A stretch of DNA of 64,000 nt from Naegleria gruberi (Eukaryota), in the NCBI GenBank assembly GCA_000004985.1, contig GG738853.1. One strand, given 5' to 3'. The position numbers and the translations under genes are program-made. This document shows, one piece after another, positions 1 to 64,000 of this stretch. Positions within the stretch are counted from its first letter, which is position 1, and each line of letters opens with the position of its first letter. Below the pieces are notes generated by a model. That model did no database searches and had not been told where the DNA came from. It was given only the letters and a program-made list of their open reading frames with translations.

Positions 1-57
1 GTAGAATTCCTAGTATAAAAACTGTCAACATTCGAATATTAAATCCAATATGAATAT

Positions 58-678
58 TTACATGTCTTGAATGAGAGCACAACCATTGGCCATGTACAAT
101 CCACCAGTCAAGATTAAAATCCAATCCACAAGCTGCCAAATACCACAAGTTGGAACTAAAAGCTTGGCAACTCCAATGCAAGTATATCCCATAATCTTCA
201 ACGAATTTTATGTGAAATATTTCATCATCGGAATGTTAATTGATTTTTAACATCTTTCAACTTACAAATCTATCAACAGCAAGACCTCCAACAAAGAATG
301 AAAGTAAGAACATGACCATTTTGGATTTTGTTTGACTAGCATCACAAACATAAGGTCTATTCAGGAAATTTAATAATTATTTAAGAAATTATTATTAAAA
401 ACATCATCATCATGGTTAACATATGGAATAATTGAATAAGATCATCATGACAATAAAAAAACAACAACTACTTACGGAGTACTATTATCATAAGTTTCCT
501 TGATAAACATTGGCATTGTTCCCTCATCATCAGTATTAATTTTAATCAGCTTCATCTTCTCAGGTTCAGCAGCAGCATTCAATGGTGAATCCAAAAAGAA
601 GGTAACCAATGCCATGCTAATCATGAATGTAAAAAGTGAGGCAAGAAGAAATTTACGGAGAGATAATTGTTCCATCAT
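58..678 (-). CDS. TM2 domain-containing membrane protein (3 exons, about 144 aa)
   Basis: Hand-spliced model complement(join(58..195,266..356,476..678)). Exon 1 is track ORF 472..678 (MMEQLSLRKFLLASLFTFMISMALV..). GTAAGT donors are the reverse complement of acttac at 470-475 and 260-265, with AG acceptors. Introns are 119 and 70 nt. The spliced C-terminus ..FVGGLAVDRF|IMGYTCIGVAKLLVPTCGIWQLVDWILILTGGLYMANGCALIQDM* matches the TM2 domain signature (DRF, GIWxLVD). Exons 2 and 3 are absent from the ORF track because they are under 60 aa. Confidence 0.55.
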
Positions 679-1047
679 TTTGTAGTAGGTGAGTTAGTGT
701 GGGGTAGTGGTTGAGAACTTTTTTTGTGTGTTGTGAATATTCAAGTAGAGTGAACAAGTGGACAGAAACAAAAGAACTCACTGCTTTCATAATTATGAAC
801 TTGGATGGTTCCAACTGGGCCCTGTTGTGGATGTTAGAAAGTTTTCTGAGAGTAAATTAGTTGGAAGGTTTTTCGGGAGAGTTCTGTGATCTTTGTTTGA
901 GGGAAGAATTATTTAACAAACTGACTGAATTGAAAAAAACAGTAGATTCTTCTTCAAACTGTAGTTGTTGCAATGGAGAATGGTATTATCACTAAATGGA
1001 TTAAATCTTCAATTGATTTTATTGAGAGTATGGCAATGATATATATT

Positions 1048-1977
1048 TTAGAACGCGAAGGAGACAATCATGGCAATCAACATGATAACAACTCCTCTCA
1101 AACTCACAACATTTGCAGAATTTCTATTATTTGCCACTTGAACTAAATCTTTCGTAACAACACCAAAGTAATTCTCAGCCTCAACTGAGATTGAATAGGT
1201 ATCACTTGTAGTTGGAACACCAAATGTGAAAACAATTGATCCCAAATAGGAATTCTTGGCAGTGAATGAATTCGAATATAATGTTCCCTTCACAGTAACC
1301 TTAATATTTGAAGCAGATCGAATCCACAACTTTCCATCATTTCCAATCAAATCAATATTAATTTTCAAATTAGTGGAATCAAAATAACTTGTAGCATTAA
1401 TCCAATTCAATCCAATATAACAAGCGCCATTATGCTTATACTTGGAATTGCAAGTTGTGGCATTTGATATTTGAGAATCACAATAGTAAGCTGTGATAAC
1501 AGATGGAGAATTGTAAACGGTTGTATCCTGACTAGTTAGACAATTGGTATAGAATGAATCGAAATAGTAGAATGGTTGATTGATTAACAAACTCTTATAT
1601 TGTTCATTCTTCAACATGTAAGTTTGATACATTTCTTGAGTATTATCTGAACCAAGATTGAAAGAAATTCCTACAAAGTTTCTGGAATCTTGACATGTGC
1701 TATTGAAACTGTAAATTTTACGATTGATATCAGTATCTGAAAAACAACCAGAACAAGTGCAAGCTTTAACTGATCTTTTAACAGATTGGATATTAGATGA
1801 CGCATGGGATGGAATAGTTGGGATTGAATTAGTTGTGAATTTTGGAGAGGGACTATTTGATTCGAAAGGAGAACCAATGATATGGCCACCTACACCACTA
1901 TGGACAGAGACAGAGTTCATACATGAAATTAATTGGCATAATGCCAAGAGGCAAGCAAGAAGAATGAATGTCTTCAT
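1048..1977 (-). CDS. secreted or GPI-anchored Ser/Thr/Asn-rich cell-surface protein (hypothetical)
   Basis: Single 309-aa ORF. It has an N-terminal signal peptide (MKTFILLACLLALCQLISC), an S/T/N-rich Cys-containing body and a C-terminal hydrophobic tail (VVIMLIAMIVSFAF). No recognisable catalytic motif. Confidence 0.4.
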   Translation of the reverse strand: MKTFILLACLLALCQLISCMNSVSVHSGVGGHIIGSPFESNSPSPKFTTNSIPTIPSHASSNIQSVKRSVKACTCSGCFSDTDINRKIYSFNSTCQDSRNFVGISFNLGSDNTQEMYQTYMLKNEQYKSLLINQPFYYFDSFYTNCLTSQDTTVYNSPSVITAYYCDSQISNATTCNSKYKHNGACYIGLNWINATSYFDSTNLKINIDLIGNDGKLWIRSASNIKVTVKGTLYSNSFTAKNSYLGSIVFTFGVPTTSDTYSISVEAENYFGVVTKDLVQVANNRNSANVVSLRGVVIMLIAMIVSFAF

Positions 1978-2383
1978 ATTTGTTTTTTTTGTTTCGAATA
2001 TTATTGAAAGAAAGAGAATGTGAATTTAAACAATTCGGAGAAATGAATGGTTAAAGTCAACTTTCGCCCTCCAATTTTAATAGATCTTACAATATCAAAC
2101 ATTAGTTTATTCCTAAAAAGTGATGGTATTAAGACAATTAGAAAGTTTACAACAAAACCATTGGGATTGAAGTACACGATTGGTTGAATGAAACATTTTC
2201 TTGGGGCAGCAATATGATTCAGAAAGTTATTCGAAAGTCATTGTAAATTACAAGTTCTTTCACACATTTTCGGATATTTATTGATTCGCTCAACTTTTTA
2301 CAATAATTCACTTTCATGATTTTTAGAGTGTTAATCATTATTTTAACAAATCTACTAATTTACCAAATTTTCATCTTTAAAAA

Positions 2384-4337
2384 ATGCTCAAATTGCTACT
2401 GTCAGTAATTTGTTTCCTCTGCTTGACAAGTGGCGTTCTCATCACCACTTCGACAGCTGCCACAACAGTAACTTTGGATGCAAATAATTTATCAATATGG
2501 CCACAACCACAAATTATTAAAAATTATGAAAACAAACCATCACTTGAATTTACAAGAATTTGCTTTAATGTTTCGTCATTTATTTCCAGCGATTGGAATA
2601 ATTTGGCCGAATGTGAAAGGAATTTCTTGTCCAATGCATTAAATAGACTCTCCACAAGATATCAATTCATAGGTCCAAGCAATTCGTCAAGTTGTGTTAA
2701 ATTCTCATTGAAGAAAGAAACTTCTTCATGCAAAATTTCACTTTTAAATTCAAGTGAAAAATACGAAATGTGGTTGAATGGAAACTATTCTACCATCAAA
2801 GCTGAAAATGTATTTGGAACATTGAGAGCTATTCAAACTCTTGCTCAAATTATTGATCAAGCATATTCTATTGTAAAGAATGCCAAATCTCAAGTTATTA
2901 TTTCATCAATTTACATTCAAGATTATCCATTTTACAATTATAGGTTTGTTTTTGAAATTATTGTACACTGAATTCAAGAATTTATCATTCAGAGGTTTAA
3001 TGTTAGATACTGCTAGACATTTCATTGCAGTTGACTCATTGAAAAGACATATTGATTCAATGGAAGAAGTTAAGATGAATGCATTTCATTTACATATCAC
3101 TGATGATGAAAGTTTCCCAATTAACATGACAAAATATTCACCATCAACTTACAAATTTAATGGTGGACCATTGACATTTGAAATTTTGAGAGATTTGAAT
3201 GAATATTGTGCTGATAGAGGTATTCAATTTATACCTGAGATTGATACACCATCTCATTCACAATCTTGGTCAACCTATTATCCATCCATTATGTATCCAT
3301 CGTGTACTAATCATTTAGATATGGGAAAACAAGAAACATATCAAGTAGTTGCCAATGTCTATCAATTCCTATTCAAATTACTTGGAAGTTGGACTCAAAC
3401 AATTCCAAGAATCAAATTTACCAATCAATTCCTTCATGCTGGCTTTGATGAGATAGATGGTAATTGTTACTCTAATGATGCAACTCTTAAGAAGTACCAA
3501 ACATTTGTTCTCAATAATATTCTTCAAAATGGAAGTCTAATTGCAAGTGGTGATTCAACTGATAAGATTTTACCAATTGTTTGGGCAGACGACTTGATTA
3601 CTGATTATCAACTTGGCAATACTTCAGCACTTCCCAGAGATACTATTCTTCAAATTTGGAGAAATGATGCTACCCTCACTGAAACATTGAAATACTATTA
3701 CAAGACAATTGTTTCAATTTCAGAGCCGTGGTACATTGATGCTCCATGTAGTAGAACATTTGAAAAGATTTACCAATACAAGCCACCTGCTCACCCATCA
3801 GTGATTGGAGGAAGTACCTGTATGTGGACTTCATCTGGTGATACAGATAATGATTTGGAGGAATATGTTTGGCCAAGAGCAGCAGCTGTTGCAGAAAGAT
3901 TGTGGACTAATCCTTGTAATCCAATCACTTTTTGGAATGCTTCATTCCCATATAATACTCAAAAATTGAGTAGAAAGACCATTCTGACTAATAGAATTGT
4001 AAAGACTGGAACAGCAGCTCAAACCTATGCCTGTTCATCTACTACTAATCCAACTTTCTCTTCGAATTGCACATCTGGTGTGACTTTCACAGTACCAGCC
4101 CAACCTTCACTGGATTCAGTTACTCCACAACAATCAACAGTGAATCCATCCACATCAACCCCAACTGCAACCTCTTCCGTATCTCCAAAATCATCTACAA
4201 AAACTCCAGTTGGAAAATCTCAATCAATGAATACTGGTTCATCCACCACTAGACTAAGCCAAGCAAATAGTGTCAAGATTTCCCTTATCTTGTTTGTGGT
4301 TATCCTTGCCATTGCATCATGGTATACAACTCACTAA
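2384..4337 (+). CDS. beta-hexosaminidase (GH20 N-acetyl-beta-glucosaminidase) with C-terminal S/T-rich stalk and membrane anchor
   Basis: join(2384..2943,2993..4337), with a 49-nt intron (AG|GTTTGT .. CATTCAG|A). The N-terminal signal peptide is followed by a WPQPQ motif. Exon 2 carries the GH20 catalytic core RGLMLDTARHF and HLHITDDESFP. The C-terminus is T/S/P-rich and ends in a hydrophobic segment, ISLILFVVILAIASW. Confidence 0.85.
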
Positions 4338-4397
4338 ACCAAATAAAAACCGGTTTTGGTTTTGTGAATAGACTAAAAATTGGTGTTAAAAAAGGTG

Positions 4398-4468
4398 TAG
4401 GAAGACAGGGAATCGAACCCTGATCTTAGGAACCACAATCCCATGTTCTACCACTGAACTATCTCCCT
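4398..4468 (-). tRNA. tRNA-His (anticodon GUG)
   Basis: The reverse complement folds as a cloverleaf: acceptor AGGGAGA/TCTTCCT, D arm GTTC-AGTGGTA-GAAC, anticodon stem TGGGA/TCCTA, loop TTGTGGT (anticodon GTG), T arm CAGGG-TTCGATT-CCCTG, discriminator A73. There is no encoded G-1, consistent with post-transcriptional addition in eukaryotes. Confidence 0.85.
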
Positions 4469-4725
4469 TCTTGGAAGAATAACACAAGTAGCACCTTATG
4501 TCATTTATTCATATAACATGTGAATTAACATTGTCAAGACCGAAACTCTCAAATCACCTTGTATTGGCAACCAAACAAATGACATCCATTTTGTCATCTT
4601 TGTTCACTTTTTCAAAATCAATCTTGAAATGTATTTTTAATTTTCAAGCCAAAATTTGCATTTTTCACGGAAAAGATTACTGCTTTCCATACACTCACAA
4701 GTATTTTGTAATCACACATAAAAAA

Positions 4726-6089
4726 ATGAGTACAACAACAGAACAAGTTTCCGTCCCACAACAACAACAAGAAAACAACAACACCACTTCCCCTCAACAA
4801 GAAGGTGGTGCCGGATTCAAGAGAAGAAACAACGACAACAATAACCGTGGACGTGTTAGAGGAAGAGGTAGAGGAACTAGAAATAATCAAGGAACCAGAC
4901 AACCTCAACAACAACAACAAGGTGAACAACAACAAGCCAAGGTACAAGATCAACAAGCTACTCCATCTAATACAACAACGACTACCGAAGGTGCTGCTCA
5001 ACAAAAACCAAAGAGACAAAGAAAGCCAAGACAACCAAAGCCTCAAGGTGAACAACAAGAAGGTACTACTACCACTCCTACTACAACTTCTCCATCTACT
5101 ACTCCACAACAAGAAGGAGCCTCCACTGAAAAGAAGCCAAAAAGACAAAGAAAACCAAGACAACCTAAGCAAAATGTTGAAGGAACTCCTGAACAACAAA
5201 CAACAACTAGTACTCCAGCCTCTACTACTACTTCTGCCACCACAACAAATGCAACAACTACTCCAGTAGTAGAAGGTTCTGGTAAGCCAAAGAGACAATT
5301 TAAACCAAGAGTTCCAAGAGAACCAAAACAACAACAACCAAAGGAAGCTACTACTACTTCATCTGAAGCTACTACTACAACTCCAGTTGTTGCTTCCACC
5401 GAAGAAGGTGCCAAGCCAAAGAAGCAAAAGAAACCAAGAAAGCCAAGACAACCTAAGGAACAAAATGGAGAAAAGCCAGCCACTACTACTCCAGCTACTA
5501 CTACCACCACTTCAACTGAACAACCATCAACAACCACTCCTCAAGAAAAGAAGGAAAGAGCTCCAAGAAAACCAAGACAGCCAAGACAACCAAGACAACC
5601 AAATGTTGCTTCTTCCGAAGAACAAAAGGATGATGGAAAACTCAGAATTCCAACTTGTAAGTATTGTGTGAAATTTTCACATTTAACATTTTTCTAGTCT
5701 GTAAGGTCAAGGATGTCGAACCAGGTCAATCATTCTATCCTGGACAAGGTGGATTTAATATTGTTTGTAAGATTGTTAGTATAGAAATTGTTTCTCAAAC
5801 CAAGGGACATGCTGTTGCTGAAGTAACAGTTGGTGATGAAACTGGTTGTGTTGTTTTGACTACTCGTACTGAACAATTAGGAGAAGCTAAGGTCGGAAGC
5901 TCAATTATTGTTCGTAATTCCAAGATTAGTTTGTTCAAGAAGAAGTTGCGTTTGAAGATTGATATGTGGGGTAAGATTCAAAGTTTCGAAGAAGGAAAGA
6001 AGGCCATCAGTGTTCCATTGTCTGATGACTTTACTGTCAAGACTGACAAGAATTTGTCAAAGGATGCTACTTATGAACCTCAAATGTAA
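4726..6089 (+). CDS. OB-fold ssDNA-binding protein (SOSS-B/NABP/hSSB-like) with long basic low-complexity N-terminal extension
   Basis: join(4726..5656,5698..6089), with a 41-nt intron (CTT|GTAAGT .. TTTCTAG|TC, phase 1). Exon 2 encodes TFCKVKDVEPGQ..NIVCKIVSIEIVSQTKGHAVAEVTVGDETGCVVLTTRTEQL.., which resembles the OB fold of hSSB1/NABP. Exon 1 encodes about 310 aa of Q/T/K-rich disordered sequence. Confidence 0.55.
4993..5607. repeat. coding tandem repeat, five copies of a basic KPKRQRKPRQPK-type unit separated by T/S-rich spacers
   Basis: DNA units of the form aagccaaagagacaaagaaagccaagacaacc(a/t)aag recur at about 5002, 5131, 5281, 5410 and 5553. The period is roughly 130 nt and lies inside exon 1 of the OB-fold gene. 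Confidence 0.6.
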
Positions 6090-6150
6090 AAAAATGTAAA
6101 AAAAAAGACTTGTATCAAGTAAGATTTTGCAAGTTGTAAATAAAAAGTGA

Positions 6151-7284
6151 TTAATTTTTTTGAAATAATTTGGAATTGATAAAATTCAACAATTCAGAGC
6201 TAGGTTCTTGTTCACTGAAATTCACCACCTTGGATTTGGAATTTTCCAAATCGGTATGTACAATTTGGTCAACATTAAGATGACATTTACCCAACTGAGC
6301 TACCAAAATATCCATCATGTGAACATATTGTTCATTCGAAATTTCTTCCAATTTCAATTCATTGGCCAAACTTGTCATTTTAACATGATGAAGTCCACAA
6401 GCTACAATATCACTCCTGAAAGATTGTAAATCTTGACTACTCAAATTCAGATTCATTGCCACGCCATGCATTGATACAAATCTCGATAATTGCAATCCAA
6501 TACTTGCTAACTTTCTCTTCTTTTCTTGTGAATTATTCTCATCAGACTGTTCACAAAGTTTCATACTACTGCTAATATAAATACCCATCTCTGATTCTCC
6601 TCCAACATTCAATTCAATTCTTTCACCCTTTTCAATATTCTCCACTTGGCCCTTCACATCTTTCAGTAAATCATTTGAAAATTGTTGAAGAAATGGAACA
6701 CACAGAGAACGAAGCATAAACTCATCTGAAAACCATTTGATATTCTTTTGGAGAAATGAACTATTCTCCAAATCAAAAAGTGGATACAAAACTAATTGAC
6801 CAGGACAGTGAAAGGTAATTCCACCTCCACGACCAATTTTGTGAATGGCCAATTGTCTTGGATTGTGAAGAATGTGATTTTTGGAAAAGGTTTCGTCAAA
6901 TCTTAACTTTCCAATAGTGAAACAAGATTCTGAATGTTCTGTTGCAATCATGTATTGTCTGTGTTGTAAATTATTGTTTTGATGTTCTTGTTTCAAATTC
7001 CTCAAATAATCGAATAGAAATTGTTGAAATTGTAAACTTTGTTCATATTTCGAATTGGATAAGAGAATTAAACAAAGAGAATCGTATCCTTCCTTTCCTT
7101 TTGTATTTCTAGTTTGTGCAGTATTGAATAATTCATTTTCTTTCTTTTCCATCCACTTTCCAAAACCTTCCGATATTGAATAGTTACATTTCTGATAAAC
7201 ATTCTTCCCAACATTCAATAATCCTCCACATTTATTACCAGAAATCAATCCAATCCTTCTCCTTCCACAACTCAATCGAAGCAT
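6151..7284 (-). CDS. lipoyl(octanoyl) transferase, LipB/LIPT2 type, mitochondrial
   Basis: Single 377-aa ORF. Motif KIGRGGGITFHCPGQLVLYP matches the RGGxxTYHGPGQLVxYP of LipB. A later KLASIGLQLSRFVSMHGVAMNLNL matches the LipB KIAAIGVRVSR..HGLALNV motif. The N-terminus MLRLSCGRRRIG looks like a presequence. Confidence 0.8.
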   Translation of the reverse strand: MLRLSCGRRRIGLISGNKCGGLLNVGKNVYQKCNYSISEGFGKWMEKKENELFNTAQTRNTKGKEGYDSLCLILLSNSKYEQSLQFQQFLFDYLRNLKQEHQNNNLQHRQYMIATEHSESCFTIGKLRFDETFSKNHILHNPRQLAIHKIGRGGGITFHCPGQLVLYPLFDLENSSFLQKNIKWFSDEFMLRSLCVPFLQQFSNDLLKDVKGQVENIEKGERIELNVGGESEMGIYISSSMKLCEQSDENNSQEKKRKLASIGLQLSRFVSMHGVAMNLNLSSQDLQSFRSDIVACGLHHVKMTSLANELKLEEISNEQYVHMMDILVAQLGKCHLNVDQIVHTDLENSKSKVVNFSEQEPSSELLNFINSKLFQKN

Positions 7285-7787
7285 TTTCTATCAAAATATC
7301 CCACAACTCAACTATTAATAATTCAATTCTCAGTATTTACCCAACAGTTGCTGCTAATCAACCATAATACTGCACACTACACACCAGCAATTGCTGAGAA
7401 TCCAAATAGCCACCACATACCTATTGAATGTTCTCTTTTTGATTGAACAATTGCTTCAATTTATCCAAATTTCCGTATTAAATTAGGTTATTTGTAAACA
7501 ACATCTCCATTTTTTCACCGTAAAACTGAGATTTCTCACCAACAAATCAAAAAACGACAATTTTTTCCCTTACTGTTTCTCTCTTACACTGCGTTTGTGT
7601 TAAAAACAGCACACAAAATGATTGAATTCTCAATATTATCAACAATGCAGAATTTCGTTCCATCACCAAATTGTTGCTTGTTTGCTGAGGTTGATTGTTG
7701 TTATTGTTGAGGATTCGAGTAGTGGATTGTGTGAGGGTTCAATTGTGTGGGCGTGGATAATTAATTAGCAGAGTGGAAAAAAAAGAG
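7285..7787. promoter_or_regulatory. shared bidirectional promoter region between the divergent LipB-like and lipoyl synthase genes
   Basis: A 503-bp spacer lies between two head-to-head start codons (7284 on the minus strand, 7788 on the plus strand). The plus strand is CA-rich over about 7290-7440 and GT-rich over about 7640-7790. A direct repeat CCACAACTCAA occurs at 7265-7275 and 7301-7311, and TCCCACAA at 7299-7306. Confidence 0.35.
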
Positions 7788-9245
7788 ATGAAGAGGAGCA
7801 GTGGGATAATAGACAAGATTGTGAAGGCAGGTTTGAAGAGGCAATTTTATTCGAAAGGTACTCATTGTGAGCAGTTGATGAAGATGAGTGGACGAAAGGG
7901 AGTGGATTTTCATTTGAGTAATTTGGGAGGAGGAATTTTGCATCAATGTAGTACTGCTGTTGGAGTTTCGAATAATGTTGAAGAAATGAATCAAACTTGG
8001 CAAGAACGAAGAAATATCAAGAGAATGAATCGATTGAAAGAAAAGAAAGTGGAAGAAACTCAACATTCTGAAGCACTTTTACAAGAAAGAGACGAAATGG
8101 TTAAAAAATCATTAGAAATATTACAATCCCGAATGGACGAAATGGAAAACTTTCAGATAATTCGTTCATTTCTTCCAAAATCTATATCAGATGCTGATTT
8201 ACTCACTAAATACTATCCAGCACTCAAAGATTCGGATAATTCTATTCGATATGATGGTAAACTAAAGAATGTAGATACCATTCGTGCAAAACCAAGATGG
8301 TTACTTTCGAATATAATTCCAAAGAATGAAGAATCAAATTCCAATTACAATCGTCTCAGAAACACATTAAGCGGACTCAAACTAAACACTGTCTGTGTAG
8401 AAGCCAAATGTCCAAACATTGGAGAATGTTGGGGAGGAAAATCCCAAACTAAACATCAAGATTCGAATATAAATATTCTAGACGAATCGAACAACCATCA
8501 AATGGCCACAGCAACCATCATGCTAATGGGTGATACTTGCACTCGTGGTTGCAGATTCTGCTCAGTCAAGACAAGCAAATGTCCTCCACCCTTAGATCCT
8601 TCAGAACCTGAAAACACCGCAGATGCCATCCATAAATGGGGTTTAGAATATGTTGTCTTGACATCTGTCGATCGAGATGATTTGACAGATGGAGGAGCTC
8701 AACATTTTTATGAAACTGTTCAAAAGATTAAGGAAAAAAATCCTAAAATTTTGGTGGAATGCTTAACTGGTGATTTTCAAGGAGATTTGGAATGTATTCG
8801 AAAGATGAGTTTATCTGGAATGGATGTTTATGCGCATAATGTTGAAACTGTGGAAGAGTTGACTCCACAAGTGAGAGATTACAGAGCTACCTTTCGTCAA
8901 TCATTGAAAGTTTTGAAACTTGTAAAGGAATTTAATCCGAAACTCATTACAAAAAGTTCAATAATGGTTGGCTTGGGAGAAAGTGATCAACAAATATTCG
9001 AAACCATGTGGGAATTGAAGAATGCAGGTGTAGATTGCATTACCATTGGTCAATACCTTCGTCCAACGAAAATGCACATGAAAGTTTTGGAATATTTCAC
9101 ACCAAAGAGATTCGAATTGTTACAAGAAATTGGAGAGAAAGTTTTTGGATTTAAATATGTGGCAAGTGGACCAATGGTTCGTTCAAGTTATAGAGCTGGA
9201 GAATTGTTTTTGAAGAATCTCATTTTGAAAGAACAAGTTGTTTAA
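7788..9245 (+). CDS. lipoyl synthase (LipA/LIAS, radical SAM) with about 165-aa N-terminal extension
   Basis: The track ORF starts at GTG 7773; the first in-frame ATG is 7788 ([24 protein letters not shown], presequence-like). The core carries [15 protein letters not shown] (auxiliary cluster), the [15 protein letters not shown] radical-SAM CxxxCxxC motif and KPRW. A coiled-coil-like stretch ([45 protein letters not shown]) precedes the conserved core. Confidence 0.9.
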
Positions 9246-9407
9246 ATTTGGAATGTTTCGAATAAATAATGTACTAATGTGGTTTAAATCAATATAGTAT
9301 TTTCTTAAATAAACATGTAATATTTGAGTAATATTCTAAAGTAATATCATGAGAGAAGCTTTAAAAACTCACACAACATTCGAACTATTTAAACGAAACA
9401 AAACGAA

Positions 9408-9563
9408 ATGGACAACAATAGATCTAATCAACTCAATCCAAACAATCCATCCTATGAATCTTCTAGATCAGGTGGAACAGCCTCCAATGTAAATCATTCC
9501 AATCAAATGAATCCCAATAGTCAATCCTATCAATCCTCAAGAAGTGGAGGCAAGAATAAATAA
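9408..9563 (+). CDS. hypothetical 51-aa hydrophilic peptide with internal tandem repeat
   Basis: ATG..TAA ORF encoding MDNNRSNQLNPNNPSYESSRSGGTASNVNHSNQMNPNSQSYQSSRSGGKNK. The unit NQ(L/M)NPN..SY(E/Q)SSRSGG occurs twice. The ORF is below the track threshold and there is no other support. Confidence 0.15.
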   Translation: MDNNRSNQLNPNNPSYESSRSGGTASNVNHSNQMNPNSQSYQSSRSGGKNK

Positions 9564-9910
9564 CCGAATCTGAATAAATTGTCATTCTTCAATATTCGTG
9601 AGGTTTCTTCAATTCTTACTTGTTGTGAAAACTCCATTTCATTCTCCTGTTGTATATGATACGATTAGATTGCTTGTATTTAAGTTTGATAATGAAACAT
9701 TGACAGAAATGGTTTATGAATTTAATGTTTGGATTGCTGACATTTGTTTAATTGTTTAACTGTTTTGTTGTGGTTGTTGGAGGATGATATTTTGAGTAAA
9801 TCTTTTCTGATTATTTCAGTGTTTAGTTGTGTTATTCGAAACTTGGTTTTGGACATGAAGCCAATGACTCACAACAAGACTGAATAGAAAATGAATACTG
9901 AAAAATCAAA

Positions 9911-10402
9911 TTAGATGTGAATTAGATTATTTTCCTGGAGACGATACGATTCATATCTGACATAATTTCTTCCAGTTTCTAATTGAATTTCCTCCTTAAA
10001 GAAATAATCATCCCTCCACATCTTTATCCCAACCATAAAAGAAAGCACTGCAAGAAACATTAAAATTATTGCTAACATTATCAGAAACAGATAAAGTTTA
10101 CCTCCCAATCCAACACATCCACCTATTAGAAACAAACTAATCATACATAATAAACTCGTCACCAATTCTATATGAAATGAAAAATTAGCCTTTCTCGCCG
10201 TTACATATCCCTCTCCATTATTCATTTCCATTATTTGTTCACTTTCATTATTCGAAACTTGTTTCTCATTTCTCATTCCACATCCATCTTCTCTTTCCAC
10301 CTCCAAACTCTCCAAACTGCAGCAATCTCTCTTCATGATTAATATTCGAATTAGTGACGATGATTTGAAGTGTTTTTTTAGTTGTGAAATCTTTGCTCGC
10401 AT
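9911..10402 (-). CDS. hypothetical small membrane protein (two predicted TM helices)
   Basis: 163-aa ORF. Hydrophobic segments LVTSLLCMISLFLIGGCVGLGG and LYLFLIMLAIILMFLAVLSFMVGI. No recognisable domain. Confidence 0.3.
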   Translation of the reverse strand: MRAKISQLKKHFKSSSLIRILIMKRDCCSLESLEVEREDGCGMRNEKQVSNNESEQIMEMNNGEGYVTARKANFSFHIELVTSLLCMISLFLIGGCVGLGGKLYLFLIMLAIILMFLAVLSFMVGIKMWRDDYFFKEEIQLETGRNYVRYESYRLQENNLIHI

Positions 10403-10934
10403 GCAAAACCCAAAAAAAGAATTTGAAAAGTTGCTAATGTCCCATGAAGGACAAATTTATGGACCCATTCCTCCTCTTGAAGGGAAGGAAAAGTGTGAGA
10501 ATGGACTTTAGACTAGCATTCTCTGTGTGTTTATTTAGTATTGAAAAATGTTTGATAAAAAGATTGGAATGGAAAAAAGGTTAAATTGTATGAAAGTTTA
10601 CAAATTCTTGATTGACTACGTGACAGATGTTACAATAGATTGAAAATCAGCAAAGTTTATGGTGCACAGAATCAATGGTAAAATCAATAATTCGTATAGA
10701 TTTTCAGTGGTTATGAAAAAGACCATATTTCAGCACTTTAAAGATTGGATTAGAAAGAAATGAATCTGATTTTAGTGAATTACCAACTGTTGTTTAGAAT
10801 GCAATCTTATAGAATTGAGAATATTCTTTAATGGAAAAGTTGGCAAGCCATGGAATTGCTTAATACAGATGAATACAATTGTAAACAATTTTCCAACTGT
10901 TTTTAAAGGAGTATCTCTAGAAATTGCCTTAAAA

Positions 10935-11955
10935 TTATTTTTCTTCGAATTGTATTGAATTTAAAATGAAATCAATCAAAACTGAATTCTTGAAATTCTT
11001 CTTCTCATCTGCAGTTAACATCATGGCTGCAATGCAATATGGCAAATCCACTTGATTAAAAACAAGAACTTGACCAAATCTCAATTGTCCATGCAATTCA
11101 TTATGAAATTTGCTTTCTTCCAAATGTTCTATCTTAGAATTCAAGCCAAAATAATTCGAAGGTTTAATACGAATCTCTGTTTCTGCCATTTTGAAATGAG
11201 ATCTGTATTGTTCCACATGGGTAATTGTGGAGAGTGCCTTCTCCTTGCTCATATCAAATGGATAATCATTTCCATTTTCTAGAATGTAAAATTGTAAAGT
11301 TTTTGATTCACATCTAAGTAAAATTCTTTGAGATTCTTGAGATTCGTCTTTATCAAGAATAAAGAAATTTGGACAGTGGAAATGAAGATATCTCTTTCCT
11401 TTGTGTATAGTATATCTAGTGGAAGGTATGGTTGAAAGAAGTTCATTTCTATACTTGTCAATTTCGATATTTTCAATTGACCTTTCAATTGTAATTCCAA
11501 TAGTAATTTCTCCATGTTCAATATTTTCCAATTTTAATGTAATTACTTTCTCCTTATTAGATCCAAAAGAATTGTCAATAATAAACTCTGCATTTCCAAG
11601 AAAATCCTTCATTTCCAACACATTCCAATAACACATTCGAATAAAATTAACTTACATCCTTTGAAATTAAATCATAATCCATCACTATCACCTTCACTTT
11701 AACATGATCGACAGCTTTAACAAGTGCTGGCATTGAAAATGATTCATTCCAAATAGGATTTAAATTCTTCTTCTTGACACTTGTCTTGATTTTCTTTTCA
11801 TTTCCAATCAAGTCAATCGATCCATTCGGAATAAACGAGTCGATGATCACATAACCATCAGAACTGCAATTCGTATCAGCAGCTACAAGATTTTTACATC
11901 CGATAATGTTTATTTTAACATTATCATTAGGAAGAAGTGACAGTTGGCTTGACAT
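10935..11955 (-). CDS. C2 domain-containing protein
   Basis: complement(join(10935..11606,11656..11955)), with a 49-nt intron (GAT|GTAAGT .. GAAATGAAG|GAT, phase 0). Exon 1 (track ORF 11647..11955) has a C2-type fold signature: [52 protein letters not shown]. Exon 2 is track ORF 10935..11636 from DFLGNAEF onward. Confidence 0.6.
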
Positions 11956-12077
11956 TTTTTTTCTGTCAACAATCTCTTACAAGATCCTTTGATCTATTTT
12001 GTGATTTTAAGATTCTCAACAAGATTGTAATCAAATTCCAATCCAAAAAAACATCTCCACTTCTTGTATCTTGCAAA

Positions 12078-12704
12078 ATGTCAACTGACTCTGATTTTTA
12101 TTCATTTACTGTCAAGGATGCTGATTTAAATGATGTATCTATGGCTGATTATAAAGGAAAAGTAGTAATGATTGTGAATGTTGCCTCTAGATGTGGTTTC
12201 ACCAAACAGTACGGTAGGTATTTGTTATTGGAAAGTGTTGGAAATGCTAACCGAATCAATAGACGAAATTCAAGAAGTTTATAACAAGTATAAGGATCAA
12301 GGTTTTGAAGTATTGGCATTCCCATGCAATCAATTCGGATCTCAAGTAAGTTTCCTCTAAATTTTCAATCATCCAATTTAAACCAAACTATTCCTCATCA
12401 TTAAAAATTAAAATTCCATGCACTCAATCAGGAACCTGGCACCAATGAAGAAATCTGCACATTTGCCAGAACCAAATTCAAAGTCACCTTCAAAATATTT
12501 GACAAGATTAATGTCAATGGATCCGAAACTATTCCACTTTACAATTTCCTAAAGAAGGAAGGTGCTGGTTTTCTCGTTGATGCAGTAAAATGGAATTTTA
12601 CCAAGTTTCTCGTTTCAAAGAGTGGAAAAGTATTGAAACGATATGCTCCGAATACTTCTCCGAAAGATATGGAAGATGATATTCAAAAATTGTTAAAGGA
12701 ATAA
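12078..12704 (+). CDS. glutathione peroxidase, non-selenium Cys type (GPx4-like)
   Basis: join(12078..12213,12263..12345,12432..12704), with introns of 49 and 86 nt. Motifs are [13 protein letters not shown] (catalytic Cys in place of Sec), [22 protein letters not shown]|EPGTNEEI and KWNFTKFLV. Splice phases give ..CGFTKQY|DEIQEV.. and ..FGSQ|EPG... Confidence 0.85.
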
Positions 12705-12994
12705 GCTGCTTTAATTGTAAAATTAAATTATTAAATATTTAATATTAAATAATTGAAAATTCAATCTTCCAATTCAGAGTTTTCTTTCAATGATAAAATC
12801 TTTATCGGAGTTCACTTCCTATTTTTCTTCTTTTTCAAAACTCGCGCTCTTTTTAAAAACATGAACAATCACGAAGAAGAAGAATTGGAGGACTTTCACA
12901 ACAAAAAAACCCAACCTACATAGAGTTTGATATTTTCAGATTTTGTTCATCATCCAGTTATCATCATAAGCAGCATCATCATCGATAGGTAACA

Positions 12995-15900
12995 ATGGAC
13001 GGGTTATTATTATCTTCTTCTGCATCATCTTTGAGTCCTAGGAAGACCTCGTATTATTTATTAATTGTTTTACTTTGTTTGTTGTTGGTAGTTGTACAAT
13101 CGTCATCATCATGGCTAGTGAGTGGCTCTTCTTTCAAGTTTGAAAGTGAATTGTACAGTTTTGAAACTATCGACTCGGAGGCTTCTTCTTCATCTTTGCA
13201 ATGGATTGATACTTCCTTGAGTAATAATGAGAATAACATTATGATGACGATGGAAAGTGAAACTCTATCTTCCAATACTAATAACAACACAAAGGAAGCT
13301 AATGGAGTGGCCCTATTTACCTACTCCCACGAGTCGAGTATTCTCAAGTGGGAAATATTGTCAAAGGCTTCGAATTTTACCTATGAACAGAGTGTTGAGC
13401 AGGATAGATGGTTTGTTTTGGCTCACTCTGATTATGTCAATGAAACTAATGCTATGGAATATTGGGATAGGAATGAAACAACGAGGAGATTTATAGTTTT
13501 AGGGTAAGATTATTATTAATTTAAATATTAATTTATTATTGTAATTATTTGATATTTAATTATTTGAATAATAGTCAATCATGGAAGGGATTAATGAATG
13601 AAACTAGAAAATCTATCAATATTCCGGATCTATTCGAAAATTTGTACAAGGTGATGGTTATCCAAGTGGAAAGAAGTGATATCAAGAAAATAACAGTGAT
13701 TGAAAGTGGAATTATGAAGAATGTCTGTAAATCAAGCTCACCTATCGGAAGTTACAATTTAAGAAATTGGAAAATGTGGATTGTGTTAATATTTGTAGTT
13801 TTCATGTTAATTGCATTGATTATGGATGTGTTTAGACCATACTATGTGGTCATGGTAACTTTGATTTTATTTACCATAACGGAAATTATTTCTGTGAAAG
13901 AAGCACTTGAAGGATTTAGTAATGGTTAGTATCATTATAGATTAGTTTTATTATTTACATATTTGGAATGTTATAATGTGTGAATATATGAAAATGATAA
14001 TAATAACAGAGGGTATGGTAACAATTGGTTTACTATTTGTTGTAGTTCAACCACTTAGTCACAATCCAATTCTACTCAAATTGTCCAAATTGATGTTTGG
14101 TAAACCAAAATTTTTGCCACTCACACTTTTCAGAATTATCTTCCCAATCTCAATACTTTCCATGTTTTTGAATAATACTCCAATTGTAGTAGCATTCACA
14201 CCACTAATTGTAGAGTGGGCTCGTGAAAACAAAGTACCTGCCAGTAAGATTTTGATTCCGCTCTCATATGCCACACTTGCTGGAGGTTGTTGTACAATTA
14301 TTGGAACATCCACCAACTTGGTTGGGTCAGGTTTGATGGAAAGTTATGATTTGGATCCACTTTCATTCTTTGAGTTGATTTACATTGGAGGAATATTGTT
14401 GGTCATCATGTTGTTCTATTTGTGCTTTATTTCAATTTGGATTTTACCATCCAATACTGCAGGAATGATGGATTCCTACTCAAAGGAAAAGGGAGAATCA
14501 TTCATGAGTCATTTTGTTGTTCCAGAAAAGTCACCACTTGCTGGAAAATCAAAGAAATCTGTTTTGGCTCACCTAGGATTGAAATCTTTGGAAATTATCA
14601 AGGTTGTAAGAACCAAAGAAAATGCATCTGAAGATTTGGAAGTTGCCAATAATACTACAGTTACCTCAGTGGAGCAAATTACACCAGTAGAAGATACTTT
14701 CAGAATTCAAAAAGGTGACAGACTTGTATTCAGAGGTCTTCCAGAAGATATCATGCATTTGCACTCTATTACTGGTATTGAAAAGAAGGTAAAGTTTAAT
14801 AATGTAATCTTCAAGGAGAGCAATGAAACTCCAATCATTGAAGAAAAGCCATCCATATTTTCCAAGTTTTCATTTGGAAAGAAGAAGAAGGACAAGAGTG
14901 AATCCATGTCCCTGATGGAATCCAATAAGAATGCCACATATTATGGCGGTGGAGATAGTGATACCATCTCGACAGAAATCAAGGAATTGACTGAAGAACC
15001 AAAGGATGAACAATTGCTAGAAGTTACAGATCAAGCACCACCTTCCACCTCTAGTGATGTCAAAAAATCACTCAAAGGTAAAGAAATTGGTGCTGATTTG
15101 GAATTCTTAGAAGTGGTCATTTCAAATAATAATTCACTTCTTGGATCTGATTATAGAGCTTTTGAAAAACACTTCCAAACAGTCGTTTTTGCTCTCAAGC
15201 ACAGAGAAACACTGATTGAAACAAACACAGAGACTGATGATTTCCACTCAGCAAATGTTTCAACAGGAGATTCTGTTTTAATTATTGCTCCAAAAGATTT
15301 CCATGACAAGTGGATTGAAACTAGAGAATTTTTCTTAATTTCTCGCTCCACAGTAGATCCAAAGAAGGATGTGAGAAAATTCATTGTCAAATTCAGAGGA
15401 AAGGAATTCAATTTGTGGTGGTGGGAATATCTTGTTGTTCCAATTTTCGTCCTCATGGTTGCTGGTGCAACTGCTGGTTATCCAATGATCAAATGTGTCA
15501 TGATTGCATTCGTTTTGATGATTTTGCTCAAATTAATTAATCCAACTAAGGCTGTCCAAGTTGTTGATTGGCAATTGTTATTATTAATTGCTGGAAGTTT
15601 TGGTGTTGGCTTAGCTATTAAGAATAGTGGTTTTGCTGAGGCTCTTGCTGAATTGGTTGTCTATTTGAAAATTCCACCACTCGTGATTCCAGCATTAATT
15701 TTCCTCTTTACACAAATTTGTAGTGCTGTCATTACAAACACAGCTGCTGTGAGCGTTAATCTTCCACTTGCTTTGGCTATTGCTGAAGCCAATGGTTTAA
15801 ATCCAAGAATGATTAGTATTATTGTGATTGTTGCTGCATCCTCTGATTATACATCTCCTATTGGTTCCACGACAAATCTCATTGTCCAAGGACCTGGAGG

Positions 15901-16012
15901 ATACAAATTCTTTGACTTTACCAAAGTTGGTCTTCCTCTTAATGTAATGTTCTTGGCTGCATGTGGTACTTTGATTCCATTAATTTGGGGTTTAAATGCT
16001 CCTAATTTCTAA
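12995..16012 (+). CDS. ion-transporter (IT/DASS-ArsB-CitMHS) superfamily permease with two internal TrkA-C (RCK_C) domains
   Basis: join(12995..13503,13575..13924,14010..16012), with introns of 71 and 85 nt, giving about 954 aa. An N-terminal signal peptide is followed by an S-rich region. Permease motifs are LIPLSYATLAGGCCTIIGTSTNL and ..SSDYTSPIGSTTNLIVQGPGGY. The central cytosolic region has two TrkA-C-like modules (SPLAGKSKKSVLAHLGLKSLEIIKVVR..IQKGDRLVFRGLPEDI, and NNSLLGSDYRAFEKHFQTVVFALKHRE..STGDSVLIIAPKDF). Confidence 0.6.
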
Positions 16013-17234
16013 TTCATGTTTGATAAATTATCACACATGTATTTATCAAATTATTTAGCATCATGTTTTTGTTTTCACATGCATCCAATTTCTTTGTTTT
16101 TGCATGTGAGCATCATTGATAGATTCAATCACTACATGCTATCATATGATTGGTGCATATTATGTGATGCATGCATCCAATACCTCCATCCTTAATTAAT
16201 TCTTGTCCTCAATTTCCTCCAACCAAATTATTTATGATCCATTCACACAATATCCAAGCACTTGCCGTAAACCATTTTTTTGAACTTGTTTCCTTACTTG
16301 TGCTGGCCAATGCCACAACATGTCCAAGTCAATGTTGTTGATGAATGAGAATGAAATTACACCATGCAATGTGTATAATATGTATCAATAACTAGCAAGA
16401 TGAAAATTTTTCTTATCTAACCTAAACCAAATATCAACCTCTTAATGTGCTACCTGCCTTGTTACTATTTGCTTAATGGATGCAAATATTCATGTGGATT
16501 TTTCTTTTTTACTTGATGATATTAATAGACTAAGCGAGCACTCCAATGGAGTTGATTGGGATAGTGTTAAGAATTGCTGGTTTTATGGTGAATCACCGTA
16601 AAGAGCTAGCTACTTGAAACTTGAAGGAGTGTAACACTGCTCAGTTTCCAATTTGATCATATCAAAATTCGGTCGTACTGTATTACCATACGGTTTCATT
16701 TCTTATAGAATAAGCAATTCTCCTGTTGGAAAGGTATATCTCTCCCAACTCCCACAATTCCTTTGAGGAGCAGCTACTCATGTGCATCCCTTAATAACTA
16801 CAATTAGAATGTTGTCTAATAATACATTCACAATTGGAAGACAAAAACAGATAGCTTCATTGCTAAGGACCTTAGCCATTAAAGGACCCTTGATATATCC
16901 ATACAAGTCAACAGTTAATAATCACTGTATATATAGATCGGTACGATAGCCGTCGACGAGTGTGGGAACAAAAAGGGTTCAATTCTAAACTGTTGCCAAG
17001 ATGTTTGCGCCTTAATTGTGTAAAGAAGGCCCCTTAAAGCATCATTGATAACATGTGTGATCAACTCTATAAGGAAGAGATAAGGAAGGAAAATTATAGT
17101 AACAGAGTTGGAAATTGGCTCTATTTGACAATGTCCATGTGTGAGGCGCTATGTTTTTTGCTGTCCAACAAACAAACATCAACACCAATACATAATACTA
17201 TTCAAAGGTCAAACAAGTTGTAAAAATTGCTTCC

Positions 17235-18404
17235 ATGTTAACAGCCTGCTATTGCCCTCAAAATATTATGTTATCTAGAACTAGTGCATCTGGTGGTGCT
17301 TCACTTGACCAATTCGTTGACGACTGTGGGAAGCTAATAAGGAAACGATCGACTACTTGTGCAAGCAACTGTAGCAATAGGAGTTTCACTTCTTCATCCA
17401 TTGCCTCATCATGTCCCTCCTCAATTTCCTCTTCTGAATTTAATGATGAAGAGGTGGCATGTTTGAATCATCATCATCATCAGCAGCAGTATCATTTCTA
17501 TCAAGAAACACATCCACTAAATGTTAATCAACATGGCTCAATCAATAATGAATTTAATAGTGGTGAGGAATTTTATGGAATGGGAGTTGGAGTTGGAGGT
17601 GTGTCTCTTTCATCAGAAAACAGCATCATGAGCAGTATGAATCTTAATAATTCAATGTGCAGTCAAGATCCTATTCAGAACTATTACACTTCTTCATCGT
17701 CCAATAGAATCAATATTGTAAGTTGAAATACAATTGAGATCCTCCTTACAACAACTCTTCGCACAAATGTGTATTCTCCCATCACCACCACACTACTTTT
17801 CAAAATCATGAATATAGGATAAAGATGAAATGGTAAGTAGATATCCATCCATCAGAAACAAGCTAATCATGATGCTATTTAGAAAAAGTATTTTAATGCT
17901 CCTCAAGTATTGGCAGCACGAATGCTCAATGTCAGTGTTTCCACTCTCAAAAGAAGATATTATGAAATGTATAAATCAAGATGGCCTTATCAGAGAGTAC
18001 GTATTTACGCATGCATCATTTTACTAATCATGTATTTCAAATCATGTCACATGTGCATTTATGTGGAATAGTTAGCGAATGCGGAGAGGAAAAAGAGTAT
18101 TTGGTACTATGTCAATGAAGAGGATGAATCTGAAAAGTACATTTCATCTGAAAGTATGACAACTCTATTGAAAGCATTCGAAGATCCAACAGTTCAAATG
18201 ACAAAGGTGAAACAGGTAAAGGAGAAACAACCTTCCCAAGTACAAAGACAATTTCTGAGTTATATTCCACCTTCAGAGAAGACTAAACGATATGACGATG
18301 TAAATTTGACACAAATAACATCAAACTCGACTCAAATTAAGGGAGGATCTAGGCAAAAGTACTTTTTGATTGGAGGTAAATCAAGAAGAGGAAACAAGCA
18401 TTGA
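17235..18404 (+). CDS. hypothetical multi-exon gene (S-rich N-terminus); exon boundaries unresolved
   Basis: Track ORFs 17235..17726, 17830..18027 and 18156..18404 lie on one strand, separated by GTAAGT/GTACGT-like donors (17718, about 18000) and pyrimidine-rich AG acceptors (about 17862, about 18070). Frames can be joined into one product. No recognisable domain. Confidence 0.25.
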
Positions 18405-19389
18405 ATTTAGATTGGATAATGCAGTGAAAAATCGATCAGCTAGCTGTGTTAGTAGTGTTAACATATCATGTAATCTGCACAACAGACAACCATACGAGAA
18501 TGCAACCAGAAGCATGTCATTACTCTCCTCTCTCGATTCCTCAATTAAGGAGATAAGCATTTCCATATAGATTTGATCAATGAATGCAAACAGCAGTGTG
18601 TCTATTGAGGCTAAACAAGTGTGTGTGTTAAATAAGACCTAAAAATGTAATGAATGAAAATCACAGTAAATAAATGGACCCTTCAATCTCTATATTTGGA
18701 AGTTTAATTCTTTATATGAACTAGTGGTCACCACAAAATCTAGTGCCGATCAGAGATGGCTTATTGTTATATTTACTATTTTAACATTCTATATCTAGTT
18801 AGTCGCATTCCTTAATATGTTGCTTCAACAATTTGCTTAAACTTGCTGAATGCTCACTACATTATACATTAAGGGTTCAGACGTTTTCAAGTTGGTTTTG
18901 TATAAAACAAAAAGAAAATCAGAACTTGCAATTATGGTTCGCCCCCTACAAGAAGATGTGTCCCTTCACATTGCAACAACTTCCATGTGTCCAATTATCT
19001 TCCTTTTAAACGTAACACATGAGATGGAGGAGAAACAATCTATTTAGCATGATTTGCAACAGATTCAATTCACACTACAGTTTCGCATGTGATGCAATGA
19101 TATCGAAATGAAGATACAATATTACCTTACATGTGTTCCATTTGAGTATAATTAGTAGCTTTTATTGATCAACCGAGTCAATCGTGGACTAAATTTAACT
19201 TTATGAGCTATATTTTACAAACAAAGAATTTTAAACTAACATCAGAACATGCATCTTCAATCCATTCAATCCATACGAAGATCGCACTTTAACAATAATG
19301 CTAAACCAATAAGCTGGAAATGGGAAATTTTGGGATTGTGAAAATCCAAATTCATAACTGAGATAATTCATTTCTTTTTATTTACACAA

Positions 19390-19764
19390 TTAAGCAATGA
19401 CTCTTGGATTCCATGTCAAGACAACATACAGTCCAAATGCAACCAATCCAAAAGCAATCACACTGCTCACCCCGAATAATATTATACTAGCAAGTGCCAA
19501 CTTTTTACATGTTGGACTATCCGAATTACGATACTATATCATGTAATCATTAATTGATCATTAATTGAGCAGTTTAATATGTGGACAATAGACCATTCAA
19601 CTTACCTTTACAAAATTCACAATCCAAACAATATTCATCAAAAATCCAAGGAAAAAGAATAAGGTACACATCTCTTCATCATGTTGAATACTTGATGATG
19701 ATGTATGGTGAGCCAGATCATTGGATGGCGAGGTAATTAAACGTTCATCATCTCGTTGTTGCAT
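19390..19764 (-). CDS. hypothetical 100-aa two-TM membrane protein (2 exons)
   Basis: complement(join(19390..19533,19606..19764)), with a 72-nt intron (AAG|GTAAGT .. ATATAG|TAT, phase 0). Exon 1 encodes MQQRDDERLITSPSNDLAHHTSSSSIQHDEEMCTLFFFLGFLMNIVWIVNFVK. Exon 2 encodes YRNSDSPTCKKLALASIILFGVSSVIAFGLVAFGLYVVLTWNPRVIA*. Both exons are under 60 aa, so neither appears in the ORF track. Confidence 0.3.
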
Positions 19765-20180
19765 CTTGTGTGTAATTTTTTTTTATATTTGTGGTCGCAT
19801 CTAAAATAGTAGTATAATTAAGAACAGTGTGGCTTCTAATTGGTTTCCACTGAACAATCCAATTGTTTCACCCGAATTTTGGCAATTCATCATGAAGACA
19901 AAAAACAATATTCCGATATTCTTTAATGATGTCAAATTATTGGTAAATCTCCTAAGATTGATCCATCAATAATAATTAACACCCACCTTCATTGCCTACT
20001 AAACAACACAGTCCTCCCTTCATGTCCGATAACAATCATCCTCTTCATCTCTCTTCATATTTTTTTTAAAATTATTAAAAAATTTACAGCAAAATCCTTT
20101 TTTTTTGATCATCACATCACGAATTTATTTAATTAATTTAATTTCATTATAATTTATTGAAAACAATTAACTATTGAAAA

Positions 20181-21173
20181 ATGTCATCATCATCATCTGC
20201 TAATACTAAACCAGAATCACCAACAGCAATGCTATCCGATAATTTGTTCAATGTAAAGGGAAAGATTGTTGTCATTACTGGTGGCACGAGAGGAATTGGC
20301 TTGGCCATTGCACAAGGCTTTCTCATGAATGGAGTTGCTAAAGTTTACGTCTGTTCGAGAAGGAAGGAAGCCTGCCAACAAGTTGAAGATCAAGTGAATC
20401 AATTCGTTAAAAAGTACTATAGTGGAAAAGATCAAATTCCAAAACTTGTTGCTTTACAGGCTGATTTGGCCACAATGGAAGGAATTGAATCATTTTGTAG
20501 TCAAATTGTTGAAGATAAGGTTGATGTCTTGGTCAATAATAGTGGAACTAATTGGGGAGAATCAGTGGATACTTATCCTGAACATGCTTGGGATAAGGTT
20601 ATGGATTTGAATTTAAAGACACCTTTCTATGTGATTCAAAAGTTACTGCCAAAATTGAGAAATGCTGCCTCAATTGATAATCCAGCAAGAATTGTGAATA
20701 TTGGATCAATTAATGGAGTGACTTGTCCTAATATGGATACATTTGCATATTCTGTTTCTAAAGCTGGATTGCATCATTTGACTAAACACTTGGCACTTCG
20801 TTTGGCAAGTGATCATATTGCTGTCAATGCATTGGGTATGTTGTTTGATTTTGAAAATTTTATTGAATTTCAAATACTTTACAAATTATTTCACACTTGA
20901 TTTATTGGAATATTATTTTAAAATTAATTACATTTCTAAATTAATTTCTGCTGATATCATGTTACAGCTTGTGGATTCTTCTTTACCAAAATGACAAAAC
21001 AAACCTTTGAAGACTTTGGAGATCACATTATGGAAAATATTCCTCTTGGAAGAGTTTCCAAAGGATCTGACATTGTTGGAGCTACTCTCTTTCTTTCCAG
21101 TCTTGCATCTGCCTGGATGACTGGTAATATCATTGCCATCGATGGAGGCTCTCTCATCAAATCCAGTTTATAA
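20181..21173 (+). CDS. short-chain dehydrogenase/reductase (SDR family oxidoreductase)
   Basis: join(20181..20835,20968..21173), with a 132-nt intron (TTGG|GTATGT .. TTACAG|CT). Motifs are GKIVVITGGTRGIGLAIAQ (TGxxxGIG), NNSG and YSVSKAG (catalytic YxxxK). Exon 2 encodes ..CGFFFTKMTKQTFED..GNIIAIDGG. Confidence 0.8.
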
Positions 21174-21404
21174 AATCATTGAATCATTCTCAATATTACC
21201 TTCACTGCCACACACCACATCTACTTGTATCATACATTAAATATTTCAACAATTTACAATATTACCAAGCAGCTGTCATCTTTTTTAACCTATTTCCCAT
21301 TTGGCATTCCATTACTCCATCAAATTTTCCACATCTTGCTCTAAAGTTTACAAAAATCACCAAATTTGCCTTCGAACCGTACACACAACTCACGGACAAA
21401 AAAA

Positions 21405-23439
21405 ATGAAGAGAAAGATCTTGGGAAGAATCCTCTGCCAACCAACACAAGAGGCCAATAAACAACAACAGCTGATGAACCTGTTGTTGATCAATAATAAG
21501 AATCATCATCAGATGAAGATGAAAAATACATTAACAGAAAAAAGACAATTTTCGACACAACAAATTGTTGAATCTTCCTTTGGTCATCATCATCAATTTC
21601 TTGTTGATAACAAGCCTTTGATTGTTGATCAACAGGTGAGTCATATCAAGGGATCGACAAGGGAACCACTCATTCATGAAACCTTGTTTGAATTGTTTGA
21701 GAAACGTGTCTATGAGATGGATTCTCATCCATTGTTGCAAGTTAGTGGTTCCGAACATAATTTAAATCAGGATCAGACCTTTTCATGGAGAGAGGTTCAT
21801 GAGCAGAGTTTAAAACTTGCTAATGCTCTTCATAGATTGGGATATAAGAAGGAGGATCGTATTGGAATTTGGATGCCTAATTCACATGAATGGTCAATTG
21901 TGTTGATGGCAGCTGCCAAGTTGGGTTTGATTGTTGTAAATGTTAATCCTGCTTATAGAAAGCATGAATTGCAACATGCTTTGAATTTGGTACAATGCAA
22001 GGGTTTGATTATTGTTCCAGAATATAAGGGAACTAATTATGTTCAAATGTTATATGATTTGTGTCCTGGATTGGATAGAAATGTGAATCAAAATGGCGGA
22101 AAACATGCTTATTCAGATGAAATGCAAGTGCCAACTGTTGAATCTGAAGCATTACCTCATTTGAGACATATTTTCTACTGTTCTCCATCTAGAGCTTTCT
22201 TCCCTGGAATGATTGATTTTACAAATGAATTGTTGAACATGTCCATTCCAAAAGGATTGACTCATCAACAATGGATGAAAGCCAAGCATAATTGTAATGA
22301 TACTTTAAAGTAAGTAGTGCAGATCTTAAAGTGTGAAATTTAACATTTCCAAAAATTTAATTAGTATTCAATTTACATCTGGAACAACTGGATTACCAAA
22401 GGGAGCTGCCCTTTCACATTTTAACATTGTAAATAATTCATATTTTGTTGGAAAGGCAATGAATTTGCAGACTGGAGTTGACAAACTGGCCTTGTGTGTT
22501 CCATTTTACCATTGTTTTGGTTCAAATTTGGGATTCTTGGCCTTCTCCCTTCATGGTTGTGGAATTGTCTTGTCAAGCTTTGGATTTGATCCTGAAGCCA
22601 CTCTCAGAGCAGTTCACAAATACAAATGCACAGCTCTTCATGGCGTTCCAACAATGTTTATTGCTGAATTGGAACATCCAAACTTTAAGAAATATGACTT
22701 GTCATCCCTTCGTACAGGTATTGTGGCTGGTGCTTTGTGTCCAATGCCACTCATGAAAAGATGTATCAATGAAATGAATTTGAGAGAATTGATTAATGTT
22801 TATGGTATGACTGAGACATCTCCTTACTCATTCAATACACATATTAATGATAGTTTGGAAGTTCGTACCACCTCAGTTGGTAGAATCCATCCTCATGTTG
22901 AAGCAAGAGTTGTGGATCCAGAAACTGGAAAGGTTGTCCCATTTGGAACTCAAGGTGAATTGCAAGTGAGAGGATATTTGGTTATGAAATATTATTGGGA
23001 TCAACCAGAAGCCACTAAGAAAGTCATTGAAAATGGATGGATGAAGACTGGTGATATTGCCGTATTCAGAACCGATGAAAATGGACCATACTGTAGCATT
23101 GAAGGAAGAATTAAGGATATTATCATTAGAGGAGGTGAAAATATTGTACCACGTGAAATTGAGAATTTCCTCTACATGAATCCAAATATTAAGGATGTTG
23201 CAATTGTTGGAGTTCCTGATGAGAAATACGGAGAACAAATTTGTGCTTGTATTATATTGAAGAGTGGAAAATCATTAACTGAAGAAGAATTGAGAGCTTT
23301 CTGTCAAGGACAAATAGCTCACTACAAGATTCCAAAATATGTCATGTTTATGGATGAATTCCCAATGACTGTTACAGGAAAGATTCAAAAGTTTGTATTG
23401 CGTGATTGGGCAACAGACAAATTAGGATTGAAAAAGTAA
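21405..23439 (+). CDS. acyl-CoA synthetase / AMP-dependent ligase (ACSF2-like medium-chain), probably mitochondrial
   Basis: join(21405..22309,22365..23439), with a 55-nt intron (AAA|GTAAGT .. AATTAG|T, phase 2). The splice recreates the AMP-binding motif ..DTLN|IQFTSGTTGLPKGAALSH. Downstream motifs are YGMTETSP and TGDIAVFRTDENGPYCSIEGRIKDIIIRGGENI. The track ORF begins at TTG 21366; the first ATG is 21405 (MKRKILGRIL). Confidence 0.85.
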
Positions 23440-23501
23440 TTGTTACTTTGTAAACTATTAAAAAATACTTGTAAATTATTATGAAACAGCAAAGATAAAT
23501 T

Positions 23502-26500
23502 TTATAAGAACACAACATCATCTACAGCAACTGCCAATGTCATGGTCTTCTTGAATTGATCTTCCTCAGCAAATTTAAGAGGGAATAAACAAAGATAACC
23601 ATTCACCTTTTTAAGGAGCTTTCGTTTTTCTACTTCTGTCTTTGCTAGAGCAGATGCTGCTGGATCAGTGACAGTTTGAGCTTCATTGGGTGTGGCTGCT
23701 TCACTGTTATTGACCTGGCTCACTACATCAGTGGTGTTAACTGCACTATTGCAAATGTCATGAATTTTCTTTGATAATTTGAGAACTGCTCTCGAAGGGC
23801 TCAAAATCATGTGATGTTCATGATCATCCTCAAAAGATTGCTGTTGTGGTTGTCCTGCAGAAAGTGGAGAAGCAACGTCATCTAAGAATTGACTCTTTGA
23901 AACAACCATTACCTTATCATCCTTTGCAATTTCATTACTTGTAGGAGTTTTATCCAATACTGTATCGAAAATTGCTGTTTTTGATCTAGCTGCTACGTAT
24001 TCTTCAATTGTCTTGTATCTGTCAGTTATTATATCAGTAAATACAGTATCATAAATTTCTGTATTCTTCTTGGCGAGTGTCATTAAAATATTATGTGTTT
24101 CATTATGGATTGGATCTTCAATTTGACTTCTTTTTCTTTCATGTTCTTCCAATTCCAATTCCAACTTGGTCTTTGTTCCTGATAAATTTTGAGAACGATC
24201 AAAGTGGAAAATCTTTGCCATATTGGTTCCCATCAAACGACCAGCTGTAGTTGTTGGAGGAGGAGGAACCAAATGATTAATCTGGTCAGGGGTGGTATCC
24301 ATGGAAGCTCTCAAATCCTCTTCAGATTCCATTGAGCTGATTTCTTGAATGTGTTTCTCTAATAGTTTTTGTTCCTTCTTCTTTGGGAACAGTCCCAAAT
24401 GTTCCTTCCACAATCTGAGTCTGAGAGAGTGAGCAAATTTACCAGCTCTGTATGGTCTTCCATTCATCTTGGAAGTGGTAAATGACTTGTCAGAAATCAC
24501 AACAGCAATTTCACTATCTCTATTTCCTAACATGGATCTGTCATTGATATTTGCACTTCCAATAATTGTATGTCTATCGTCGACAATCATAACCTTACTG
24601 TGAACATAGACATGCTCAGTAACTGCTCTCTTTCCAGTTGGAATCTTATCAACAAATGAGCTTTCAGTCTTTTTACGTTTCTTCTTTTTCTTCTTTTTAT
24701 CTTCATCAGAGGTATATTCATCAGAGGAAATGTCATAGTTTGGCTTTCTCCACTTGTCATCGAATATTTTATCATCACCTGAATCATCATCATCATCTAC
24801 TGAAGTAGCTGCTTGATAATATTTCATGAGGTCATTATTATTCATAAATCCATAATTTCTCAAACAAAAGAAGACAATATACTGTTCAATGAGTTCCTCA
24901 GTTGCCTGTGGATACTCCTGTTTGATGTAATTGAAGAGAGAAGTGGAAGATCTGTTAATGGTCTTGTACTGGAATTTCATTAATTGTTGAACAGATGCAA
25001 TAGCAACATCTCCCTCAGGATGTGAAGGTACAACAATGTAAACTCTGAATACCTCTCCTCTTCTCATCTTTTCAACAACCTTTCTGCCTATGAATAGTGG
25101 AATGGCATTCTTGACAGGACTTCCAGCAGTGCCTCCTATGAAGAATTGATTCTCAATGTAAATGTAGTGTTGAGCTTCCTCAATCAAGTGTAAATAGGAT
25201 AGATAAATCGATTGTTCTGTATCATTTCCTCCACTCCATCTAGAAATGGATCTGACAACTTGGGCGTTACATACGAATCCTTCATCATCAGGACAGGAAA
25301 TTTCCTCGACATATTTACTTTCTTCCTTTGAGCTCTTCTTTTCTTCCCTTTTCTTTTCTTCTCTCTTCTTTTCTTTCATAAATTCCTTCATAATCTTTTC
25401 TTCCTTTTCCTTTTCTCTTTCAACGTCCTTGTGTCGTTCTCTTTCAGCTCCTCTTCTAATGAGTTGATTTGGATTGTGTTTCTCGAACCAACTCTTGGTT
25501 CTTGCTCTTACACCCTCCATTCTGCTTTCGAACTGAGAGGTTCTTGGAGAACCGACCACATTCTTATCCAAGTGAGGAGCATTACTGGAAGATACCTGCA
25601 CACCGTCCTGATTAGTAACATTCTCATCACGAATCATCAGTGGTGAGCTGGTATTGGCATTTCCAGAACTACCTGGTGCCTTGTTCATTAAGGTGGCAGT
25701 ATCTTCTGTCTGAATACTTGGCGGAGTATTGTACTGCTGAGTGAAGAATTGTTTGAGACGTCTAGGAGTATTTTGAATGTTAGAAATATTATTGTACAGA
25801 TTAGTAGGCATGCCTGCAAATCTTCTCTTTTTGATCTTTTCCTTTCTAGCAAGAGATGCATTCTGGAGTTTGTAATACTCAAAGAGAGGATTCTTCTTGA
25901 CAGTTTTCAATTGGAGAGCTGTTGAAGGTGTTGCCTTTGTGTGCTGATTCCATCTTTCAATGAAATTAAGTGCAACATCTCTTGCCAACAATCCACTCAC
26001 CATTGAGTGAACATCATGCCAAGGTTCTCTTGGAATGAACTCTCTATCGAAGGTATCTTTAAAGTGAGCTAGTTTGTCTTCAAATCTAGTCGATGGTACA
26101 AGATTAGGATTCATATAGTCACCTCCAGGGAATTTGAGGGCAGTGTGATTGTCATCAGTTAGTGAATGATGGTGATCGTCCCATCTTCCATAAGCCAAAT
26201 CCAATCCTCCAATGAATGCCACCGATTGATCAACCACAACAATCTTTTGATGATGTGTAAAATTGATAGGGTATCTCTTTGGATGGCTGCAGACGTAAAT
26301 ATTTCGAGGGAAGAGACTTCTCAAATACTTTTTGGTTTGTCTCGTGTCAAGATTCAAACCAGCCACTGAAGTCTCCTTCCACAAAATAATGTAAATCTTT
26401 ACACCTTGAGCTGCCTTATTTTTAATCAGAATATCCAAACGAGATTCAGCAACTCTAGGAGCATCGCCTCTAATGAGATACATGAGAGGACTGAGGAGCC

Positions 26501-29429
26501 AATCAGAGATGAAAATTTCTTCCTTTGCTCTGTCCATGGCAATGGCAATATCTCTGAATGCATCTTTTCCGTCGACGTACCATTTGATTTTGACATTGTC
26601 TCTCTCTGGTGCAAAGGAGTGGAATCTGTTATTGAGCTCAGTTGCCTGAGTAATTTGCATGAAGAGCGTAAAAAGCCATGCAACTTTCTGTTCATTTTCA
26701 TCAGCCATAAACATGAATTTCTTAGCTACGAAATTACTCGAAACTGAAACAAATGCTGTATTGCTTGGAGAGCCTACGTTTGGTTGGGAAGCTGATTGTA
26801 AGGTTAGGAAGGAGAAGTAAGGAGTAGTTGAGAAGGAAAATGTTGGTTTGCCACCATTCAAGTTTGGTGAAGAGCTCTGTTGGGTTGAAGCCGCAGTTGT
26901 GACACTTGTTGGCATGCTCGTGGAGGGAGAGGCAGGGCTTTGTGGATTGAGGGAGTCCTGGAACATTTCATCACCATCGCCTGAATGTCGTGAATTCATA
27001 ATGGATCGTTTCTTTCGTTCATTATTTCCTCCATTCGTGTGAACTGCATAGGACGGAGTGGTGGGAGGTGTGATGAGCTCTGCTTGTTTTTCATTGATTA
27101 CTTTCACACAAGTTCTCAAATCAATAGTTTCTATACATTTGGAATGAATGTCGGAATTTTCTCCTGTCATTGTTGATGGATCAACATCGTAGAGGAACAT
27201 CATGGAGCCCTTAATTTCACAAAAGTAGGTTTGCTGAGAGAACATATTCTTCAACTTGCCACTAATTTCATAGGCATCTTTGGATTTGGAAAGGAATTCA
27301 TGAACAGGTTTCATAATTGGAATGAAGAAGGTTTCGAAAACTCCCAAACCATTCAGAAAGACATCGTCGAATATTTGGCTGTTATCGAAAAATTCTCCCC
27401 TCGTCAATGTTAAACTGGAAGCCGATTTGAGATTCAAGAGACTTGAATTCTTTCTCTGGTTATATGAAAAATCAAAGAATTGATCGACAAGTGTTTCGAA
27501 TAATTTGAATTTCTCTGTTGTGGTCAAACCATCCAATTTGATAATTTCCACATGCTCTGAAGATAGAGCAACTGCTGAGGTGAGCAGTGAACTGCTCAAT
27601 GCTTCATTATTGTCATCTTCCTCTACAGATTTCTTTCCTTTGGTTTTCTCAGAATTCACAGGTGACATTCCTCCATCAGAATATGTATCCAGATCAGATA
27701 TATTGTTTGTACTTCGTGGAGAGAAGAGCATTTTCCTAGCAGAGGCTAACATGCCTTTAGTTCTTTTCAGTGTTAACAAGTTCAACCTGTCCATAGCAAT
27801 CAAAAAGGTCAATAGATCTTCTCGTGACAAACACTCGTCTCCATCCAAATCGAGCATTGTAAAAACAAGTGAGGATCTTTCTCTCAAAAGTGCTTCTCTT
27901 TTCAATTGCTCATGCTCTTCAATATCAGAATCGTTATCTGAAAAGACAGTACTCATTGATAATCTACTCATCTTTTGTGCATAAACTTGGCCATCACGGA
28001 TTGAAATCGATGCAGCAGCAAGTGACAAGATGAATCTCTGGAACGTCAACACGAAAGAATCTGCCGATAGAATGAACTGATGATGATGGTGATAGTGATT
28101 ATGCTCATTTGCCAAATGTCCATCAGTGACTGCTCTATAAACAGCATCAAAGACAAATTTTTCCACCAATTCCAAATCCATATCCTCAATATTAGAAAGA
28201 GTCATTGAGGCAGAATTGTTTGTTAATGAGAGAGGTGGTACAGTTGCAGGAATGAAGGTTGTTTGTGGAGGAGAGGCATAAGAAGCATTATTTGGGGAAG
28301 TTGAAAGGAGTGGTGGAGAAGTCTTCTTATCTAAACTTGATTGGAGGAATGGTACACCTGTTTGTTGTGATGTTGCCTGAACATTACTAGTCGATGGTGT
28401 TGCCTGATAATGGGAATGCAATGAATTTGATTTTGTTCTCGTCTTGTTCACAACCTTTCCATGTTGGAAAAGCAATTGATGGCATTCTCCCTGTGCCAAG
28501 TACAGCTGATGAATATCATAATATGAAACAGAGGAGGCCAACAATGCCTGTCTCAAGATAGTTTTTCCAGGAGTTGCACCATTAATACTGGCCATACTAG
28601 ATGAATTTGACATGGTCGATGAGACGGAATCTCTCTTTTGACCATTCTTCCACTGTTCCTGTGTATTTCCTCTCGGTGTTTGCATTGTTTGATGAGAATG
28701 AGATTGTTGAAAACACAAGTTGCAAAAACTGAGAAAAATTCCCTTAAATAACTTGAATTCGTCCAATGTAAAACAAGATTTGTTCTGTAAATCTCTCTCC
28801 ATTCTAAACTTGGTCCTATTCACAGCTTGCATCACATTACCTCCAGAACCAGATCTTGATTGACCTGGATTTGCTGATGTTGGCAATTTCAATTCCTCCT
28901 TTGAAGATGAAGATGAGGAAAATCCCAAAGTTTTGTTTCTTGGAGTATTCTTTGAATTTGTACGTGGAGTGGTAGCTGAGAGTGATTTCTCATTATTATT
29001 CGTCATGGTCAAGACAATTTCCATTGGAGGAACTGTTTCATGGCCACCTCCATTTCCTGTACTCAAATATGATGGTTCTCTACGATGACCCACTTTACCA
29101 GCACCAGTTGACCGAGGAGTATTCGCCGTATTAGGTGTAGTTGTAGAATTTGGTGTAGTATTAACATTTCCTGTTGTTGATGTTCCATTGTTATTGCTAG
29201 TTCTCGCAGTGAGTGTTCCATTCTTTGCTTGTTGTTTTAATGAATCTAATAAATGTTTGGGAAGATAGACATCTGCCTCCTCATTATGAACGACCTCATG
29301 ATAGAGATGATGATTGGGAGGTAATTGTTGTTGTGAATTATTGGAAAGTGAAAGATCGATTGGTTGGTGTGATTTGATATTGCTATTGCTGATGGAAGGA
29401 TCGGAATGGTGGGAGTGTTTGTTTCCCAT
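23502..29429 (-). CDS. phospholipase D (two HKD motifs) with N-terminal MGNKHS, EF-hand-like and PH-like regions
   Basis: Single 1975-aa ORF. HKD motif 1 is HHQKIVVVDQSVAFIGGLDLAYGRWDD; HKD motif 2 is HSKVMIVDDRHTIIGSANINDRSMLGNRDSE. An EF-hand-like loop is LDLDGDECLSREDL. The N-terminus MGNKHSH fits an N-myristoylation consensus. Long Q/S/T/K/E low-complexity insertions are present. Confidence 0.9.
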   Translation of the reverse strand: MGNKHSHHSDPSISNSNIKSHQPIDLSLSNNSQQQLPPNHHLYHEVVHNEEADVYLPKHLLDSLKQQAKNGTLTARTSNNNGTSTTGNVNTTPNSTTTPNTANTPRSTGAGKVGHRREPSYLSTGNGGGHETVPPMEIVLTMTNNNEKSLSATTPRTNSKNTPRNKTLGFSSSSSSKEELKLPTSANPGQSRSGSGGNVMQAVNRTKFRMERDLQNKSCFTLDEFKLFKGIFLSFCNLCFQQSHSHQTMQTPRGNTQEQWKNGQKRDSVSSTMSNSSSMASINGATPGKTILRQALLASSVSYYDIHQLYLAQGECHQLLFQHGKVVNKTRTKSNSLHSHYQATPSTSNVQATSQQTGVPFLQSSLDKKTSPPLLSTSPNNASYASPPQTTFIPATVPPLSLTNNSASMTLSNIEDMDLELVEKFVFDAVYRAVTDGHLANEHNHYHHHHQFILSADSFVLTFQRFILSLAAASISIRDGQVYAQKMSRLSMSTVFSDNDSDIEEHEQLKREALLRERSSLVFTMLDLDGDECLSREDLLTFLIAMDRLNLLTLKRTKGMLASARKMLFSPRSTNNISDLDTYSDGGMSPVNSEKTKGKKSVEEDDNNEALSSSLLTSAVALSSEHVEIIKLDGLTTTEKFKLFETLVDQFFDFSYNQRKNSSLLNLKSASSLTLTRGEFFDNSQIFDDVFLNGLGVFETFFIPIMKPVHEFLSKSKDAYEISGKLKNMFSQQTYFCEIKGSMMFLYDVDPSTMTGENSDIHSKCIETIDLRTCVKVINEKQAELITPPTTPSYAVHTNGGNNERKKRSIMNSRHSGDGDEMFQDSLNPQSPASPSTSMPTSVTTAASTQQSSSPNLNGGKPTFSFSTTPYFSFLTLQSASQPNVGSPSNTAFVSVSSNFVAKKFMFMADENEQKVAWLFTLFMQITQATELNNRFHSFAPERDNVKIKWYVDGKDAFRDIAIAMDRAKEEIFISDWLLSPLMYLIRGDAPRVAESRLDILIKNKAAQGVKIYIILWKETSVAGLNLDTRQTKKYLRSLFPRNIYVCSHPKRYPINFTHHQKIVVVDQSVAFIGGLDLAYGRWDDHHHSLTDDNHTALKFPGGDYMNPNLVPSTRFEDKLAHFKDTFDREFIPREPWHDVHSMVSGLLARDVALNFIERWNQHTKATPSTALQLKTVKKNPLFEYYKLQNASLARKEKIKKRRFAGMPTNLYNNISNIQNTPRRLKQFFTQQYNTPPSIQTEDTATLMNKAPGSSGNANTSSPLMIRDENVTNQDGVQVSSSNAPHLDKNVVGSPRTSQFESRMEGVRARTKSWFEKHNPNQLIRRGAERERHKDVEREKEKEEKIMKEFMKEKKREEKKREEKKSSKEESKYVEEISCPDDEGFVCNAQVVRSISRWSGGNDTEQSIYLSYLHLIEEAQHYIYIENQFFIGGTAGSPVKNAIPLFIGRKVVEKMRRGEVFRVYIVVPSHPEGDVAIASVQQLMKFQYKTINRSSTSLFNYIKQEYPQATEELIEQYIVFFCLRNYGFMNNNDLMKYYQAATSVDDDDDSGDDKIFDDKWRKPNYDISSDEYTSDEDKKKKKKKRKKTESSFVDKIPTGKRAVTEHVYVHSKVMIVDDRHTIIGSANINDRSMLGNRDSEIAVVISDKSFTTSKMNGRPYRAGKFAHSLRLRLWKEHLGLFPKKKEQKLLEKHIQEISSMESEEDLRASMDTTPDQINHLVPPPPTTTAGRLMGTNMAKIFHFDRSQNLSGTKTKLELELEEHERKRSQIEDPIHNETHNILMTLAKKNTEIYDTVFTDIITDRYKTIEEYVAARSKTAIFDTVLDKTPTSNEIAKDDKVMVVSKSQFLDDVASPLSAGQPQQQSFEDDHEHHMILSPSRAVLKLSKKIHDICNSAVNTTDVVSQVNNSEAATPNEAQTVTDPAASALAKTEVEKRKLLKKVNGYLCLFPLKFAEEDQFKKTMTLAVAVDDVVFL

Positions 29430-30173
29430 TATGATGATGATATTATTATGTTTGTTGTTGTTTGTTTGGTTGTATGTTTAGCTAAATAATTATATTAGAA
29501 ATTAAATTATTAGAAATGATGATGGAAAAGGTATGGTGCTAACTTGATGATATTATTTTGCATCATCAAGTTCTGATGGGAATGGATTATCTTTGTACAC
29601 TCTAAATGTTGTCAAAATTGTTTGAGCCACTTTCTAATACTTTCGAATAATTTCTTTCTCGAGAAATTATTAGGTGGTCAATTATAATGGGAATGTGAAG
29701 AGAGAAATTGCTGCGTTGTTGTAGCTCCCGTCAGCCAGCAATTAATCTCGAGATAGTTTTTTATATTTTGCGTATGAAAAGTTCTTATCAATTCCACCTC
29801 ACGAATGGTAACAGATGATCGGAATGATTCTTACGAAGTCTTTAAATGTGCAAGTTTAGAACAATTTGAGTTGGAGTTTAAACTGAGCCACCAAATTGTT
29901 TGTGCTTTTTCTTTGAGAGAAATTATCGAAACACTCACAGAAGAAGGAAGGAACATCAAGTCGATGAAGACACAACCTCTCTCAACGTGGTAGAGCAAAA
30001 GATCGAGTGTGGAGAAAACAACCAACTATTAATACTCTGAGTAAAATATCAAAAAGGTGTTACATTACAAAATAGAGCGTTGCTCTTGTTTGGTGATAGG
30101 ATTGTGAGTCGTTCAACATAAAAGATGAATTGTCAATTTGAGATTTTGAGGTGAAATGAAAATTTAGTACTCT

Positions 30174-30875
30174 TTACTTTTTCTTGGAGCTTCCTTTCTT
30201 GGATTGTTTCTTCTTTTCGTTTGCATCCTCTTGTTCCAAAAGTAATTTCATCATGACTTCTTGTTCGGAAGGTTTTTTCTTTTTATCATTCTTTGAAGGA
30301 GTATTGGATGATGTTTGTTCATTTGGTTGTTGTTGTTGTTGATTGACCAAAGTAACAATAATATCTTCGAAAGGAAGAGCAGCAACTGTTGATTTAGCAG
30401 CACCAGTACTTCTTCCTCCCAACTCGAGACGTAAACTATATTCTTGTCCAATATTGTATGCCTTAACTGGAATTTGTAAGAATTGTTCCTTTTCGGAAAC
30501 AAAACAATTATCCAAGTGTGAAACAACATCATCCAAAGCAGGTAATAAATTAATAGAATCAACATTCGATACCGATGTATTATCCTTCTTTGATTCAAAA
30601 GTATGAACAATTTGTCCAACCACTCTATTAGGAATACCCATTGTTGAATTATCGGAAATTATAGAAATTGTAAATTTAAGAGGCTCAATAGGAGAGAGAA
30701 CCTTTAAAAACATGTCCAATTCCTTCTTATCATTTTCTGTTAATTTTCTATTAAAAACATTTTCCGATGATGCTGATGATGATGATTTTTTAGAGAGGGG
30801 AATCAGGGCATTATTTTTCAAGAGTTTAATTTGAATGACTGGCTTTTTTGTGGTGGTGGTAGTGGAGGAGCTCAT
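30174..30875 (-). CDS. hypothetical protein with lysine-rich C-terminal tail
   Basis: 233-aa ORF MSSSTTTTTKKPVIQIKLL...LELGGRSTGAAK...KKKKPSEQE..KKKQSKKGSSKKK. No confident family assignment. Confidence 0.35.
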   Translation of the reverse strand: MSSSTTTTTKKPVIQIKLLKNNALIPLSKKSSSSASSENVFNRKLTENDKKELDMFLKVLSPIEPLKFTISIISDNSTMGIPNRVVGQIVHTFESKKDNTSVSNVDSINLLPALDDVVSHLDNCFVSEKEQFLQIPVKAYNIGQEYSLRLELGGRSTGAAKSTVAALPFEDIIVTLVNQQQQQPNEQTSSNTPSKNDKKKKPSEQEVMMKLLLEQEDANEKKKQSKKGSSKKK

Positions 30876-31054
30876 TTTTTTTCAACAATTCTTGTTTAAT
30901 AGTTTGGAGCTACAATGAGTTCAACAATTATTCAAATAACACATAATACACTGTACCATCATATGCATAACAATATGAAAAGACTGGTTGATGAGATTAA
31001 CGTTGTAAAGTATTAAAAAATCTCCTAAAAACTAGAAATAATCAACAGAAAAAA

Positions 31055-32796
31055 ATGCCTCCAAGTAAAAAGACCAAACGTTCTTCATCAGAGAACAAGG
31101 AAGAAGCCAAAAGCCGATCGGCTGATCTATCAACAGACTCTGATGAAAAGTTACAATATTTCTCACTGGCTGAAGGAATTGTTTCCATTCCGAAACTTTT
31201 AAGTAAGGCTGACTGTGAAGAACAGATTAGAAAAAGTTACGATTACACTTTCGAAGAATCAGAAGTTGGAAATTCCTCTCGAAAGAAGAATGTTGGAAAC
31301 AAGAAAGTTAGAAACAGTGAACAGGTTGAATTAAATGATGAAGAGCTATCCAAGAAAGTTTTTGTAAAGTGTGAGGATGCAATTAAGAAAATGGTAGGAT
31401 GCTTGCAAACTCTGTTTCTAAATTTAATCCTGTAAAGATTGATAGCAATTGGAAATTATACAGATACAAGAAGGGACAATTTTTTAATTCTCATATTGAT
31501 TCTGGAAGAAATATAGAGGGACATCCAAGCTTTATTACAGTTTTGATTTATTTGAATGATGACTTTGAGGGTGGAGAAACAGTTTTTGAGGATGAAGACG
31601 TTACCATTGAGCCAGAGTTAGGAAAATGTGTCTTGTTTCTTCATCAAATCAAACACACTGCTGAAGAAATCACTAAAAACACCAAGTTTGTCATCAAGTC
31701 TGCAGTGTTATTCGAAGAGAATGAAAATTATGAAAAACAACTAGCAGAAAAGTTTTTCTCTGGGGAATCCAACAAGACCAAGTTAGAAGGTTCCGTCATT
31801 GTTCAAGTAGGAGATGAAGCTTTTAATATGAGTGTAGAAAATATTGGTAATTTTACTGATTCCATGCTGTACACACTCATAAATACGGAAATGGCAAGTG
31901 ACGTTGAAATCAATAAGGATGGTATTCGTGTGTTTAAATTTCCATCCCAAGACCCCCACATATTCAAGAGATTCATCTTGCCAATTTTCAATCAAGCAGA
32001 TCATTTAGATTTTCCATTCAATTTTGATCCTAGTGAAGAGGAAAAGATTGATAGTGAATTCAAATATTGGGGTCTCTTGTCACCATTTGATAAGAATTCC
32101 ATATCGAATGAAATCAAATATTCAAACAAACAAGAACCATGGAAGAGTGCAGAGCTATCATTGATATCGAAACCATTGGAATTTAATTTGGAAAAACAGA
32201 AGAATGAGTTAGAGGCAAAGCTTGCTATTTTGAAAGCAATTAAGGAGGTGAAAGAGAAGCTGAAATTCGATTTCTCTTACAAAAAGAAATACAAATCAAC
32301 TTTTGAAATGATTTCCGCAGTGAAAGAGAATCTTGAAAACAAGTACGAGGTTATTATTTTGAATCATTTTTATGATGAAAACTTTTTCCTTTTAGGGTCT
32401 GACAAGGAATTATTTGAAACTTGTCTTGCACTCTTTGGTGGTCCAGAGTTTGTTTCAGTAAGCAATTTAAAGTTTGTAATGGAATCCAGAGATAGCGAAC
32501 AAAATGCATCCTCAGTAATAATATCAGACCAATCTGACATTACTTCCAAAAGCAAATATGATTTTGAAATGCATAACATGGCAAGTAATCTAATTGATGA
32601 GAAGAACATTAAAGATCCAAATGAATTAGAAGAAGAGTTGGATTTGTGTGGTCTAAAAGTGAAAGGTATTGACCTTACAACAAAGGCAAGTAAGGAGAAG
32701 TCCTGGGAAGGAGAATACAATGATGAATACTATCCAAGTTATTCCCTTTTCAAATTAACAGGAATTTTGATTAATGTAAAACGCTTGCAAGAATAA
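31055..32796 (+). CDS. 2OG-Fe(II) oxygenase (prolyl-4-hydroxylase-like) domain fused to a T1/BTB (KCTD-like) domain
   Basis: join(31055..31393,31438..32796), with a 44-nt intron (ATG|GTAGGA .. CTGTAAAG|ATT, phase 0). The oxygenase part has LSKADCEEQI, YRYKKGQFFNSHIDSG (HxD), VLIYLNDDFEGGETVF and a distal His in LFLHQIKHTAEE. The BTB/T1-like part is VIVQVGDEAFNMSVENIGNFTDSMLYTL..IRVFKFPSQDPHIFKRFI. Confidence 0.65.
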
Positions 32797-33036
32797 ACAA
32801 AAACATGATTCACAGCAGGCATATGTGATTGTTATTTTCTTAAATGAAAATCTTAGAAATATTTCATAAACTTATTGTATGGAATTGTAAAAAGATCTGA
32901 AATCCACTTTCATGAATATGCTCAGCCTGAGTCAATCCATGTTCATTTGAATTGTGTTAGAATGTTACAGCAATTTTCCATCTACTTGTAAAAATTCCTT
33001 AATAATGATGCAACGATTGAGAAATGCCTAAAAATA

Positions 33037-33110
33037 TGCCTCCCTTGGGAATCGAACCCAAGACCTCTGTCTTACTAGGACAGCGCTACTGCCAACTGAG
33101 CTAGGAAGGC
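33037..33110 (-). tRNA. tRNA-Thr (anticodon AGU)
   Basis: The reverse complement reads GCCTTCC-TA-GCTCAGTTGGCAGTAGC-G-CTGTC-CTAGTAA-GACAG-AGGTC-TTGGG-TTCGATT-CCCAA-GGGAGGC-A. The acceptor stem is fully paired and the anticodon loop is CTAGTAA (AGT). Confidence 0.85.
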
Positions 33111-33210
33111 TTCATGTTCATCTTAACAAAAGTTTTGTTATGATAACACTATTTGATATTCGAACTTCAAATGAAAGGGAAGAACTTATGAACTTTTCAA
33201 AAAGAAAAAA

Positions 33211-34613
33211 ATGGGTCAATCACTGAGCTTGGATGATGAAGCAGACAATGACATGGAGCAAATCCAATCTAGCACCAATCAATCGTCTGAATCGGCTCGA
33301 AACATTTACAATTCCATCTATCAACAAACAAGTGCCATCGAATTAGATTGTTCGGAGGATTTATTCGGATCAGAAAATATTTGGTCCAATCTACCACTTG
33401 ATGCTATCAAGTATATTTTCGAGTTTTTACCATTTTCTGATTTATTTAACACCTCACGTGTTTGTAAGAAATTTAATTCATTGTGTTGGAAACATTTGAC
33501 AGTTATTGATATTTCAAAGGAGAGTAAGAGGTTGGTTTTATGATTGGAATGATGAATTATTAATAATTGGATACATGTTTTGATCGAATGATTATATAAT
33601 TAATTGGTTTAATTAATTAATTGAATGTATGAAATGATTATATGTTATCGCTATATAGTGCTGCTCTCTATGTTAACGATCAAGTTTTAGCAAGAGTGGT
33701 ATCACTCATTCCAAATATCAAACATTTAAGTTTGTGTGGCTGTAGATTATTGACAAGTGATAGTTTAGAATTGATTACTTTTCAAACTAATTTACAAAGT
33801 TTGGATTTGAGTTATGTGCCAAGATTAGAATTGAGTTGTTTATGTAAAATTGCCGATACATGTACACATCTAAAACGTCTAGTTCTTGCAGGAGGTTACA
33901 GATCTTGGGATAGTGGAAACGTAGAAAAGAACTTTCCATTCTTTCCCAACTTGGAAGTATTTGTGTTCAAAAGACCAAATTGCACAACTAAACAATTCAG
34001 GGAATTTTTGAGAAAGCAGTGCAATACATTGAAAGGATTGAACATTGATTCTCCACAAAATTATTCTGCAATAGACAGTGAAATAATTTCAGATATTCTT
34101 TCCAATGAAAAATGCAAAGAACAATTGATATTTCTAAATTTGAATTTTAGAGAGGATGGTTACGCTGCCAGTTCATTCAATAGTAAGGTCGTTGCAAACT
34201 TACAACATTTCAAAAAATTGAAAGGTCTCTCCATCTCAACATTTGTCGATGAAGAAACTTGCAAACTAGTTCTAAAAAGTATTGGAAATCAATTGGAATA
34301 TCTGAATGTTACCAGAACAGGTCCCTCTGCAGAAATAACCTCTACCCTACTCTCTGTTCCAATGAGAAATTTGAAAATTCTCTCACTTCACAGGAATGAT
34401 TTATTACAAGGATCAAATTCTATTCATGTTTCAAATATCAAGAAAATTTTACAAAGTGCTTTGAATAGAGATGGAGATTTGGGTAGATTGGAATGTTTTG
34501 AATTCTGCTATGTGAAACACAATGATAGCATTGATGAATTGACCTCAAAATTCAATCCATACTTTAAGAATATTCGAGAATGGAAACGAAAATTAGGATT
34601 TGAAGATTACTGA
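33211..34613 (+). CDS. F-box / leucine-rich-repeat protein
   Basis: join(33211..33523,33685..34613). The acceptor could instead be 33691, and both choices are in frame. The intron is about 161 nt (GAGA|GTAAGA donor). The F-box is LPLDAIKYIFEFLPFSDLFNTSRVCKKFNSLCW. Exon 2 has RNI-like LRRs (IPNIKHLSLCGCRLLTSDSL.., LQSLDLSYVPRL..). The N-terminus is MGQSLS. Confidence 0.7.
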
Positions 34614-34825
34614 AAATTAAATGTGCTCCCAATAATTTCATCTACAAATTTCAACTATTTTACAATACTTACTAACATGGTCATCGCATCTTTTAAAGTG
34701 TTGCCCTTGTAGGAGTTTAATTCTTCCTTTACCGCCTAACTCCGACTCTTGAAAAACAAGTTAAAAAAAATTGCACAACATTTATTTTGAAACTTTTATT
34801 CATACATGAAACTCTTCATTAGAGA

Positions 34826-36683
34826 ATGCAAGAAGGAATAACAACGTCGTATGGCACATCAGCTGATGATGGCAATTATTATTATCATCAGAGTCATCCC
34901 GAAGGAGAAACATCATCTCCTTCAATATTATTAAATTCTAATACTATTAATAATAATAACAATGATGATGATATTACTAGTAGAGAAGAAGAACATGGAA
35001 TGGAACAAGGTAATATTAAAATAGTCAAACGATATGAAGACATGTCGAGCGACATGATTAAATCCTTCAAAAGAAGGGAGAGAAAATTACATTTTGAAGA
35101 TAAAAGTGATAAGACTTCAACGTTGGCAAGGCTTTGGTCTGGAGTGTTTAAAACTAGTAGAAATAACAATGAAGGAAATCAAGAAGAAGAAAGGGATTTA
35201 CTTCATGATGATGATAACGAAAATTCCGAGTTGAACTTTTCAATTAATGAAGAACATTTTGCTTTAAAGAAGGGTAATGGAAATAAGAGAAGGAAAAAGA
35301 GGGATTTTCCATTATTTACGAGAAAGACTAATTTATTCTTGACAGTTTTCAATTTAATTAATGATATCTTGTCACCTGGTACCATGTCTATGAGTCAAAT
35401 GATTTCTCAGAGTGGTGTTTGGATGTCAATTGTTAGTGTAACGTTTTTTGGAATGATTACTTCATTTACTTTGATTTTGTTATATGAAATGTCGAGAGGA
35501 CATTTAAAAACGAGTTTGGCTAGTCTTGCAGAGAAGGCATATGGTAAACCTGGTACAATTTTGACATGGTATGTTGTTTTGCATGTTAATGTACTCAAGT
35601 TTAATTTTCACATAATTTCTGAAACTTTTGAATAATATTCATGAAAATGCATTTTAAACATGCATGAAATATAGTATATTCATATTTATTTTCAATTTTG
35701 GAGGAGCTTGTGGCATGTACATTATGTTTGGAGAAGTTGCTGGAGATTTATTATTATATTTATTTGATGATGTTCCTAATATTTTCATTAGTAGAACTGC
35801 AATCTTGTTGTACTTGACTGCATTTTTGATTCCTATTGCACTAATGAAAAACCTTTCGAGTTTTGCCTTTACATCATTTATTTCGGTTAGTTCAGTCTTG
35901 ATTATTACTGGACTTATTATGTTTGAGTCAATTTTCGGATATAGATCCATTCCTAGTCCATCAGATGCTTACAATTTTGTCCATCCGCAATTTTTATCAT
36001 CCATTGCTGGTTTATCCTTTATTTATGTTTCTCATGATATTGTCTTTCACTGTTTTGGTGAAATGAGAAGACCAACAAGGACTAGATTTTACACAGTCGT
36101 TTTCACAGTTGTCTTTTTAACTATGGCCACCATTTTTGCAATTGGCTTGTCAGGGTATTTCCTCTTTTATGATAAGAATTTAACAGAGGGTAACATTTTG
36201 GATTTATTACCACGTTCATATGGATTGGCAATTGTTGCTCGTTTACTCTTGATTTTGGACATTGCACTCTCAGTACCTTTTGCATTATTCATGCCTCGTG
36301 ATGGTGTCAAGACCATTGTTGAAAGCATCTTTCCAAAGTTTTCAGTTTGGATTAATATGACCAAGTGGAGAAGAGAAACTTACCATGTGATTGTCACATT
36401 GAGTATTGTTGCAATTGCTTGTGGTGTTGGATTGGGAGTTACTGACCTTGGAATGTTCTCAGATCTTTGTGGTGGTGTTTCTGCAACATCATTGGCCTAC
36501 ATTATTCCACCTGCCTTATTCTTGAAATTGGACCCTTGGAAAGGATGCTGCAGTAATAGGACAGGTCTATTCAGAGCAGTTGTTAAGGTTATATGTATTA
36601 TTGTCCTTACAATTGGTGTTACATGTTTTGCTAGTAGTATTTTCAGTGTTATTTATCACACATTCATTCTTCATGATGCTTAA
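34826..36683 (+). CDS. amino acid transporter (Aa_trans / SLC36-SLC38-AVT family)
   Basis: join(34826..35568,35675..36683), with a 106-nt intron (TG|GTATGT .. ATATAG|T, phase 2). Motifs are FNLINDILSPGTMSMSQMISQSGVWMSIVSVTFFGMITSFTLILLYE, ..GKPGTILT|CIFIFIFNFGGACGMYIMFGEVAGD.. and about 11 TM segments. An N-terminal hydrophilic region of about 160 aa is N/D/E-rich. Confidence 0.8.
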
Positions 36684-36794
36684 ATGTCACAATATTGTAT
36701 TTGTGCAAAGTATTTGTGTGAAGTTAAAATTGAATGAAAATAACTATTATTTTACAAACTGTTTCTTGTTTTTTATCTCTTAAACTAATGTTTA

Positions 36795-38075
36795 TTAAAT
36801 AATTTCCAATTTGGCGTGTTTAGCACAAATAGAAACACCAAAAGTGTACTCAAAGTTTGGTAAATTATCAAATGCTACTTTAGGATCATCACCATTAATT
36901 GAGAATAAAAGTGAATTATTCTGTACAATAACTTCCACTACATCTCCAACTTTCATAGGAGATAAAAATGGCGTTCCTTTGCCCGAACATGACTTTTGCC
37001 CATTTAGAAATATCAAACCATAACCATTTTCACTTAAATAAGTGTCAAGTCGTGATGAAGAATTCACAATTCCAAATATGATGCACCATGTATTGGAGCC
37101 TTGAACTAATTGGTGGACTTTGAATTTGATATTGCGAATTTTCCTGTCTTCTACGTTAAATATTTCAGGCGAAATTTTGTAAATATTCCAATTATCTTTG
37201 AAAACCTCCAATATTTTCTCTCCATTTGCAAAACAATGCTTGACAGTTGGAAATGGTAAAATCTTTACGATTTTTCCAATCTTGCCAATTTTGCTAGAAA
37301 TTTCATTAGTTTCAAATTGTTCAATATTGAACTTGTCAATATTTTCCAAGCTAATAAAATTTCCAACTTGTGTTGATATCAATTCGAAACTATCCATAGT
37401 TTGTTTAAATTTGTTAATTTTCCTCTCCATCAATGTATATCCATTCATTGACAAAATGCTTGTTAATTCTCTTTTCAAATCTTCGACTATTTCATGATGA
37501 TTTCGAATAGATGTTACAATATTGCATTGGTTATCCACCAATTCATCTAGATCAACCAATAATTGTTGTTCTCTTTTCTTCAAATCATTCATTAATTCGT
37601 CAAGTTTCGAATGGATTTGCTTTTTCAACTCTTCACCTCTAGCTCTAACTTTTGTAACGCATTCAGTAAGATTATTCTCATCCAATTGATGTTTCTGACT
37701 CCATTCTTCAGACTTAATGATAAACTTTTGCAATTCATCAACTGTTTCCTTTTTTACAGTTGCTTCAATTTCTGAAATTAACGAAACTTGATGTGCTGAA
37801 TGTAAACTAACAGCACATGATGAGCAAATCAACATTTTACAATTACTGCAAAAACAATTGATCGGAATAAAATGATCTTTACACAATGGAGCTGTGTTTA
37901 CAGGATTGTAACTTTCGTCTAGTTTAGAATTATTTGGAATAACAACATGGTTGTTTCTTTCATGTTTTTTAGCATGATAGGTGCAAAGGGCCAACGAGCA
38001 AGAAGAACAACAATGTGTGGCTGGTAATTCTTCTTCCTCTTCCAAACAGCTTGCACAGCTCGCTTGTACTCTCAT
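36795..38075 (-). CDS. B-box zinc finger / coiled-coil / SPRY (B30.2)-like protein, TRIM-like without RING
   Basis: Single 426-aa ORF. It has two Cys/His B-box-like clusters (CASCLEEEEELPATHCCSSCSLALCTYHAKKH, and CKDHFIPINCFCSNCKMLICSSCAVSLHSAH). A central coiled coil (ELKKQIHSKLDELMNDLKKREQQLLVDLDELV) follows. The C-terminus is SPRY-like (WCIIFGIVNSS..GYGLIFLNGQK..VGDVVEVIV..FSINGDDPKVAF). Confidence 0.55.
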   Translation of the reverse strand: MRVQASCASCLEEEEELPATHCCSSCSLALCTYHAKKHERNNHVVIPNNSKLDESYNPVNTAPLCKDHFIPINCFCSNCKMLICSSCAVSLHSAHQVSLISEIEATVKKETVDELQKFIIKSEEWSQKHQLDENNLTECVTKVRARGEELKKQIHSKLDELMNDLKKREQQLLVDLDELVDNQCNIVTSIRNHHEIVEDLKRELTSILSMNGYTLMERKINKFKQTMDSFELISTQVGNFISLENIDKFNIEQFETNEISSKIGKIGKIVKILPFPTVKHCFANGEKILEVFKDNWNIYKISPEIFNVEDRKIRNIKFKVHQLVQGSNTWCIIFGIVNSSSRLDTYLSENGYGLIFLNGQKSCSGKGTPFLSPMKVGDVVEVIVQNNSLLFSINGDDPKVAFDNLPNFEYTFGVSICAKHAKLEII

Positions 38076-38238
38076 TTTTTAATGTTGAGTTTTGTAAAGT
38101 GGAGCGCTTGTGACAATCCATCAGAGATCTTTATGTAACTATTTCAATGACACAAAGGTTGAATAGGATGCAGAATTCGACACCAAGTGTTAAATTATGC
38201 AACACATAAATAAAAAATTGAAAAACTTTACAAAAAAA

Positions 38239-39063
38239 ATGATGCAAACCATTACTGCTAGAACACGTAAGATTGTTTGTCTTTTGAAAAACTATGAAGC
38301 ACACGCAAAGGAAATGCAAGGAGCTGTTCCTTCATCACCAGAATTCTTTTTAAAGGTTCGTTATTTTCAAATTCCGATCATGGAATTAATTTAAATAATA
38401 TTAAATTATTTGATGATGATCGGAATTATTGAAAATATCTTGATCGGAATATAATGATGATGATGAAAATAATGATGATGATAATAATGCTGAATATATT
38501 AATAGCCAACCACTTCAATTGTTGTTCATGAAAAGGATGGCAAAAATCCAATTCACATTTCATCCATTTCTCATCTCACTCAAGATGTTCATCATGAAGT
38601 TGAGTTGGGAGTTGTGATTGGAAAGAGAGGAAAGAACATTTCACAACAAGATGCATTTTCACATGTGAAGGGTTTCTTTGTTGCTTTGGATTTGACAGCT
38701 AGAGATTTACAAAATAAGGCCAAGAAGAATGGAAAGCCATGGACTGTTGCAAAGGGTTTTGATGATTTTTGTCCAATTGGTTCAGAAATGATTGAATCGA
38801 CAAATCTTGTACAAGATGGAAAGTTGAAGAATTTGACAATTTTCATTAAGATTAATGGACAAGTTAAACAACGTGGATTTACTAATGATATGATTTATAA
38901 TGTACCTCAAGCTATTGAGGCAATCAGTCAAGTAATGACTTTGGAAGAGGATGATCTTATTTTGACAGGTACTCCAGAAGGTGTTTCTCAAATTAATTCT
39001 GGAGATGTTTTGGAATTTGGTGTGGAAGATGTTACTCCAACTTATCAATTCAATGTTGTTTAA
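38239..39063 (+). CDS. fumarylacetoacetate hydrolase domain protein (FAHD1-like acylpyruvase / oxaloacetate decarboxylase)
   Basis: join(38239..38355,38506..39063), with a 150-nt intron (AAG|GTTCGT .. TTAATAG|CCA, phase 0). The intron contains (GATGAT)n. Exon 1 encodes MMQTITARTRKIVCLLKNYEAHAKEMQGAVPSSPEFFLK. Exon 2 encodes ..HHEVELGVVIGKRGKNIS..ALDLTARDLQ..GKPWTVAKGFDDFCPIG.., all typical of FAHD1. Confidence 0.8.
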
Positions 39064-39144
39064 TATTATTGAGCAGCTTTTATACTATAAACTATTGATT
39101 GTAATTCCGTTTACAATTTATTGAGATTTAATGGCAGTTTGTGA

Positions 39145-42100
39145 TTAGTTTAATAATGGAGCTTGTTCCAAGTCTTGTTTCTTTTTAAATAGTTTCTTGA
39201 TATTATTCCAATTAGAGTAGTAAGAAACTTTTCCCTTGATTAAATTCGTCAAAGACTCCTCATCTTGTTGATAAATAATTATCAATGAAACTATTCGAAA
39301 GAAGATACCAAATACTGGAATCAAAACAATGCATAAATTCAAATCTTCAATTTTGTAATCGAATAAATCCAACGAAGATTGAATATCGAAAATGTTCATA
39401 TAGTTTCTAATTTCCATAATGTAGAGAGCTTCTTGTGCGTATCGAATATATGAGACGAAACTTAACCAATACAATGGAGGAACCTCCTGTCTCATCTGAG
39501 CAAGTGTAGGTCTAGAACCACTCACTAATTGCAACACTAACACAAAAATGGCACCTGCCAATTGAATTAATTCCAATTTGATAGTTAAACTGACAAGCAT
39601 TCCAATGCCAAATGTCGTAAAATGCAAAAGGAATAGAATTAAATAATACTCCCAGAATGAGGCAGTTGGAGAGTACAATGAAAAGAATATTGAAAGAAAG
39701 ACAATCGGTCCAAATACCATATTTGGAATCTGTTCTAAATTCTTTGCAATAAAATAGGCAAAAACGGACAAACCACTTGAACGTTCCTTCTTGAAAATTA
39801 CTTGAACTGATTTGGTTCCAAAGGTTCCAAGTGAAGACATGATTCCACATAATCCTAAAACCAAAGGAACAGTACTTGCAACATTGATTATTGGATTGTT
39901 TAAAGGATAGCCACAGATTTTCCTAATTGGGGATGGACACGTATTGATTATATCAACTGGCAATGGACCAATATAAGCATCCTTCAAATAAATCAATCCT
40001 AAACTCAATCCACCAATGTAAACCAACAAGCAATCAATGAAAAACGAAGCAAAATCACGAATTTTCAAAGTGAAAGATCTTTTCACACACATGTAAAAGT
40101 GAATGAGCGAATTTTGATTTCTGGCCTTTTCCTCCTGTTGTAACATCTTAATTGATGGTGTGTTGACTCGATCTTCAATGGTCACAAATTTTTCCCAAAT
40201 CTCAAACATTTCCTTACATGACAAAACTTCCACCGGAATTCCAGTTCTCTCAATTTGTGATTGATAAGTGAATTCTGGATCGTAAATTGCATCTAATAGG
40301 AAATCACTTGGATTAACATATGGAGGAGGAATCAGAGAAAGTTGTTTCTCGAAATAGTTCAATACTTGATTGGATTCGCCCATGTAAACGATTCGTCCAC
40401 CATTTCCCAAAAGAACAACATCGTCAAACATTTGAAAGATTTCGAATCTGGGTTGATGCAACACAGCTACTACTGTAATTCCACTCTCTGCAATGTCTTT
40501 CATGGATTTGGCAACTTCAAAACTACTGTATGCATCTAGTGAGCTAGTAGGTTCGTCCACTAAGTAGAATAAAAATTAGAAGAAACCATGAAAACTAAAC
40601 TTACAGAATAAAATGTAAGGACAAGTAACCAATTCCATTGCAATGCTAACTCTCTTACGTTGTCCACCTGATATACCTCTCTTTGATTCATCACCAATAA
40701 GAGAATGTCTTATATGATCCAAATCCAGATTTTGAATTACTCCGTTTACTATCTGATCTATTACCTTACTTGGAAAATTCAATCTAGTACGAGCGGAAAA
40801 ATAAATACACTCCTCCACAGTCAATTCTCTATACATACAATCTTCCTGTGTGACAAATGCTGTAATATTTTTAAATTCCTTAATTGATGACTTGACGCCA
40901 TTCACAAAAATGTCACCACTCACATTTGCATAACTGGCATTTCCTAAAATTGCTGATAAAAGAGTTGTTTTTCCACTTCCACTTGGTCCCATAATACAAG
41001 TTAACTTTCCAGGTCGAAACTTTCCATTCAAATTATGCAAAATTCGTTTGTTATTCGAAACTAAATCAAGTGACAATTTGTCAAATGAAATTTCCGCCTT
41101 TACATCTTTGTAAAGTCCTTTCATAATTTGTGAAACGGTCAACTTGGGAACAGTTTGAACGTAGGAACTTTCTGTAATGTGCGCCAACTTTCTCTTAATA
41201 AATTCTTCCATTCTTTTTTCTTCTTGTTTCTTGATCCAAAACTTTCTGGAAATGGAATAAATGAAATAGGTCAGAATTACAAGCCCAATAATGGATAAAT
41301 CGATCAAGAATCCAATAGCATATCCATCAAAGGATTTGGTACCTTCTGGACAATTGGAAAAGAGTGGACATGCAATTGGAAGGACAGTTCCTACTGTACA
41401 GTAATGACCTTGCGGACATTTTTTCTTCTCAATCGGAGTGGAACAATAGTAACCCGCTGGACATGGAGATGGGACATAGGATCCAACATCACAATATTGT
41501 GTCAATCGGCAATCTATCTTTGTACTTGGTGATGGACAGTAAAAACCTTTTGGACATGGATTTCTATCGGTGGTTCCAGGTGGACAATATAAAGACACAG
41601 TTTCATTAGGAATGCAAATAGTTGGCTCCATAATGGATGGCTCTTCACAGTAGGTATTCTCTGGACATGCTAAAACAGATCTATTTCCCTCCACAAATCT
41701 TCCTAAATTGCAATATTCTCCAATTGAGCATTCCTTAATTTGGTTATCTTGTAAGAATAAGCCAGGAGAGATTGGAAGAGGCGGGAAATAAGGAGTGATG
41801 CAAATGGTACCGTTGATGCAAGGTTGGGGAGATTCACTTCCTGAGGAGAAACAAGTTTCTGATCCTCGTGGAGTTTTCCATCCAAGATTTGAATATGAAT
41901 TTAAATCACTTTCGTCACTGGCAATTTCACACGAAAGTGGTTTAGTCATACCATCGAATGGACATTGAAAACCTTGAGGACACAACTGTCTAGCTCCACC
42001 ATAACAGAAATACCTCTTCTCACAATATTTCATCTGATTAGGTCGAATCGTATAGAATCCATTAGGAACTTTGTCCATAACCACATCATCAAAAGATGGA

Positions 42101-44058
42101 CACGACATTCCAGTGAAACAACTTGAAGTATATTGCCCAAATTGATTCAGTGTCACTGGTGAAGGTTTCATTGATTGACATTGTTGAGCGAAAGGTTTCA
42201 GAAACAAATCGTCTGGATTCGACTCCAATTCTTTACAAATTTGGTAAAATCGATTAGTGGATTGCAATTCCCATCTTTCTCTACTAATGGTCACAAACAA
42301 GTGTTGAGAATTTGGAGTAATTTCCATAAAATCTGCATCTCCCATTAAACTAATCTTGTTAAAATACGAAAGTATCAACCCATTATTCGAACACATTTCC
42401 TGTTGTAATCCGTAAACCAAAATTTCCTTCCCCGACTTGGAAATAAATATCTGAGAAATCCAATAATTCTGCAAAACATCCTTCATGAAATATTCTCCAT
42501 ATTGGGAAATTAATTCAATAAAGCAATTTGTGTTGTTTAGATATTTTGAGCAAATTATTTCCAATTCGGGAGTTCTGATAATATTTTCACATAATTGTTG
42601 AATATCCACATCTTTTCCAAAGTCTGTATTGAAAAAGGAAGTGTAAATGTCTGGTACATTGTAAAATCGTTGTTTCATTTCTAATATGGTTTCGCCTTTC
42701 ATTAGTTTGATTTCGGTGAATGTTTCGAATGATTTGGTGCATTCTCCTGTTGAAATATCAAAGTAAAAACCATCAGCAATTTGACATGTTTCGTTTCTTC
42801 CAACTGGATTACTGGAATTTCTTTCTGAAAATCTAAAAAAATCATAATTTGCAAATTCCAACAAGTTTCGAACATGTAAACTATTTGTTCCATTCGAAAG
42901 TTGAATGGCAATAATCAAGTTTAGTCCCTGGGCTTGATGAGCAATGACCTTAAAGCATGAAGATTTATAAAAATCGACTCTTCTAATTTCTTCAGCTGCC
43001 AACGAAGCACTCAAAATAGTTTCATCCTTATTGGTGAGATAGAAAGTGGACGAATCTATTTCATTCATATCCAAATACATATTCCTCTTTTGTAATTCAA
43101 TGATTTTCACTTGATCATTGGATGAAATCATCAACAACAATCTTTCGTATTGAAAATAGCTCGTTGTCAAGGCATTTCTAAATCCACCAACTTGATTTTT
43201 AAAACTAAACTGCAAACTATTCAAACTCTTGATGGTAATGTGAAATTCCAATTCATGAGAACAATCTTTCAATTTGTAAAATTTCATTACATTGGTGTCA
43301 TTTGTCAATTTCTCAACAATATTCAAATAAATTGAATCCTCAAATTCGAATATACGAATCATATTCGAAGGATCTGTCAACTCAAATGTTGCACAAGTTT
43401 CAATAGATGAAATATCAAAAGTTTTTGCCTTAAATAATGAAAGACTATTTCCATACGAAATGGTCGCCACAAAATAATCCGTTCCATTTGTAAATGCTGT
43501 CAAAGTTCTGACATTACTGCCGTCACTTGTCTTTCCTACATGAACAGTTTCTCCTGTGTTGAAATTAATTAAAATGATATGTCCAGAAATCAACCCCAAA
43601 ACAATAAATCTCCTTGTTTCATTCTCTTCATCTTGAAATTCAATTGTTGTAATCTTGGAAATGTATTTACATTTATCACGAGGTGAAATTAGTTTGGAAT
43701 AGTCCAGTTTCGAACTGCTATGTGGATGGATCAGTGTGCCATTCATGTAACTGTATACATTCGGATCAGATGTTGAACATATTGCTCCATCTTCAACATT
43801 CAACAAGAAATCTTCATCACTAAACAGAAATGGAACACTCGCAAAAGGATTCGAATATTTACACCACGAAGGTTGTATATCAGAGTTAATTAATTCCTCA
43901 TGTGAACACAACTCTTGTCTAAATGCAGCACCACCACTCTTGTAACACAAATTGCAATTGACCCATTTGATAATTGAAAACAATGAAATTGTGATGAAAA
44001 ATAGAAATAAAAAGCGATGTTTGTTTGAGTTGGAAACACGTGTCGACTTGTGTTTCAT
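39145..44058 (-). CDS. ABC transporter, G-family half transporter (NBD-TMD) preceded by signal peptide, about 880-aa Cys-rich extracellular domain and an extra TM helix
   Basis: complement(join(39145..40559,40605..44058)), with a 45-nt intron splitting ..ELVTCPYILF|LDEPTSSLD. The NBD has Walker A GPSGSGKTTLL, signature SGGQRKRVSIAMEL and Walker B ILFLDEPTS. The C-terminal TMD has 6 helices. Upstream are a signal peptide (MKHKSTRVSNSNKHRFLFLFFITISLFSIIKWVNC; first ATG 44058, the track ORF extends to 44139) and a large domain. Its proximal part has repeated CP.G.YC ephrin-receptor/TNFR-like Cys repeats (CPPGTTDRNPCPKGFYCPSPSTKIDC..CPAGYYCSTPIEKKKCPQGHYCTVG). A TM helix (YAIGFLIDLSIIGLVILTYFIYSI) follows. 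Confidence 0.8.
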
Positions 44059-44315
44059 TCTGTTTTTTTCTCTTAATTGCAAATAGAAAGTTTTGGGAAA
44101 CAAATGAAACAACATAATGTAAATTCCATGATCTTGCAATTATAATTATGAAATTGGAATGTAATTTGAATATAGGATCTAAATAGGAGTTAAAAATGCT
44201 GACAATGACATTTTGTAGTCATGGGGTGGCCATTGAGCAAACCTTTATCTTTGGAGAATCTAAAACTATTAGTTTTTGGATATGGATAACAAAAATTACT
44301 AAAAACATTAAAAGA

Positions 44316-44399
44316 TCCGATGAGACGGAATCGAACCGCCGACCACAGGATAACAGTTACAACTACAGTCCCATGCTCTACCAGCTGAGCTATCATCGG
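44316..44399 (-). tRNA. tRNA-Tyr (anticodon GUA) with 11-nt intron
   Basis: The reverse complement reads CCGATGA-TA-GCTC-AGCTGGTA-GAGC-A-TGGGA-CTGTAG[ttgtaactgtt]A-TCCTG-TGGTC-GGCGG-TTCGATT-CCGTC-TCATCGG-A. The acceptor stem is perfect. The intron lies 3-prime of position 37, as is canonical for eukaryotic tRNA-Tyr. Confidence 0.8.
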
Positions 44400-44575
44400 T
44401 TACGTTTTCTTTACTAAAATTTATTTTATAATTATTATGCAAATGAAAGACAATACAGGTTTAAGCAACCTACATCTTATTATTGCATAGTAATTCTTCC
44501 TTTTGCTTTCTCTCAATTTTCAATGAACCACCGAACATCAATTAATTTCTCTCTATTTTTACTTCTGTAAAAAAA

Positions 44576-46190
<1,615 letters not shown>

Positions 46191-46364
46191 AAATTGTAAC
46201 AATAATCTCAGAAATCAATTCTTGTTGATATTTCAATATTAATATTAATATCAACACACGTTTTTATGACTTCAACATTGAAACTGTTTCATATTGCAAC
46301 AATTTGATTGTTAAAATTAGAATTGTTTAACAATTTCAATATTCAATAAACAAGTTGAAAAAAA

Positions 46365-48190
46365 ATGGCAAGAGAAACTTCAAAGGAACGTAGAAAACGT
46401 CAACAAGATGCAAGAAATGAAATAAGAAAGCAAAATAGAACACAAGCCAAGCAAAATAGATTCAACTATGACAACTATGAACAACAACAACAAGAATATA
46501 GAAAACCAAGAGAATACAAACCATATGGAGGAGATGAAAATAGACCAAGATTTTCGGAACGAAAACCATCATCATCGGAATCACAGGAATATGAAAATAA
46601 GAAATATGATAAACCATTTAGAGAAAATAAGGAAAAATCCACAACATCATCATTGCCAATTCCTGAAATTTTGGATATTCAATCGGAATACTTTGAAAAG
46701 GAATATAATCCAAAGAAGATTGCACTTTCGGAGATATCTGAATTGAAATTGAATGGAAAGGGATTTAAAGATATTAAGAATTTGAACTTGATTGTGAATT
46801 TGAAACGATTGGAAGTTATCAAGAACAAACTTTCATCACTCAAGGTTTGTTTTTTAATTGTTTTCATTTGGAAAATTTTAATAACATTGAACTATAGTTC
46901 TTGAAGGGAGTTGATAAAATTCAACACGTAGATGCTCACGAGAATGAAATTGTTTCCTCCGATGAAAATAATACTGAAATTACTCAATTTATTCAAAATA
47001 GCCCACAATTGAAAGTTCTCAATCTTTCACACAATCAATTGACCAAGACAGTTGTTATAAAGGCCAAATTGGCAAAAGCTGCTGAACCAGTTGTGAGTGG
47101 AATTGCTGAAAAATTGAATAGAGGAAAGAAAATTCAACAACAACCAAAGGATAATTTAAATTCTGGATTGTTGGCTATCATTCTGACTGATAACAAGATT
47201 GAGGAATTAAAGTTGGAAGGAAAATTCCAAGTTTTGAATACTATCATTATTAGTAAGAATCCACTTTTGAAAAAGTTTACCGATTATTACTCTGTTCCTG
47301 AATTGACCAAGTTTGGAGCTACTGAAACAGCTCTTGAGCAATTGCATGCATCAGTTTCTACATGTAAACAATTGCAAGAATTGAGACTTTCTCACAATCC
47401 ACAAATTTTTACAAAGGAAACTTGTTTAAAGACCTTGTTGGAAATTGAAAAATTGGATAGTTTGAAATTACTTGCACTCAGTCATAACAAGATTGGAATT
47501 GAATGGACTGTTATGAAATCTCACTTGGTTATGATTATCAAGAAGAATAGAAACTTGAGGAATTTGTCCATTGTTGGAAACTTTGAGCAATATATTGAAC
47601 AAGTTGGAGCTGAAAAGTTTAAGGACGAAGTTTTGAGTTTATTCTCAAAGGAAGGAATTTCCTTGACACATTTGGATGATAAACCTGTTGGAGAAAAGCC
47701 AGTTAAAACTGCTAGACCTGAGAGGACCAGATCAAACAATAGAGAAAGAACCAGTGAGAGAAAGCAATTCGATTCCAATGAAAGAAGAGACAAGAGAGAT
47801 GCCAATAAGGAAAGACCAAGAAAGCAAGACAGAGGAGAGAAACAAACTGAAATGCCAGAAGCCCAAGAAGAAAAGCCAGAAGAGGTCAATAATAATCAAC
47901 AACTCGATGATTACCAACCAATTCAAATCCCTGTTGAAATGCAACTTAAAATGCAAAGGGAATTAATGAAAAGAAAAAAAGAAAATGCAGAACAAAGTCT
48001 CGTCATTCAAAATACCAAAGATCAACAAGAAGAAAAGAAGAGAAAGAGAGAATTATTGGGAGGTTTTGTTGAACAAGATGACAAGCACTCTGGTGTTAAA
48101 AAGTTTGTCAACGTAAATACGTATAAGAAGAGAAAGTCAAATGTTTTCCAAATGCTTGGACAAGATGATCAAGCCGACGAAGGTTGGTAA
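46365..48190 (+). CDS. leucine-rich repeat protein with basic, charged N- and C-terminal regions
   Basis: join(46365..46844,46898..48190), with a 53-nt intron (AAG|GTTTGT .. CTATAG|TTC). LRR units include LKVLNLSHNQL, LQELRLSHNPQI and LKLLALSHNKIG. The termini are K/R/E-rich. Confidence 0.6.
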
Positions 48191-48202
48191 TAAATTAATA
48201 CT

Positions 48203-51202
48203 TTACTCAATTTGCACATTGAAGAATTTGATTTTGGAAATGTGGCTGCAGGTAGCTCTGAAATGATCTTCAGCCTTATAATCGATAGTTAGTTCGCTCT
48301 CTTCAACCGGCTCTTCACTTTCGATTGGGAAATAACAGTGATTGAGAGTGATACTCTGTAAGTTATGATTTGTGATAAGATATTTGGCAATTCGTTTGAA
48401 ATCCTTTTCCTGTGGAGGAATGCAACTAACTAAACCAAGACTCTCAAGGGTAGTATTTTGCAGTAACAGGTTGGTGAGAAGCATCTTGTCGAAAACTATT
48501 TGGTTTTGATTGAGTTTGCATCTCTTGATATTCTTTGAGTTTCCAAGCATGTGAAGAGATTTGTTCGTAATTCCACAATTTACAGCTTCAACTTCCTCCA
48601 AACGTTCAAAGGTAAAGAGTACCAGAATTAATCCTTCATCTCTGATATTCAATCCATTTAAAAAGAGCGATTTCAATGACTTTTTCAATGAATGTTGCAA
48701 ATTACCGCAGTGAGCAATTAAACCCTTCAATACATTGACACTCATTGGGTTATAGCTCAAATTTAAGGAATTTAAATTCTTCCAATAGCAAACTGGCGTT
48801 TGGTTTCTTGGAGAGGAAAAGAGTGGTGACTGATTCATAAATCTATCATTGAGCGAATTTCTAGACAAGTCCAGATGCTTGATACGATTGCAGAGTGGAG
48901 AGTTTGGTGAAAGGAGAGGAGCTACCTTGGCATTATCCATTGAACAATTCCTCAAAATTAATTGTCTGATAGAAGTTGACTGACAAATGAGAGACAATCC
49001 CTCAAGAGTAATTGGGTGATTGCTTAAATCCAAAAAGGTCAGCTTTGTGTTGAGCTGAATGTCCTTTAACCCAGGTCCCTGTATCATTGAAAATGAGTCT
49101 GGATTATTGTTATCAGTTTGAATGAGCCTTCCTTTACACTTAAAGTTAGTAACCACATTCTTTCCTGCATTGGTCACAAAGAGATATTGAATGGCTTCAT
49201 CTCTTGTTTCCATACCACTAATATCCAACACACAAAGATTAGGATGATTACTCACACTAATACATATCACATCTCCAATATTATAGTCAGTATTTTTACA
49301 ATAACGTAATGTAAGTCTTTTCAAATTCTTATTTTCTTGGAGTTGGCAAACTGAATTGTGAGAAAGTCTCGATGACAAGTATTCAATCTTCAAGTTTATC
49401 AAGGTAGGAAGGCCAGAGAATAACAATTTGAGTTGGTTTGGTTTGAGCATTACCTTACTGAGTTCCAATGTTGTGCAGGTAAACAGCTCAGGTTGTGAAT
49501 TGAACAATAGCGTACCGTCCACACGTGTTCTCCAAACAAAGTACTTGAGATTTGGCAAGTTTTGAATATTTACAGTTGACATTTCTTTCAAACTACCAAT
49601 TACTAGTTCCTCAATGTTATTCATAATATTATGGACACGGTTTTGATTCAAATTACAGGTTATTTGCTTTGTTTTCCTGTGGAATAGTCCGTGATGTTCC
49701 TTGTGATGAAGTTGAGTGCTCTTGTCATTTGCACCTGTTTTACCACTACTGCTGGCCTCGCCATCCAATAATAATGAATTCATATCATCATTGGTAATGT
49801 ATTCAGTATTAATATAGAGTTTCTTTAGAGATTTCATGTGTTGCAATAGGAAAGGAAGCTTTCCTTTCAAAGTGGAAAGGCAGGAATAGTTGGAATCAGT
49901 TCTAAACTGGATAAAAGAGAGAGATTCAATCTTTGCAAGTGGTACTCCCTTGAAAAGAGGCCCTATTTCCGTAAAATCAATATTAAAATTGTCTGATATG
50001 TAAATATGTTTGAAAATCAAAAAGTAGTCGTGTGTACTAATGTTTCCTCGTTGGAAGAAACCCAATTTAAATTTTCCAAAGAATAATTTGAAATAATTAT
50101 CCTTATTGAAGGATGTTTTTGTTGTTTTGGAGAGGTATCTTCCAAATGGAAGAGAAATAAAGTTCATAATGTACAAAATTAGTTGAGGATTCAAAAATTT
50201 CTTAACATGGGTGGTGATTGGATATTTATCCACTACCAATCGAATTAGAGGAGGTGACATATCATTTCTATGCAAATCACTATCCATATTACTAGTCGTG
50301 AATTTTCCAATGGTTGATTTTCCAGGTTTGTGTTTTTCCTTCAAATCTCTCTTGATGGCTTCTCGTTGTAAAAGTCCTGGATCCAAACTTCTTCTCATAT
50401 CCTCACCTGTATCTGCAATTACTTCCTCACTTGGCACTTTTTTAAGGTCGTTACTAACTTCGGAATCGTGTTGTTTTTCATGATTTCCTCTCGGAGACAG
50501 TTTTTCAATGAATTTCTTTGGTTTGCTCAGAGCATTAAGGAATGATTCTTTAAAACTAACTTTTCTTGGTGTCTTTTTACGTTCCGATGAACCAGATGGT
50601 GGTGATGATGATGAATTAAAACTAGTATTAGGACTTGCTGAACTTCCACTGCTATTAGGTGAAGAACTCAACCCATCTTCAGGTGAATTTGGTGATAAAT
50701 TCAACATGGTCGTTCTTGTTGTGATTGGATTCTGACTACTACTCTTCGGCTGTGCAAAATGTATTAAACTTCCAGATTTAACTCTTGTACTTGTTGTTGA
50801 TGAAATATTCATATCATCCAATGTAGTAGATGTGACTGCTGAATTATTTGATGAATAATTCATCTTCCGAGATGATGATGAAGGTGATAGAGGTGTAGGT
50901 GGATGAGTCGTAATCTCAAAATCACTAATCATTGTCTTTAACTCACAAACACCAACCGATTGGCTTCTTCTATGGCACGGAAGACTTCTCTTCAAAGGCT
51001 GCTTTGGAGGTGATGATTCCATCCCTACTGCCTCCATCATTCCCAAACAACTACTACTACTACAAGAGCTATCACTACTACTCATAATACTTTCACAACT
51101 ACTACTACTACTAAAAATCTGGTTGCTGCTGTTACTCATTGCCAACAGATTTTCCGTTGAAGTGTGGGTACCAGCTAGGGATGCAATATCGTTCCCGCTC
51201 AT
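48203..51202 (-). CDS. large RNI-like leucine-rich-repeat protein with S-rich N-terminus
   Basis: Single 999-aa ORF. The first roughly 200 aa are Ser-rich. Cysteine-containing LRRs run through the body (LRNCSMDNAKVAPL, IKHLDLSRNSLND, LTFLDLSNHPITLEGLSLICQS). Confidence 0.55.
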   Translation of the reverse strand: MSGNDIASLAGTHTSTENLLAMSNSSNQIFSSSSSCESIMSSSDSSCSSSSCLGMMEAVGMESSPPKQPLKRSLPCHRRSQSVGVCELKTMISDFEITTHPPTPLSPSSSSRKMNYSSNNSAVTSTTLDDMNISSTTSTRVKSGSLIHFAQPKSSSQNPITTRTTMLNLSPNSPEDGLSSSPNSSGSSASPNTSFNSSSSPPSGSSERKKTPRKVSFKESFLNALSKPKKFIEKLSPRGNHEKQHDSEVSNDLKKVPSEEVIADTGEDMRRSLDPGLLQREAIKRDLKEKHKPGKSTIGKFTTSNMDSDLHRNDMSPPLIRLVVDKYPITTHVKKFLNPQLILYIMNFISLPFGRYLSKTTKTSFNKDNYFKLFFGKFKLGFFQRGNISTHDYFLIFKHIYISDNFNIDFTEIGPLFKGVPLAKIESLSFIQFRTDSNYSCLSTLKGKLPFLLQHMKSLKKLYINTEYITNDDMNSLLLDGEASSSGKTGANDKSTQLHHKEHHGLFHRKTKQITCNLNQNRVHNIMNNIEELVIGSLKEMSTVNIQNLPNLKYFVWRTRVDGTLLFNSQPELFTCTTLELSKVMLKPNQLKLLFSGLPTLINLKIEYLSSRLSHNSVCQLQENKNLKRLTLRYCKNTDYNIGDVICISVSNHPNLCVLDISGMETRDEAIQYLFVTNAGKNVVTNFKCKGRLIQTDNNNPDSFSMIQGPGLKDIQLNTKLTFLDLSNHPITLEGLSLICQSTSIRQLILRNCSMDNAKVAPLLSPNSPLCNRIKHLDLSRNSLNDRFMNQSPLFSSPRNQTPVCYWKNLNSLNLSYNPMSVNVLKGLIAHCGNLQHSLKKSLKSLFLNGLNIRDEGLILVLFTFERLEEVEAVNCGITNKSLHMLGNSKNIKRCKLNQNQIVFDKMLLTNLLLQNTTLESLGLVSCIPPQEKDFKRIAKYLITNHNLQSITLNHCYFPIESEEPVEESELTIDYKAEDHFRATCSHISKIKFFNVQIE

Positions 51203-51626
51203 TTTTTTTTAGTTTGATTTTATAACGTTGAAAATCCAAACTTTTTCTTTAATTTTCAAAATGGAGAAGGAGCTTTTAGTAAGGCGGACTTTGAGTGGAG
51301 GAATTGGCTGTTGGCGGATGTAAGTGTTGGACATTTTCAACCTGTTGGTTCTGTGGAACTATTACAAGATTTTTGAATTCTACTGAGCTAGGTAAAAGAT
51401 AATGAACTTTTCACAGGAAATTGTAATACGACCAGCATCGCTTAGAATTAGGAGAACAATCCATTTACAGAAACTAAAAATGAAATTTCCCATTGTAATA
51501 TTATGAGAAAGTTCCTTGTTGACCAACAACCATTGGTTGGCTTTGCATTGTTGCATGGAAATAATTTCCTCAACCAAATATATTCATTAGCGTGTTTGTG
51601 GAAAGTGATTGGTGAGTGAAATCGCA

Positions 51627-53162
51627 ATGAAAAGCAACAATAGCTTAGTATTTCATTGGGTCATCCGTAAAAAAATGAGACGTATTCACAAAAACGCCAC
51701 TTGTCAGTATTTCTTCTTGGCTGTTTGTTTAGTTCTCTGTGGAGTGATGGTTGTTCTTGGTGGAAAGCCAAACAATACACCTGCTAATGATCCTTCTTTG
51801 ATTCAAAGAATTAATTCTAAAAATCTTGGTTGGAAAGCAAAAGCTCACAAAATTTTCGAAGGTAAAACTTTAGGAGAATTGAAGAAGATGTTTGTGGTGG
51901 ATCCATCTGTAATGGCACACTTTAAGGATGCCATTGATATGATCAATCAACAGGCTAAGGAGAAGGAAGCAAATCGTGTTGGTAATAACAATAATAATAA
52001 TGGCATTTCCTCCAATGTTTCTAAAAAGAAAGGCGATAGTATCAAGATTAGAAAAACAAAAGGAAATAACAAGAACCCTGGAAAAAAGACCAATCCTTCT
52101 TCCACAAAGAAAAGCACTGCTTTCAAGAAAACTAAATCCAATAAGAAGTCCATGAAGGTTATTCCTCAAAAATCTTCATCACCTCCAAAAAGAAGCAAAC
52201 CTGCCACCAAAACTAAAGTACGCTCTCCAACCAACAGAAGAAAAGTTACCACAACTGTAAAAGCAACTAAGAAAGCAAATAAGAGAACTCTTAGAATCAG
52301 CTCTGGAGGTGCCAGCACACTTGCCGCTGATGGAAGTGGAATACCAGAATCATTTGATGCTAGAACTAAATGGCCAAATTGCAAACCACAAATAAGACAC
52401 CAACTTGAATGTGGTAGTTGTTATGCCTTTACATCAACTGGTGCATTGGCTCACAGATTTTGTGTTGCATCTCGTGGCAAAGTTTATCCAAATTTAGCAC
52501 CAGATTATCTTGTCAGATGCAATTCAGAGACGAAAGCATGTAAGGGTGGAAAGACAACTTCAGCCTGGGATTTTTTGGAAAAGACTGGAGTTCCAACCAG
52601 TGAGTGTGTAAAGTATCGTTCTGGACATTGGAATGTCCAAGCATGTCCAGATGTTTGTGATGATGGAGCCACTCCATTGAAAATGTACAAAACTAAACCA
52701 GGAAGTTTCAAGCAATTGCAAGGAGAAATGGAAATCAAGAGATCAATCATGAATGAGGGCAGTGTCCACACCATCATGATTGCCCTTCGTGACTTTTTGA
52801 CCTATGAAAGTGGTATCTACACAAGGAATTCGGATACACTTGTTGGAATTCATGCTGTGCAATTAATTGGTTGGGGAAAAGAGAAGGGAGAATCTTATTG
52901 GATTGGAGTTAACAGTAAGTTAATTAACTAGTTTTTTGCATCCTAAATGATTTTACAATTTGCTTGATAGGTTGGGGAGAAACTTGGGGATTAAATGTAA
53001 GTAATGCAACTATTAACTTTTAGCCTTATCAATTTCAATAATGTAGGGATATTTCAAGTAAGTTTGTTTTTTGAACGATTTGAATGTTTAACATTTCACA
53101 GAATTAGAATGGGTGAAGTCGCCATTGGTGGTCAAACTCATGCAGCATTACCACAACTTTAA
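51627..53162 (+). CDS. cathepsin B-like papain-family cysteine protease with Lys-rich low-complexity insertion
   Basis: join(51627..52914,52971..52996,53047..53057,53102..53162), including micro-exons of 26 and 11 nt. Introns are 56, 50 and 44 nt. The splices reconstruct ..IGVNS|WGETWGLN|GYFK|IRMGEVAIGGQTHAALPQL*, matching the cathepsin B C-terminus [26 protein letters not shown]. The active site is CGSCYAF with His in GIHAVQLIGWG. A roughly 170-aa K/N/S/T-rich insert follows the signal-anchor. The track ORF begins at TTG 51609. Confidence 0.75.
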
Positions 53163-54027
53163 TATTGTTAGAATAGTAATAAATGTTTTCCAGTAAGATC
53201 CTCGTGGATGGAAAATTTGTGGTGATTAAACCATTAGCATCACTTGGAAGAATCCAAGCAACAATAAATTATTTCGATATAATTGCTCTTTTTTGCATAT
53301 GGGTCCAATTAAGGTATTTGACACGTTGGTATAGAAGAGAATCTGCAAGTTTTTTTGGCTGATTTTCTGAGAGGTTCATTTCGCGCAATATTTGTTTTGA
53401 ATAACACTTTCCTTAATTGATATTCGTTAAATTGGTTGTTTTATTGGCCATACAATTTTCTGAGTATGTTTTACAATCTCGGGGCTGACTTTAAAAATTC
53501 AAATATCTTTTCCCAATCAAATCTCTAAAGACTTTGCGAAGTATTTGATCTAATAGTACCTAGTGCCTTGTAAATTGTTTGAATTGATTTGTTAAAAGTC
53601 AAGAAGAGGATGGAAACAATATGAATTAAAGTTGAAAAGGAAAAATTATTCATCTCTCTATTTTCCCTTAAATGTTTGGTTGACTCACTAAAATGAGATT
53701 TGATCACGTTATATTCTCCAAATTTTCTTGATCTATCTCTCCAAGAGTAACCACTGTTAGGTATTATGATAAGGGAGATACATTATTAATAATGTTGGTT
53801 TTTTGAAAAGGTGCGTGTCCACGCGACTTCAATGGATGGTACTCTACCATCTACGGGTATGTAGTGTAATTTTTAGGAATTGAAGAACAATTCCAGAGGG
53901 AGCACAATTAAGGAAAGCGGTAAATAGGTGTAAAAACACGACCAAAAAGCTCCAGTGATATAGAATGAATCTGTAGAAATTTTTCCAACAATAAAAAAAT
54001 CCTTAATATTCCACTAAGGACCTTGGG

Positions 54028-54963
54028 ATGGGGAACTCACAACCAACCAACATAACTCTATCAAAGAAGGTACCACCATCCTCACGCTCTCCTCAACCAC
54101 AGCCAAAACAACAACAATACAGAGTGCAACCATCCTCTCCAACTAAAATTCTGCCAGCAACAATCATTAATGAAACAATATCATCCTCTCCAAAGAAGAC
54201 CAATAGCAGTAGAAGGTCTTCTCTGGTGAGTGACTATGAAAGTCCAGAGCTATCAAGTTTGGTCTTTGGTTTTGTTGTGGGAACACCTCCAAAACGCTCT
54301 GATTCTCTCTCAAACAATAGTGACACGACTAGTGTTATGAGTTTCGGGAGCCCTCAATCAGCACCTCCAGTCTTTAGCCCATCCAGAAAGAGAAGCCAAT
54401 CATTGTACAAGGAGCAACGAATGGTAAACTCGTGCAAGGAATTGAAGAAGAATAGAATTATTCCTGTCAATGCTGAAGTTGCCTTACCAAAGTCAAGTAG
54501 TATGCATGCCCTTCGTACAGATAAAAATGATGGAATCAGCAGAGGTAGATCATCAACATTAGGCTCTGTTCCAAAAAATGGCATTTCCAGAAGCTCGTCA
54601 TTCAGTAATAATAATGGTGGTATTTCTGCTGTGGTGGCCAATCCTTATTCTATTGTTGGTCCAAGTAGTCCTAGCTCACCTAGATCAATTCCTTCTTCTC
54701 CTTCCTCACCTAGCTCTCCGCTCCTTCTCTCTCTCTTCTCATCATCATCTTCTAATATGATAGCTAGCAGCAATTCGCCTCCTTTGTGTATTGGAATTAA
54801 CAGAAATACTGTTCCATTAATACATGTCTCAACACCTGAAGAACCTCATGCTTATGAGCACTTATCGCCGACAATCCAAGAAGTTCTACTCTCCAAACTC
54901 GATAAAACATCCAAAGATAAGGCATTGAAAAAGCTTTCTAGAGAATCAGCCTTTGTAAAATAG
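54028..54963 (+). CDS. hypothetical Ser/Pro-rich protein
   Basis: 311-aa ORF, MGNSQPTNITLSKKVPPSSRSPQPQPKQQQ... with S/P-rich low complexity. No recognisable domain. Confidence 0.35.
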   Translation: MGNSQPTNITLSKKVPPSSRSPQPQPKQQQYRVQPSSPTKILPATIINETISSSPKKTNSSRRSSLVSDYESPELSSLVFGFVVGTPPKRSDSLSNNSDTTSVMSFGSPQSAPPVFSPSRKRSQSLYKEQRMVNSCKELKKNRIIPVNAEVALPKSSSMHALRTDKNDGISRGRSSTLGSVPKNGISRSSSFSNNNGGISAVVANPYSIVGPSSPSSPRSIPSSPSSPSSPLLLSLFSSSSSNMIASSNSPPLCIGINRNTVPLIHVSTPEEPHAYEHLSPTIQEVLLSKLDKTSKDKALKKLSRESAFVK

Positions 54964-55095
54964 TCACACAAATGTGCCATAATAATTCATCCAATGTAAA
55001 TAATAGATTCCATTCCCATCCTAAATGCTTGTATACTAAATGCGTGTATACTAAATGATCATCACTGAATTCTGTAATAAACCGTTCACCCTCTC

Positions 55096-55911
55096 TTATT
55101 TATTCAAACTATTGGCCAATTCTTCTTGTGTGTAAAACCCCTTAACACCTTCCTTGGAAAGGAAATAGTTTGCACATTGGGCTATATTCAAATTGAAACA
55201 TTCCATAATACCTGAGCCAACAGTTTTCAGATAGGATACGTGCGCCTTATTTACAATCTCATCTGAAAAGCAACTTGTTGTGAATGAAATAATTGGACAT
55301 CCATCCACTGGATGGATACCTACAAGTACTATATTCCCATACCAAGTATTAAATAGTTTGTATTCTGCAACTCCTGTTTTCTCTTCCTGCTCCAAACATT
55401 TTCCTACAATTTCATTGAATTGATTATCCAATTTTTGTTGAACAGCATTTCCTCCCTTACTATGACACTCCACATGTCCATTCTCCTGTGAAACAACATC
55501 CACAAATTGTGAATATAATATTTTGTGTATCCTTCCGAGTACTAGATTGTTGAATTCTTGATGAGTATTATTAGCACCATCGAAAAGGCTTGAATGTTCT
55601 TTGTGATTATAAATTTCAAAAGAATTTCCCTTCTGATTCTTCCTAATAAAACAGACACCTCCTCCGTGCCATGTTCTCGACACCCGAGAGAATATCATTT
55701 CATAATTCTTTAATAATATTCCTTCCGAACTCAATGGAGGAGATGAAACTCTTGCTCCACTAATACTAGGAGCATTAGATCCACTTCCTTGTGGTTTGCC
55801 TCCGCATAGATAGACATTAAATCGATCAAGATTGCAATTTGATCCGTATGAACAATACCAAACGTGTTGTTCTTGTTGTTTTTCATCTTGATGATGGCTT
55901 TGTGCTGACAT
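55096..55911 (-). CDS. gamma-glutamylcyclotransferase-like (AIG2/GGCT fold) protein
   Basis: 271-aa ORF. VWYCSYGSNCNLDRFNVYLCGG matches the YGSN loop of GGCT family proteins. SRTWHGGGVCFIRKN matches the downstream TWHGG motif. Confidence 0.5.
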   Translation of the reverse strand: MSAQSHHQDEKQQEQHVWYCSYGSNCNLDRFNVYLCGGKPQGSGSNAPSISGARVSSPPLSSEGILLKNYEMIFSRVSRTWHGGGVCFIRKNQKGNSFEIYNHKEHSSLFDGANNTHQEFNNLVLGRIHKILYSQFVDVVSQENGHVECHSKGGNAVQQKLDNQFNEIVGKCLEQEEKTGVAEYKLFNTWYGNIVLVGIHPVDGCPIISFTTSCFSDEIVNKAHVSYLKTVGSGIMECFNLNIAQCANYFLSKEGVKGFYTQEELANSLNK

Positions 55912-56458
55912 TTTTTTGTGGTGATGAAATGGATTACAATTTAGTATGAAATGAATTTAGATTACAATGCAGTGAGAAAAGGGAATACGAATATTTTCAT
56001 CATCTTTCTCATTTTAACCACCTCCATTATATTTCAAAACTGTACAACCTGGTTATTCAATATTGCTTACAAGAATCATCTTAAACCTCCGTATTTAATC
56101 CTCTTCACTCCAATAAAAACGAATAAATCCACTTCTTACCTCTTCCATAAAAATCAAGGCATATTCACCTTCCATATTCCTCTTAATCTAAACTAACTCT
56201 CTTTACATCACCTCTCGATTTCTTATGTTCAGTAGCCTTTCCAAAAAAAAGTTCATCAATCCTTCATACGCGTTTCATTGTTGCTCTACTTTGCAAATTT
56301 CATAACCCAAGAATAACCGCACAGAGGCGGATGAATATTCTCGTGTGCTTGTTTGGGCATCGGATGATGAAGACAACCAACGAATTGAAAGAATAACAAC
56401 AATAAGAATAACTTATTTGCTTGGACTGAAATATATATATTTACTTCAGCAAAACAAA

Positions 56459-58312
56459 ATGACTAGAGATATATCCTCTCATCAGATAGTGCTATCGGAT
56501 CAAAGTCTAGCCAACAATCAACAGCAGCATACATCCAATGAAAGTAGTGATGGCAGTAGTACTTGCAACCAGCAACAGCATCACCAGGAGAATAGTCCTA
56601 GACAACAAGAACAACATGTTTCAATTGTAAATAGTTGTCAATCAGAACAGTCTTGGATTGCTTTGACTCCGAGGGATTCTTCAGAGCATAATCATCATTG
56701 GAATAGTAATAACAACAACAACACTCCACCATGCGTACAATCCGTACTTGTGGATGAAAAGAAGGAAGAAATGGAATTAGAAGATGTTTGTGGCAGTTTT
56801 ATTGGAAATCAAAAAGAAAAACAATCAATGAATGAAGAACTGAAAGATATTTGTCAGGAGATGAAGGGTATTGGAATATCACCCAGTGCATTGCAATTAG
56901 AGTTAGCAGAGAAGGGAGAATGTCTTCAAGATGTAGGTCTCATTTCTCAGGTTTCAGTCTTTGGAATTTCATGGTATTACAAGAGGACGAGGTTGCAATT
57001 TTGTTACAAGTGCTGTTTGCTGTCGACTCCATTGTTGTGTCTATGCTGGAGCACAATTCTCTTGCTTACCTTATTCTTTGTTGCATGTTTTGGATACTAT
57101 TCTCACATGCCAATTGATGGCACTGGATCATGTGCTACTCTATACTATAGTGAAAATGTATTTGGTCCTATTGTAACAATGGCTGATTTGAATTTGGAAA
57201 AGGAGAAACTATTCTTCTCCTCTCTGGATTTTATGAATTCTACCACCACTTCAGATAATTTACCAATCAATTATTACAATACTCTCATGACACACAATTC
57301 ATATCATCGAAGAGGAATGATGGCTTCATTCATTCCTTCAATGAATTACGAACACGACTCTTTAACAAATCAACTCAATAGAAATGTTCGAGGATTGGAG
57401 CTGGACATTCACTTGAATAGAAGAACGGAAAGATTTCAGGTTTATCACATTCCACTCATTGATGATAAGAGTAATTGTAATTGTTTTTTAAGTTGCCTTT
57501 TGGAAATTAAGAATTGGATGACAACCAACACCAAAAACAATGACAAACCAGATCTCATCACCATTTTCATAGAGCCAAAGTATGCAAGAGACTTTGTTCC
57601 ATTCTGTAGAAAGGAAGACACACATACCCTTCCAAATTTGATGAATGAAATTCTTAGAGTATTCTCACCAGAGCAAATATTGACACCTGCCAAACTTAAA
57701 GGAGACTATTCAAGTTTGAGAACAAGTGTTAGTGGTAGAGGATGGCCTTTGAAAAGTTCAGTCAAAGGTATGGTTCTTTTTGTTCTCAACTTGTGGGATG
57801 AGAATGATGAATGTAAATATCTACTCAGAAATGAGAAATCATTATATTCCAATAATGTAACCTCCATGGATTTAATATTCTACAGGGAGTATTGGAATAA
57901 TATGGCCTCCGCTAAGAGTGATTCAGTATTCTTTGAGGTTGACGATGCTAGAGTATTCATGAATACGAGTGCTGTTGAACCAATGCTCGTTTCCAATGCT
58001 CTCCTCGATCAGAATACTTTATACGTAGAGGATCCTAGCTATATCATTTCTAGTCCTGTTACAAAGGCAGTCCAACGTGGCTACATGATTCGTTGTACAG
58101 CTGGAGCTGTTACTGAATTGAGAGCTCGAATTTCGATGGCCAAGAAGAAGAATCCAAATCTCAAATTGAAAGATTTGAGTAAAACAGAGGCATGTCTTAG
58201 AAGTGGAGCTCAGTTACTCAACACTGATTATCCCTATGCTGACCTATTTTTATCCCTCTTTACCAATCAAACCTTCCAAAATCCACTCTTTTCAAATAAC
58301 AATAATGGATAG
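56459..58312 (+). CDS. PI-PLC X-domain-like (PLC-like phosphodiesterase TIM-barrel) membrane-anchored protein
   Basis: The track ORF starts at GTG 56345; the first ATG is 56459 (MTRDISSHQ). A Q/N/H-rich N-terminus is followed by a TM segment (LLCLCWSTILLLTLFFVACFGYY). The catalytic-core signature is MTHNSYHRRG..NRNVRGLELDIHL. Confidence 0.55.
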   Translation: MTRDISSHQIVLSDQSLANNQQQHTSNESSDGSSTCNQQQHHQENSPRQQEQHVSIVNSCQSEQSWIALTPRDSSEHNHHWNSNNNNNTPPCVQSVLVDEKKEEMELEDVCGSFIGNQKEKQSMNEELKDICQEMKGIGISPSALQLELAEKGECLQDVGLISQVSVFGISWYYKRTRLQFCYKCCLLSTPLLCLCWSTILLLTLFFVACFGYYSHMPIDGTGSCATLYYSENVFGPIVTMADLNLEKEKLFFSSLDFMNSTTTSDNLPINYYNTLMTHNSYHRRGMMASFIPSMNYEHDSLTNQLNRNVRGLELDIHLNRRTERFQVYHIPLIDDKSNCNCFLSCLLEIKNWMTTNTKNNDKPDLITIFIEPKYARDFVPFCRKEDTHTLPNLMNEILRVFSPEQILTPAKLKGDYSSLRTSVSGRGWPLKSSVKGMVLFVLNLWDENDECKYLLRNEKSLYSNNVTSMDLIFYREYWNNMASAKSDSVFFEVDDARVFMNTSAVEPMLVSNALLDQNTLYVEDPSYIISSPVTKAVQRGYMIRCTAGAVTELRARISMAKKKNPNLKLKDLSKTEACLRSGAQLLNTDYPYADLFLSLFTNQTFQNPLFSNNNNG

Positions 58313-58319
58313 AATAATT

Positions 58320-59504
58320 TTATTGGTTATTTTCTGATGTGTTCTTCATTCTCTTTTGATAGATTCTGAACACAATAATACATCCAAGAACTTGATTAAT
58401 AATTTGTTGAGCATAGAGCACAAAAACAAGAGCAATTTTGGTGGCATCCCACTCACCATCCTCTTCCATAACATGATAGACCAAAACACCTGAAATAATT
58501 GTATCAATGAAGAGAGCTCCCAATACAAATCCACACATTATCAATCTCTTCTTTACAAGCAAAATTGGAAGAATGGTAACCAAAACACAAGGTATCAAGT
58601 GCACAACTGAATTCACAATGACCATGGCAGCTGTATAAAAGAATAGAATTGAAGTAATGACAATAAAGACAGTCATTAATCTATTCTCCTTCACCCACTC
58701 AATAATATTCCTTGGTTTGTTCTCCACTTCATCTACCTTGATATGGTGTGCCTCAATGTCAACATCAACTGGAGCATGAATAAGAGTTGGTTGAATCATT
58801 TCTGGAGTTTCTCTTGGTAAATCATAGATAATTTGTTGTTGTGGAGGAATCATGACTGGTTGACTGTAATGATTTGGATTAATGTATTCAACAGGTTGAA
58901 ACTCTTGGGTAGTAGTACTGTACGGATTTTGATGATCATAAATAGTGTCATGAACTAAATTGTCATTGTAAGGAACACTTGCTTCTTGATGCATTCCATA
59001 TTCGATTGCAGAAGATTTATACGAATCTTGGCTCATTGGTTGTTGGTAATTGTTATTATTATTACTTGCGTTCATCATTTCTACTGACTGAATTTCTTGG
59101 TTATTGTATTGATTTTCAACTGGCTCTTCTTGTTGAATAGGAGACGAAACTTGAAAATATTGATTTGAAACACTTTTGAAAGATGCAAATTCCAAATCAG
59201 ATTCGTCTATTTCTTCTTCGCTTTGAGAAATGATACTAACTGGTGAATCAAAAGAATTTGAATAATAATTTTGATTAATTTGTAAATTGAGAGAAAGCTG
59301 TGGTTGATTGGACGAAACTGTTTTACTACTATTCGAATAATCAAAAGCTACAGTTGTTGGAGTTGAAGAAGGAGGAGATGATGAATGAATAATAAGAGTT
59401 GGAACTTCCTCTTCGTAATTAGAATCTTCTTGTTGAAAGTAAGGATTGTGGTTTAATTGACTTGTATTTTCTTCAACTGTTTTCTGGTTGTTAATGCGAG
59501 TCAT
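58320..59504 (-). CDS. hypothetical membrane protein (low-complexity N-terminus, 3-4 C-terminal TM helices)
   Basis: 394-aa ORF. The N-terminal roughly 270 aa are N/Q/S/Y-rich. The C-terminus has hydrophobic helices (LMTVFIVITSILFFYTAAMVIVNSVVHLIPCVLVTILPILLV, GFVLGALFIDTIISGVLVY, ALVFVLYAQQIINQVLGCIIVF). Confidence 0.4.
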   Translation of the reverse strand: MTRINNQKTVEENTSQLNHNPYFQQEDSNYEEEVPTLIIHSSSPPSSTPTTVAFDYSNSSKTVSSNQPQLSLNLQINQNYYSNSFDSPVSIISQSEEEIDESDLEFASFKSVSNQYFQVSSPIQQEEPVENQYNNQEIQSVEMMNASNNNNNYQQPMSQDSYKSSAIEYGMHQEASVPYNDNLVHDTIYDHQNPYSTTTQEFQPVEYINPNHYSQPVMIPPQQQIIYDLPRETPEMIQPTLIHAPVDVDIEAHHIKVDEVENKPRNIIEWVKENRLMTVFIVITSILFFYTAAMVIVNSVVHLIPCVLVTILPILLVKKRLIMCGFVLGALFIDTIISGVLVYHVMEEDGEWDATKIALVFVLYAQQIINQVLGCIIVFRIYQKRMKNTSENNQ

Positions 59505-59648
59505 TTTCTAATTAAATAAATAAAACGAAAATGTTTTTAAAGAATTTGAATCGATTCATGAAAAAGACTATTTTTGTCAAGGAAATTTAAATGCCCCATT
59601 TTTGGAAAGTAGATCAAAAACAAGTACTTTCCTGTTATATAAATTAGT

Positions 59649-60674
59649 TTACAATTTATTATTTGCTTTTAAAATTTGCAAGTAATTTATCTTATTCACA
59701 GGTGCTGATGATTTCTCACTGATCTGTTCCACTTTCAGTTCGGAAATCAAATGCTCAGGATGTTTGTAACGTTTCGAATTTAAACACCAAACTCCAAAAC
59801 CTTTCATTGCTTCCTTAATCGAGTTTCTTACTTGACAAGTTTCCATCCTTTCCAATTCCATAAGAAAATCATACAATCTAGCAATAGTCATCAAGAAACT
59901 CTGTTCTGTCGATTGTTTAGTTTCATTTTGTAAGCAAATGGCATGGTTGACCAAAGTTCCATCCCTCAATTCTTTAGGAAAAGATGCCAAATCATTAATT
60001 AGGAAGAAACATTCATTGGAAATTCGTTGAAACTTTTCAATTTCCAAAGTGGTCACAAAATCGAATTGTAATTTAGCCATTTCCATATATATCGAACCTA
60101 GAGAATCAATTCTTCGCCACTGATCACATTTTTCAACTGAAATTTGACTTCCATCAGCCCAGTAAGTTGCCATCTCCAAGCTTGTTTTGAAATATTTCAC
60201 CATTTCGAATTGTAATGTTCGAATCTGAAACTGTGTGAAGAATGAACAAGAGTTGAATAATTCGTCCATCACATAGAGACCTAAACGAATCGATGGATTG
60301 TGGGTTCTTGAAAAGTACTCTTCTTGACCTTCAAATTTCTCAACCAGTTGTATGTGCGTGATCAACTCCTTTCGAATAGTTTCGTCTACATCTTTCAAAC
60401 AATCACAAGCGTCATCAACAATTGACAAGTACAATGTAATCAATGCAAATATCCTCATAATCTTGTAAGAAACTTGTGGAAACGGTCCACATGCGCATCC
60501 ACAACAATCAGCAATTCCATACTTGTGATAATTATCTGAAGGAAATTTGAAAACTTGAAAACACAAATTTTGTAATTCTGTTGTAATTTCCTTGCAATGT
60601 TTGTTGATTTTTGGTGAAGAAGGATTCCATAGCGTTGTTATTTGTTGATAGTATTCATCGATTGACCAATTCAT
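59649..60674 (-). CDS. class I terpene synthase (microbial-type TPS, about 341 aa)
   Basis: Single ORF. Aspartate-rich motif DDACD (LYLSIVDDACDCLKD) is a DDxxD match. NSE/DTE triad NDLASFPKE fits (N/D)Dxx(S/T)xxxE exactly, about 140 aa downstream. A C-terminal RY pair is KRYKHPE. The size and layout match bacterial, fungal and dictyostelid-type TPS. Confidence 0.7.
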   Translation of the reverse strand: MNWSIDEYYQQITTLWNPSSPKINKHCKEITTELQNLCFQVFKFPSDNYHKYGIADCCGCACGPFPQVSYKIMRIFALITLYLSIVDDACDCLKDVDETIRKELITHIQLVEKFEGQEEYFSRTHNPSIRLGLYVMDELFNSCSFFTQFQIRTLQFEMVKYFKTSLEMATYWADGSQISVEKCDQWRRIDSLGSIYMEMAKLQFDFVTTLEIEKFQRISNECFFLINDLASFPKELRDGTLVNHAICLQNETKQSTEQSFLMTIARLYDFLMELERMETCQVRNSIKEAMKGFGVWCLNSKRYKHPEHLISELKVEQISEKSSAPVNKINYLQILKANNKL

Positions 60675-61501
60675 TTCTTCAAGAATAGTTTTCGGTTTCG
60701 TCTATTTTTCTGTTGTTACTTTTTCGAAACTGCTTGTGGATTCTCAAAATAATGGAGCTAGTAAGCAAGGTCGGCTTGTTTACTCAACACCTTGTGTTTG
60801 ATCTATGATGAAAATGAAGCGCTTTTCATGGAGGAACGTCACTTGTCTTGACTCTTTGTGACTTTTATGGACGTAGGAAATAGTAAGTTTGGCAAGTTGA
60901 GCATTGACCCAATTGGGATTTATTCAATAATTATCTTGTTTCCATTCCATATTTACCTATTTTCTTCCATCATTCTTAATAACAATATGAAAAGAAATTA
61001 TTAGAAACTGTAGTTTCATTGTGGTGTTACTGGCAACAGTGTTAGAGAATGATATTGGTTTCAACAATAACGTTTTTCACTGACTAAATGATTATATTGA
61101 AATTTATAAAGTGTTGATTATAATAATTATCATTCAACGCATTGTATGGAAAACATTCCTGATATTAAAAAAGACTACAGCACCACAGGTTCCCAAGTTG
61201 TCTCCAACCTCAGTACTGATGTGGCTCGACTATACTTAACTTCTCAAATCGGACGGGATGAGGTGCATTCATCGTGATATGGCCGTAGCCATTCATAATC
61301 ATAAAATCTGAATTTTAAATGAATTCCCTTGGTCCAGTATTGAAAATTGAGATAGTAATGATGTTGTTCGCCATTCTAAACCTTAAATTAAGGTTTACCA
61401 ATAGTCTCAACCTTAAAAGTAAGCCAAGGCAGTATCCTATGTTATCATGTGTATTAATTTAGGATTCCATGCAAATTAAGCAACTCTTTATTTAATTTTG
61501 A

Positions 61502-62356
61502 TTATTTATCTTTCGAATATTGTTTCTTTTCGGTGAATTTCACAAAATTAAGGTTAGTTCCAATCAATTTATCAATTAAACAATACCACGCCCCATAGCA
61601 GTCTTGATAATGTGTATGATGATAGGTATGCTCACTGGCATCCAATAAAATTGACTTGGTGACAGGACTAGTTCTGTAATATTTCATAAAATCAAATCCT
61701 GAATGAGAATGAATTGCTTCAAACGTCTTAACCACAGTCCAAACAAAAGACCAAAATAAATGAGCATGTGTCAATAAAGGACCACTCATGACAGCTGGCA
61801 CTGTCACTAAAAATTCAATTGGATGAAAATATTGAGAACCAATTGAGACTGAGTATTTGATTTCATGATGAAGGTAATGAACATACTTGTAAACATATGG
61901 AATTTTGTGTAATAGAAAGTGAACTATGAATGTGAAAATGTCATCACATAAAATAAATATTGGAATGATGACTAATTGACTGACAAGTGACTCGTTTTGT
62001 AAATCTTGATAGCTGCGACTGAAAGGAGGTGGAAAGAACACACCCATCAATATACTCACTGGTAATCCAATTAAAATATGAATTTTCCAAACTTGTTTTA
62101 CAATTTTCATGTAAAGTTCTGAATCGAGAGGCGAGTTTTTTGGATTTATCAAGAATTGATCCATAAAATTCAAATATTTGTTGATTATCCAATGAACTGA
62201 ATGTCCATTTAGTTGTCTTGTCTTTGCTATTTGATAAATAACAAAAGGTCCATTCAAAAACCAAAAAGAAATTATTTGACAAATGACAGGATAAATTCCA
62301 TAGCATACCCATGAAGGAACTGATTCAATGTAGGTCTTCCATAAGTACTCCAACAT
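61502..62356 (-). CDS. fatty acid hydroxylase superfamily oxidase (sterol desaturase / C-4 methyl sterol oxidase-like)
   Basis: 284-aa ORF with about 4 TM segments and three His boxes: HFLLH, HYLHHE and HTYHHTHY. These fit the HX3H / HX2HH / HX2HH pattern of the ERG3/ERG25/SC5D family. Confidence 0.75.
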   Translation of the reverse strand: MLEYLWKTYIESVPSWVCYGIYPVICQIISFWFLNGPFVIYQIAKTRQLNGHSVHWIINKYLNFMDQFLINPKNSPLDSELYMKIVKQVWKIHILIGLPVSILMGVFFPPPFSRSYQDLQNESLVSQLVIIPIFILCDDIFTFIVHFLLHKIPYVYKYVHYLHHEIKYSVSIGSQYFHPIEFLVTVPAVMSGPLLTHAHLFWSFVWTVVKTFEAIHSHSGFDFMKYYRTSPVTKSILLDASEHTYHHTHYQDCYGAWYCLIDKLIGTNLNFVKFTEKKQYSKDK

Positions 62357-62742
62357 TATTTACCAATTATTTTCCTAGAATGATGAGTAAATTTGAGTTG
62401 TTTCAATTTTTTTGAGGTGATCACTGAAAAGTTGACAATATTTGCCGTTCTCACATTGTAAACTTTGTTCTGTTGTTGGAAAGTAATCACTTCTCTCTGT
62501 TGAATGTTCCACTGTCGGTATTCTATCCATATTTCCATGATGAAGTTTCACTTTATCTTTCGAATAATGAAAAGTTTAGTTTGCTTTAACTCTTAGTTGT
62601 AAAACTAATTAGAAACATTGTTTTTTTATTAACTTCCAAACAATATTAAGGGTTATATTCTCATATTCAGTTTCCACTTTAAATTGGCGCCAAAATTATT
62701 AAGAGTAAATTTAAATATTAATAAAAAATTATTTAAAAAAAA

Positions 62743-63679
62743 ATGACCAAAGACAATCAGCATCACAACCCAACGGAAGACGATACTACACTCATCAAGG
62801 ATTATCCAACCATTCGAAAAGAAAAGCTAAAATTCCGAAAATCTCTCATCAAAAACGCCCGATCACAATTTTTAACTTTTAATCTTAGATGTCGATTACG
62901 TAAACCACTCACCGATGAAGCAATAATTGCTCTGAAGGATTATCTTGATGTGGAGAAGAATAATTTTACTACTGTTATGCAAACTATTGTAACTATTAGG
63001 GGCTTAGTATCCACTGAAAAGAAGAATGTGTTGCACATGACTTCTGTGATTATTGATAGTGGAATTGCTAATTGTATTTTGGAGTTTTTAAATTGGGATG
63101 CGAGTAAGATTGCTTCTACTATACCGACAAATCAACTGGACAAGTTTTATATGGAAGTCACGTGGATTATTTCCAATATTGCCTCTGGAACAACAGTTCA
63201 CACTCAGTATATTGTATCATCAGGTTGCATTCCAAACATTGTCAACATTCTTGAAACACATACAAATTTATTGGTGAAAGAACAATGTGTTTGGGCTCTG
63301 GGAAACATTGCTGCTGAATCAGTTACCTGTAGAGATTTGGTTTTGAATTTAGATGTAGTGCCCTTAATAGTGGATATTTTAACTATGGAAATCGGTAACA
63401 TTAGTAATAATATTGAACTGGTTAGAACTGGTAAGTTATCATTTACTCATGTATATAATTTGAATCGTTTAAGTGATTTGGTGTTTAAAAAATATGTTGG
63501 AAAAGACTCCATTTCCACCAAAGAAAACAGTTGCAAAAGCAGTACCAATTCTTACAAAGCTGACTGTTTACTCGCAAGACAAGGAGATTATTGATGATGT
63601 TGTTGCAGCTTTACATACTGCTTTTATCATTTTGAAACCTTCAGGTGTTGCAGATGCCTTAAAAGCACAAATTGAATAA
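62743..63679 (+). CDS. importin-alpha-like armadillo-repeat protein (possibly incomplete; further exons may lie downstream)
   Basis: join(62743..63430,63474..63679), with a 43-nt intron (ACTG|GTAAGT .. TTTAAG|TG, phase 1). ARM repeats EVTWIISNIASGTTVHTQYIVSSGCIPNIVNILETHTNLLVKEQCVWALGNIAAESVTCRDLVLNLDVVPLIV resemble importin-alpha repeats. No clear basic IBB domain is present. The model ends after about 300 aa at TAA 63677-63679, which is short for the family. Confidence 0.55.
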
Positions 63680-64000
63680 TAGGTTTATTGAATATTTGAG
63701 TGGATACTAATTTTTCATTTTCTCTCCATCTAACTTCTAGTTCATTGAATGTTTGGAATTATTTCTTTCAAATTCTCCACTCACAAGAACAGTGGAATTA
63801 AAATTAAGATTTGGTTCTTTAAGAATACAATAGACCAAAAGCTACAATTTTATCGTAAAGTAATATTGTAAAGTGTTAATTAATAACCTGGCCATTGTAA
63901 TTGGATCTTTTTACGATTTAACGAACTCGTTAGGAACATTAGAAATCATTCCAAACATTTGTGGAAAATCCTGATTTTTAATGTTTTTAAAATTGAAAAA

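What the first reader, a model, noticed from the sequence alone, without database searches (positions are those of the whole stretch)
39145..44058. Receptor-like ABCG half-transporter: signal peptide plus about 880-aa Cys-rich ectodomain plus extra TM helix fused upstream of NBD-TMD
Canonical ABCG half-transporters begin with a cytosolic NBD. Here the NBD (Walker A GPSGSGKTTLL, signature SGGQRKRVSIA) is preceded by a cleavable-looking signal peptide and a very large extracellular region. The proximal 200 aa of that region carry tandem CP.G.YC ephrin-receptor/TNFR-like cysteine repeats. One added transmembrane helix gives a predicted 7-TM topology. This architecture suggests ligand- or substrate-capture coupled to an ABC exporter. 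It is far from the textbook ABCG layout.
Basis: seen in the sequence. Interest (0 to 1): 0.55.

Follow-up and report, generated by a model that had tools for sequence, protein, structure and literature searches.

The report
ABCG transporter with large ectodomain
This is a real single gene of a Naegleria-like amoeba that joins a large outward-facing beta-propeller and cysteine-rich stalk to an ordinary ABCG pump, and it belongs to a little-studied subfamily found across eukaryotes, so it is unusual against the textbook but not unique.

Summary
On the minus strand, ATG 44058 to stop 39145 with one 45-nt GT..AG intron (40604..40560) encodes a 1622-aa protein. Its parts in order are a signal peptide, an ectodomain of about 880 aa, one extra TM helix (915-933), a K/R-rich linker, an intact ABCG NBD, and a six-helix ABC2 TMD. 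The ectodomain, TM0, Walker A and the signature motif all lie in one uninterrupted ORF, so the fusion does not depend on the intron.

AlphaFold models built from homologue alignments show a seven-bladed beta-propeller, a helical linker and an ephrin-receptor/TNFR-like cysteine-rich stalk. No Pfam model matches any of this.

The architecture is not unique. Naegleria gruberi has a collinear 1666-aa "predicted protein". Collinear relatives occur in Willaertia, N. fowleri, Anaeramoeba, Rigifila, Mastigella, Telonema and a sponge. Partial or short-ectodomain relatives occur in Acrasis, Andalucia and a choanoflagellate. Two are named after Arabidopsis ABCG28/WBC30. In a rough tree their NBDs form one clade, and they share an extra two-cysteine insertion in extracellular loop 1.

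The function is inferred: an ATP-driven exporter dimer whose ectodomain acts as an exoplasmic binding or acceptor platform. This is a new member of a known but uncharacterised kind, of moderate interest.

The parts
39145..44058 (-). Whole gene: 2 exons (44058..40605 and 40559..39145), 1622-aa ABCG half-transporter with N-terminal ectodomain
   Evidence: collinear 64%-identical (57% by BLASTP over 1600 columns) N. gruberi protein P0337
43954..44058 (-). Signal peptide (residues 1-35: basic n-region, FLFLFFITISLFSII core, VNC before the likely cut)
   Evidence: clear N-terminal signal-like sequences in relatives P0337, P0339, P0338, P0131, P0115, P0135. Cleavage inferred, not predicted with SignalP
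42274..43953 (-). N-terminal cap plus seven-bladed beta-propeller (residues 36-595), with a helical insertion of about 65 residues between blades 6 and 7
42139..42273 (-). Helical linker (residues 596-640) carrying the family-conserved R..WE..S..R...IC..L...PD..FL motif
41317..42138 (-). Cysteine-rich stalk (residues 641-914; 26 Cys; CPxGxYC repeats), ephrin-receptor-like/TNFR-like
   Evidence: (30 invariant columns, mostly Cys)
41260..41316 (-). Extra transmembrane helix TM0 (residues 915-933, IGFLIDLSIIGLVILTYFI)
   Evidence: It is part of one long helix (residues 913-961) in the model. Positive-inside: 1 K/R before it, 9 after
41059..41259 (-). Cytosolic K/R-rich juxtamembrane linker (residues 934-1000), variable in length among relatives
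40264..41058 (-). Nucleotide-binding domain (residues 1001-1250; Walker A 1024, Q-loop 1068, signature 1129, Walker B 1149, H-loop 1184), interrupted by the intron
   Evidence: Pfam ABC_tran 7.9e-26; PDB best hits Pdr5, Cdr1, ABCG2, ABCG1 and AtABCG25; motifs
40560..40604 (-). 45-nt phase-1 intron GTAAGT...CTTAG inside the Walker B codons, with an in-frame stop if it is not spliced
   Evidence: the intron-less N. lovaniensis sequence gives the same peptide
39271..40098 (-). ABC2-type transmembrane domain, six helices (residues 1306-1581)
   Evidence: Pfam ABC2_membrane_7 1.3e-37 and ABC2_membrane 1.1e-13; hydropathy
39892..39984 (-). Subfamily-specific insertion in extracellular loop 1 (residues 1344-1374, ...NTCPSPIRKICGYPLNNP...) with two conserved Cys
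   Evidence: the roughly 20-residue insertion is in 12 of 13 ectodomain-bearing ABCGs aligned (both Cys in 9 of these) and in the window protein, and in 0 of 12 conventional ABCGs

Best explanation
The locus is one functional gene for an ABCG half-transporter of a distinct, ancient eukaryotic subfamily.

Shown:
- A signal peptide is followed by a seven-bladed beta-propeller, a helical linker and a disulfide-rich ephrin-receptor-like stalk.
- A single extra helix (TM0) then crosses the membrane, and a basic linker leads to a catalytically intact NBD and a six-helix ABC2 TMD.

Inferred from the signal peptide, Cys and sequon content and the positive-inside rule: the ectodomain is translocated to the exoplasmic or luminal side and the NBD stays in the cytosol.

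Inferred from what is established for ABCG2, ABCG1 and ABCG5/G8:
- The protein dimerises. ATP binding and hydrolysis at the NBD dimer drive a hydrophobic, lipid-like or amine substrate from the cytosolic side or inner leaflet to the exoplasmic side.
- The two TM0-tethered ectodomains sit over the extracellular exit. The subfamily-specific two-cysteine EL1 insertion may give them a docking surface.
- The ectodomains act as an exoplasmic binding platform that accepts the exported substrate or holds a partner at the exit. This is analogous in logic, not in ancestry, to the extracellular domains of ABCA1.

My confidence in the architecture and subfamily membership is about 0.95. My confidence in the acceptor/platform mechanism is about 0.3.
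For: Gene model and motifs:
- ORF, intron and catalytic motifs.
- ABCG identity.

Fusion conserved:
- 41 of the 150 best ectodomain homologues carry the ABCG part downstream and collinear.
- Named members include N. gruberi (full length, 64%/57% identity), Willaertia, N. fowleri, Acrasis, Anaeramoeba ('abc transporter g family member 28'), Andalucia ('white-brown complex homolog protein 30'), Rigifila, Mastigella, Telonema, Sycon and Didymoeca.
- Three of these come from transcriptome assemblies.

One clade: in a neighbour-joining tree of NBDs, 30 of 35 ectodomain-bearing NBDs, including the window's, form a pure clade. The top 28 NBD scores all belong to ectodomain-bearing proteins.

Folds.

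Outside topology.

Coupling hint: the EL1 insertion is restricted to the subfamily.
Against: - There is no expression, localisation or transport data for this or any protist member.
- The substrate is unknown.
- Nothing shows that the ectodomain touches the TMD or the substrate.
- The propeller is generic, with no lectin-like or lipid-binding signature.
- Some relatives have dead NBD motifs yet keep the ectodomain. This fits a role that does not need their own ATPase.
- The only studied putative relative, AtABCG28, sits on secretory vesicles rather than the cell surface (PMC9195045, PMC9409143). In that case 'outside' would mean luminal.
- The tree has no bootstrap support, and 5 ectodomain-bearing sequences fall outside the clade.
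Confidence: 0.6

Rival explanations
1. Receptor-like regulation. The ectodomain binds an external ligand, and TM0 plus the juxtamembrane linker pass this on to the NBD. Transport is then switched by the ligand, or the ATPase cycle signals inward.
For: - Propeller plus Cys-rich stalk plus a single TM is a typical receptor ectodomain layout.
- TM0 is directly followed by a conserved-position basic linker into the NBD.
- Relatives with degenerate NBDs keep the ectodomain.
Against: - The TM0-NBD linker is variable in length and sequence among relatives. That is poor for allosteric transmission.
- No signalling domain is present.
- No ligand is known.
Confidence: 0.2
2. Sorting or adhesion module. 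The ectodomain works independently of transport, like the propeller plus 10CC module of sortilin/Vps10. It would target the pump to a compartment such as secretory vesicles, phagosomes or the contractile vacuole, or anchor it to a matrix or prey surface.
For: - AtABCG28, after which two relatives are named, is vesicular (PMC9195045).
- Foldseek similarity of the stalk to ELAPOR1, an endosome/lysosome protein, is weak (E 0.2-0.4).
- The same Cys repeats build giant protist surface proteins (P0110 and P0111, with 34-49 repeats).
Against: - The ectodomain core has stayed collinear with the ABCG part across distant eukaryotic lineages and has co-varied with an EL1 insertion. That argues for a joint function.
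- No sequence relation to Vps10 was found.
Confidence: 0.15
3. Annotation or assembly artefact: two neighbouring genes (a secreted Cys-rich protein and a normal ABCG) read as one, or a pseudogene.
For: The N. lovaniensis homologue is annotated as two genes, and its DNA lacks the TM0 region.
Against: - In this window one uninterrupted 1187-codon ORF covers the ectodomain, TM0, Walker A and the signature motif.
- All catalytic motifs are intact.
- At least 30 independent 50%-identity clusters have the same order, including transcriptome contigs.
Confidence: 0.02

Closest known systems
Naegleria gruberi 'predicted protein' P0337 (1666 aa) and the heterolobosean homologues (Willaertia magna KAL9658626, N. 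lovaniensis XP_044548688, N. fowleri FDP41_012002/CAG4708565, Acrasis kona KAL0482318)
   Same: P0337 is collinear over the full length (window residues 45-1606 against 44-1641): signal peptide, propeller, stalk, TM0, NBD and TMD.
   Different: Identity to P0337 is 57-64%, so the window comes from a different Naegleria-like species or strain. None of these proteins is characterised. The N. lovaniensis model is split and lacks TM0. The N. fowleri protein is a 31-33% paralogue.
Arabidopsis ABCG28, ABCG24 and WBC30 (long half-size ABCGs of about 1100 aa)
   Same: - Relatives of the window protein were named after them by their annotators: Anaeramoeba 'g family member 28' and Andalucia 'white-brown complex homolog protein 30'.
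- The maize orthologues are 1040-1112 aa, against about 600-750 aa for ordinary half-size ABCGs (table in PMC9409143).
- From my own knowledge, untested here: they have a signal peptide, an N-terminal extension of about 450 aa and an extra TM.
   Different: - No plant sequence could be obtained with the tools, so homology of the ectodomains was not tested.
- The plant extension is too short to hold the propeller.
- AtABCG28 is linked to polyamine/ROS delivery in pollen tubes and sits on secretory vesicles (PMC9409143, PMC9195045).
Canonical ABCG half-transporters (human ABCG2, ABCG1, ABCG5/G8; AtABCG25, AtABCG16)
   Same: NBD-then-TMD order, the ABC2 membrane fold, and all ATPase motifs. These proteins and the PDR-type Pdr5 and Cdr1 are the best PDB sequence matches, at E 1e-40 to 1e-65.
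   Different: They start with a cytosolic NBD and have no signal peptide, ectodomain or TM0. They also lack the two-cysteine EL1 insertion.
ABCA1/ABCA4 extracellular domains
   Same: A large exoplasmic domain sits on top of an ABC exporter and is thought to receive lipid (PMC9381790). This is an analogy of logic only.
   Different: The ABCA ECDs are loops between TM helices of a type V full transporter and have a different fold. There is no sequence or fold relation.
Ephrin_rec_like / GCC2_GCC3 repeats (PF07699), as in MEGF6/11-like proteins, ELAPOR1 and Chlamydomonas mastigoneme Mst1
   Same: The family profile aligns repeatedly over PF07699-annotated stretches. The stalk model hits Mst1 at E about 1e-6, and ELAPOR1 and 4-1BB at E 0.2-0.5.
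   Different: No member reaches the Pfam threshold. There is no PDB sequence match. Here the repeats form a fixed stalk of about 270 aa with 26 Cys at conserved positions, not an open-ended array.

Membership tests
ABC transporter subfamily G (half-size, reverse topology) | NBD N-terminal to the TMD on one polypeptide | tested here: met
   ABC_tran at 1007-1157, then ABC2_membrane_7/ABC2_membrane at 1306-1581
ABC transporter subfamily G (half-size, reverse topology) | ABC2-type (type V) six-helix membrane domain | tested here: met
   PF19055 at 1.3e-37 and PF01061 at 1.1e-13; six hydrophobic segments in 1325-1580
ABC transporter subfamily G (half-size, reverse topology) | Closest characterised relatives are ABCG/PDR proteins rather than ABCA, ABCB or ABCC | tested here: met
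   PDB phmmer: Pdr5 8e-65, Cdr1, ABCG2 6e-50, ABCG1, AtABCG25 and ABCG5/G8 all rank ahead of ABCB1 at 1e-34. ABCH was not separately tested because no ABCH sequences were at hand
ABC transporter subfamily G (half-size, reverse topology) | Intact Walker A, Q-loop, signature, Walker B with catalytic Glu, and H-loop | tested here: met
   GPSGSGKT 1024, FVTQ 1068, ISGGQ 1129, ILFLDEP 1149, VLHQP 1184
Ectodomain-bearing ABCG subfamily (ABCG24/ABCG28/WBC30-like) | Signal peptide, exoplasmic Cys-rich domain and one extra TM helix preceding the NBD | tested here: met
   collinear with 41 homologues
Ectodomain-bearing ABCG subfamily (ABCG24/ABCG28/WBC30-like) | The NBD groups with other ectodomain-bearing ABCGs | tested here: met
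   The neighbour-joining tree gives a pure 30/30 clade that includes the window protein. There is no bootstrap, and 5 divergent members fall outside
Ectodomain-bearing ABCG subfamily (ABCG24/ABCG28/WBC30-like) | Sequence homology of the ectodomain to the Arabidopsis ABCG24/ABCG28/WBC30 N-terminal extension | not testable with these tools
   No plant member was returned by the three word-indexed searches, and the AlphaFold database library was unavailable. The only support is names transferred by other annotators
Ephrin_rec_like (Pfam PF07699) repeats | Match to the Pfam model at or above the gathering score | tested here: not met
   No hit even at E<=10 for the window stalk, and none at E<=0.1 in 17 family members
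Ephrin_rec_like (Pfam PF07699) repeats | Profile-level and fold-level similarity to bona fide PF07699 proteins | tested here: met
   Profile A1 hits PF07699-annotated proteins at whole-protein E of about 1e-13 to 1e-45. Its aligned stretches overlap the Pfam-annotated segments. Foldseek hits Mst1 significantly, and ELAPOR1 and 4-1BB weakly
WD40-type seven-bladed beta-propeller | Seven four-stranded blades closing a ring | tested here: met
WD40-type seven-bladed beta-propeller | WD40 sequence repeats (Pfam WD40 or related) | tested here: not met
   Only sub-threshold hits: Beta-prop_WDR36 at E 0.03 and ANAPC4_WD40 at E 0.1. It is the fold, not the sequence family

The most novel reading that the evidence does not exclude
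The ectodomain-bearing ABCGs are an ancient subfamily, possibly dating to the last eukaryotic common ancestor. In them a receptor-type ectodomain (propeller plus Cys-rich stalk) is mechanically coupled, through TM0 and a dedicated EL1 insertion, to the transporter. Export would then be gated by, or handed directly to, an extracellular partner. This would be a ligand-coupled ABC exporter, a mode not described for ABCG proteins. The lineages with dead NBDs would be pure receptor or regulatory partners.
Probability: 0.15. Interest if true: 0.7.

Novelty: new member of a known kind. Interest (0 to 1): 0.4.

Why it matters
ABCG transporters are textbook examples of pumps that begin with a cytosolic ATPase. 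This subfamily adds a receptor-like ectodomain of 400-900 aa and a seventh helix.

- It is spread over Discoba, Metamonada, Amoebozoa, CRuMs, Telonemia and Opisthokonta, and by annotation also plants.
- No Pfam model covers its ectodomain and no relative has a solved structure.
- None of the nine full-text searches I ran turned up a description of the ectodomain.
- The only member named in the literature, AtABCG28, has an unexplained role in polyamine/ROS delivery.

The anatomy worked out here gives concrete constructs for testing what the ectodomain does. That anatomy is the propeller, the fixed 26-Cys stalk, TM0 and the subfamily-specific EL1 insertion. Naegleria is a tractable free-living host and a relative of the pathogen N. 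fowleri, which has a paralogue. For the window itself, the finding is an orthologue of an already predicted N. gruberi protein, so it is not a discovery on its own.

Tried and rejected
- The full-length word-indexed search returned only generic ABC proteins. It missed obvious relatives later found by the exhaustive search. That tool seems to limit hits by length, so the absence of plant ABCG24/28 says nothing.
- Pfam scans of the ectodomain in two pieces at E<=10, and of 17 relatives, gave nothing meaningful.
- PDB sequence searches with both ectodomain profiles gave no hit.
- Foldseek against AFDB50, which would have shown Arabidopsis ABCG24/28, was not available.
- The locus of the N. gruberi orthologue is not on record. 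Intron conservation and synteny could therefore only be checked against N. lovaniensis.
The PNAS 2019 ABCG28 paper and the Arabidopsis Book chapter are not held.
- I can recall what I believe is the AtABCG28 N-terminus with CxxGxYC motifs. I did not use it, because a remembered sequence is not evidence.
- I rejected a two-gene artefact, a pseudogene and a cytosolic ectodomain (see rivals).
- No second copy of any part of the gene exists in the window.
- The neighbouring genes are unrelated housekeeping genes: a B-box protein, FAA hydrolase, a MAP-kinase-like kinase, amino-acid transporters and PLD.
Full report
**1. Observation**

The window is AT-rich (about 33% G+C), gene-dense and eukaryotic.

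- On the minus strand an ORF of 1187 codons (40576..44139) is followed, 16 nt downstream and in another frame, by one of 471 codons (39145..40560).
- The junction reads ...ATT TTA TTC T|GTAAGT...CTTAG|TG GAC GAA CCT.
- Removing the 45-nt GT..AG intron (40604..40560, phase 1) joins the two ORFs into a 4869-nt CDS of 1622 codons. The splice rebuilds a canonical Walker B, ILFLDEPTSSLD.
- The homologous N. lovaniensis locus has no intron there and reads YVLFLDEPTSSLD, so the splice is right.
- The ectodomain, the extra TM helix, Walker A and the signature motif all lie in the first, uninterrupted ORF. The fusion therefore does not rest on the intron.

**2. The ABC part**

- Pfam finds ABC_tran (1007-1157) and then ABC2_membrane_7/ABC2_membrane (1306-1581).
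- The best solved relatives are Pdr5, Cdr1, ABCG2, ABCG1, AtABCG25/16 and ABCG5/G8, well ahead of ABCB1.
- Walker A, Q-loop, signature, Walker B with its Glu, and the H-loop are all intact.
- This is an ABCG half-transporter that should hydrolyse ATP.

**3. Topology**

- After a basic N-terminus comes a 15-residue hydrophobic core and then V-N-C (residues 33-35). This has the form of a signal peptide.
- Full-length relatives have clear N-terminal signal-like sequences.
- A strong hydrophobic helix lies at 915-933, with 1 K/R in the 15 residues before it and 9 K/R in the 27 after it. Six more hydrophobic segments follow in 1325-1580.
- Residues 36-914 hold 42 Cys (4.8%) and 11 sequons. The NBD has 1.5% Cys and the TMD 1.7%.
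- Together these features place the ectodomain outside (or in a lumen) and the NBD in the cytosol, giving 1+6 TM helices.
- SignalP and DeepTMHMM could not be run, so cleavage and topology are inferences.

**4. What the ectodomain is**

Pfam has nothing for it, and no PDB chain matches its profiles.

An exhaustive HMMER search with residues 36-958 found 1382 relatives, 96 of them below 1e-30. From these I built two alignments and two AlphaFold2 models.

*Residues 35-640 (pLDDT 76.5, pTM 0.79).*
- They form seven groups of four strands, with a helical insertion between blades 6 and 7.

*Residues 525-990 (pLDDT 80.5).*
- The model shows the last propeller blades, a helical linker, and an elongated disulfide-rich stalk of short beta-hairpins.
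- It ends in one long helix that includes TM0.
- The significant Foldseek matches (E about 1e-6) are all chains of the Chlamydomonas mastigoneme filament. ELAPOR1 and 4-1BB (TNFR) appear only at E 0.2-0.5.

*The stalk's family.*
- The family profile hits many proteins annotated with PF07699 (Ephrin_rec_like) at about 1e-13 to 1e-45. It aligns over the annotated segments.
- Thirty alignment columns, mostly Cys, are invariant across 17 distant relatives.

**5. The architecture is a family**

- Of the 150 best ectodomain hits, 41 also carry the ABCG part downstream, in the same order and collinear with the window protein. Most of the rest are short fragments or giant repeat proteins.
- The part shared by all starts near residue 530-565 and covers the last blades, the linker, the stalk and TM0. 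The rest of the propeller is shared with about 18 closer relatives.
- Named members are listed below.

| Organism | Group | Note |
|---|---|---|
| Naegleria gruberi | Heterolobosea | 1666 aa; 64% identity (57% by BLASTP over 1600 columns); collinear over residues 45-1606 |
| Willaertia magna | Heterolobosea | |
| N. lovaniensis | Heterolobosea | |
| N. fowleri | Heterolobosea | a 31-33% paralogue |
| Acrasis kona | Heterolobosea | |
| Andalucia godoyi | Jakobida | named 'Putative white-brown complex homolog protein 30' |
| Anaeramoeba flamelloides | Metamonada | named 'abc transporter g family member 28' |
| Mastigella eilhardi | Amoebozoa | transcriptome assembly |
| Rigifila ramosa | CRuMs | transcriptome assembly |
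| Telonema subtile | Telonemia | transcriptome assembly |
| Sycon ciliatum | sponge | |
| Didymoeca costata | choanoflagellate | short ectodomain |

- The 28 best NBD scores all belong to ectodomain-bearing proteins.
- In a neighbour-joining tree, 30 of 35 such NBDs form a pure clade with the window protein. The tree has no bootstrap.
- The window is thus from a Naegleria-like heterolobosean. Its protein is an orthologue of an already predicted but uncharacterised N. gruberi protein.

**6. A hint of coupling**

I aligned the TMDs of 13 ectodomain-bearing and 12 conventional ABCGs, plus the window protein.
- An insertion of about 20 residues sits in extracellular loop 1: ...C-P-x(5-6)-C-x-x-P-x-[DN]-[DN]-P....
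- It is in the window protein (residues 1344-1374) and in 12 of the 13 ectodomain-bearing relatives. Both conserved Cys are present in the window protein and in 9 of those relatives.
- None of the 12 conventional ABCGs has it.
- The outside face of the TMD has therefore changed together with the acquisition of the ectodomain.

**7. Mechanism**

Shown: the domain order, intact ATPase motifs, conservation of the fusion, and the folds.

Inferred from the biology of ABCG2, ABCG1 and ABCG5/G8: dimerisation and ATP-driven export of a hydrophobic or amphipathic substrate.

Inferred from the anatomy: two TM0-tethered ectodomains stand over the exit and act as a binding or acceptor platform. I put this at about 0.3.

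Rival readings:
- A sorting or adhesion module acting independently of transport (0.15). This is encouraged by the vesicular location of AtABCG28 reported in PMC9195045 and PMC9409143.
- An artefactual fusion (0.02).

Some relatives (P0130, P0137, P0164, P0190) have lost Walker A, the signature and Walker B but keep the ectodomain and TMD. They are probably asymmetric partners, or the ectodomain has a role of its own.

**8. Comparison and novelty**

- The protein works like, and is, an ABCG half-transporter.
- It is a member of the ectodomain-bearing subfamily.
- Whether the Arabidopsis ABCG24/ABCG28/WBC30 extension is homologous could not be tested. No plant sequence was retrievable and AFDB was unavailable.
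- The indirect evidence is the transferred names, and the 1040-1112-aa length of the maize orthologues (PMC9409143).
- None of the literature searches I ran found a description of the ectodomain.

**Verdict**

This is a new member of a known but uncharacterised kind. Interest is 0.4. It would rise if the ectodomain were shown to gate or receive transport.

Noticed in passing
window 44316..44399 (-): A tRNA-Tyr(GTA) gene of 84 nt, long enough to carry a short intron, lies about 260 bp upstream of the ABCG start codon. tRNA-His (4397..4468, -) and tRNA-Thr (33037..33110, -) are also in the window.
   Followed up: no
L001 6001..10829 (N. lovaniensis PYSW02000022.1): The homologous locus is annotated as two genes, an 891-aa ectodomain and a 612-aa ABC part. 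Its DNA lacks about 150 codons equivalent to window residues 846-998 (last Cys repeats, TM0, linker), and the frame changes there. This could be a deletion or pseudogene, or an assembly collapse.
   Followed up: partly
relatives P0130, P0137, P0164, P0190 (environmental eukaryote contigs): These ectodomain-bearing ABCGs have degenerate Walker A, signature and Walker B motifs (for example VVMGREQEARLALL, GLNQVQRVF, VLFIEADLE) but keep the ectodomain and TMD. This suggests catalytically dead partners or a non-transport role (sequences printed).
   Followed up: no
window 39892..39984 (-), protein residues 1344-1374: A subfamily-specific insertion with two conserved Cys sits in extracellular loop 1 of the TMD. 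It is absent from 12 conventional ABCGs.
   Followed up: yes
proteins P0395 (Rhodosporidiobolus ruineniae, 1045 aa) and P0384 (Tetraselmis, 1288 aa): Other ABCGs also carry a signal peptide, a different Cys-rich or EGF-like ectodomain and a TM helix before the NBD. The 'ectodomain plus TM0 plus ABCG' layout may therefore have arisen, or been remodelled, more than once.
   Followed up: no
proteins P0110, P0111, P0149, P0237 (4700-6400 aa): Giant proteins match the membrane-proximal Cys repeat (window residues about 790-875) in 34-49 separate stretches each. The same repeat builds very large, presumably surface, proteins.
   Followed up: no
window 45119..46190 (+): A MAP-kinase-like protein kinase is split over at least two ORFs (45119..45412 and 45603..46190), implying another short intron. 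Other neighbours are a B-box protein (36795..38075, -), an FAA hydrolase (38605..39063, +), two amino-acid transporter ORFs (34826..36683, +) and a 1975-aa phospholipase D (23502..29429, -).
   Followed up: no

What the first reader, a model, noticed from the sequence alone, without database searches (positions are those of the whole stretch)
59649..62356. Terpene synthase next to a sterol-desaturase-family oxidase: candidate terpenoid biosynthetic gene pair
A compact class I terpene synthase (DDACD plus NDLASFPKE plus C-terminal RY) lies about 830 bp from a three-His-box membrane oxidase of the fatty-acid-hydroxylase superfamily. Both are on the minus strand with no gene between them. In social amoebae and fungi, microbial-type TPS genes are sometimes clustered with tailoring oxidases (TPS plus P450 clusters are established). 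A TPS paired with an ERG3/ERG25-like oxidase would be an unusual tailoring combination and predicts an oxygenated terpenoid product.
Basis: partly seen in the sequence, partly recalled or inferred. Interest (0 to 1): 0.6.

Follow-up and report, generated by a model that had tools for sequence, protein, structure and literature searches.

The report
Naegleria terpene synthase beside divergent oxidase
In the amoeba Naegleria gruberi an intact terpene synthase gene lies one 5S rRNA gene away from a divergent, non-housekeeping membrane oxidase; both genes are real, but nothing yet shows that they work together.

Summary
The window is Naegleria gruberi nuclear DNA. Both ORFs match its predicted proteins XP_002680653.1 (terpene synthase, TPS) and XP_002680654.1 (oxidase). 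One statement is wrong: a complete 5S rRNA gene (61172-61290, minus strand, 98 bits) lies between the two genes.

The TPS passes Pfam PF19086. Its DDACD, NDLASFPKE and RY motifs align with the catalytic motifs of solved bacterial sesquiterpene synthases.

The oxidase passes PF04116, keeps all nine conserved histidines and models at pLDDT 95 over the full 284 aa. The NCBI model of 181 aa is therefore N-terminally truncated.

Both coding sequences are far less diverged from a 98-99% identical strain than the intergenic DNA (pN/pS about 0.1-0.2).

The oxidase is not among the N. gruberi ERG25/ERG3 genes listed in the literature. It belongs to a small divergent clade with a Willaertia magna protein.

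No available homologue of the oxidase has a TPS next to it. This covers Willaertia (±10 kb) and three metagenomic protist contigs. Expression could not be tested.

TPS genes in N. gruberi were already reported in 2016. Functional coupling remains an untested hypothesis, which I put at about 0.3.

The parts
59649..60674 (-). Terpene synthase gene: 341 aa, single exon, identical to N. gruberi XP_002680653.1 / NAEGRDRAFT_54762 / D2V660.
   Evidence: ORF. Pfam PF19086 at 44.9 bits and PF03936 at 23.4 bits. Identical to P0239. Against a variant strain it has 1 non-synonymous and 3 synonymous differences, 0.39% compared with 2.84% in intergenic DNA.
60402..60416 (-). Asp-rich metal-binding motif DDACD (residues 87-91).
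   Evidence: Aligned with DDQCD of T-muurolol synthase 9hqi.
59970..59996 (-). NSE/DTE metal-binding motif NDLASFPKE (residues 227-235). The candidate diphosphate-sensor Arg186/187 lies 40-41 residues upstream.
   Evidence: Aligned with NDVLSLEKE of pentalenene synthase 5nx6 and NDVLSYPKE of 9hqi.
59766..59771 (-). C-terminal RY pair (residues 302-303).
   Evidence: Aligned with RY at 314-315 of pentalenene synthase 5nx6 (domain 2).
61172..61290 (-). 5S rRNA gene (RNA polymerase III unit) lying between the two protein genes and followed by a T6 terminator run.
   Evidence: Rfam RF00001 at 98 bits, E 4e-20, model positions 1-120 of 120. Sequence. Single copy in the window.
61502..62356 (-). Membrane di-iron oxidase of the FA_hydroxylase superfamily, in the methylsterol-oxidase-like branch: 284 aa, single exon. 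Its C-terminal 181 aa equal N. gruberi XP_002680654.1 / NAEGRDRAFT_31446 / D2V661.
61907..61921 (-). His box 1, HFLLH (residues 146-150).
   Evidence: H146 and H150 are invariant in 46 sequences.
61865..61879 (-). His box 2, HYLHH (residues 160-164).
61616..61630 (-). His box 3, HTYHH (residues 243-247).

Best explanation
The locus holds three separate transcription units on the minus strand of a Naegleria gruberi chromosome. In order they are the oxidase gene, a 5S rRNA gene read by RNA polymerase III, and the TPS gene.

Shown: the TPS is an intact, selectively constrained, single-domain microbial-type class I terpene synthase. Inferred: it binds three Mg2+ through DDACD and NDLASFPKE, ionises a prenyl diphosphate and cyclises the carbocation. 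The substrate is most likely farnesyl diphosphate, judged from the protein's size and its weak best matches to bacterial sesquiterpene synthases.

Shown: the oxidase is an intact, constrained, divergent paralogue in the methylsterol-oxidase-like branch of the FA_hydroxylase superfamily. It is not one of the listed housekeeping ERG25/ERG3 genes. Inferred: it uses a histidine-ligated di-iron centre, with electrons probably from cytochrome b5, to hydroxylate or oxidise a membrane-soluble lipid.

The available evidence does not link the two enzymes. Their adjacency is more likely coincidental than a dedicated pathway, and the oxidase clade most likely acts on a sterol or another lipid independently of the TPS.
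For: - Organism and gene identity.
- TPS family membership and motifs.
- Oxidase family, histidines and fold.
- Purifying selection on both genes against a 98-99% identical strain (contigs L001 and L005). Substitutions are 0.39% in the TPS and 0.58% in the oxidase, against 2.84% in intergenic DNA (Fisher p 3e-6 and 2e-4). pN/pS is 0.08 and 0.16.
- The 5S gene lies between them.
- The oxidase is absent from the published list of N. gruberi ERG25/ERG3 genes.
- Its nearest relatives form a small clade with Willaertia magna KAL9641556.1 at 36% identity. Sequences that sources name methylsterol monooxygenase or FAXDC2 are only about 25-31% identical.
- No TPS lies beside the oxidase homologue in W. 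magna within ±10 kb (L002), nor in L004, L006-L009 or L011.
- The rest of the 64-kb window has no other recognisable isoprenoid gene.
- N. gruberi TPS genes were already reported (PMC6902781, citing Chen et al. 2016).
Against: - Chance adjacency of a TPS to an FA_hydroxylase gene is a priori rare. Only a handful of such genes exist among roughly 15,700 N. gruberi genes (gene total from my own knowledge). That rarity argues for a link.
- The oxidase is demonstrably not a core sterol enzyme, so it is free to be a tailoring enzyme.
- The homologues whose contexts were examined are only 30-40% identical and may not be functional equivalents.
- One close homologue (L003) sits at a contig end, so its downstream neighbour is unknown.
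- Whether W. magna or other Naegleria species have this TPS at all could not be checked.
- The pair is kept in the near-identical strain, but that is uninformative.
Confidence: 0.55

Rival explanations
1. The two genes form a true two-gene terpenoid pathway. The TPS makes a sesquiterpene (or other terpene) scaffold, and the neighbouring methylsterol-oxidase-like di-iron enzyme hydroxylates it or oxidises one of its methyl groups. The oxidase would play the role that a P450 plays in the Dictyostelium DdTPS8-CYP521A1 cluster.
For: - The genes are tandem on the same strand, 827 bp apart.
- Both are intact and constrained.
- The oxidase is a divergent paralogue outside the listed housekeeping ERG25/ERG3 set.
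- Its family oxidises methyl groups on isoprenoid-derived sterols (established knowledge of ERG25/SMO).
- Adjacency to this specific family is unlikely by chance.
- A TPS plus oxidase cluster exists in another amoeba (PMC6524965, listed).
Against: - No homologue of the oxidase examined has a TPS neighbour.
- An unrelated 5S rRNA gene sits between the genes.
- The two upstream regions share no motif beyond chance-level 13-mers.
- One full-text search found no precedent for a TPS with an FA_hydroxylase cluster.
- There are no expression or product data.
- The pair was picked post hoc from a genome-wide scan, which inflates apparent coincidences.
Confidence: 0.3
2. The oxidase is simply a housekeeping sterol enzyme (a C-4 methyl oxidase or C-5 desaturase isoform) that happens to lie next to the TPS.
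For: - Its closest named relatives are methylsterol monooxygenase / SMO / FAXDC2-type proteins.
- Naegleria makes ergosterol through cycloartenol and needs C-4 demethylation (PMC6136796).
Against: - XP_002680654.1 is not among the four ERG25 candidates or the one ERG3 candidate listed for N. gruberi. Those candidates are 64-80% identical to N. fowleri proteins and 35-47% to human ones.
- This protein reaches only about 84 bits and 25-31% identity to any SMO-like sequence, and it clusters apart from them.
- The word-based search found no close homologue at all.
Confidence: 0.08
3. The TPS-like ORF is a decaying or catalytically dead relic, so there is no terpene for any oxidase to act on.
For: - The protein is very divergent. 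It found only itself in the word-based search.
- It has only weak PDB and NCBIfam matches.
- Its single-sequence structure model is uninformative (pLDDT 36).
Against: - The reading frame is uninterrupted.
- All three catalytic motifs are present and align to solved enzymes.
- The Pfam score is well above the cut-off.
- Substitution density is about seven-fold lower than in intergenic DNA, and pN/pS is 0.08.
Confidence: 0.05

Closest known systems
Microbial-type class I terpene synthases of amoebae (dictyostelid DdTPS family; N. gruberi TPSs reported by Chen et al. 2016 PNAS, as cited in PMC6902781)
   Same: Single alpha-domain protein of about 340 aa with DDxxD, NSE/DTE and RY motifs. It matches Pfam PF19086/PF03936. 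N. gruberi TPS sequences were already used in a published phylogeny, where they grouped with dictyostelid and some Physarum TPSs, nearer to fungal ones.
   Different: No N. gruberi TPS has been biochemically characterised, to my knowledge. I could not confirm that this particular gene (NAEGRDRAFT_54762) is one of those used, because the 2016 paper is not held. This protein is so divergent that the word-based sequence search found no relative.
Bacterial sesquiterpene synthases (pentalenene synthase 5nx6/6q4s, (+)-T-muurolol synthase 9hqi, alpha-amorphene and isoafricanol synthase models)
   Same: These are the best, though weak, matches in the PDB and NCBIfam. The metal-binding motifs and the RY pair align residue for residue.
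   Different: E-values are only 0.03-0.6 against the PDB, and scores are 16-19 bits against equivalog cut-offs of 500-540. It is therefore not a member of any of these product-specific families, and the product cannot be predicted.
Sterol C-4 methyl oxidases (ERG25 / MSMO1 / plant SMO1-SMO2) and FAXDC2
   Same: Same Pfam family and the same three His boxes plus the HSG histidine. It has the same four-helix membrane architecture and lacks a fused cytochrome b5 domain. These are its nearest named relatives.
   Different: It is not one of the ERG25 genes listed for N. gruberi. Identity to these proteins is only about 25-31%. It forms a separate clade with Willaertia and uncultured protist sequences. 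Its substrate is unknown.
DdTPS8-CYP521A1 terpene synthase / cytochrome P450 cluster of Dictyostelium discoideum (PMC6524965)
   Same: A TPS gene physically next to an oxygenase gene in an amoeba.
   Different: The oxygenase class differs: a di-iron membrane enzyme rather than a haem P450. The organisms belong to different eukaryotic supergroups. A 5S rRNA gene lies between the genes here. There is no evidence for co-expression or for a product.
Scs7p sphingolipid alpha-hydroxylase (PDB 4zr0/4zr1)
   Different: Identity is 13-14%. Scs7p carries a cytochrome b5 domain and acts on ceramide acyl chains. Foldseek did not detect it.

Membership tests
Class I terpene synthase, microbial type (Pfam PF19086 / PF03936) | Profile HMM score above the curated cut-off | tested here: met
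   PF19086 scores 44.9 bits against a cut-off of 23.7, E 1.5e-11, over residues 81-259. PF03936 scores 23.4 bits, just under its 26.3 cut-off.
Class I terpene synthase, microbial type (Pfam PF19086 / PF03936) | Asp-rich DDxx(D/E) motif | tested here: met
   DDACD at 87-91, aligned to DDQCD of T-muurolol synthase.
Class I terpene synthase, microbial type (Pfam PF19086 / PF03936) | NSE/DTE motif (N/D)D(L/I/V)x(S/T)xxxE | tested here: met
   NDLASFPKE at 227-235, aligned to NDVLSLEKE and NDVLSYPKE of solved enzymes.
Class I terpene synthase, microbial type (Pfam PF19086 / PF03936) | C-terminal RY pair and an upstream diphosphate-sensor Arg | tested here: met
   RY at 302-303 aligns with RY314-315 of pentalenene synthase. 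R186/R187 lie 40-41 residues before the NSE motif. Their role as the sensor is inferred from position only.
Class I terpene synthase, microbial type (Pfam PF19086 / PF03936) | All-alpha terpene cyclase fold | tested here: inconclusive
   The single-sequence AF2 model is all-helical but has pLDDT 36, so it is unusable for fold comparison. No homologues were available to build an alignment.
Class I terpene synthase, microbial type (Pfam PF19086 / PF03936) | Converts a prenyl diphosphate into terpenes | not testable with these tools
   This needs a recombinant enzyme assay with GPP, FPP and GGPP, followed by GC-MS.
FA_hydroxylase superfamily (Pfam PF04116), methylsterol-oxidase-like branch | Profile HMM score above the curated cut-off | tested here: met
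   62.5 bits against a cut-off of 31, E 7e-17, residues 133-267.
FA_hydroxylase superfamily (Pfam PF04116), methylsterol-oxidase-like branch | Three histidine boxes (HX3H, HX2HH, HX2HH) that ligate the di-iron centre | tested here: met
   HFLLH, HYLHH and HTYHH plus H218. H146, H150, H160, H163, H164, H218, H243, H246 and H247 are invariant in 46 sequences.
FA_hydroxylase superfamily (Pfam PF04116), methylsterol-oxidase-like branch | Helical integral-membrane fold shared with the solved family member Scs7p | tested here: met
Housekeeping sterol C-4 methyl oxidase (ERG25) or C-5 desaturase (ERG3) orthologue | Being the gene assigned to that step in Naegleria, with high conservation to N. fowleri, yeast and human enzymes | tested here: not met
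   The published N. gruberi ERG25/ERG3 accessions do not include XP_002680654.1. The best SMO-like matches reach only about 84 bits and 25-31% identity. It forms a separate clade in the NJ tree.
Terpenoid biosynthetic gene cluster (TPS plus tailoring oxidase, as in DdTPS8-CYP521A1) | Physical adjacency of the two genes | tested here: met
   Same strand, 827 bp apart, but with a 5S rRNA gene between them.
Terpenoid biosynthetic gene cluster (TPS plus tailoring oxidase, as in DdTPS8-CYP521A1) | Pairing conserved in related genomes | tested here: not met
   No TPS lies within ±10 kb of the W. magna homologue, and no flanking genes are shared. None is present in L004, L006-L009 or L011. Both genes are present in a 98-99% identical strain, on separate contigs that end at the 5S gene. 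This is consistent with the same arrangement but uninformative. Other Naegleria genomes could not be searched.
Terpenoid biosynthetic gene cluster (TPS plus tailoring oxidase, as in DdTPS8-CYP521A1) | Co-expression of the genes | not testable with these tools
   No expression data were reachable. The gene identifiers were not found in any held paper or in the supplements examined.
Terpenoid biosynthetic gene cluster (TPS plus tailoring oxidase, as in DdTPS8-CYP521A1) | The oxidase acts on the TPS product | not testable with these tools
   This needs heterologous co-expression and product analysis.

The most novel reading that the evidence does not exclude
Naegleria gruberi carries a minimal terpenoid pathway in which a methylsterol-oxidase-like di-iron membrane enzyme, rather than a cytochrome P450, oxygenates the product of the neighbouring terpene synthase. 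This would be the first TPS with an FA_hydroxylase gene cluster in a eukaryote and the first terpenoid gene cluster in Discoba. It predicts an unknown oxygenated (sesqui)terpenoid made by this amoeba.
Probability: 0.27. Interest if true: 0.6.

Novelty: new member of a known kind. Interest (0 to 1): 0.35.

Why it matters
If the two enzymes were coupled, this would add a new class of tailoring enzyme to terpenoid pathways: a recruited sterol-methyl-oxidase paralogue. It would also give a first handle on terpenoid chemistry in Heterolobosea, a deep eukaryotic lineage that includes the pathogen N. fowleri.

As it stands, the practical gains are modest:
- The TPS is shown to be an intact, constrained gene worth expressing.
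- The neighbouring oxidase is shown to be a lineage-restricted paralogue distinct from the core sterol enzymes.
- The oxidase's public gene model should be extended by 103 N-terminal residues.
- An unremarked 5S rRNA gene is mapped between the two genes.

Tried and rejected
- Word-based homologue searches with each protein returned only the proteins themselves.
- The profile search with alignment A1 returned only distant SMO-like proteins, not the closest relatives.
- A metagenome scan with the TPS found nothing.
- A metagenome scan with the oxidase clade found only L004 again and one distant SMO-like locus without a TPS.
- Viral-contig scans gave nothing for the TPS and only distant giant-virus FA_hydroxylases at 23-29% full-length identity, plus two 40-residue fragments at 54%, for the oxidase. 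These are irrelevant.
- The single-sequence AF2 model of the TPS was unusable, so no fold search was possible for it.
- The afdb50 fold library was unavailable.
- Foldseek against the PDB gave no significant match for the oxidase.
- An exact look-up of the NCBI TPS protein found no record, so the second N. gruberi accession (EFC35757.1) could not be placed.
- Chen et al. 2016 (PMC5087028) and the N. gruberi differentiation microarray paper are not held.
- The gene identifiers were not found in any paper or in the supplements of two Naegleria genome papers.
- A search for shared promoter elements gave only chance-level 12-13-mers.
- I first read one search's '100% identity' as meaning that all four TPS differences in strain L001 were synonymous. 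Direct translation showed that one is A55V.
- The idea that the oxidase is the housekeeping ERG25/ERG3 was rejected.
- The idea that the TPS is a pseudogene was rejected.
Full report
**1. What is in the sequence**

The window is AT-rich (31-40% G+C in 2-kb windows, mostly about 33%) and eukaryotic in character. ORF listing gives a 341-aa ORF at 59649-60674 (-) and a 284-aa ORF at 61502-62356 (-). They are 827 bp apart.

The 341-aa protein is identical to N. gruberi XP_002680653.1 / EFC47909.1 / NAEGRDRAFT_54762 / UniProt D2V660. Residues 104-284 of the other ORF are identical to XP_002680654.1 / NAEGRDRAFT_31446 / D2V661. Both lie on a 695,587-bp scaffold. The organism is therefore the heterolobosean amoeba Naegleria gruberi, not a dictyostelid or a fungus.

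**2. Check of the observation**

Terpene synthase (TPS):
- It matches Pfam Terpene_syn_C_2 (PF19086) at 44.9 bits against a cut-off of 23.7, E 1.5e-11.
- It carries DDACD at 87-91, NDLASFPKE at 227-235 and RY at 302-303. Arg186/187 lie 40-41 residues before the NSE motif.
- In phmmer alignments to solved enzymes these motifs line up with DDQCD and NDVLSYPKE of (+)-T-muurolol synthase, and with NDVLSLEKE and RY314-315 of pentalenene synthase.
- NCBIfam gives only faint matches to amorphene and isoafricanol synthase models.

Oxidase:
- It matches Pfam FA_hydroxylase (PF04116) at 62.5 bits against a cut-off of 31.
- It has HFLLH 146-150, HYLHH 160-164, H218 in an HSG context, and HTYHH 243-247.
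- All nine histidines are invariant in a 46-sequence alignment.

One statement fails. Rfam finds a complete 5S rRNA gene at 61172-61290 on the same strand (98 bits, E 4e-20, model positions 1-120 of 120). A T6 run follows it. The intergenic space therefore holds an independent RNA polymerase III gene.

**3. Are the genes real and functional?**

Two contigs from sample ERR1078381 (L001 and L005) are 98.8% and 98.3% identical to the window. They give a small population-level test.

| Region | Substitutions | Non-syn : syn | pN/pS | Fisher p vs intergenic |
|---|---|---|---|---|
| TPS CDS | 0.39% | 1 : 3 (A55V) | 0.08 | 3e-6 |
| Oxidase CDS | 0.58% | 2 : 3 (V54I, I96V) | 0.16 | 2e-4 |
| Pooled intergenic DNA | 2.84% | n/a | n/a | n/a |

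The counts are small, but both genes behave like their conserved neighbours.

The oxidase's public 181-aa model is N-terminally truncated, for three reasons:
- The full 284-aa ORF was called in another assembly (P0238).
- Homologues align from residue 2-5.
- An AlphaFold2 model built on 46 homologues has pLDDT 94.9 across the whole length.

**4. What kind of oxidase is it?**

An exhaustive HMMER search of 1.84 billion representatives found 1774 relatives. Only a handful are close:
- Willaertia magna KAL9641556.1, 36% identity, full length.
- An ENA metagenome protein, 40%.
- A 134-aa fragment, 54%.
- A protein from assembly GCA_006365135.1, 32%.

Everything else scores about 84 bits or less. 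The named ones among these are methylsterol monooxygenase / SMO / FAXDC2-type proteins. In a neighbour-joining tree the window protein groups with the Willaertia and metagenomic sequences, apart from the named ones.

S1 Table of Zhou et al. 2018 (PMC6136796) assigns the sterol steps as follows:
- N. gruberi ERG25 is XP_002683254.1, XP_002670136.1, XP_002683131.1 and XP_002668883.1.
- N. gruberi ERG3 is XP_002683255.1.
- These are 64-80% identical to N. fowleri enzymes and 35-47% to human ones.

XP_002680654.1 is not among them. This is a divergent, lineage-restricted paralogue of unknown substrate.

**5. Is the pair a cluster?**

Only adjacency speaks for it. I retrieved the genomic context of every close oxidase homologue that had one:
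- **W. magna (L002, ±10 kb).** There is no TPS-like sequence by tblastn. None of the window's flanking genes (PI-PLC, the 394-aa gene, the ARM-repeat gene) is present.
- **GCA_006365135.1 contig (L004).** The downstream gene encodes a coiled-coil protein.
- **120-160-kb (one 69.5-kb) protist metagenome scaffolds (L006-L009).** They carry two tandem FA_hydroxylase copies followed by a GTPase gene.
- **L011.** The neighbours are TBC-domain, coiled-coil and PIP-kinase genes.
- **L003.** The contig ends 71 bp after the gene, so it is uninformative.

These homologues are only 30-40% identical, so this is weak negative evidence.

Other points:
- The rest of the window has ordinary, unrelated genes and no other isoprenoid gene.
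- The two upstream regions share only chance-level 13-mers.
- No expression data were reachable.
- Other Naegleria genomes could not be searched with the tools available.

**6. Weighing**

A TPS lying next to one of the few FA_hydroxylase genes in a genome of about 15,700 genes (gene number from my own knowledge) is unlikely for any pre-specified pair. That keeps the hypothesis alive. However, the pair was selected post hoc. One full-text search found no precedent for this enzyme combination. The oxidase clade also exists elsewhere without a TPS neighbour.

My estimates are:
- About 0.3 that the enzymes are functionally coupled.
- About 0.55 that they are independent neighbours, with the oxidase acting on a sterol or another lipid.
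- The small remainder goes to the housekeeping-sterol and dead-TPS alternatives.

**7. Comparison with what is known, and novelty**

TPS genes in N. gruberi were reported by Chen et al. 2016. They were reused in a 2019 phylogeny, where they grouped with dictyostelid and some Physarum TPSs, nearer to fungal enzymes (PMC6902781). The 2016 paper itself is not held. I could therefore not verify that this gene is among those used.

The TPS meets every sequence-level criterion of a class I microbial-type TPS. The oxidase meets those of the FA_hydroxylase superfamily but fails orthology to ERG25/ERG3. The 'cluster' meets only the adjacency criterion.

I classify the finding as a new (uncharacterised) member of known kinds. 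The interesting but unproven possibility is a non-P450 tailoring partner for a TPS.

**8. Verdict**

Interest is 0.35. The decisive work is synteny in other heterolobosean genomes, co-expression in N. gruberi RNA-seq, and heterologous co-expression with product analysis.

Noticed in passing
window 61172-61290 (-): A complete 5S rRNA gene with a T6 terminator sits in the intergenic region between the oxidase and the TPS. It is the only copy in the window. Two metagenome contigs from the related strain (L001, L005) both end at or near it, as expected for a dispersed multi-copy gene.
   Followed up: yes
window 61172-61266 versus L001 1-95: The 95 nt of the 5S gene covered by the variant-strain contig differ at 4 positions (4.2%). 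That is as much as intergenic DNA and is odd for an rRNA gene. It may reflect contig-end mixing of paralogous 5S copies or a drifting copy.
   Followed up: partly
window 61502-62356 (-): The public gene model NAEGRDRAFT_31446 / XP_002680654.1 (181 aa, starting at Met104) lacks the first 103 residues. The full 284-aa ORF is supported by homologue alignments, by another assembly's gene call and by a pLDDT-95 model.
   Followed up: yes
window 58320-59504 (-): A 394-aa ORF starts only 144 bp downstream of the TPS stop. It has a low-complexity N-terminal half and a hydrophobic C-terminal part, with no Pfam or NCBIfam match. It is conserved against the variant strain (0.51%; 2 non-synonymous and 4 synonymous changes). 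It is closer to the TPS than the oxidase is. Its function is unknown.
   Followed up: partly
window 6151-7284 (-) and 7773-9245 (+): A lipoyl/octanoyl transferase-ligase catalytic-domain gene (LplA-B_cat) and a lipoyl synthase gene (Radical_SAM plus LIAS_N) lie head to head. They are a functionally related neighbour pair from the same cofactor pathway in the same window.
   Followed up: no
S1 Table of PMC6136796 (not in the window): The N. gruberi ERG25 candidate XP_002683254.1 and the ERG3 candidate XP_002683255.1 have consecutive accession numbers. This suggests that two sterol-pathway FA_hydroxylase genes are adjacent elsewhere in this genome. It was not verified.
   Followed up: no
window 21366-22313 (+) and 22333-23439 (+); 20181-20900 (+): Two consecutive ORFs carry the N- and C-terminal halves of one AMP-binding (acyl-CoA synthetase-like) enzyme. 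They are probably a single gene split by a short intron or a frameshift. A short-chain dehydrogenase gene lies next to them.
   Followed up: no
window 39145-40560 (-) and 40576-44139 (-): The ABC2_membrane and ABC_tran domains fall on two abutting ORFs. They likely form one large ABC transporter gene with an intron, about 15 kb from the TPS.
   Followed up: no
window 4398-4468 (-), 33037-33110 (-), 44316-44399 (-): Three tRNA genes were found: His-GTG, Thr-AGT and Tyr-GTA. The Tyr gene is 84 nt long, which is consistent with an intron.
   Followed up: no
L006 8624-9010 and 9935-10549: Two tandem FA_hydroxylase copies lie on a 160-kb protist metagenome scaffold (31.6% G+C). The gene calls there look fragmented. 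The organism was not identified.
   Followed up: partly
L012-L020: Giant-virus metagenome contigs (GVMAG) encode FA_hydroxylase-family proteins that are 23-29% identical to the oxidase clade over full-length matches (two loci match only about 40 residues, at 54%).
   Followed up: no
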